From: a virus
DNA length: 32,028 nt
Reading direction: 5' to 3' (one strand)
UHGV virus genome: UHGV-0196822
Both the position numbers and the translations under genes were made by a program. Positions 1-32,028 of the stretch are shown here, piece by piece; within the stretch, counting starts at the first letter, position 1; every line of letters starts with the position of its first letter. The notes below the pieces were generated by a model. The model was not told the DNA's origin. It saw only the letters and a program-made list of their open reading frames with translations, and did not search any database.

Positions 1-99
1 ATACGCTTTCCCAACGCCGAGTTTTTCTCCGAGCTGAGCCATTGTAATCTTGTTATTGTGCATCTTGCCGACCACATCGCCAGTCCATTGTGCAGGCAT
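1..99 (-). CDS. Cro-like HTH regulator, 5' part (gene continues across the circular junction into 31927..32028)
   Basis: ATG at 99 reads MPAQWTGDVVGKMHNNKITMAQLGEKLGVGKAY and continues in frame as VCAILNGRRSPKGAEQRFMAALDELIKEKEEDK* from the window end (66 aa). XRE-type HTH pattern, divergent from CI, first gene of the lytic operon. Confidence 0.88.
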   Translation of the reverse strand, partial: MPAQWTGDVVGKMHNNKITMAQLGEKLGVGKAY

Positions 100-130
100 C
101 TAAACTTTTCCCCCTTCTTTATATATTGTG

Positions 131-159
131 TTGCAAAAGTTTACACAAAGTGTTATCAT
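131..159 (+). promoter_or_regulatory. Putative sigma-A promoter for CI (lysogenic)
   Basis: TTGCAA(131-136)-N17-TATCAT(154-159) with TG extension; operator-like motif at 129-146 overlaps it. Confidence 0.6.
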
Positions 160-231
160 ATCCTTGCGAGGAAAAATGAATCATGGCACATTGAGTGCCC
201 GCTTTGTGTTGCGCTTGTTGCTTATGTTTTC

Positions 232-260
232 ATTATAGTGTAAACAAACGCAACAGTCAA
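232..260 (-). promoter_or_regulatory. Lytic (Cro) sigma-A promoter
   Basis: Minus strand reads TTGACT-gttgcgtttgtttacac(17 nt)-TATAAT, a near-perfect consensus. The spacer is the operator motif. Confidence 0.85.
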
Positions 261-318
261 GACGCAGTTGTTCCTTTTGTTTACTTTCTGCTATTTGCAC
301 AAAAAGGGTGTGTTGCGT

Positions 319-636
319 TTGTTCTATATCAACTATGTTGCTCTTTGTAATAAAATTGGGAAGTCCCCGTCTGCTGTCGCCGAAGAAATGGGGTTTATGC
401 GTTCCGTGGTTACGCGGTGGAGCAAAGGGACAATTCCAAGGCAGGCAACATTGCAAAAGGTTGCTGACTACTTCGGCGTAAGCGTGGATTACCTTTTGGG
501 GAAAGAAAAACAGCCCACCGAAGGTGAGCTGTCCGGTATTCGGAAAGACCTTATGGATTTCGCAGATACTTTGACAGATGAGAAAATTGAGAAATATCTT
601 CGTCTAATGAAAACTTTAGAATCCGAAGATATTTAA
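319..636 (+). CDS. CI-like phage repressor (XRE HTH, short C-terminal helix, no S24 peptidase domain)
   Basis: SPSAVAEEMGFMRSVVTRWSKG..PRQATLQKVADYFGVSVDYLLG is a classic XRE HTH. Probable TTG start at 319 behind aaagggtg (ORF track opens at 268). Confidence 0.88.
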   Translation: MFYINYVALCNKIGKSPSAVAEEMGFMRSVVTRWSKGTIPRQATLQKVADYFGVSVDYLLGKEKQPTEGELSGIRKDLMDFADTLTDEKIEKYLRLMKTLESEDI

Positions 637-694
637 CAAGCTGCTCGTCAGACATCCGTTCCACCGCCTTTTTGAATTCCTCCTTTTTCTCCAT
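551..694 (-). CDS. Small 47-aa protein antisense to CI 3' end; putative CI C-terminal mimic / anti-repressor
   Basis: AGGAGGA RBS 6 nt before ATG(694). MEKKEEFKKAVERMSDEQLVKYLRILKFSLDEDISQFSHLSKYLRNP* resembles the CI tail ADTLTDEKIEKYLRLMKTLESEDI. Function is inferred. Confidence 0.7.
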   Translation of the reverse strand: MEKKEEFKKAVERMSDEQLVKYLRILKFSLDEDISQFSHLSKYLRNP

Positions 695-882
695 TGGTGT
701 TCCTCCTCTTTTGTCGATTATTGTAAAATAAAAATCCTTCCAAATTCAGCATGTATTTGGTACAATTCAATTGTAACAAATTGTATTGCCAATATGTACT
801 GACAAATGTTGCGGTTTCGGCGCAAAAACTGTCATGTTTTTCGGACAAAAGTGTCCGGTAACAAAAAACAGGAGATGAGTTT

Positions 883-1293
883 GTGAATTCAGACGAAGAA
901 AGAAATTGGGATAACTTTTTATTGGAGGTAGCCACAAAACGGCAGGAGCATGGAATGACCCACAAGGATTTGGCCGACAATGCCGGGACAGTTGAGAGGA
1001 CGATATCCCGGCTACTTTCGGAGCCGACCAAGAATCCGAGCCTTTTTCTCGTTGCTTCCATCTGCCAAGCGCTGCACATATCTCTCGACAAGCATTTCGT
1101 GAAGGAAGTCTATAACAAAACAGACAGCCAGAACAGCGAAGAAATGATAGAGGTTCTGAAAGAGCAGGTGCGCCAACGCCGGAAACTGTCCAAAACACTC
1201 TTCGCAGTTATTTTTGTCCTGCTGGCGATGATGATTTTATACCTCGTCCTAATCGATGCAAATAACCTTAACTACGGTTTAATTCGGGATTAA
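883..1293 (+). CDS. XRE-family HTH protein with C-terminal transmembrane helix
   Basis: GMTHKDLADNAGTVERTISRLLS..NPSLFLVASICQALHISLD HTH; hydrophobic LFAVIFVLLAMMILYLVLI; aggag RBS before GTG. Confidence 0.8.
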   Translation: MNSDEERNWDNFLLEVATKRQEHGMTHKDLADNAGTVERTISRLLSEPTKNPSLFLVASICQALHISLDKHFVKEVYNKTDSQNSEEMIEVLKEQVRQRRKLSKTLFAVIFVLLAMMILYLVLIDANNLNYGLIRD

Positions 1294-1306
1294 GAACAGA
1301 TGTTCT
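1293..1306. promoter_or_regulatory. LexA (Cheo/SOS)-type box
   Basis: AGAAC-AGAT-GTTCT matches the Firmicutes GAAC-N4-GTTC consensus; adjacent to promoter-like elements at 1312-1340. Confidence 0.65.
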
Positions 1307-1311
1307 TTCCA

Positions 1312-1340
1312 AATATAATCGTACACCGTAAAGTGTACAA
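1312..1340 (-). promoter_or_regulatory. Putative leftward promoter overlapping the SOS box region
   Basis: Minus strand TTGTAC-N17-TATATT. Also a + strand TATAAT at 1314-1319 and palindrome gtacac-N6-gtgtac at 1321-1338. Confidence 0.45.
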
Positions 1341-1364
1341 TAATCAGTACTGGAGGAGACGACC

Positions 1365-1913
1365 ATGGAGGAAATGGAGAAAACAACACCAGAGATCAAG
1401 CCAAAGAAGAAAAAAACGATGGTAACAGCAATAATCCTAATTGTTATCATAATTGCAATCATCGGAGCGCTTGCCGGTGGAGAAAAGGATAAAGACAAAC
1501 AGGACAATCAGCAAAATCAGCAGCAACAGCAAGAGGGGCAAAACACGGAAGTGGATATGTCCGTAGTCGCTTCGGCCATAAAAACTGTGCTTGATAAAAA
1601 TGCAGAGGGCACAGGGATTGAGTACTCTTTAGAATACGATGACACCGGTCTTGTTATAGCAGCAAAAGCGTCAGGAGTAGCTGCAGAAGTGGCGCAAGCA
1701 AAAGCGGACGGATACGACGATACATACGAGCCATGGGTAACAATGCGTGAAAGCATGGTTAAGCTGTGCAATTCGATATCCGATGCCGTAGAGACGCTTG
1801 GCGCAAAGGATAAATATGTAACAGTCACAGTGGTCAACGATGCCAATGAGGACAACACCCTCTTGATGATTATGAACGGCGTGGTTGTATACGATGTAAT
1901 GGCAGAAAAATAA
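1365..1913 (+). CDS. Membrane-anchored acidic exported protein (superinfection-exclusion-like by position)
   Basis: Basic KPKKKK, then TM VTAIILIVIIIAIIGALA, Q-rich linker and acidic domain; ggagga RBS; lies between repressor and integrase. Confidence 0.7.
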   Translation: MEEMEKTTPEIKPKKKKTMVTAIILIVIIIAIIGALAGGEKDKDKQDNQQNQQQQQEGQNTEVDMSVVASAIKTVLDKNAEGTGIEYSLEYDDTGLVIAAKASGVAAEVAQAKADGYDDTYEPWVTMRESMVKLCNSISDAVETLGAKDKYVTVTVVNDANEDNTLLMIMNGVVVYDVMAEK

Positions 1914-1944
1914 AAAAACACCGCCCCCGGCAACGAGGGCGGTT
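1914..1944. terminator. Intergenic hairpin / terminator before integrase
   Basis: A-run followed by accgccc-loop-gggcggt; T-tail on the minus strand. Confidence 0.5.
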
Positions 1945-1963
1945 GTCTATCAGGAGGAGAAAA

Positions 1964-3049
1964 ATGAAAGAAAGGACAAATACGGCAAGGTGGCTTGAGA
2001 AGCAGAACCGCTGGCAGATCGCCGTCCAGAAAGATGGCGTAAGAAAAACATTTACAAGCAGTCGGCCGGGAAGGGAAGGGCAGCGGGAAGCAAATCGCAA
2101 GGCTGATGAATGGTTGTCCTCTGGCATCAGTGGAACCAAGCTGCGCCTGTCAGAGCTGCACGAAAGCTATATGGAGCAGCTGAAAACGCATACAACAATA
2201 AGTAACTGGCGTCCAGTCGACGCACGGTGGCGGAAGTGGATAGACCCGCAGATCGGGCACATGAAAGCATCTGCACTTTCAGACGCCGTGCTGCAGCGCG
2301 TGGTTGACCATGCGTATCAAGAGGGGCAGCTATCCAAAAAGACCCTCAACAACATAAAAGCAGATCTTACCTCTTTCTGCAAATATCTCCGCAAAGCGAA
2401 AGTGAGCAATTACACTCCGGAGGATATAGCTATCCCCAAAAGCGCGAGGGCAAGCAGGAAGAACATCTTGCAGCCGGAGCATGTCATTAAACTTTTTGCC
2501 GAAGATACGACAACGCTTTATAATAAGCGCATAGTCGACCCGTTGGTGAATGCTTACCGCCTTGAAGTCCTTACCGGTCTGCGCCCCGGAGAGCTGCGCG
2601 GCTTGATGCGCAATGATATTGATTTAGAAACGGGGAAAATCATCGTCAGACGCTCCATAAACGAATACGACGAAATCACTACAGGCAAAAACGAAAACGC
2701 TGTACGCGCCGTTTTCGTCGGCGAGATGGGCAAGGAGGTTTTGAAGAACCAGCTCGCCCAATCAAACGGGCTGTATCTCTTTGATGTAAAGAGGGGAGAG
2801 CACTACCGCAGAAGCTGGAAAAGGTATTGTGAAGCAAATGATATCCCACAGACAACGCCTTATGAGCTGCGGCACACATTTGTCTCAATGGCACAAGCGC
2901 TGCCGGAGGGTTGGGTAAAGCAGCTGGTCGGGCATTCCAAGAGCATGGATACATTCGGGGTTTACGGGCACGCTGTTGCCGGAATGGAAAAGCAGATAAC
3001 AAGCGCTCTTGATGATGTTTTCGGCGGTATTTTGGCTACGCAGGAATAA
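1964..3049 (+). CDS. int: Tyrosine recombinase (phage integrase)
   Basis: TGLRPGELRGL, YELRHTF, LVGHS, and catalytic Tyr in FGVYGH; aggagg RBS before ATG at 1964. Confidence 0.95.
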   Translation: MKERTNTARWLEKQNRWQIAVQKDGVRKTFTSSRPGREGQREANRKADEWLSSGISGTKLRLSELHESYMEQLKTHTTISNWRPVDARWRKWIDPQIGHMKASALSDAVLQRVVDHAYQEGQLSKKTLNNIKADLTSFCKYLRKAKVSNYTPEDIAIPKSARASRKNILQPEHVIKLFAEDTTTLYNKRIVDPLVNAYRLEVLTGLRPGELRGLMRNDIDLETGKIIVRRSINEYDEITTGKNENAVRAVFVGEMGKEVLKNQLAQSNGLYLFDVKRGEHYRRSWKRYCEANDIPQTTPYELRHTFVSMAQALPEGWVKQLVGHSKSMDTFGVYGHAVAGMEKQITSALDDVFGGILATQE

Positions 3050-3051
3050 AA

Positions 3052-3268
3052 GTGAGTTATTTTGTGAGTTACAAGGAAAAAGAAAAAGCCCAGTTTTCGC
3101 TTGAAACTGGGCTTTTCTTGTGGCGGAGATGGAGGGATTTGAACCCACACGAAAAATTATGTTATTGCCGCAAAGTGTAGGAATTAAGCGGTTTTTCCGA
3201 CTTTAATTCCGCTAAAAAAAGCATGAAAAACTCACTTTCGGAACAAAAGTGAGTTACAAAGTGAGTTA
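3052..3268. other. attP site with arm-type repeats and tRNA-Ser 3' core
   Basis: GTGAGTTA at 3052, 3064, 3249 and 3261 (two tandem pairs, 12-bp period) and inverted AACTCAC at 3229. Core 3121-3146 reverse-complements to GGGTTCAAATCCCTCCATCTCCGCCA (T-arm, acceptor stem, G73, CCA). Confidence 0.88.
3078..3118. terminator. Bidirectional intrinsic terminator (int 3' end / reconstituted tRNA 3' end)
   Basis: aaaagcccagttt-loop-aaactgggctttt with T-tails on both strands. Confidence 0.8.
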
Positions 3269-3967
3269 TTTCGCAACCGTATCATACTGCTCAATAGCGG
3301 CTAAGATTCTCCCACGCAGCGCCTGCGCGCTGGCGTGTTCGGTTCTGTACTTCTCTTTGATTTCTTCCAGCTCGGCGACCAGCTTATCATAATCTGTCTG
3401 CGGTTTTTCTTCCTCTTTGTAGGCAACGCCGAACCAGTCGCATACACCTTTGCAGAGTGCCTCGGCAATGCGCTTTTTGTTTTGCACAATCCAAATAGCA
3501 TCCTGCCCGTTATCATGGAATGCGATTTCGGGATAGATCGACAGCATGGGAGTTCTGCCGATCTCGTAAAACTCGTCCTTCTGATAGACCCCCCTGTGGG
3601 TGTTTCGGGGGTAAATCTCCATCAGTCTGCGGTAGACCATCTGACAGGCCCGGTCGCTGACGCCCCCGGCTCTGCCGTAGCGCAGGACAGTCGGCCCCTG
3701 TGCAGTCCCTTCTTTCAGGGTGGCCGTGCTTGCGTTGGTATGGATGGGCATATGGAGGTTGGATTTCCAAGCAATGCTTTCGGCTACTCGCTCCTGCATC
3801 GTCTTGTCTGGGGATGCGACCATCACATCAAACCCGCAGCGGGTGAGAGCCTCGGCGCAATAAGCGCCGATCTCTACACACACATCATGCTCGTACACGC
3901 CGGGGAAGCCGTAGTACGGAGCATGGGGAGCCGGTCTGCGTTCGGGGGAAAGATACACTTTAGGCAT
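3266..3967 (-). CDS. Endolysin, N-acetylmuramoyl-L-alanine amidase (Amidase_3-like)
   Basis: YEHD, PIHTNA and YPEIAFHDN motifs, IAEALCKGVCDWFG end of domain; follows holins. Confidence 0.88.
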   Translation of the reverse strand: MPKVYLSPERRPAPHAPYYGFPGVYEHDVCVEIGAYCAEALTRCGFDVMVASPDKTMQERVAESIAWKSNLHMPIHTNASTATLKEGTAQGPTVLRYGRAGGVSDRACQMVYRRLMEIYPRNTHRGVYQKDEFYEIGRTPMLSIYPEIAFHDNGQDAIWIVQNKKRIAEALCKGVCDWFGVAYKEEEKPQTDYDKLVAELEEIKEKYRTEHASAQALRGRILAAIEQYDTVAK

Positions 3968-4286
3968 CTTTCACCACCTCCTCAAGAGGGAATTCCTCCT
4001 CTTTGACCTTTTTCACCATGCCGGTGGTGGCTGCGTCATATGTACCATTAGCAGCCAAAGCGACAATAACAGCGTTCAGCAGGCACAGCACCACGCCCTG
4101 TACCGTCAGAGCAGAGCCGTTAAAGGCTTCGGCTCCGATGAGGATGGCCACAGAGATGATGTAAGCAAGCAGCTGGGTGTTGATGTTCTTGAGAGGGGTC
4201 TGTTTCAAAAACTGGGTGATGATTGTGACCATCATGACTGCACCTGCATAAGTACCAAGGGAAGTCCAAGTTACAAATTCGTTCAT
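3960..4286 (-). CDS. Holin
   Basis: Three hydrophobic segments, charged C-terminus, directly upstream of endolysin; aaggag RBS. Confidence 0.8.
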   Translation of the reverse strand: MNEFVTWTSLGTYAGAVMMVTIITQFLKQTPLKNINTQLLAYIISVAILIGAEAFNGSALTVQGVVLCLLNAVIVALAANGTYDAATTGMVKKVKEEEFPLEEVVKDA

Positions 4287-4288
4287 AT

Positions 4289-4546
4289 TCAAGCTCCTTT
4301 CTTCTGCTCAAGGTTGGTTACTCTTTTATTGAGGGACTTTGTCTGTTCCTCCAAGATGGGGATTCTCTCCGCAAAGCCGTTGTGCCGTCTTACCTCTCTC
4401 GTAAGCTCGTCCAGCTTCTCGTTGGTCACGGCTCGCTCAATATCGGCCTTGTTGTCACGCTCTATGTTACTTTTGTTATTGGTGATAACAACCGCTGCTA
4501 CGGAAGCAATGCCTGTGATTATCGCCACGATTACGCTCGGCTCCAT
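4289..4546 (-). CDS. Small lysis-module membrane protein (XhlA/holin-accessory-like)
   Basis: N-terminal TM followed by coiled coil; upstream of holin. Confidence 0.7.
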   Translation of the reverse strand: MEPSVIVAIITGIASVAAVVITNNKSNIERDNKADIERAVTNEKLDELTREVRRHNGFAERIPILEEQTKSLNKRVTNLEQKKGA

Positions 4547-4550
4547 AGGC

Positions 4551-4709
4551 TTACACCTCCGTATAGGTCGTTTCTACCAGCATCGTCAGTTCGCTGTACT
4601 CGTCGTTTGTAAGTCTATTACAAGCAAAGAACACATCCAGCTTTCCCTGTGCTTCCGCAGCAGTCTTGTAAAACTTCTTTTCAATTAGCTTTTTCATCAT
4701 CTTATACAT
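4551..4709 (-). CDS. Small XkdX-like protein (52 aa, absent from ORF track)
   Basis: MYKMMKKLIEKKFYKTAAEAQGKLDVFFACNRLTNDEYSELTMLVETTYTEV; ggaggt RBS; RLTxDEYxEL pattern; typical post-fibre position. Confidence 0.7.
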   Translation of the reverse strand: MYKMMKKLIEKKFYKTAAEAQGKLDVFFACNRLTNDEYSELTMLVETTYTEV

Positions 4710-4986
4710 TGTTGATTACCTCCAAATCTTCTTGATATTTTTCTTCTACTGCGTCAGCGATTAACTGGAGCATTTCGTTCATCTCTGATTTCGCCTTGGA
4801 GAATTCATCGCCGCCATTCATTGGCTCAACAATAGCGCCTTCAAAGATAGTATCTTCAGGCACTTTCCCAACAACATATTCTGATTCCTCTGGCAAACAC
4901 GGAACATAGCACCCATTTGGGGCCTTCTTTACATATACCAAGGTGTCGGAATAGTATTCCTTGCCTTCTGCCTTGATTTTATACAT
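4702..4986 (-). CDS. Hypothetical tail-associated protein
   Basis: ggaggt RBS; operon-coupled between fibre and lysis genes. Confidence 0.65.
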   Translation of the reverse strand: MYKIKAEGKEYYSDTLVYVKKAPNGCYVPCLPEESEYVVGKVPEDTIFEGAIVEPMNGGDEFSKAKSEMNEMLQLIADAVEEKYQEDLEVINNV

Positions 4987-4988
4987 TG

Positions 4989-5384
4989 TCACACCTCCAG
5001 TATCATGGATTTAATTCTGTTCAGCTCCTCAATCGAAGCATTGAAAAAATCATAGTTCCATAACCAATAGTCATCGTGTTCAGGGCGTTTGTATTTCAGC
5101 AAGGATAAATCATCCCAAATTCTATCCCATCGGTCTTGGTACTTCCCGTCTTTGCGGTTATTAAGCAGTTTAATTATTTCTGCTGTCAGCTTCCCACGCT
5201 CCAAGCCTTTACCATCATCATTCCTTGCGAAATAGCCATAGGCGTTTTGGCTTTTTGTATAGCAAATGGGATTTCCACAATGGCTGATTACATCGTTGGT
5301 TTCATCAAGTTTTGTACCATACGGAATGTTTACTTCACCGCACAAAGCCTTTTGCTTAAAACGGTTAAAACAAATGTAATCCAT
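4989..5384 (-). CDS. Hypothetical phage protein
   Basis: 131-aa ORF directly downstream of the RBP, AT-rich. Confidence 0.7.
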   Translation of the reverse strand: MDYICFNRFKQKALCGEVNIPYGTKLDETNDVISHCGNPICYTKSQNAYGYFARNDDGKGLERGKLTAEIIKLLNNRKDGKYQDRWDRIWDDLSLLKYKRPEHDDYWLWNYDFFNASIEELNRIKSMILEV

Positions 5385-5387
5385 ATG

Positions 5388-6395
5388 TTATACCTTGAAG
5401 CACGGAGCAACACCTGCACTTGAATTCGCATAATATGCGTCAGGATTACCAGCATAATCAACAGCTCTAAACATCTCTCCATTTGGAATATTGGGAGAGC
5501 GTAGAAGCCACCATACTGAATTCGCAAGTAAATCACTGCGATATTTGCGCTTATCATTACCAGCTGCATAATAATCATATTGTTTACAATAAGAACTTTC
5601 CTTATTTGTAGTATTTGGAGATACAGTGCCAAATACTTCATAATGTGTCAGAATGTATATTTTGTCGTCGGTCGATGTTGGAGTGACACCGGCAACTCCG
5701 TTTCCTGTATTATCTGTGTATATCGTAGTGGATTTTAGTACAGATTGTAGGTCACTTGGAAGCGCAGCTTCGATAAGAGGCATCACTATCGTCCTCATTT
5801 TACAGGACTTCCATCCACCAACAGTGGTTCTAGAATCGTTCATCCTTAACGCTATGCTACCTGATGGAACAGAACTGTTGAAAAATCTGTCTATAAGACA
5901 CACATCTTTTCCGTTCTTTGTTGCCTTAAATCCTTGAAATGCTATACCGTTGCCTTCACGCTCGGCGTTATGATTAAAACCAATGATAAATACCCAGGTG
6001 GTGTAATTCGTAAGAGTAAGACCATCAGAGACTTTGCCGTTCATGGTCACTTCCTTGCAGTCGCCGACAGCCCAGAAGTTTGCACCCTCGCCAGCGTCAG
6101 ACATCTGCTTAATTATTGCCCAGCTTGTATCGTTCAGAACATGTGAAGGTAATGCGAGGTCAACTGTGGCAGGAACACGGACTTCCTGCGGGGCAGATAC
6201 CATCGTCCCGTTTGTTGCGGAAACTGTCCACTTGCCCTCCTGTGGGATTTTAAGCCGCGCCTGACCACCAACAGAAACTCCAGTTACTGTCTGAGAGCCG
6301 AGAGTAGCAGTAACGGTCGCCCCGTCAGCGACATTTGCCACAAGCTCAAGGCCGCCACCACCTGCAATAATTGGATTGCCGTAAATTACGCTCAT
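5388..6395 (-). CDS. Receptor-binding / tail fibre protein with C-terminal DUF6273-like (C-type-lectin-fold, DGR-target-like) domain
   Basis: N-terminal beta-sandwich, then LNDTSWAIIK..GD.KEV..IIGFNH..GGW..CKMR and terminal WWLLRSP..FRAV..G..A..GVAPCF. Confidence 0.75.
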   Translation of the reverse strand: MSVIYGNPIIAGGGGLELVANVADGATVTATLGSQTVTGVSVGGQARLKIPQEGKWTVSATNGTMVSAPQEVRVPATVDLALPSHVLNDTSWAIIKQMSDAGEGANFWAVGDCKEVTMNGKVSDGLTLTNYTTWVFIIGFNHNAEREGNGIAFQGFKATKNGKDVCLIDRFFNSSVPSGSIALRMNDSRTTVGGWKSCKMRTIVMPLIEAALPSDLQSVLKSTTIYTDNTGNGVAGVTPTSTDDKIYILTHYEVFGTVSPNTTNKESSYCKQYDYYAAGNDKRKYRSDLLANSVWWLLRSPNIPNGEMFRAVDYAGNPDAYYANSSAGVAPCFKV

Positions 6396-7264
6396 GCAGT
6401 TACCTCCGTGATGGTCACCTGAACCGAAAGATTGGCGTTGGGCTTCTCTCCAAGCGCTTTTGCGGTAAGGGTGCCATTGTTGTTTTCAATCCAGATAGCG
6501 CCGGTTCCGCTGTCAACCATGGTGTTGTAGGCGGCGGTGTCGATCTGGATATCCACCTTGCTATTGGCAGTAGTCCCAAGGCCGGTCACGGTTTGGCTGT
6601 AGGGGCTTTCGGAGCCAAGCCAAGATGCCGCAGGAAGCGAAAGCTGCTTAATAACAACAGCTCGGTTGATCTTGTACTCCATCTTGCCAATGGCCTGTGT
6701 TACCGTGTCTGTTGTGGTTACATTCTGTCGGGAGGTTGCCTGCTTGTAGCCGGGGATTTTGATTTGGCTGCCGGTGTAATCGCCGGTTTGCGGTGTCACC
6801 GCTCCGGTGCGGCCGTTAAAGCTCGCAACAGTACCGGGGCTGATGGTGTGCGCTACATACTGCAAATCGGAGATCATTGTGGGCTGGGCTGTGTAAGTGG
6901 CTATCGGCAGCTGGTACACAGTACCGCTTGCATTGATATCCTCCTGCACCAGCGCCGGAAGCGGGTCTTGCGCCTGTGTCACAAAAGAAATCGGTGCTTC
7001 GGTGTTTGCCATGTCAATTTGGATAAGCAATCGACCGGGGACAGAGCCGCTGGTCGGAAGCGTCGCATTGATCGTTTGGGCTTCCACAACAAAGTTTCGA
7101 CCGAGGATTATGCCACGGCCATCGGAAACATTGATGATGTTACCGCCCTGTGTAGTTACCTCAACGCCCGTAAAGATGCCGCTGTCGTTAATAATGTGGT
7201 TGTACAGATACGCATCATCCGTTGGAGTTACGATAGATGCGTTATACTGGAGCAGCGTTATCAT
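6392..7264 (-). CDS. Baseplate / upper tail fibre protein
   Basis: INVSDGRGIILGR and QEDIN..GTVYQLPIA baseplate-type N-terminus; VASFNGRTGAV fibre repeat; position after Tal. Confidence 0.75.
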   Translation of the reverse strand: MITLLQYNASIVTPTDDAYLYNHIINDSGIFTGVEVTTQGGNIINVSDGRGIILGRNFVVEAQTINATLPTSGSVPGRLLIQIDMANTEAPISFVTQAQDPLPALVQEDINASGTVYQLPIATYTAQPTMISDLQYVAHTISPGTVASFNGRTGAVTPQTGDYTGSQIKIPGYKQATSRQNVTTTDTVTQAIGKMEYKINRAVVIKQLSLPAASWLGSESPYSQTVTGLGTTANSKVDIQIDTAAYNTMVDSGTGAIWIENNNGTLTAKALGEKPNANLSVQVTITEVTA

Positions 7265-8298
7265 GCGTTTGCCCTCCTTTCGAGGATTAGGATTTTGGTC
7301 AAATCGGCGCGGACAACGCCAAAGGTCATTTTCGTGATATCCTGTGACCGGGTATATCCGGTAAGAATGGACTTATAGCTGCTGTCGCCGTCAATGACAA
7401 GTACCTCTGTACCAATAGCCATAGAGGTATCAAGTACGCCGCAGTCATTGCGGGCAGTCAGCTCGATCATGTTGTCGTACTGCTGCGGTGTCAGGGCTTC
7501 ATACGCCTTTTGGTAGGCTGCTGTATCAAAGTCAACATTAGTCTCCAAAAACTGTGCTGCAAAGAATACCGGCGTGATCCGGTCGGAATTGTTGGTGTCA
7601 ACCTTTCCGTTTGGGTGCAGATAATAGGTCACATTCTGCGTTTCATCCGCTTTGTTGTAGATGGTCACCTTGTTCAGCTGGCCGGAGCTGTCACCAATGA
7701 TAATATTTTTATCTACAATGGCCTGTAGGTTTGCTTCGATAACAGCGCTGCAGCTTACCTTGCCAACCGTAACGGTAATAGCCTTATTCTGCGGGTCAAA
7801 GGCCATGTTGACAGCAATTCCATAAGCCGTCAAGGATTTGGTGATGATCTCATAAAAGCTGTGAATGTTGTCTTTGAGGTTTAGCGCTCCGGTTGTCTCG
7901 GAGGTCGTTTCCACCGTCATGCCGGAGATGTTTTGCATGGTGTCACCGGAGGAAATAAAGTTGTCCGTTATGATACCAGCAATAAACTGCTCTATTTTGG
8001 ATGATGTTGTGCGGTCAAAGTGTACATCCACATCAAACAGAGACATCAAGGGCTGCGCAGAGATGGTCACGCCGGTTTTGTCTGTTTCAACATCATCAAC
8101 AATGCCTTGGTAGGCTACTGCGCCGTTTTGGTCGGTCACGCTGATAAAATCACCTTTCTTTGCGTCAATTTTTACAGCCCGGAGAGTGGTTTTCTCTACC
8201 GTTAGGTAGTCAAACTGTATTTCTGGGCTTTCGATTGGCGCAAAGCTGCGGAAAGTATAATCACGAGCGAACACTTCACACTTAAACAGAGTACGCAA
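7261..8298 (-). CDS. Baseplate hub (Tal / gp37-like) minor tail protein
   Basis: Position after Dit; YQGIVDDV motif; probable TTG start at 8298 behind ggaggtgg. Confidence 0.7.
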   Translation of the reverse strand: MRTLFKCEVFARDYTFRSFAPIESPEIQFDYLTVEKTTLRAVKIDAKKGDFISVTDQNGAVAYQGIVDDVETDKTGVTISAQPLMSLFDVDVHFDRTTSSKIEQFIAGIITDNFISSGDTMQNISGMTVETTSETTGALNLKDNIHSFYEIITKSLTAYGIAVNMAFDPQNKAITVTVGKVSCSAVIEANLQAIVDKNIIIGDSSGQLNKVTIYNKADETQNVTYYLHPNGKVDTNNSDRITPVFFAAQFLETNVDFDTAAYQKAYEALTPQQYDNMIELTARNDCGVLDTSMAIGTEVLVIDGDSSYKSILTGYTRSQDITKMTFGVVRADLTKILILERRANA

Positions 8299-9103
8299 GT
8301 TTTTCCACCTCCACATATGCTGTGATATCCGATGTGCCATCGTGGGAGAATGTCAAAGTACTCTCGCCCGGCGGAGCGTAAATAAACCGGCCGGTTGAAA
8401 AGTCGCTGGACTGGTACAGGTTTTGCACAAATGTACCCTCCAGGGTATATTCTGCAATTTCCATCGTGGATGGATCGGCGTCAACAACGAGCTTATGACC
8501 TTCCGGTATGGTAGCTGTTACCTTACCAACCGCAACACGAACACCAGCCTTTGTAAGCGCCCACGCTGGGTTTACAATAGGCCCGAATATCTGCAGCCTG
8601 CATGGAGAAGGAAGATCGCCGTTTTTGAGCTTTGCAGAGCCGGAAATCGTCTCGATATAAGTGTAAGGATAGGTGTAGCTATATGTTTTGCTGTTTACGC
8701 CAGATGGCTGCACTTTGGACGAAACAATAGCTTCATGCCAAGTACCAAAGCAAAGGAATGTAACTGGCACAGCAAGATAGCCAGACTTAAACTCGGATTT
8801 ATCCGCAGTCTGTACCTCGCACTTAATCTTGTACCAGGTATCAAGCGGAGAATACATGAGGAACAGCGGCCCCTTGGTGATGAATGAAACAAACGCTTGA
8901 TATCTGGCATAGCTAAAGAAGATCATTTCGCCAGTAACAGCGTACTGATTGAGGTATTCGTCAGAAACAAGCCACGCGCTACCGGCTTGAATGGCGGAAT
9001 AGGTTTTGCTAAAGCCCAAACCGCCCGGCGCGTTAAGGTACGCAGTTTTATCCATCAAATCCCACTCGGCGCCTACATTGTTTTGGAGCTTAAATTTTCT
9101 CAT
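8282..9103 (-). CDS. Distal tail protein (Dit)
   Basis: Immediately after tape measure; NGDLPSPCRLQIFGPIVNP and PPGESTL motifs typical of Dit. Confidence 0.8.
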   Translation of the reverse strand: MRKFKLQNNVGAEWDLMDKTAYLNAPGGLGFSKTYSAIQAGSAWLVSDEYLNQYAVTGEMIFFSYARYQAFVSFITKGPLFLMYSPLDTWYKIKCEVQTADKSEFKSGYLAVPVTFLCFGTWHEAIVSSKVQPSGVNSKTYSYTYPYTYIETISGSAKLKNGDLPSPCRLQIFGPIVNPAWALTKAGVRVAVGKVTATIPEGHKLVVDADPSTMEIAEYTLEGTFVQNLYQSSDFSTGRFIYAPPGESTLTFSHDGTSDITAYVEVEKLAYSV

Positions 9104-11445
9104 TAGTAGGCCCTCCCGAGTGCGCGGTTTACCGCCTGCACCAAATTGCGGGCAGCAGCTTCACCAGCGGCGTTGTCGTAACCGTTAAAGGTGTTGTTCA
9201 TCTCGATTGTAATGCCACCACGGCCAGCGTCACCATTGAGAGGCATAACATGAGCGCGACCACCCGCCATGGTAAGCAGTTCTGGCCCGGCTTCGCCAAC
9301 AATGGCGCTGCCGGAGGATAAGATGCCGCCCTTGGCAAGGTATGCGATCTTTCCAATGGTCGGGATATTAAAGCCAAGCGATTTACCACCCAGCACAGGC
9401 ACCCAATCCGGAACATCAAAGTGAATGCTGTTAAGGCCGTTTATCATCCAGTTAATAGCGTCAATGACCATGTTGATAAGACCGATGATACCATTAAGGG
9501 GAGCCTTTGCAATCGCCACGAGAGCCGTAAAGATACCCTTAAAGATTTCCTGCACGCCTGTCCATGCTAGCTCCCAGTCTCCTGTGAATACACCACGGAT
9601 GAAATCGATGATGCCATCAAATACAGCTTTAATGGAATCCCAAATAGACTTTACGGTAGCGAAAAATACATTAAGGATTTCTCCGAGAACACCAAAGGAC
9701 TGCGACCAATCGGTAGTAAATACGCCCTGCAGGAAGTCATCTACACTCTGCAAGATTGCCTGTATCTCTTCGCCCTTAGTGGCAATCAGTGCAACAAGAC
9801 CGACTATGGCAGCAATAATCAGAACAATAGGATTTGCAAGCAGGAAATTGATAGCCGTAGTCAGTGCAGGTATTACAGTGCCAGTAATAAAACTGATAGC
9901 ACCGGCTATACCTGATATGATCCCAGCAACAGGAGAGATTGCAGCGATAAGGCCACCCACGATGAGGATTGTCTTTTTTGTGCTGCTGTCGAGGTTGTAA
10001 AACCAGTCAATAACATTCTGCAGCGCGCCAACAATCGAATTGATGATAGGGAGCAGGATATCTCCAATGGAAATTGCAAGATTATTAAGGCCGTTTTTTA
10101 GGATTTTCAACTGGCTTTCGGTCGTTGCGTATCTTTTGCTTGCCTCGTTGGAAAGGGCAATGTTTTCGTCCCATGCAGTATTTGCGGTTGTAACAGCATC
10201 GTCCAACACATCGGATGCAAGGGCCAACGCACGAAGCATATTGGACTGGCGAATACCGGAGAGCCCCAATTCATCCAATACGGAGATTGTGTCCTCTCCA
10301 TTTTCGTTCATCTTCCCAAGCCCGCCGATGAAAGCACTGATTGCGTCTATCGGCTCATTGCCCCACATATCTGCGAATTCAGAAGCAGATACACCAGCGA
10401 TCTTTGCGAATGTTTCAAGATCATCACCGCCAGCAGACACAGCCTTGCTTATTGCGGTCATTGTTTGGGTCATTGCCGTACCGCCTGCCTCTGCGTTGAT
10501 GCCAACCGAGGACATTGCGGTAGACAATGCAAGGATATCCTGTTCGGACAACCCGGCAACTGTACCAGCAGACGCAAGGCGTGTAGCCATCTCAACAATA
10601 TCGCGCTCTGTTGTGGCAAAGTTATTGCCAAGGTCAACGATGGTACTGCCGAGTTTGGAGTATTCATCAGCGGTCGTTCCGGTAATGTTGGCAAATTTGG
10701 CAAGTGCAGAGGCAGCTTCATCAGCGGAAAGGTTTGTTGCTTCGCCCAAGTCGATCATGACGCGGGTAAAGTCAAGTACATCATCGGTGGCAATACCCAA
10801 CTGTCCAGCAGCTTCCGCAACCGCCGCAATCTCCGTAGTGGACGCAGGAATTTCTTCTGCCATGTCCAATATGCCCTGCCGGAGTGCCGCAAGCTGCTCT
10901 GTAGTGCCGTCTACTGTTTTTTCAACGCCAGCAAAGGCGCTTTCAAATTCTACAGCAGCTTTTGTGGCTGCCACTCCTGCGCCTGCAAAGGCCAAAGATG
11001 CCGGTGCAAACTTCTTTGCAATGTTCCCGGACTTTTCTGCTATTTCGCCGGTAACCGCTGAAACCTGTGCAAGTGCCGCACGGCTCTTGGACGCTTCGGC
11101 CTGTAGGTCTTTCAGCTTTAGTTCGGCGCTGGTCAGTTCCCGGACTAACTCACGGTATTGTTTTTGGTTGATCTCCGTGCCGTCCGCCATTTCCTGATCC
11201 GCTTTCTTTTTGGCGTTTCGGAGGCTTTCAACCTTGTTTTCTGTATTTTTGATTTGTTCCCCGAGCAATTGCTCCTTTTGTTTGAGCAGGTCAATATTGG
11301 TCGGGTCGAGTTTCAGCAGGCGATTGACTTTATTAAGCTCCGATTGTGTCCCACGGATTTCGCTGTTCAGAGAGCTGATCGCTTTCGACAAGCCCTTTGT
11401 ATCGCCGCCGATTTCAACAACGATGCCTTTAACATTTTCAGCCAA
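9103..11445 (-). CDS. Tape measure protein (TP901-like core)
   Basis: KGIVVEIGGDT N-terminus, FESAFAGVEKTVD, GINAEAGGTA, aromatic 11-residue periodic C-terminal part; TTG start at 11445. Confidence 0.93.
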   Translation of the reverse strand: MAENVKGIVVEIGGDTKGLSKAISSLNSEIRGTQSELNKVNRLLKLDPTNIDLLKQKEQLLGEQIKNTENKVESLRNAKKKADQEMADGTEINQKQYRELVRELTSAELKLKDLQAEASKSRAALAQVSAVTGEIAEKSGNIAKKFAPASLAFAGAGVAATKAAVEFESAFAGVEKTVDGTTEQLAALRQGILDMAEEIPASTTEIAAVAEAAGQLGIATDDVLDFTRVMIDLGEATNLSADEAASALAKFANITGTTADEYSKLGSTIVDLGNNFATTERDIVEMATRLASAGTVAGLSEQDILALSTAMSSVGINAEAGGTAMTQTMTAISKAVSAGGDDLETFAKIAGVSASEFADMWGNEPIDAISAFIGGLGKMNENGEDTISVLDELGLSGIRQSNMLRALALASDVLDDAVTTANTAWDENIALSNEASKRYATTESQLKILKNGLNNLAISIGDILLPIINSIVGALQNVIDWFYNLDSSTKKTILIVGGLIAAISPVAGIISGIAGAISFITGTVIPALTTAINFLLANPIVLIIAAIVGLVALIATKGEEIQAILQSVDDFLQGVFTTDWSQSFGVLGEILNVFFATVKSIWDSIKAVFDGIIDFIRGVFTGDWELAWTGVQEIFKGIFTALVAIAKAPLNGIIGLINMVIDAINWMINGLNSIHFDVPDWVPVLGGKSLGFNIPTIGKIAYLAKGGILSSGSAIVGEAGPELLTMAGGRAHVMPLNGDAGRGGITIEMNNTFNGYDNAAGEAAARNLVQAVNRALGRAY

Positions 11446-11656
11446 TCTTACCACCTCCTGCGAAGAAATCACGCAAGCCGCCGGGTCTGCCCCTTATGGC
11501 ATACTGTTCTGCGTCGTTGGCCTTTTCGATCATCAAATCATAGACCATTCCGCAGGTCATGTCCTCCAGCGCTTCATCGGATAACCCGAGTTCAGCGCAG
11601 CGGAGCATAAAGGTTGACCCGGTAGGCTCACGCACGGTTTGTTTTATTTTTTTTTT
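11438..11656 (-). CDS. Tail assembly chaperone, frameshift extension (gpT-like)
   Basis: Overlapping -1 frame ORF beginning at an A10 run at the end of the upstream chaperone. Confidence 0.75.
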   Translation of the reverse strand, partial: KKKIKQTVREPTGSTFMLRCAELGLSDEALEDMTCGMVYDLMIEKANDAEQYAIRGRPGGLRDFFAGGGKIG

Positions 11657-11985
11657 GGAACAGCGGTAGTCTTGTTGTTCAGGCTCCAAAGCTCCAAAAT
11701 GGCAGGGAGCACTTTATAGATGGAAAACATCTCAAACTGCTCCAGCCACTCGTCAACATTGTCCGGGATGGACCCGTCATATTGCCGAGCCATGATAAAA
11801 GCGACATCCTCAAAGATTTCAAGATCGCTTACGGAAAAAGATCCGTCATCGGATGTCGCTGCTGTTTGTAGCTTTTGCAGGTCTCGGACAATGTCCCGAC
11901 CCACCTTGTGGCGGTAGATGCGTGGGGTCAGCGCATTAGCGCACAACCCTACACTTTTTCCGTCGATCTCGATTACTTTGTTCAT
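11644..11985 (-). CDS. Tail assembly chaperone (gpG-like)
   Basis: Between major tail and tape measure genes; ends in slippery CCAAAAAAAAAATAA. Confidence 0.85.
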   Translation of the reverse strand: MNKVIEIDGKSVGLCANALTPRIYRHKVGRDIVRDLQKLQTAATSDDGSFSVSDLEIFEDVAFIMARQYDGSIPDNVDEWLEQFEMFSIYKVLPAILELWSLNNKTTAVPKKK

Positions 11986-11986
11986 T

Positions 11987-12544
11987 TCAGCCTCCAGTCG
12001 TCGGAGTGAATACGGCGGTGTACCAGCCGTTCACGGTCGCCTCCGGGGTCTCCGCCGTAGTGTAGGCAAGGGAGTTGCCGTTTGCCAGCGGGGAAGCGGT
12101 GATGCTGACGGTCTGCGTCTGCGGCTCTACGCTCTCGGTCGTGGTGTTCAGCTCACGGGTAGGCCGAGTGCAGGTGCAGTTGTAAAGAACAAACTTCGTC
12201 CCGTTCACATCGCCCTCCTCTTGGAACAGCAGTGCGAAAGACTTGGGCTGAATGTTTGCATTCTCGATCATCACCTTGCTGGTGGTGTCAAGAGTGTACC
12301 CAAAAACATCCTTTAGGAATGCTTCGGGGAAAACGGCGACTTCGAGATCGCCTGTGTAGCCGCTGTTCGCCACGGCTACAAAGTACTGAATGTTGTCCGC
12401 ATAAAACGGGGTGGTATCGCCGGAAGGCTCCAAAGACAGGCTAACTGCGCCGGGGATGGCTACGGGAGTGCCGTAGGTGTTATTTTCCCCGTCGAGGATA
12501 GCGTAATGGACATTCGAGATACCGAATTTAACTTTATCAGCCAT
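11987..12544 (-). CDS. Major tail protein (phi13 family)
   Basis: KVKFGISNVHYA, IPGAVSLSL, FYADN, GYTGDLE, FALLF, LYNC..TRP motifs. Confidence 0.93.
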   Translation of the reverse strand: MADKVKFGISNVHYAILDGENNTYGTPVAIPGAVSLSLEPSGDTTPFYADNIQYFVAVANSGYTGDLEVAVFPEAFLKDVFGYTLDTTSKVMIENANIQPKSFALLFQEEGDVNGTKFVLYNCTCTRPTRELNTTTESVEPQTQTVSITASPLANGNSLAYTTAETPEATVNGWYTAVFTPTTGG

Positions 12545-12546
12545 TT

Positions 12547-12852
12547 TTACACCTCGATTTCATAAACTACTTGGTTACACTGCTGATCTTCAATGTAACT
12601 CTCGGACTTCTGCCAAAACAGAGAGGACAAGGCCTGTTCGACTTTGCCCTCTGCTGTTAGGTCTTTATCTTTTGTGTAAAGCTCAACCTGTATATGGTTG
12701 ATGGGGTGATACACCACATTGTCAGCGCCAAAATTATTGGAGTAGGAGACGCGATAGAGGATATACGGTAACTTTTGCGGCTTATTGAAGTAACCGTAAG
12801 CTACGGGCATCCTCGTCTGTTTTAACAGGGAATTGACCTCTTGCAGTGTCAT
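12547..12852 (-). CDS. Tail terminator / completion protein
   Basis: PYILY..NNFGADNVVY..IQVELYT.KD; position. Confidence 0.8.
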   Translation of the reverse strand: MTLQEVNSLLKQTRMPVAYGYFNKPQKLPYILYRVSYSNNFGADNVVYHPINHIQVELYTKDKDLTAEGKVEQALSSLFWQKSESYIEDQQCNQVVYEIEV

Positions 12853-13241
12853 CCTTTCTTAATCACCACCTTTACACGGGTTAAAAGTTTCTGCTCTGCC
12901 TTTTGCTCCGCTGGGCCGATGTGGGGGAATGGGCGGGCAGAGCCTTTTGCGGTTCCGCCTGGGCCTGCGTGACCATGTTCCAGCAAGTGCGTGAGCTGGT
13001 AATCCGTTTTGTTGAAAATTCGCATACGGATATCGCTGTAGCTCTCATATGCGACCTTGTCACGCCAACCGGCCTTATAATCGCCGGTCTGTACCGGGCT
13101 GCCGGTCACAATGTCTTGGCGGCATTCCTTTGCCACCTGCCGAACCTCTTTTTTTACGCCATCCGTAACGGCCTGGTCATAGTTTTTCAGTTCGGACAGG
13201 ATTGCCGTTGCCAACTCATCCGGTCTAACCGTTTTCGACAT
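12849..13241 (-). CDS. HK97 gp10-like neck protein
   Basis: SPVQTGDYKAGW, LTHLLEHGHA, PHIGPA motifs. Confidence 0.85.
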   Translation of the reverse strand: MSKTVRPDELATAILSELKNYDQAVTDGVKKEVRQVAKECRQDIVTGSPVQTGDYKAGWRDKVAYESYSDIRMRIFNKTDYQLTHLLEHGHAGPGGTAKGSARPFPHIGPAEQKAEQKLLTRVKVVIKKG

Positions 13242-13539
13242 CGTTGCCCACCTTTTCCTCAAGGTACAGCTCTATTTCATCGCTGCCTGTTGCAAAATAG
13301 GTGCGATAAATAGAATAGCGTGTGCCGCGCCACTCGGCTAATTTCTGCCCAGCATAGTTGGCGATAGGAGTAACCGCCACAAGGGACGGCTGCAAGCCGT
13401 TTTGACCGGCGGAATAGAACTCCGCCCGTGTAGCGGACTGCAGCCGCGCCCAGACCTGTGTTGTGGTTTCTGTGGCAATCTGTACCCCGATATCGTTCTG
13501 CTCAAAGGTTTGGGAGATTAATGTAATGAGATCATCCAA
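13225..13539 (-). CDS. Head closure / head-tail adaptor
   Basis: SATRAEFYSAGQNGLQP..RYSIYRTY motif; position. Confidence 0.8.
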   Translation of the reverse strand: MDDLITLISQTFEQNDIGVQIATETTTQVWARLQSATRAEFYSAGQNGLQPSLVAVTPIANYAGQKLAEWRGTRYSIYRTYFATGSDEIELYLEEKVGNDVENG

Positions 13540-13540
13540 A

Positions 13541-13813
13541 TTAATCACCCACCTTTTGCTCAAACAGCCGGTTGTTGAGTGCCCACCGGAGCATCCGGGG
13601 CATTGCTACGACCTTTTCCCGGCGTTGCCGGTAAAGGTAGGCGGCGTACATCTCCACCAGCATAGCATCACCGGTGCTGGTGGAAAGTACGATTCCCTCG
13701 GTAGCGATATACTCCTTGGCAGACGCGATCAACGCCGACAGGTAATCGTCAAGCGCTGTTGTGGAAAGTTGCAAATCAACCTTCAAGATCACGAGGATAT
13801 CAGCGTCTGTCAT
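13541..13813 (-). CDS. Head-tail connector (gp6-like)
   Basis: LKVDL..DDYL..LI.SAKEYI..EGI; directly after capsid. Confidence 0.82.
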   Translation of the reverse strand: MTDADILVILKVDLQLSTTALDDYLSALIASAKEYIATEGIVLSTSTGDAMLVEMYAAYLYRQRREKVVAMPRMLRWALNNRLFEQKVGD

Positions 13814-13826
13814 GCTTTAACCCCCC

Positions 13827-15512
13827 TTAGGAAGCCTTGGTTACATTTACGGTATAGACTACGGTCTCGTTGCCGTTCTTCACGGTTACGGTCAGAGGAT
13901 GGGCAGTGCCATCAGCCAGCCAAGTAACAGTGCCGCCGTTCTTCACATTGGCGTTGTTGTAGGCGATAGCAACCTGTGCGCCTGCGACCTCGGTGGTGGC
14001 GTTTACGGCAGCAGTCGCAGCGGAAGCGGTAGCGGTGTAGCTCAGAACATCGCCGTCAAATGCGGGACTGAGAGACAGGCTGCCGACAGTCAGAGCGGAC
14101 AGCTTGGCGTTGTTGGCGGTATCAGCCGCAAAGGTCATGGAGGTGGTTACGGAAGCGCCGTTAATGTTGATCGCCACAAAAGCGCCGGGGATAACGGGCA
14201 TACCGTCAGCACGCTCTTTGCCGCGGAATACGGTGTTGTCCTGAATGAACTGAACCTCGCGGGATGCTTCGATGGTCATGCCGGAGCGCTGCGCCCACAG
14301 GTACAGGTCGCCATAGCCGCCAACGATGTCGCCATCGGGGATAAATTCGAGGATTTCCACATCACCGCCGATGATGGGCATGGTCATACCGTCAAAGGTG
14401 ACATACCGGCCCAAAGCGGTAGCAAGGATTGCCTTGGACTGCAGAGTAGCCAGGGTCTTGCTATTCATAGCCCAGAAGCGCTCGCCGCGGGAATAGCGGG
14501 TGAAGGTGTTACCAGCAGCAACAGCCAGCGCAGCCCAGAAAGCCTCGCCGGTAGAAGCGGTGGGAATGGTGATGATGTTGGAGGTGTGCAGGTCAACCCA
14601 AGCAGGAGCATTGGCCGGGTAATCGCTGGGTTTGCTCTCCTGCGCCAGACGCGTCACAATACCAAGAGGCATCTTCTGACCAGCGCCCTTACCGTACAGG
14701 ATGGCCTTATCCTTGGCAAGGCCGATAGCCTCGGACAGCATCTCGACAATCCAGGAGGCGAGGTTTACATCGTTATCCTCCAGCAGGGAATTACAAACAG
14801 GAACATAACCGGCAACCTTGAAGCCGTCAAGAGTGATCTGGTTAAAGCTGAAGGTCAGCTCATTGATGGCACCGCACATTTCAGTCCAAACGGCCTCGGG
14901 GACAGTACCGGCAATGGTCTGACGGGCTTCGCCATTGACATTGCGGATGCGGACCCGACGCATCAGTTTGGAGTAGCGATACATATTCTCGGCAATGAGG
15001 TCGAGGAATACAACAGGGATGGTCAGCTCACCACCGGTGATATCTCTCTTGCTGCGGGCAGCGTTACGAAGCTCCGCAAAGAAGGTCTGCACATCGGGCT
15101 GGGCTACGATAGCGTCACGCTGCTCTTTGGGAAGAGCGTCAAAGGCGCGCACATTCATGGGGAGGGAGCGAATGTTGATGGTATTCATGGTAAAATCATT
15201 CCTTTCGTCTTTCTTTTCTGCTTTGGGTTCAGCCTTGGGAGGATCCTTTTCGGCATTTTCCAAATCTTCCTCAAGGCCCTTGATTTCTGCGGACAGTTTT
15301 TCTTTTTCGGCGTTGTGGGCATCCTGTTCCTCGGTAAATTTGTTCATGGCGTCCTCAACAGCCTGCTGCTCCTCATCGGTGGTGGCTTCGCCGATTGCTT
15401 TTTCGATTTCAGCGGAGCGTGTTGCAAATTCTGCGTCTTTAGCTACCAGCGCCTCAAAAGCTGCTCTTTTCAGTTCCAGCTTTTTGGCAATCATAATGGA
15501 TTTCAGTGCCAT
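13827..15512 (-). CDS. HK97-family major capsid protein with N-terminal delta (scaffold) domain and C-terminal cadherin-like beta-sandwich
   Basis: Coiled-coil N-terminus; AVWTEM, LLED..NL, DKAILYGKG..MPLGI, GDIVGG..Y, RADG.P..AF motifs; tail NAKLSALTV..LSPAF..YTA..VYTVNVT. Confidence 0.93.
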   Translation of the reverse strand: MALKSIMIAKKLELKRAAFEALVAKDAEFATRSAEIEKAIGEATTDEEQQAVEDAMNKFTEEQDAHNAEKEKLSAEIKGLEEDLENAEKDPPKAEPKAEKKDERNDFTMNTINIRSLPMNVRAFDALPKEQRDAIVAQPDVQTFFAELRNAARSKRDITGGELTIPVVFLDLIAENMYRYSKLMRRVRIRNVNGEARQTIAGTVPEAVWTEMCGAINELTFSFNQITLDGFKVAGYVPVCNSLLEDNDVNLASWIVEMLSEAIGLAKDKAILYGKGAGQKMPLGIVTRLAQESKPSDYPANAPAWVDLHTSNIITIPTASTGEAFWAALAVAAGNTFTRYSRGERFWAMNSKTLATLQSKAILATALGRYVTFDGMTMPIIGGDVEILEFIPDGDIVGGYGDLYLWAQRSGMTIEASREVQFIQDNTVFRGKERADGMPVIPGAFVAININGASVTTSMTFAADTANNAKLSALTVGSLSLSPAFDGDVLSYTATASAATAAVNATTEVAGAQVAIAYNNANVKNGGTVTWLADGTAHPLTVTVKNGNETVVYTVNVTKAS

Positions 15513-15513
15513 G

Positions 15514-16086
15514 TCAGCACTCCTTTCTTAGCTTTTTGAGGGCTTCGGCCCTCCATTGGTCGAGCTTGCGCTCGTTGATCTTTTCAAGGTCTTTTTTCCG
15601 AGCCTCTACCATGGTGTCCTCGTAGGCCGGGAAGGTAACGACCGATACCTCATACAGTTTGACTTTGCGAATAGTCCACACGGTTGTGCCATCTGGCCGG
15701 ATTTCGGTTTCCTCGTCAAGGATGTCAAAGCCGAAAGAACATTGGGAAACATCCCCACGCTTTACGCGCTCATAGGCGTTCATGGCATCCTGATCCGCTT
15801 GATTAATGAGGATAGACCCCCAAAGGCCCAAATCATCAACGCGGAGGGTCAGTGTACCGGCTGTGTTTCGTCCGAGCACCATCGTGGTATCATGGTTGAC
15901 CAGCGCCCGGATATCATCACCGAGGGTACCGTCAAAGGCCCCGCGGTCAATACGCTCAATGGCCTTATCCCACATCCGGTACTCACCGGTAAAGGTTGCG
16001 AAATAGCCCTCAATGTAAAGGTTTCCACCGGCAGCGCGTGTCTTAAAGTCGCCGCTGCGGCTGATTGCCTGTCTTGCTCCTACCAT
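15514..16086 (-). CDS. HK97-family prohead protease
   Basis: IEGYFATF, ALVNHD, RGDVSQCSFGF, LYEVSVVTFPAY. Confidence 0.93.
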   Translation of the reverse strand: MVGARQAISRSGDFKTRAAGGNLYIEGYFATFTGEYRMWDKAIERIDRGAFDGTLGDDIRALVNHDTTMVLGRNTAGTLTLRVDDLGLWGSILINQADQDAMNAYERVKRGDVSQCSFGFDILDEETEIRPDGTTVWTIRKVKLYEVSVVTFPAYEDTMVEARKKDLEKINERKLDQWRAEALKKLRKEC

Positions 16087-17280
16087 TTACTCACCTCCTC
16101 CGTTTAGTTTTTTCTGATCGCCGAGACGGTCAGCGGGAATGTAGTTTTCAAGGGCCAAAAGCTCGTCCATGCCCTCATGCGGAGGAAGCCCCACCCAACT
16201 GCGCCACTCATTCCGCGTCATTGCCATGCGGTCAACCATTTCCGCACCAGCTTTGATGGTTTCCTCCAAGGAATAGTTGTAGAGGGAGCGAACATTGAAG
16301 CGGAAAAAGTAATCCGGAGATACGAGCAGCTTTCGGCTAAACTCCTGCTCCAAAATCTGTGCAATCGGCATGATACGGGAAGAAATAAAGTTGTTCCATT
16401 CATCCCGCTTGAACTCGCCAACGCCCAAAACAAAAGGCGGAACACCGAGAATGGTTGCCACCGTCGTTTTATCCAGTTTTACGAAGTCTGCCAGCGCAAG
16501 ATCGGACAGGGTAAGGGGCCGTACCTGTTCCACCGAGAATTGTTCGGCCGGAATCAGCCAAGGTTCCCCAGCTTTGTTGGATGCCGCAAATTCCTCAAGG
16601 AGCTTTGCTCGGCCCTCCGGGTTGGAAAACTCGTCTATCATAGCGTCAACCTTGACAATAAGGGACGGTTTCCATTCGCTTGCCATGAATCCCTTTTCTG
16701 TTGTCGCCGCCTGCTTTAGGTTATTTGCCACATCAGCCAGCGCAATGTTGTACCCAGTACCTTGCCATGGGTAGTAATTGCTCGGATTGATTGCAAAGTG
16801 CAGTACATCCTCCGGGTCATAGGTTTTCCCAGATATTTCGATGCTGTAATACCGTTCCCCATTCGGGACAAATGCCACAAATGCCGCCGGAATCGGGTCA
16901 AGCCGCCGAAGCAGGCCATTCCGGGTCTTTGGGAGCACCACAGCGTTCCCCCTGCCATCCAGAAGCATTGTCTTAATGATCCACTGGATAAAATTTGACC
17001 GCCCCATGTAGCTGTTTGGTTCGATATCCACTACACGAGACAGCCCGTTTTTTACCCGGATGTCTCCACCGTCAGTGTTTTGCATCAGATAGATTGTCAT
17101 GCTTCCGATTAAGTAAGCGATTCTATCAACGGCAGCACAGATTTCCGGGTTGTGTGCAAGGTCTGTATATCCGGAACAGGTCAGGTCTTTCCATCCGGTT
17201 CCATCACACAGGCATACAGCGCTCCGCGTTTGGGGCTTATCCCGAGAGCGGAAGCGCTCAAAAAAATTTGCCATGCTCAT
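16087..17280 (-). CDS. HK97-family portal protein
   Basis: [31 protein letters not shown] motifs; between TerL and protease. Confidence 0.92.
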
Positions 17281-19043
17281 TTATCACCCCACCATTTCTT
17301 TCCTGCTTTAGATTTATCCAAAGCCTCCAAATACCGCACTGTGGCGAATACAGAGGCGTCGAACACATCAATTCGATTTGTCGGTCTTACCTTTTCGTAC
17401 TGGATCATGTCGTCAGTCTTTTCGATGGCCGAGACATTCCCAACGCAATACTCGTAGGCTTCGGAATGCATATAGTACAGCGTCCCATTTTTGGCGCTCT
17501 GTTCAATATGCCGGAAGCCCTCGGATTTTTTGTAAAAAAACTGCGGCTGATCGATAATGTTAAAGCCTGCCGTTTTCATGCCAATGAAATACTCTCGGCA
17601 GAATTTTCGATCATGCCCAACCTGTCGGATTTTGAATCCCTGCTTGCGCATGGATATAAACCAGTTGACAACATCGGCGTGGTTTACGGTCGGACTGTTA
17701 CACATGGTTAAAAGACCATCATCAGCCCAGCCAAAAAGCGGTATGCCGTCCTCGTCCGCTTTAACATGGGCCTGCACCACCGGGAACCAAGCGTGACTGA
17801 TGATAATATCCACACCTTTGTAATTTCCAAAAAGCGCAGCCGCCGTTAGGTCGTGCATCTTTGATAGGTCTGCACCGCCGTACCAGTCTATGGGGAGCTT
17901 GGAAAGCTCGTCCAGCGTCCAGTTGTATTTTTCGTCGCTTCTCCGGAATTCATCGAGGTTGAAATAGGACTTGATAGCCCCTGTATAGACATTGAGAGAC
18001 TTTGCAAAGAAGTCTTTCCGCTGCTGCGGATCATTCTGCGCCTGCAAGCTGTCGTTTAGGATTTCCTCCGGTCGGATGGATACCCCATAGGCCGGGTTTG
18101 CCATCTCGTGTACCAAAGGATTTGTATAGTCGATGTTGCCCTCCTCATCCGGATTGGCGCAGCACATGAAGATAAAATATTGTTCGTCCTTGATGGTGCC
18201 ATCCAATACCTTGCGGCAGTATTGCAGCCGCTGCCCAAGGAAGCCCTGTTCGTTATCGCCAGCCGTGGAAATACCTATCAGCAGCTTGTTGGTGTAGGCT
18301 TTCATGGCTTCCTTAAAAAGGTTGTACTGCTTAGGCTTGGTAAAAGCGTGGATTTCATCGCAGATCGCAATATTGCAGTTAAGAGAATCCTGCGCATCCG
18401 GGTTTGCAGCCAGAGCGCGGATAAAAAACGAGCCGTCTGGAAGCTCTGCCTCCATTGAGTGCTCGTTGTTGTTGTCAATGATCTTTACTCCGCCGCCATG
18501 CTTCTCGTCCTCGCCCATAAGCCGGATGTTATAATCCAGAAAATTAAAGCTTTCAAGGGACTGCATCAGAGCCGCGGCCGATATGTAGGTTTTGGAACCG
18601 CTGCGCCGGTACCACAGGGACAGCGCCCAAGCAAGGGAAGCGGCAAAGCTCGTTTTAATGTTTTTCCGAGGTATAAAAATAAGGGCCTCGTGAAACCTCA
18701 CCACATCAGTGCCTTTCAGCTTAAACCCTAAAAGATTGTAAATGATAAATTTGTGAAACGGCTCCAGCAGGAATGGCTTTCCCCGGAGCGGTGTACCGTC
18801 CAGCTTTTCCCCCTGCTGGTGGCAGAGGGTCTTTTCGATGATCTGAATACAGAACTCCGGCCCTTTTGGCGCAAAATCGTACTCGTCATTATCAAGGTCA
18901 GTAAAGAAACGGTCAACAGCCTGCCGCAATTCCTTGCAAGCGACCTTTCTCCCGTCTCTGATACTTTCGGCATACTCAAGGACTACGGGCCAGTTCTTAC
19001 CCTTAATCTGTCTCAAGGCTGGCAAGAGCAGCGGCAAGGCCAC
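17277..19043 (-). CDS. terL: Terminase large subunit (exact start uncertain, near 19000-19043)
   Basis: Walker A-like IPRKNIKT, Walker B ICDEIH, ISTAG, GADLS..DLTA, RIDVFDA. Confidence 0.95.
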
Positions 19044-19368
19044 CCTTTTCCTCCTTTTCCTTCACTCCGCCGGTCATTTTGCGGAAACTCGATGGAGTAA
19101 GCCCCAATTCGCGCCAGTATGCCAGTGCGCTCTTGTTGAGGTCGTCCCACAGAATCAACAGAGGGTTTTTTACCATATTTGTGGCGTTCCCTTTGTTGGT
19201 ATATTCGATGACGGACTTACCGCCGGACTTTTTGAACTCGGCCTTGGTCTTATCCCGCTGTTCCAGTATCTCTGCAAGCGTTTCTACCGCAGATTGATAA
19301 GATGGGTCGGCCGTACCGAGTTTTTCCATCTGTTTTTCGATAGTTTCAACCCATTTTTCCTTTGTCAT
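19003..19368 (-). CDS. terS: Terminase small subunit (P27 family)
   Basis: [25 protein letters not shown] at 19368 behind aagggg. Confidence 0.9.
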
Positions 19369-19464
19369 GGCTTCCCCTTTCTCAAAAATATACCGTAGAG
19401 TTGGAAAAAGTTCCCCCCGCCGGTCCCCATAGAGAGGCGGAAGGCGCAACGGATAGGGGGGGTA
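19369..19464. other. Putative cos / packaging site
   Basis: Non-coding gap between HNH and TerS with C7 and G6 runs; the usual location of 3'-cos ends in HK97-type phages (inference). Confidence 0.5.
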
Positions 19465-19719
19465 TCAGTAACGGCCCCTTGCTGCTGTTGCTTTTTCCGG
19501 GTGCTGCTTGTTATGGCAGCCCTCACACAGGCTTACTAAATTTTTATCTTCGTAAGCCAGCTCCGGGTACTCATCTGCGTGTTTGATATGATGCACCGTT
19601 GTAGCCTGTACCGCCTTTCCGTACCTCTTGCAGTGCTGGCACATATATCCGTCACGCCTTAATATCTGTTGGCGCTTCCTCCGCCACCTGGGAGAATTAT
19701 AATCAAATACAGTGTTCAT
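19465..19719 (-). CDS. HNH endonuclease (terminase-associated, gp74-like)
   Basis: RDGYMCQHC..ATTVHHI..NLVSLCEGCHN..H. Confidence 0.92.
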   Translation of the reverse strand: MNTVFDYNSPRWRRKRQQILRRDGYMCQHCKRYGKAVQATTVHHIKHADEYPELAYEDKNLVSLCEGCHNKQHPEKATAARGRY

Positions 19720-19784
19720 TACCCGCCCTTACCCTCCCGGTGTCTACTATGCCGGGCGTCCTTTTTCGTTGATGACTTATGCGC

Positions 19785-20432
19785 TCAAGCAGACAAACGC
19801 TTTGTGTTCGTCTGCATAATGAACTCTTTTACTTGGTCATATCCCCAGCCGCAATCTACAAGTCCGCTTACAAGGCGTTCCATAGACTGAATCGCGGTCA
19901 GTTCCTCGGCAGAGAAACAGTCGCGCAGCTCTGCCTTTGGGGCAATGCCGTATTCCTCCCGCATTTGCTTTGCGTTCTTGCCGAACAGTGCCTTATAGAT
20001 GCAGTTGGTGTAGACGGAATATGCGTGTCCATGCATACGCTCGTCCTCGTTCGATTGTTGAATTGCCTTTGTCAGTGCCTGACGAACGGCAACCCCCTTT
20101 TCTCGCTCGATCGCCTTGCCGCGAACGACTTTCTCCATCGCGTTGAACTGCTTGATGTACGCCTCTTTGAAGCGCATGGCTTTTTCCCCGGTATAGCCCA
20201 TGACAAGGAGCACAAAGCCGTCTCTTGTCATCACCTTCGCTTTTTGTGTGCGCCCTCTGGTATCGGTGTAAGTAATATCGCCATAGTTGGCGGTATTAAA
20301 TTCATCGCTGCACCCTATCTCCGCAATATCTCGCATCACTTTATCATGCGCCTTGCCAAATGTCTCTGCCACATCTAGGCTCGTTACCGCGGGGATTTCT
20401 TCTTTCCCCATCTTCATCAGTTCTACCAGCAT
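19785..20432 (-). CDS. Rha-family phage regulatory protein
   Basis: TSLDVAETFGKAH.KVMRDI..MTRDGFVLLVMGYTGEKAMRFKEAYI..FNAME. Confidence 0.9.
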   Translation of the reverse strand: MLVELMKMGKEEIPAVTSLDVAETFGKAHDKVMRDIAEIGCSDEFNTANYGDITYTDTRGRTQKAKVMTRDGFVLLVMGYTGEKAMRFKEAYIKQFNAMEKVVRGKAIEREKGVAVRQALTKAIQQSNEDERMHGHAYSVYTNCIYKALFGKNAKQMREEYGIAPKAELRDCFSAEELTAIQSMERLVSGLVDCGWGYDQVKEFIMQTNTKRLSA

Positions 20433-20480
20433 AATATCAATCCTTTCTCGTTGATTTTATTGCCTGCGGTTTCCCGCCAC

Positions 20481-21272
20481 TTACCATACGGTCACTAGCT
20501 GTTTCTTGCCGTCCTTTGTTCCGCGCAGCATCAATGTCTGCGGTTGGTCTGCATCGCTCTCGCTGCTGGGCAGCAGCATCTTCCGGGCTGCGTAGCCTCC
20601 GTACTGCTGCCATGCAGTACAGCTAACCACTACCAGCTGCTTGGTACGGATAACATTGTTGTTACTGTCCACCACGATCTTTTTGGGCTTACTGATGGTG
20701 CCTTTGTGGGTGTGGCCAACAATCAGAGCGTCAATGCCCTCTATGGTGTAGCCGAAGCGCTCATTGCGGTTTACCGTTGCACCGGTGTAAATGCCGCCGC
20801 CGGAGCCATGGGTAACAGCCATCGTATAGCTGGTGATAGGGATATCTCTTGTTACCCTGCGCCCAATCTCCAGTTTGAGGAATGCTATATCCTCGGCGTA
20901 GTAGTCCTCCATGTCCAGCTTGCACATGATATCGCCCATAATGTCTTGGTCGGTGTCCTTGGCCGTCCTCGCTTCGTGGTTACCGGATACCGCGCAGAGT
21001 ATCTTATCCTTGATGGGCGTTAGCATTTCCACCATCATCTTTTTCTGCTCCCGCGGGCGGATATAATCCTCAAAGGGGCTTCCCACCGCGTTCCGGGTAT
21101 TGTTGTTGATGAGATCGCCGCCAAGGATGAGATAAGCGTCCTCCCGCTCTACCCGGCGGCAGAATGCTTGCCAGCCATCTTTATCATGTAGGATGCTGCC
21201 CAAATGCACATCAGATACCGGATATACCTTGATGGTGTCGCTCTGCGGGATTTTACGGACTATTAAATCCAG
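20481..21272 (-). CDS. Calcineurin-like metallophosphoesterase (probable CTG start)
   Basis: SDVHLG, GDL, GNHE, THG and GHTH motifs. AAGGAGG lies 8 nt before in-frame CTG at 21272; the ORF-track extension to 21470 overlaps structured RNA. Confidence 0.85.
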   Translation of the reverse strand: MDLIVRKIPQSDTIKVYPVSDVHLGSILHDKDGWQAFCRRVEREDAYLILGGDLINNNTRNAVGSPFEDYIRPREQKKMMVEMLTPIKDKILCAVSGNHEARTAKDTDQDIMGDIMCKLDMEDYYAEDIAFLKLEIGRRVTRDIPITSYTMAVTHGSGGGIYTGATVNRNERFGYTIEGIDALIVGHTHKGTISKPKKIVVDSNNNVIRTKQLVVVSCTAWQQYGGYAARKMLLPSSESDADQPQTLMLRGTKDGKKQLVTVW

Positions 21273-21294
21273 AGGTATCCCCTCCTTTATGGCA

Positions 21295-21462
21295 TAAAGA
21301 AAGAGAGCGCCTTTCGGTACTCTCTGACTGCTTTTGGTAAGGCAGACTATTGCGAACTTGCGGCCTGCCAGCGCGGCACCTTTTTTACGAAGGTCATGTA
21401 TCTTCGGCCGGTGGGATAACGGGGCATCGGCGACCCCGTAAAAAGGAGGTAAAACATGAAGG
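21295..21462 (-). ncRNA. Putative structured non-coding RNA 3' of the tRNA
   Basis: Consecutive hairpins acgggg..ccccgt, cgaag..cttcg, ggcaggc..gtctgcc, and agagagt..ccGAAAgg..gctctct plus T-rich tail. Confidence 0.4.
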
Positions 21463-21537
21463 TGGAGCACCCGATAGGGCTTGAACCTATAACCCGCTGC
21501 TTACAAGGCAGCCGCTCTACCATTGAGCTACGGGAGC
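21463..21537 (-). tRNA. tRNA-Thr(UGU)
   Basis: GCTCCCG TA GCTCAATGGTAGAGC G GCTGC CT-TGT-AA GCAGC GGGTT ATAGG TTCAAGC CCTAT CGGGTGC T CCA; full cloverleaf with encoded CCA and one U3:U70 mismatch. Confidence 0.92.
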
Positions 21538-21600
21538 AGATTGCCGGGATTAGGGGCCCGGCTCCCCACCAGGAGGAATGTCAAGGGAAGTCTTATTTTA

Positions 21601-22323
21601 TCAGAGCGATTGGCGGAGGTATTTACTCTCCTTTAGCGTAAGCCCTTTGTGCAGACTGCGTTCTTTTTGCTGCTGGGCTTTAAGCTGCTTAACCGCTTCT
21701 GGTAAAAGCTCTATCTTTTGGTGTATGTACTTTGTGGGGATGTGGATTATTTCCCACTCATCTCCAAGGGCAGCTCTTAAGTTAGAATCTCTCGCGAACT
21801 CCGCCCCCTTGTCGGTGTGGTACAACTCTCCATCAATCTCCAGCACAACCTTTAAGCTTGGGATGTAGAAATCTACCGTATTTTTTCCGATTTTCTTTTG
21901 CATGACCGTTTTTAACTCATTTTCTACGAGTATTATTGCAACGGCCACCTCATCAGCGCTACCAAATTCTTTTGCGTCCTGCCACTTATCCGTATAAAGT
22001 ATGGCATTATTTTTCTCTATAAACTCAGCGATTACATCACAAGCCTCTTTGTACTCGTACATATCGACTTTTTGCTTTTCAATGATCGCAAGCCCTCTCT
22101 CGTACATAGCGATGTTCTTTAACTCTCTTTGCTTCCGAATGTTTTCCAGGTCTTGGACCTCTTTTTTTACCCTGCATTCTTCGCAATAGCAACGATGTTT
22201 TGGGGGAGAAAATATTCTCTCTATATCATCCATCGTATAATCTTCACTATCGAGGAGTTTCTGATCTTTTTCAGATATTGGAGCGGTAATTTCTTTTCCG
22301 CATATCCAGCAAATGGTTTCCAT
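21601..22323 (-). CDS. DUF559 / Vsr-like PD-(D/E)xK endonuclease with N-terminal Cys cluster
   Basis: VDFYIPSLKVVLEIDGELYH..RDSNLR..WEIIHI; CWIC..CYCEEC; aaggagg RBS. Confidence 0.8.
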   Translation of the reverse strand: METICWICGKEITAPISEKDQKLLDSEDYTMDDIERIFSPPKHRCYCEECRVKKEVQDLENIRKQRELKNIAMYERGLAIIEKQKVDMYEYKEACDVIAEFIEKNNAILYTDKWQDAKEFGSADEVAVAIILVENELKTVMQKKIGKNTVDFYIPSLKVVLEIDGELYHTDKGAEFARDSNLRAALGDEWEIIHIPTKYIHQKIELLPEAVKQLKAQQQKERSLHKGLTLKESKYLRQSL

Positions 22324-22354
22324 TCAGGCCTCCTTTGCCTTATGGGCTTCGCCC

Positions 22355-22406
22355 ATTATATATTATGGACTATCGGGCGTTCTTATTTCTGCCATGTTTC
22401 TGCCAT
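22355..22406 (-). promoter_or_regulatory. Late promoter with tandem activator-binding repeat
   Basis: ATGGCAGAAA twice (11-bp period, 22386-22406) right after the ArpU-like stop, then TATAAT (22355-22360) without a consensus -35. Confidence 0.65.
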
Positions 22407-22408
22407 CT

Positions 22409-22849
22409 TTACAGCTCCGTCAACCCATACCGGCAAAGGGCATATTTCATCAGCGCTTCGTCCTTATCCCGGTACACCTCTCGTTCACTCTCATTGAACT
22501 CCTGGCAAAGTCTCTGTATGTAGCCATATTCCCGGCGGATGTAGAACAACTCAAGGATGCGCCGCTGCTTTCCCGTCAGGCAGGCCAGTCCTTTCTCCAC
22601 TTGGGAAGTCTGCCACTTGACTACCGCAAGGTTTGCCGAGAGCGCATCTCGGCGGGAGATTGCGTTAATCAAATGATCTTCCCGGCCGCAGCCACCGCCC
22701 TTTACCGGTGTAGCATCGCTGGTAGCGGACCGGATGCCGTCCATCTGCTCATTGTAGCGGCGGATTTCTTCCGGCAGGCTTTCCAACGACCGGAGCTTAT
22801 AGCTATGGCACTTCAGCTCGTCAATGCAGATGCGCTTGTAGTCAATCAT
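22409..22849 (-). CDS. ArpU/RinA-family late transcriptional activator
   Basis: LACLTGKQRRILELFYI..LCQEFNESEREVYRDKDEAL sigma4-like HTH; last early gene. Confidence 0.82.
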   Translation of the reverse strand: MIDYKRICIDELKCHSYKLRSLESLPEEIRRYNEQMDGIRSATSDATPVKGGGCGREDHLINAISRRDALSANLAVVKWQTSQVEKGLACLTGKQRRILELFYIRREYGYIQRLCQEFNESEREVYRDKDEALMKYALCRYGLTEL

Positions 22850-23148
22850 GTTTCTCCCTCCTCCGGCGGTTCATTTTCCGCCCGCCTTTTTCCGTATGCG
22901 CAGTAGAAGTTCGGCGGCACTTCGCAATCAACGCAAACGCCGTGGGAACAGCACAGATAGCTTATTTCATCGTAGCTGTATTCGCAGTCTTTGCATCTGA
23001 CCACCGGCACCGCATCAACAGATTCCTCCGCCAGCATCTTCATCCACTCACAGTCGGCAGGCTCACAGTCCATTCCCGGATACATTCTGTCGCAGATACT
23101 ACAGATAATATCCACTGCAGTTTCATTTTTTATGTATGGCTTAATCAT
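22846..23148 (-). CDS. Cys-rich hypothetical phage protein
   Basis: VDAVPVVRCKDC..FYCAYGKR module; ggagg RBS. Confidence 0.7.
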   Translation of the reverse strand: MIKPYIKNETAVDIICSICDRMYPGMDCEPADCEWMKMLAEESVDAVPVVRCKDCEYSYDEISYLCCSHGVCVDCEVPPNFYCAYGKRRAENEPPEEGET

Positions 23149-23785
23149 AGACAGCCTCCTTTTCGTCCATCTTTGCGCCGCAGTTGGGGCAGTAGTTGTA
23201 AGCGCCGTCAATAGACGGGTCAAGAGACCACCACCTACAAAACGGGCACCTAAACTGACCGAGCGTGTTAAGCGTTTGCGGGATGTATTCCCACCGTCCA
23301 TGCACCACCGGGGCAACATCAGCGGGCTGGAAACACTCTACCTCATCGAGCATATCGTCAACCCAACAGGCACGACACCAGCATCCGTTGTGGTCTTTCT
23401 TCTCCGCCTTGCACGGCTTGCAATAACGCTCCTCGACGCTTTTCTTAAACGCTTCCCTGTCTATGTATCCAGCATCAAAACTCTTGCACATTCTGTTGCG
23501 TTCCTTAATAAACTCCGCAGCATCCATGTTATCCCTCCATCTGCACCCGTCACAGGCGCCCTCGTGTGCTTTTTTGGACTTCCCGCAGTATTGGCATAGC
23601 TCGTTGAAAAGGACTTTCCGGTCTGTCGCCAGCTTCTCGATCAGGTCAGCGGCTTCCCCAGAAACCACACCAGCGCATTTATAACGCGCCGGGCTTTCAA
23701 ACGAAGGGCACTCCTTTGGGCACGCCCCGGTTTCTATTGCATCACAATGGCACCGCAGCGCGGTCACAATCTCGTCTCTTGTCAT
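23141..23785 (-). CDS. Cys-rich mosaic hypothetical protein
   Basis: MTRDEIVTALRC.., YIDRE..PADVAPVVHGRW..C..C..NYCPNCGAKMD modules. Confidence 0.7.
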   Translation of the reverse strand: MTRDEIVTALRCHCDAIETGACPKECPSFESPARYKCAGVVSGEAADLIEKLATDRKVLFNELCQYCGKSKKAHEGACDGCRWRDNMDAAEFIKERNRMCKSFDAGYIDREAFKKSVEERYCKPCKAEKKDHNGCWCRACWVDDMLDEVECFQPADVAPVVHGRWEYIPQTLNTLGQFRCPFCRWWSLDPSIDGAYNYCPNCGAKMDEKEAVYD

Positions 23786-24456
23786 GTCGTTTCCCCTCTC
23801 TTATCTCCGCCCCATTGCTCCGCCATAGCTTTGGCGATGCCGGGAAAGGTCTTTGCGCGGTTTTTGGCCCTATCCGTGGTAAACATACCTTTATGCTGTT
23901 CCCCATGCTTATGACTATAGCTGCCGCTTGGGCACCATGTTGCTGTCGGCTCAACAATATTGGTCGGCTCCAACGGCTGGACACCACGCTCCCACAGCAA
24001 GGTTTTTTTGCTAAACGGGTGCCCGTATTGATAGGGCTGTATGGCTTGGCTTGGCTCTGGATACTCAAAGACTTTACTCGGCGTCGGATTCTCAATCACA
24101 ACTTTTTCACAATCCGCTGCCAAAATAGCTAAAAACAGCGCTTTGCCGCACAAGCCCTCATAATACCTCTTGATATTGAGCTTGCCGCCCCTATACAAGT
24201 GCCGCGCTCCGGCGTTGCTGGTTTTGGTGCAGGGCGGGAAAGCAATAATCATATCCCACCGCCCCACATCATGCGTCTGCCCGTCCATTGTGGTAACTTG
24301 CCCCCCCTCGATTACCTTTAACACATCGCCTAAAATGTGCCACTCCGGATGTCCTCCAGACGGCTCCTGTATGTCGCAGGAATATGCTTCATGCCCCAGC
24401 GCACGAAACGCAATACATACCACTTGGCTTTCCTCACACGCACATAAAACTTTCAT
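23782..24456 (-). CDS. DNA cytosine-5 methyltransferase-like protein
   Basis: MKVLCACEES..SCDI, D(M)IIAFPPCT (PC motif IV), IENP (motif VI); ATG at 24456. Confidence 0.72.
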   Translation of the reverse strand: MKVLCACEESQVVCIAFRALGHEAYSCDIQEPSGGHPEWHILGDVLKVIEGGQVTTMDGQTHDVGRWDMIIAFPPCTKTSNAGARHLYRGGKLNIKRYYEGLCGKALFLAILAADCEKVVIENPTPSKVFEYPEPSQAIQPYQYGHPFSKKTLLWERGVQPLEPTNIVEPTATWCPSGSYSHKHGEQHKGMFTTDRAKNRAKTFPGIAKAMAEQWGGDKRGETT

Positions 24457-24457
24457 C

Positions 24458-24706
24458 TCAACCTCCAAACACCACGCCTTTACCGCAGGAAAAATGCGGC
24501 TTGACAGCCCCGGAGATGTTACATTTGGAACACTCTCCATAACAATCTGAAAACATAAGATACTGACATTGCCAACATTCTATTTTATTTTCGTCCATTT
24601 CCTCGTACCGGCACACGCCCGGATGGTTTACTACGGGGCAAAAATCTGCAACCGCCGGGCAATCGCCGTTTACACAGACTTCATCTTTCAGCCATTTACA
24701 CATCAT
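24458..24706 (-). CDS. Small Cys-rich hypothetical protein
   Basis: ggaggt RBS; overlap-coupled. Confidence 0.6.
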   Translation of the reverse strand: MMCKWLKDEVCVNGDCPAVADFCPVVNHPGVCRYEEMDENKIECWQCQYLMFSDCYGECSKCNISGAVKPHFSCGKGVVFGG

Positions 24707-24864
24707 CCCACCTCCAGTGCCATCAGCAAATCCTTGTAGTCCAGCAGAAGAGCCCATATCTGTTCCGCATCTTCATGGTCGAGGGTGACTGCCCCCTCTG
24801 CGTCAACGGCAGCAGCCAGCCGGTCTATGTCCCGGATTACTTCGTAGTAGTCCTTTACGGTCAT
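24703..24864 (-). CDS. Small hypothetical protein
   Basis: MTVKDYYEVIRDID.. with ggaggg RBS. Confidence 0.6.
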   Translation of the reverse strand: MTVKDYYEVIRDIDRLAAAVDAEGAVTLDHEDAEQIWALLLDYKDLLMALEVG

Positions 24865-24868
24865 TGGC

Positions 24869-25081
24869 TCACCCTCCAAAATTCTCAAGATAATATTGCT
24901 TGCAGTCCTGCCAGCCTTTGTAGTAGGCTGCCTGCTCACGGCGTTCCTGTTCCTCTGCGGTCATCTCCGCCTGGGCCACTTCATCCACATGATTCCACCT
25001 TTCGCCCGAAATAGCCGATAGAACCATTATGCAGATAACAACTAAAATTATCGTAACTGCCGCTGCCGTCCAGTTCCTCAT
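24869..25081 (-). CDS. Small membrane protein
   Basis: N-terminal TM; ATGA overlap with upstream gene. Confidence 0.65.
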   Translation of the reverse strand: MRNWTAAAVTIILVVICIMVLSAISGERWNHVDEVAQAEMTAEEQERREQAAYYKGWQDCKQYYLENFGG

Positions 25082-25722
25082 AGCAAATCCCTCCTAAATC
25101 CGAAGAATGTCTTTATTTGCGGCAGTGTATCCAGCCTGTGTCCATCTACCGTTATCAGCGCTGCATAGCCCTGACCTATCCAGCCACGGTGCCAAATCTC
25201 CCTGGCCTCGTAGTAGTCCACGCTCTCCCGGCGCTCTGTTGTTTTGCCGCAAACCCTTATCTCGATGTCGATTTTCCCATCCCGGCGCTTTATCCAATTC
25301 TTGGGGCGCTTATACTTACCGGATGCCGCCGCATCCTTGTAGCATTGCTTGGAGCAGTACTTTTGTCCCGGCTGGCCGAAATAGTCCTTCCCGCAGTATT
25401 CGCATTTCTTCGGCTCGGCTTTTTTCATACTGCTTTTGCGGGCCCGGATGCTGTCCATGGCCTTTTGGCAGTCTTTGCAATACAGCTGCCTGGTGTTGGT
25501 GCTGCCTATCGGCCCTCCGCATCTCTTGCAGGGCCGGTTTGGGTCTCTCTTGATTCCATAGCGAGACAAGATCGAGGCCACAGAGCCGTAATCAAGATCA
25601 AGAATTAAGGCAATCTCCCTGTTTGTCTTGCCCTCCCGCACCAGCTGTTTCAGGAACTCCGGGTCGTTTGAATTAGAACAGCCGATTTTGGCTGCGGGAG
25701 TGGCCTTATCGTATGACATCAT
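25078..25722 (-). CDS. HTH and zinc-finger protein
   Basis: EGKTNREIALILD HTH; CKRC..YCKDC; CEYCGK..QKYCSKQC. Confidence 0.72.
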   Translation of the reverse strand: MMSYDKATPAAKIGCSNSNDPEFLKQLVREGKTNREIALILDLDYGSVASILSRYGIKRDPNRPCKRCGGPIGSTNTRQLYCKDCQKAMDSIRARKSSMKKAEPKKCEYCGKDYFGQPGQKYCSKQCYKDAAASGKYKRPKNWIKRRDGKIDIEIRVCGKTTERRESVDYYEAREIWHRGWIGQGYAALITVDGHRLDTLPQIKTFFGFRRDLL

Positions 25723-25867
25723 AACTCACCACCTTTTCCTGCTCGGCCATCTCTTCGCGCATTTTTATGGCTTTGGTGATAGCGTTCCAGCGCTTGATAA
25801 ATTCCTCGGCACTTTGTCCCTCAAAAAGCGGATTCTCCCGCTCTATTTCCGTTCCGTGTTTCCCCAT
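25706..25867 (-). CDS. Small hypothetical protein (53 aa, absent from ORF track)
   Basis: MGKHGTEIERENPLFEGQSAEEFIKRWNAITKAIK..; gaggaggt RBS; fills the gap after rusA. Confidence 0.65.
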   Translation of the reverse strand: MGKHGTEIERENPLFEGQSAEEFIKRWNAITKAIKMREEMAEQEKVVSYDVIR

Positions 25868-26208
25868 TGTGTTACCTCCTCTATGTCAATTTCTGTCCTT
25901 GGGTTCTTTGGGTCATATGCCCCACGCAGCCTTAGCTCGACATGGTCAAAGCTATCATCGGCGATTACTCCCCGGTGTACCAGCCCGTCCATCAGCATCT
26001 TGCCGTTGTAGTTGTCGGGGTCGTGCCGATGGCGTGTTGGAAAGTAGTAGGTGATGGTCACCACCGCCTTGCCCATTGGTTTGCACTTGGGGCAGTATGC
26101 AACAAACAGCTGCAGCCAGCGCTGCTTTTCTGCCCGGTAGTCCCAGGCGTTCGCCCGTCCGGCGTACTTGTTCAGCGATGGGGGAATTTCGGGAATTGTT
26201 ATTTTCAC
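25843..26208 (-). CDS. rusA: RusA-family Holliday junction resolvase
   Basis: PPSLN, HRHDPDNY.GK..MDGL..GVIADDS, PRTEI. Confidence 0.87.
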   Translation of the reverse strand: MKITIPEIPPSLNKYAGRANAWDYRAEKQRWLQLFVAYCPKCKPMGKAVVTITYYFPTRHRHDPDNYNGKMLMDGLVHRGVIADDSFDHVELRLRGAYDPKNPRTEIDIEEVTQWGNTERK

Positions 26209-26786
26209 GCATTCTCCTCCATCGTCCGCTGCGCCAGCGCCAGGTCATAGCTTGGAAGCTGCTTTACCTCGGCCATACCGGCCAGCTTTGCCCGGATATC
26301 CGCAGGCAGGGCTTGCATTTTGCGCTCGCTCTCCTGTCTTGCCCGGTAGCTGCGCATAAAGTTGGACTGCACCACGCTCTGCACTGTCCCGGTGTCCATG
26401 CTGGCCCATTCCCGCAGCTGGGAGGGGTGTCCTACCAACCGTTGTAGGTTCTCCGGCAGGGCTGCAAACTCTTTCTCGCTGTTGTAGCCGCTGTTCCGCA
26501 GGGCCTTTGCAATCAGCGCCCACGCTTCCCCCTCGGAGAGTTCCGCCGGTCTGCTGATCTCCCCGATGCTGGCTATGATAGCCCCAATGTGTGGAGGGAA
26601 CCCCTTGCGGTCGCTGGCAATGTGGGTCTTAACCGCCGCTGCCACAAGGTCAGCCGGGTAGTCTGCCAGCATTTCCGCCCACAGGTTCACCACCGCTTCG
26701 GCATCCTGCCGCTTCATGTCCCGGTAGTACGCTGGATAAGCGGCCTTGAGGATGGACATAACCGCCAGTGTTTCAGTACGGTTCAT
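26205..26786 (-). CDS. Replicative helicase loader/inhibitor (G39P-like)
   Basis: ILKAAYP..W..ML.DY..V.AAVK.HI..FPP.IG.I; follows initiator. Confidence 0.78.
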   Translation of the reverse strand: MNRTETLAVMSILKAAYPAYYRDMKRQDAEAVVNLWAEMLADYPADLVAAAVKTHIASDRKGFPPHIGAIIASIGEISRPAELSEGEAWALIAKALRNSGYNSEKEFAALPENLQRLVGHPSQLREWASMDTGTVQSVVQSNFMRSYRARQESERKMQALPADIRAKLAGMAEVKQLPSYDLALAQRTMEENA

Positions 26787-27531
26787 GTTGTCCCTCCTCC
26801 TGCAGCATCTGCAAAAATACATTGTCGGTCCCACCAGCAGACTTGTCGCCTTTCAACGGGTAAACATCCTGCCAGCAGCGCTTAACGCTCTGATCGAGAA
26901 TAAGTCCCTTGGTGTGGTTGTCCCCCGGTGCCAGCCGTTCCAGCTCATTCAGGATCATCTTTGCGGCACGATCAGTGAGGGGCTTTTTGATTTTTTTGCG
27001 CATCTCACAAAAGCCGTTCCAGTTCTCCATCAAGGCTTCCGGGACATCCACACGCCCCCTTGGGGGGGTAGGGGGGGAGCTTGGATTCGTATTCGGATTA
27101 GGATTCGGATTCGGATTGGATTCAGGCCGCAGCTCGCCGCAATCCGCCGCAACTTGCGGCAACTCGCCGCAGATTTCCGCAGACGGTGTAAAGCCGCTGT
27201 TTTCAGGCGGGTCGGGATATTTGGGTTTGCATTCTCGTATCCTTTGATGTTCGGCCCAAGTCGGGAACCAAAAGTAGGGCTTCCCGTCCACCTCGTAGAG
27301 GGAAACGCAGCCTTTGGCCGCCAAACCGTGGAGCGCATCGTTGATATCTTTTGCAGTAACCCGTTCCCGAAGCGGGAATGCGTTTCCTTTGATGATTGCA
27401 GGCCGGGCATCTCCTCGTCCTGCATCGTCTACCGAAACAATAAGACTTACCCAAAGCCGAAACTCGAAATCCGTTAAGGATGCTATCTTGTCGCTTGTGC
27501 GGAAGCTATCCTTTATCAATCTATTCGGCAT
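26773..27531 (-). CDS. Phage replication initiator (replisome organizer)
   Basis: MPNRLIK..LIVSVDDAGR N-domain, low-complexity linker, RKKIKKPLTDRA..QSV..WQ.VYPLK C-domain. Confidence 0.82.
   Translation of the reverse strand: MPNRLIKDSFRTSDKIASLTDFEFRLWVSLIVSVDDAGRGDARPAIIKGNAFPLRERVTAKDINDALHGLAAKGCVSLYEVDGKPYFWFPTWAEHQRIRECKPKYPDPPENSGFTPSAEICGELPQVAADCGELRPESNPNPNPNPNTNPSSPPTPPRGRVDVPEALMENWNGFCEMRKKIKKPLTDRAAKMILNELERLAPGDNHTKGLILDQSVKRCWQDVYPLKGDKSAGGTDNVFLQMLQEEGQHEPY
27084..27181. repeat. Iteron-like repeats (putative origin) inside initiator gene
   Basis: (ggattc/ggatta) hexamer run encoding PNPNPN and about 5 imperfect CCGCA-containing repeats spaced 10-11 bp, with one inverted (ccgcaacttgcgg). 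Confidence 0.55.
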
Positions 27532-27547
27532 TCCTCCTCACCTCCCG

Positions 27548-27943
27548 TCAGAATGGGAGGTCGTTAGGGTCGCCCTCGACTTCTTCAAATCCGCCCTGCT
27601 CGCTCTCTGCAGGCTTTTCCTCTGCCTTGCCGGTAGATTTGCTGCCGCCAAACAGAACCTCCTCTGCGATGATTTCTGTGGCCGTGCGCTTGTTGCCTTC
27701 CTTGTCCTCATAGCTGCGGACTTCGATGCGGCCTACAATGGTGATAAGGTCGCCCTTGCCAAACCACTGGTTCACGAATTCGGCGGTCTTGCCCCATGCT
27801 ACGATGGGTACGAAGTCAGTCTTTTCCCGGTCACGGCTGCGGTCTACCGCAATGGTAAAGCTGCACACATTCTTGCCGCTGTTAGTCTGCTTCAGTTCGG
27901 GGGCTTTCGTCAGTCGCCCATTAAGGATCGCTTTGTTCAGCAT
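27548..27943 (-). CDS. ssb: Single-stranded DNA-binding protein
   Basis: MLNKAILNGRLT..PELKQT..FTIAVDR..TDF..AWGKTAE..KG..GRI; acidic DLPF tail. Confidence 0.95.
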   Translation of the reverse strand: MLNKAILNGRLTKAPELKQTNSGKNVCSFTIAVDRSRDREKTDFVPIVAWGKTAEFVNQWFGKGDLITIVGRIEVRSYEDKEGNKRTATEIIAEEVLFGGSKSTGKAEEKPAESEQGGFEEVEGDPNDLPF

Positions 27944-28275
27944 TCTGTTTCCTCCAAATAGTTTGTGTAAAATTCCTCCCGGAACATCGGGATAGTGAAA
28001 TCGTAGTTGTCGATACAGGCTTGCTCGCCCAGCCGGTGCAGCCAGTCCATCACCTCGGCGCAGCCGTGTGCATGTGTCAGGTGGCACGGCATATGGCACA
28101 GGGACACCCAAAGCCCCATGCGCTTGCTTTTGCTCCGCATGGCGTTGCCGAAGATTTCGTGCCGGTCGAGCTTTACGCCGGAGCGCTGGCACAAAAAGCA
28201 CTTGGATGTGTCGGCCTGTACGATGCTCGGAGCGTAACCGTTTCGGTCAAGCTCTGCGCCCCATTCATTTTTCAA
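27937..28275 (-). CDS. HNH-like zinc-binding protein
   Basis: CFLC..RHEIFG..SLCHMPCH..H..FREEFYTNYL. Confidence 0.65.
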   Translation of the reverse strand: MKNEWGAELDRNGYAPSIVQADTSKCFLCQRSGVKLDRHEIFGNAMRSKSKRMGLWVSLCHMPCHLTHAHGCAEVMDWLHRLGEQACIDNYDFTIPMFREEFYTNYLEETEC

Positions 28276-28619
28276 CCGTCACACCTCCCTGCCTGTCCCC
28301 ATTCTCTTCCGATTTGGTTATCGATGATCCTGATTTGCAGTTTAAGGCTGTTGATGGCTTCCAAGTTCGCCTTGTAGACTGCTTCGGCAACATCTCGCCT
28401 AAACCGTGCCTCTGCCACGCTCGGTATCCCGTAGCAGGTCTTGTCGATCAGCCCGATGGCAACACCTTCGTCTTTCAGCTTTAAGCACTCGGTGCGGAGA
28501 AGGACTTTATAGTCCCGCTCCGCAGCAGCATACTCGCTTCCCGAATTTCGCAAGGTCTTAACGGATGTATTAAGCTGTGCCGATTTCTGTTGCAGTTCGG
28601 TCCACAGGTCAAGCTCCAT
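28272..28619 (-). CDS. Hypothetical coiled-coil phage protein
   Basis: 115-aa ORF coupled to flanking genes. Confidence 0.7.
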   Translation of the reverse strand: MELDLWTELQQKSAQLNTSVKTLRNSGSEYAAAERDYKVLLRTECLKLKDEGVAIGLIDKTCYGIPSVAEARFRRDVAEAVYKANLEAINSLKLQIRIIDNQIGREWGQAGRCDG

Positions 28620-29307
28620 TCTTTTCGGCCTCCTTTGCGGCTTTCATGCACGGCCCGCACAAGTGGCGCCCGAACATTTTCTCGGTGTATGGGACAATCT
28701 CCCGCACATACCATGTAGATCCGTCTCTTTTGGTAATCGGTACGATTGGTTTACCGCAGTCAGCGCAGGTTTCCGTGATATCATATCCGGCATCTCCCGG
28801 TTGACCAAAGCTAAATACGATGTTTCCGTTTTTGTCTGCGACAGTCAGGTAGGTGATGCGCTCTCCGGTTACCTCCATTTCCGCTACGGTAAATTTAGCC
28901 CACTTGTCATTACTGTCTGCTGGTTCAAACTTTCCGTACTCATTCTTTTGGGTCTTCATGGGGATGACGATATTTATCCTCGTGTAAAGTTCCCTGCCAA
29001 TTCCCCAGTTAAAACAAGCTCTCTTGAAACTGTCGGAGCTTTCGCCCTTTTCCTTTTCGGTGTAGCTTTCTGTTCCGCAATCTGCTTTCCACGTCCATCC
29101 GTCAGCCGTTCTGATCCCGACACGGCAGAAAAGGTTCCCCTTACATTCGTAATGTTCGCGCTGCCAGTCCTCGGGCCCCACCGTCTCGTCCAAAATACGC
29201 ATATCGCATCGTGCATCCTTGTAGCACAGGAGCACAGCCCCTCTTGATGTATAGCGGTCAACCCGGAGGTCAACCTCATCCGCCCGAAGCGGTCTGAATT
29301 TAATCAT
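28609..29307 (-). CDS. Sak / Rad52-like ssDNA annealing protein
   Basis: YKDAR..ILDETVG..WQ..EKEKGESSDSFKRACFNWGIGRELY; C-terminal CxxC..CxxC. Confidence 0.82.
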   Translation of the reverse strand: MIKFRPLRADEVDLRVDRYTSRGAVLLCYKDARCDMRILDETVGPEDWQREHYECKGNLFCRVGIRTADGWTWKADCGTESYTEKEKGESSDSFKRACFNWGIGRELYTRINIVIPMKTQKNEYGKFEPADSNDKWAKFTVAEMEVTGERITYLTVADKNGNIVFSFGQPGDAGYDITETCADCGKPIVPITKRDGSTWYVREIVPYTEKMFGRHLCGPCMKAAKEAEKNGA

Positions 29308-29513
29308 TTCCTATCCTCCTCAAAGTACCTGTCTGCGTCTAAATCCCCTGCATCGAACCACTTAATACAGTTCTCACAGCCAATGACCATGCCATCCTTA
29401 ATGTAAATGGTCTCGTTAATCTCACAGCCACATTCCGGGCAGATATGCGGTTTATCGTCGTAGTTGTCTACCCAACTCGGGATTGGCCTATCTGGGATAT
29501 CGTAAGGGCTCAT
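29304..29513 (-). CDS. Small zinc-ribbon protein
   Basis: CPECG..IGCENC. Confidence 0.7.
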   Translation of the reverse strand: MSPYDIPDRPIPSWVDNYDDKPHICPECGCEINETIYIKDGMVIGCENCIKWFDAGDLDADRYFEEDRK

Positions 29514-30448
29514 GCTTCCACGACCTCCCCATTTTCCAGTTTGTAAAATACCCCGGGTTTTATGACCTCACCATCTACCTTTACCGCTCGCACCTCTTTA
29601 ATGGGGCAAGTGTCACCGTTCCAGTTGCCCCTCTCGGTTAGGACAAGCCAGCATCCAATGGCGCCGGATGCTTTACTATCGACCCCGGTGACGATTGCAA
29701 TAGACTCCTTTCCATCAACGGTTGCTGCGCTATAGTTGCCGGTGTTGGTGGCTGCGCTACGGTCGCCGGTGTTGGTGGCTGCGCTACGGTCGCCGGTGTT
29801 GGTGGCTGCGCTACAGTCGCCGGTGTTGGTGGCTGCGCTACAGTCGCCGGTGTTGGTTGCTGCGCTACAGTAGCCGGTGTTGGTGGCTGCGCTACAGTCG
29901 CCGGTGTTGGTTGCTGCGCTACAGTAGCCGGTGTTGGTTGCTGCGCTACGGTCGCCGGTGTCGGTTGCTGCGCTACAGTAGCCGGTGTTGGTTGCTGCGC
30001 TACAGTCGCCGGTGTCGGTTGCTGCGCTACAGTAGCCGGTGTTGGTTGCTGCGCTACAGTCGCCGGTGTTGGTTGCTGCGCTACAGTAGCCGGTGTTGGT
30101 TGCTGCGCTATAGTTGCCGGTCTGATTTTTGCTGCTCTCGGCTTTTTCTTTTATGTACTCAACCGCAGCTTTTACGATACCTGCAATCCCGATCTCCGCC
30201 TTGAGTTTAATCTTCGTTCCAACCCGCTTGGTGTCGTCACTTCCTGTTTCATCCGTCACTCCGTCAAGGTCGGCCACGAAAAACCGGCTGTCGGCCGGGG
30301 CGTAATGGGCGAACACATCAAGCGGGTACTCGCATCCATGGAAACCTTTGTCGCACAGTTTCGCTTCCTCCTCCACATATTCTTTGCCAAGATCGAATTG
30401 GAAGCCTCGGCACTTCATATCCTTATCGGTTCCCTTGTAGACGATCAC
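29510..30448 (-). CDS. Phage protein with YKG..CRGFQ..GFH.CE.PLDVF N-domain and 9-aa tandem repeat region
   Basis: Conserved-looking N- and C-termini (VDG..IKP..FYKL.NG) around 15 TGxxSAAT(N/D) repeats. Confidence 0.85.
   Translation of the reverse strand: MIVYKGTDKDMKCRGFQFDLGKEYVEEEAKLCDKGFHGCEYPLDVFAHYAPADSRFFVADLDGVTDETGSDDTKRVGTKIKLKAEIGIAGIVKAAVEYIKEKAESSKNQTGNYSAATNTGYCSAATNTGDCSAATNTGYCSAATDTGDCSAATNTGYCSAATDTGDRSAATNTGYCSAATNTGDCSAATNTGYCSAATNTGDCSAATNTGDCSAATNTGDRSAATNTGDRSAATNTGNYSAATVDGKESIAIVTGVDSKASGAIGCWLVLTERGNWNGDTCPIKEVRAVKVDGEVIKPGVFYKLENGEVVEA
29720..30121. repeat. 27-bp coding tandem repeat, 15 units
   Basis: Unit like ggttgctgcgctacagtcgccggtgtt; 14 x 27 + 24 = 402 bp. 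Confidence 0.95.
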
Positions 30449-30819
30449 TTGACATCCCTCCCCTTATCGTGTATAGTTGTGGTGGTGGTTGGGTCTCCGT
30501 CTCTGACGGGGGCCTTTCTTTTTTTGTATTCCTCCTGCTGGCGGCGGATACAGCGCAGAACCCATGCTGTGAAGTTGCAGTAACCCATTTCGATAAGCTG
30601 CTGACGGAACTCCGACATATTCACATAACCCAAAGGAATACGCACAGACAGCTTATAGTTTGCTTCCCGCTTCCTGCCGGGCTTGTCCGCTATCAGCGCT
30701 TCCGCTTCTGCAGTACGCCGGATGCCATAATACTCCGGCCGTTTGCACATACTGTCCAGCGGCTTGGTGTAACCGGGGAACTTCTCCCGGATAACTGCTA
30801 TCCTCTCGTTCTGCTCCAT
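30445..30819 (-). CDS. Hypothetical early protein
   Basis: 124-aa ORF, gaggt RBS, GTGA overlap downstream. Confidence 0.7.
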   Translation of the reverse strand: MEQNERIAVIREKFPGYTKPLDSMCKRPEYYGIRRTAEAEALIADKPGRKREANYKLSVRIPLGYVNMSEFRQQLIEMGYCNFTAWVLRCIRRQQEEYKKRKAPVRDGDPTTTTTIHDKGRDVK

Positions 30820-30823
30820 GGCC

Positions 30824-30919
30824 TTACCTCACCAGCAGCAGGATAGCCGCTGCTGCGAAGATGGTTCCCATTCCGAGGACTACGGCCAAGGCTTCCTGCA
30901 GCCACTCCTTTTTACTCAT
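30824..30919 (-). CDS. Small membrane peptide (31 aa)
   Basis: MSKKEWLQEALAVVLGMGTIFAAAAILLLVR; aggaggt RBS. Confidence 0.6.
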   Translation of the reverse strand: MSKKEWLQEALAVVLGMGTIFAAAAILLLVR

Positions 30920-31145
30920 CTTCCTGTACCTCCTTTTGCGGAAGCTCCGGCAGGGATGCCCACCACTGGACTTTGATAGCGCAATCCACATTATCTTTGC
31001 TGACATTGAACATCTGATGCTTGGTGCTGAATGGCAAGGTTGCGTATCTTCCCGGATTTGTCTGGCACAGGTAATGCCCGTCCTTGTTGGGTACGATCTC
31101 ATCCGAGTTAAACCACCGGATAAAGGTGTTGGTTGTTGCTTCCAT
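30912..31145 (-). CDS. Hypothetical early protein (DUF551-like ending)
   Basis: MEATTNTFIRWF..VQWWASLPELP; aggagg RBS. Confidence 0.65.
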   Translation of the reverse strand: MEATTNTFIRWFNSDEIVPNKDGHYLCQTNPGRYATLPFSTKHQMFNVSKDNVDCAIKVQWWASLPELPQKEVQEDE

Positions 31146-31386
31146 GTTGTTCCTCCTTCTTTTCCACCCCGTTTGGCGGGAAAAACTTCTTGACATCTTT
31201 TATTGGAATAAATAATGCATCGCAGACCTTATAGACTTCCTCCAATGTCCACGGGGTCTTGCATATCATTCTGTCGCTGATCTGCTGGCGGCTCATACCG
31301 GTGCGCTTCCCAAGGCTTGTCTGGTCGTGGCCAAGTTCCAGCATCAGCGCTCGCAGCCTGCGGTAGGTATCAATTTTCCTTGACAT
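31108..31386 (-). CDS. XRE/Cro-like HTH protein
   Basis: QTSLGKRTGMSRQQISDRM..PWTLEEVYKVCDAL; gggagg RBS before ATG 31386. Confidence 0.8.
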   Translation of the reverse strand: MSRKIDTYRRLRALMLELGHDQTSLGKRTGMSRQQISDRMICKTPWTLEEVYKVCDALFIPIKDVKKFFPPNGVEKKEEQHGSNNQHLYPVV

Positions 31387-31431
31387 TGCTGTCCCTCCCT
31401 TCATGTGGTAGACTATAGTTGAGGTGATATT

Positions 31432-31788
31432 ATGAGCGAAAAACTTGATGTTTCGTATTCTTTGACCGAAGAAGAAAAGAGAATATTTCGCAAATTCAAG
31501 CGAAGCAATAGCGCCAAATTGACAAAATCTGAATTTCAGACTATGCTCCGGTCAAAGCTGGTAGATGGCGGTTTCGGCGGCGAATACTACTGGTTTAGCG
31601 AAGGCTCCTTTGATGAGGGAATTGCTTGCCTATCGGAAAACGGTTTGCGTGTTAAAGCCGCCATGCGTGCCGAGAAGAAGTTAAGCGTCCGGTATTGGAT
31701 TACAACAGGAGTTGCAATCGCTGGTTTCCTGCTTGCCGTCTTGTCTCTCCTCATGCAACATGGGATAATATCACTACTGCCGCTATGA
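31432..31788 (+). CDS. Membrane-anchored hypothetical protein, inverted within the early operon
   Basis: gaggtg RBS, extended -10 TGgTAGACT upstream, C-terminal TM YWITTGVAIAGFLLAVLSLLM. Confidence 0.75.
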   Translation: MSEKLDVSYSLTEEEKRIFRKFKRSNSAKLTKSEFQTMLRSKLVDGGFGGEYYWFSEGSFDEGIACLSENGLRVKAAMRAEKKLSVRYWITTGVAIAGFLLAVLSLLMQHGIISLLPL

Positions 31789-31930
31789 TGATAGAGAGAA
31801 CACCGCACACAACCGTGATGATCTGCGGGGGCCGGGTCTTAAATAGGTACGCTTTCCAACTTGTGTCGCCGTAGACCTCGATAAGGTGTTTTTCAAATTC
31901 CTCGTTGCTCATATCACGCCAGTCTTTCAT
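31751..31930 (-). CDS. Small membrane protein (59 aa, absent from ORF track)
   Basis: ATGA-coupled to cro; MKDWRDMSNEEFEKHLIEVYGDTSWKAYLFKTRPPQIITVVCGVLSIIIAAVVILSHVA; aggagg RBS. Confidence 0.7.
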   Translation of the reverse strand: MKDWRDMSNEEFEKHLIEVYGDTSWKAYLFKTRPPQIITVVCGVLSIIIAAVVILSHVA

Positions 31931-32028
31931 TTATCCTCCTCCTTTTCCTTGATAAGCTCGTCCAGCGCGGCCATGAATCGCTGTTCCGCTCCCTTTGGGC
32001 TGCGGCGGCCATTTAATATCGCACACAC
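31927..32028 (-). CDS. Cro-like HTH regulator, 3' part (joins 1..99)
   Basis: VCAILNGRRSPKGAEQRFMAALDELIKEKEEDK*, in frame with 1..99. Confidence 0.88.
   Translation of the reverse strand: MCAILNGRRSPKGAEQRFMAALDELIKEKEEDK

Follow-up and report, generated by a model that had tools for sequence, protein, structure and literature searches.

A putative tail-decoy antirepressor gene antisense to the cI-like repressor gene of a gut phage

How might a prophage be woken when its repressor has neither a self-cleavage domain nor a protease partner, as is the case for the short repressors of many gut prophages? In the 32,028-nt virus genome UHGV-0196822 (the whole of this stretch is hereafter called the window), a 47-codon open reading frame (ORF) lies antisense to the end of a cI-like repressor gene, and we consider it probable, at about three chances in four, that its product is an antirepressor, that is, a decoy of the repressor tail that would block the pairing of CI. 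This reading, which draws on sequence comparison, predicted folds and analogy, is supported indirectly by the conservation of the gene, the purifying selection acting on it, the matching predicted fold, the co-inheritance of peptide and tail, and the precedent of AimX and AimC, which have the same layout. A tail decoy would be a specific and testable answer to the question of how such prophages wake.

Genes for a terminase, portal, capsid, tail, amidase and integrase are present in the window, which appears from its sequence to be the genome of a complete circular temperate phage; circularity is deduced from the cro-like ORF at 99..1 (minus strand, 5′ part), because it runs over the join into the window end as a 66-aa protein. 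The order of the lysogeny region is cro-like gene (−), cI (+), small ORF (−), second XRE gene (+), variable gene at 1365 (+) and integrase. The cro role is assigned from the position of the gene, which is divergent from cI, and a consensus match marks a promoter-like site on the cro side (260..232, minus strand). The cI-like XRE repressor (313..636, plus strand; 107 aa) probably starts at a TTG codon, with 319 as a possible alternative; it has a helix-turn-helix (HTH) domain at residues 13-61 and, after a linker, a predicted two-helix tail (residues 75-86 and 89-104). Most records that contain related repressors are titled Clostridia, Eubacteriales or Oscillospiraceae. The initial annotation had held that this CI lacks an S24 domain and that no ImmA-type metalloprotease accompanies it, and our searches agree: HTH_3 is the only Pfam domain in CI, the HExxH motif is absent from every stop-to-stop ORF of at least 80 aa in the six frames of the genome, and the ImmA, S24 and TPR families are absent among 52 ORFs, hand-picked from the ORF lists, that were scanned against Pfam.

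Several other features of the genome were recorded. The sequence at 3120-3149 (minus strand), just past the integrase gene, resembles by eye the 3′ end of a tRNA gene and is a candidate attP core. A tRNA-Thr(tgt) gene (21463-21537) abuts a calcineurin-like phosphoesterase gene (20484-21470), a DUF7666 protein (29510-30448, minus strand) contains a long tandem 10-residue repeat, SAATNTGDCS-like, at 29722-30204, and a 118-aa gene with a hydrophobic C-terminus (31432-31788) lies on the opposite strand inside the early lytic region, where relatives have other genes (L254).

The small gene (694..551, minus strand) starts with ATG and encodes 47 aa. On the opposite strand, the final 86 nt of cI lie within it, and gene callers miss it because of this overlap. 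Its ribosome-binding site, AGGAGGA (707..701, minus strand), lies 6 nt upstream of the ATG and is conserved in the alleles described below; a predicted intrinsic terminator (534..508, minus strand) is found 17 nt past its stop codon, inside the linker codons of cI (KEKQPTEGELS). The ORF, its strong ribosome site and its antisense position over 86 nt of the cI end had been pointed out previously, and all were confirmed from the sequence. Among the metatranscriptome contigs of four runs from one study, one contig of one run covers 441-724; it carries no strand or level, and DNA was possibly present.

How closely does the peptide resemble the tail of CI? In an ungapped alignment of peptide K4-I34 with CI R77-I107, 10 of 31 residues are identical and the BLOSUM62 score is 55, a value reached by none of 5000 shuffles, which bears out the gapless match first reported. 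It had also been argued that this likeness is not merely a by-product of shared DNA, and that argument stands in part: a signal in a fixed register exists outside the overlap, but most of the identity comes from one DNA mirror. The aligned codons are mirror images around position 613, and eight of the 10 identities fall in peptide residues 20-34. Because one 11-bp inverted repeat (592-602 / 624-634) supplies KYLR and EDI to both proteins, seven of the 10 identities amount to a single event, and since this locus has the strongest DNA mirror among the 11 clusters of the survey below, its identity overstates the mimicry. The inverted repeat speaks for an alternative in which the ORF and its likeness are by-products of a DNA palindrome at the cI end, formed as a hairpin or an inverted duplication, with no protein function. 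Such an origin is also favored by slightly higher mirror scores in loci with such ORFs (p=0.007), and by the finding that, among 86 control antisense frames, 12-17 stay open across 47 codons.

The part of the gene beyond cI speaks against a palindrome as the whole explanation. The MSDEQL segment, as had been noted, is encoded beyond the cI coding sequence, at 655..638. Outside the overlap, two of 16 residues are identical; peptide residues 1-19 alone are not significantly similar to the tail in a free register (449 of 5000 shuffles) and are significantly so in the register fixed by the overlap (138 of 50000). DNA identity outside the overlap is 6, 11 and 4 of 16 at the three codon positions, which reads as a protein-level pattern and not as a recent duplication; a recent inverted duplication as sole origin was rejected on the third-position identity of 4 of 16. 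By these sequence measures, the likeness outside the 11-bp mirror is weaker yet real. A correlation of hydrophobic patterns was discarded as circular, since its anchors had been picked on hydrophobic positions. A word-indexed search with the peptide gave seven matches, all near-identical. The ESM Atlas gave no usable match to the peptide, a PDB sequence search with the peptide alignment gave nothing relevant (best E 0.1), NCBIfam and PHROGs contained no family for it, and none of the peptide, CI and 13 aligned peptides matched the Pfam SinI family at E up to 1, in a search where the HMMER filters lose most weak matches.

Is the small ORF maintained by selection? Viral, metagenome and genome loci yielded 102 distinct segments that reach from cI as far as the second XRE gene; these are close kin and not independent samples. 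The conservation in relatives that the initial annotation had proposed as a check was found throughout: the antisense ORF is intact in 102 of 102 segments (101 parsed with the ribosome site, L039 read by hand). In codons 2-19, beyond cI, 23 haplotypes contain 26 synonymous and 13 replacement variants (pN/pS 0.10, p=9e-12), allele C alone having 0 synonymous and 2 replacement variants. Judged by these sequence variants, the small ORF is a real conserved gene under purifying selection on its amino acids. This selection outside the overlap, the retention of ribosome site and frame in three unrelated alleles, the codon-position pattern described above and the existence of non-overlapping examples all argue against a palindrome without protein function, which we regard as very improbable.

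The three unrelated tail alleles each have their own peptide. The co-variation of the antisense ORF with the CI tail, another suggested check, was seen without exception: 57 segments are A/A, 40 B/B and 4 C/C, with zero mismatched pairs. When nine DNA-binding head types were told apart by key motifs, seven of the nine were found with two or three tails. The block common to all head/tail recombinants is the terminator block (94 of 102 segments fit the strict pattern, 7 are one base off and 1 is cut), and at the other border the sequences of the alleles converge again where the start codon and ribosome site lie. The gene and the tail occupy the same DNA between terminator and ribosome site and are therefore swapped together, whichever DNA-binding head is present; the sequences thus indicate a cassette of tail and peptide that recombines with heads at the terminator. 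The co-inheritance of tail and peptide follows from the overlap and alone is no proof of binding. In the terminator, 79 of 80 cells pair, one pair alone changing on both sides, which is not above shuffles (155 of 500). A scan for the terminator pattern was set aside as too unspecific (118 loci).

The predicted structures agree with the alignment. In a single-chain AlphaFold model, the peptide forms helices at residues 2-12 and 16-36 (mean pLDDT 82), and the CI tail forms helices at 75-86 and 89-104 with low confidence (block pLDDT 49-65). The helices of the two coincide at an offset of 73, which is the register of the alignment, so that peptide and tail are predicted to share a helix-turn-helix hook fold. 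Compared by VIA, the peptide model matched 6fxa, the dimerisation domain of TP901-1 CI (Z 4.2, rmsd 1.6, 35 aligned), and residues 81-117 of 3ivp, the C-terminus of a C. difficile XRE protein (Z 4.3, rmsd 1.5, 37 aligned), both tied with unrelated hairpins. Foldseek gave nothing at E up to 0.001 for the peptide or CI model; its matches to CI, SinR (1b0n, E 0.014) and phi106 AimC (9sf2, E 0.035), both reflect the HTH.

Does the arrangement occur behind other Clostridia-type repressors? An HTH profile search of the collected loci gave 559 matches, from which 184 distinct tails (20-75 aa, with at least 260 nt downstream) were grouped into 105 clusters at 50% identity. A cluster was called positive when an antisense ORF with a ribosome site resembled non-cognate tails at z of at least 2.4, a cut-off chosen after the list was seen; the next row, L671 (z 2.2), has an ImmA-like neighbour. 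A tail-like antisense ORF was found behind 11 of the 105 tail clusters, a proportion that is no estimate of prevalence: repressors of this kind were already part of the query alignment, and this phage family accounts for three of the 11. None of 16 S24-type repressors had a tail-like ORF at the cut-off. Nine of 10 overlaps in positive clusters use the same phase as the window.

First, the peptides of the 11 clusters score higher on their own tail than on those of others (37.5 vs 27.6, p=1.5e-4); by part, the excess is significant in the overlapped part (p=0.0025) and not outside it (p=0.11), and two clusters (L029, L617) score under the non-cognate mean. Second, the antisense frames of 86 control loci never reach a score of 34, whereas nine of the 11 positive clusters do; 8-13 of the 86 control frames are in the top 5% for their own tail, above the 4 expected. 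Third, L303, which has no overlap, scores 36 and L592, with a 20-nt overlap, scores 48, each against its own tail, so that shared DNA is unnecessary for tail likeness; L586 also overlaps by 20 nt or less. Fourth, an adjacent HExxH (ImmA-like) protease was found in none of the 11 positive clusters and in 29 of the 94 others (p=0.03); the small gene and the protease apparently exclude each other. A linker terminator was present in 11 of 11 positive clusters and in 27 of the 94 others, and so is not specific to the tail/peptide system.

Antisense terminators in linker codons (KEKP-like) are common among Clostridia-type XRE repressors without the small gene (e.g., L256, L260, L280 and L255), and they occur in ImmA-type and S24-type repressors too. 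At L255:2289-2444 and L299:2309-2449, an HTH and an S24-like domain are followed by an extra hook-like tail, and a convergent small ORF in each bears a weak likeness to the tail, an arrangement in which double control is possible; L264 and L276 have the extra hook-like tail and no convergent small ORF. Near-identical modules were also found in records titled Helicobacter pylori and Absicoccus sp. (L254 and L272), titles that probably reflect contamination or mis-binning.

How would the decoy act? We propose that CI dimerises via its tail and would repress the cro-side promoter. The peptide, which probably folds like the two-helix tail of CI, would pair with it in place of a second CI, giving a 1:1 heterodimer; peptide-bound CI would then leave its operators, and the freed cro-side promoter would lead to lytic growth. 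DNA damage may switch the small gene on via the host LexA, here most likely from a leftward promoter at 1339-1312, and the terminator at 534-508 would halt the transcript short of the HTH codons. A transcript running from the ribosome site to this terminator would be complementary to cI 508-636, and it might instead work chiefly as an antisense RNA, or through convergent transcription, directed at the 3′-terminal 130 nt of the cI mRNA, the peptide being secondary. We think this improbable. Selection acts on amino acids, the overlap is absent in L303 and short in L586 and L592, and the predicted terminator would end transcription before the HTH region. Moreover, according to the AimX/AimC preprint, the antisense RNA of aimX is inconsequential, in that start-codon mutants lost function and recoding of the overlap did not have this effect (bioRxiv 10.1101/2025.11.23.689978).

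The control of the small gene was considered in terms of two kinds of site. A LexA-type box, GAAC-N4-GTTC, occurs at 1294..1305, 600 nt upstream of the small gene, as the sole such match in the window. The arms of the box are the same in all 102 segments and its spacer differs in 11; one such box in a window of this size is at chance level (50 of 100 shuffles). The leftward promoter-like site TGTACA-16-TATATT (1339..1312, minus strand), called from its consensus match alone, points toward the small gene, with the box over the expected start, and no hairpin stronger than -8.5 kcal/mol ahead of a T-run was found between the box and the small gene. A rightward promoter-like site (1290-1319, plus strand), for the variable gene at 1365, overlaps the same box, which could instead serve that gene. 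A LexA-type box lies no more than 80 nt from the start of the small gene in L651, L593 and L660, that is, in 1 of 11 strict clusters, or 3 of 16 when five borderline clusters picked by eye are added, vs 0 of 85 controls. From these sequence matches, SOS control of the small gene seems likely for the class as a whole and plausible, with the odds about even, at the window locus. Tandem imperfect TTCGACA-like repeats (712..729) just upstream of the ribosome site resemble the heptamers of Spo0A boxes; they are degenerate here, and their assignment is speculative. Such heptamers occur within 80 nt of the start in 3 of 11 clusters vs 3 of 86 controls and are mostly imperfect in the family of the window, so we treat Spo0A-type control as a lead only. 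GAAC-N4-GTTC is the consensus used for the LexA of B. subtilis and clostridia (PMC4234289).

The second XRE protein (883..1293, plus strand; 136 aa), divergent from the small gene, has a hydrophobic C-terminal segment and is almost invariant in the family; second XRE genes adjoin the small gene also in L271, L262, L584 and L299, and, in the G001 family, 1 of 151 genomes had the divergent XRE gene. The palindromes at 761-775 and 842-857 could be sites of this protein. The slot behind the LexA-type box (1365-1913, plus strand) has an occupant that varies among relatives, the product here being weakly similar, in PHROGs, to proteins of superinfection exclusion (E 7e-5). Alternatively, the peptide might bind CI or the membrane-type XRE protein and stabilise lysogeny, serving as a co-repressor or tuner, or might act solely in the infection decision and not in SOS induction. 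Hooks can build hetero-oligomers as well as break them, 10 of the 11 strict clusters have no LexA box beside the start, and a second XRE gene recurs next to the small gene. However, the peptide has no DNA-binding head, so that a heterodimer would presumably lose half its operator contacts; the genome yielded neither an S24 domain nor an HExxH protease; and both tested precedents, AimX and SinI, inactivate the repressor. A stabilising or infection-only role is thus unlikely, although we give it more weight than either a palindrome or an antisense RNA, and inactivation of CI by the tail decoy remains our preferred reading.

A broader speculation, which we hold to be doubtful, is that in gut Clostridia prophages self-cleavage and ImmA are joined by a third widespread switch for induction. 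It would be a cassette bounded by a terminator, with a pairing tail and its decoy on opposite strands of one piece of DNA and so inseparable while the head shuffles freely. In the family of the window, one host LexA box would fire an 800-nt antisense transcript that reads across the membrane-type XRE gene, encodes the decoy and ends within cI, and Spo0A-type boxes would restrict induction to non-sporulating cells. The three natural tail/decoy alleles provide a ready specificity matrix, and they predict that one prophage could induce another in the same cell when the two have the same tail allele, even if their immunity differs.

How does the locus compare with known systems? ImmR/ImmA-type and S24 (lambda CI-type) switches cut the repressor. 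The locus is like them in the position of its short XRE repressor gene, with a cro-like gene on one side and the integrase on the other, and unlike them in that neither an HExxH protease nor an S24 domain was found in the genome. In the SinI/SinR system, sinI is not antisense to sinR, and the two genes lie in tandem. In the TF-smORF modules of Vibrio linear plasmid-like phages, a transcription factor gene is divergent from a small antirepressor gene, and to our knowledge the small proteins are not copies of the repressor tail; in the accessible text of the AimX/AimC preprint they are about 80 aa, vs 47 aa here (bioRxiv 10.1101/2025.11.23.689978).

The initial annotation had taken SinI/SinR of Bacillus subtilis as its model. 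As far as the available reports go, the likeness to that system holds for a small protein that resembles the C-terminal two-helix hook of the repressor, for adjacent genes and for a repressor of about 110 aa, and SinI takes the place of the partner hook in SinR (PMC3163267; PDB 1b0n). SinI/SinR is a chromosomal biofilm switch under Spo0A, and the peptide here has no Pfam SinI match. The tail sequence likeness behind the model stands; the closest system, however, is AimX/AimC, so that the design is not new. In the accessible text of the preprint (bioRxiv 10.1101/2025.11.23.689978), AimX binds AimC in Bacillus arbitrium phages and blocks its oligomerisation and DNA binding, and the authors themselves liken the design to SinI/SinR. 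The locus shares with this extended arbitrium (AimX/AimC/AimL) a short HTH repressor without an autocleavage domain (107 aa and HTH_3 only here), a divergent small cro-like gene (66 aa here) and a small helical ORF that runs toward, and in some cases over, the 3′ end of the repressor gene (29-80 aa there; 47 aa with an 86-nt overlap and predicted to be helical here). The phi106 arbitrium family has a LexA site upstream of the small ORF, and the window has a conserved box 600 nt upstream. The locus differs in that no aimR/aimP-like family was found: directly upstream of the small ORF there is no aimR/aimP but an opposite-strand XRE gene with a hydrophobic C-terminus in the aimRP place, followed by a 182-aa gene (hydrophobic N-terminal segment) and the integrase. 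Peptide/tail sequence likeness, a terminator of its own inside cI and cassette exchange are found here and are not reported for AimX in the text available. Our related loci are mostly Clostridia-titled, 'Clostrid' occurs 0 times in the accessible preprint text, and a literature search, with subscription papers mostly outside its coverage, gave no report of a tail-decoy design in Clostridia phages. The locus adds three things: an occurrence in gut phages without arbitrium, a cassette with a terminator as its border that recombines with different heads, and a small gene that apparently does not occur together with ImmA. The AimX design would thereby be extended past the arbitrium phages of Bacillus. 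With no aimRP and no Pfam SinI match it belongs to neither group, but the locus, by analogy, probably works like AimX/AimC and SinI/SinR.
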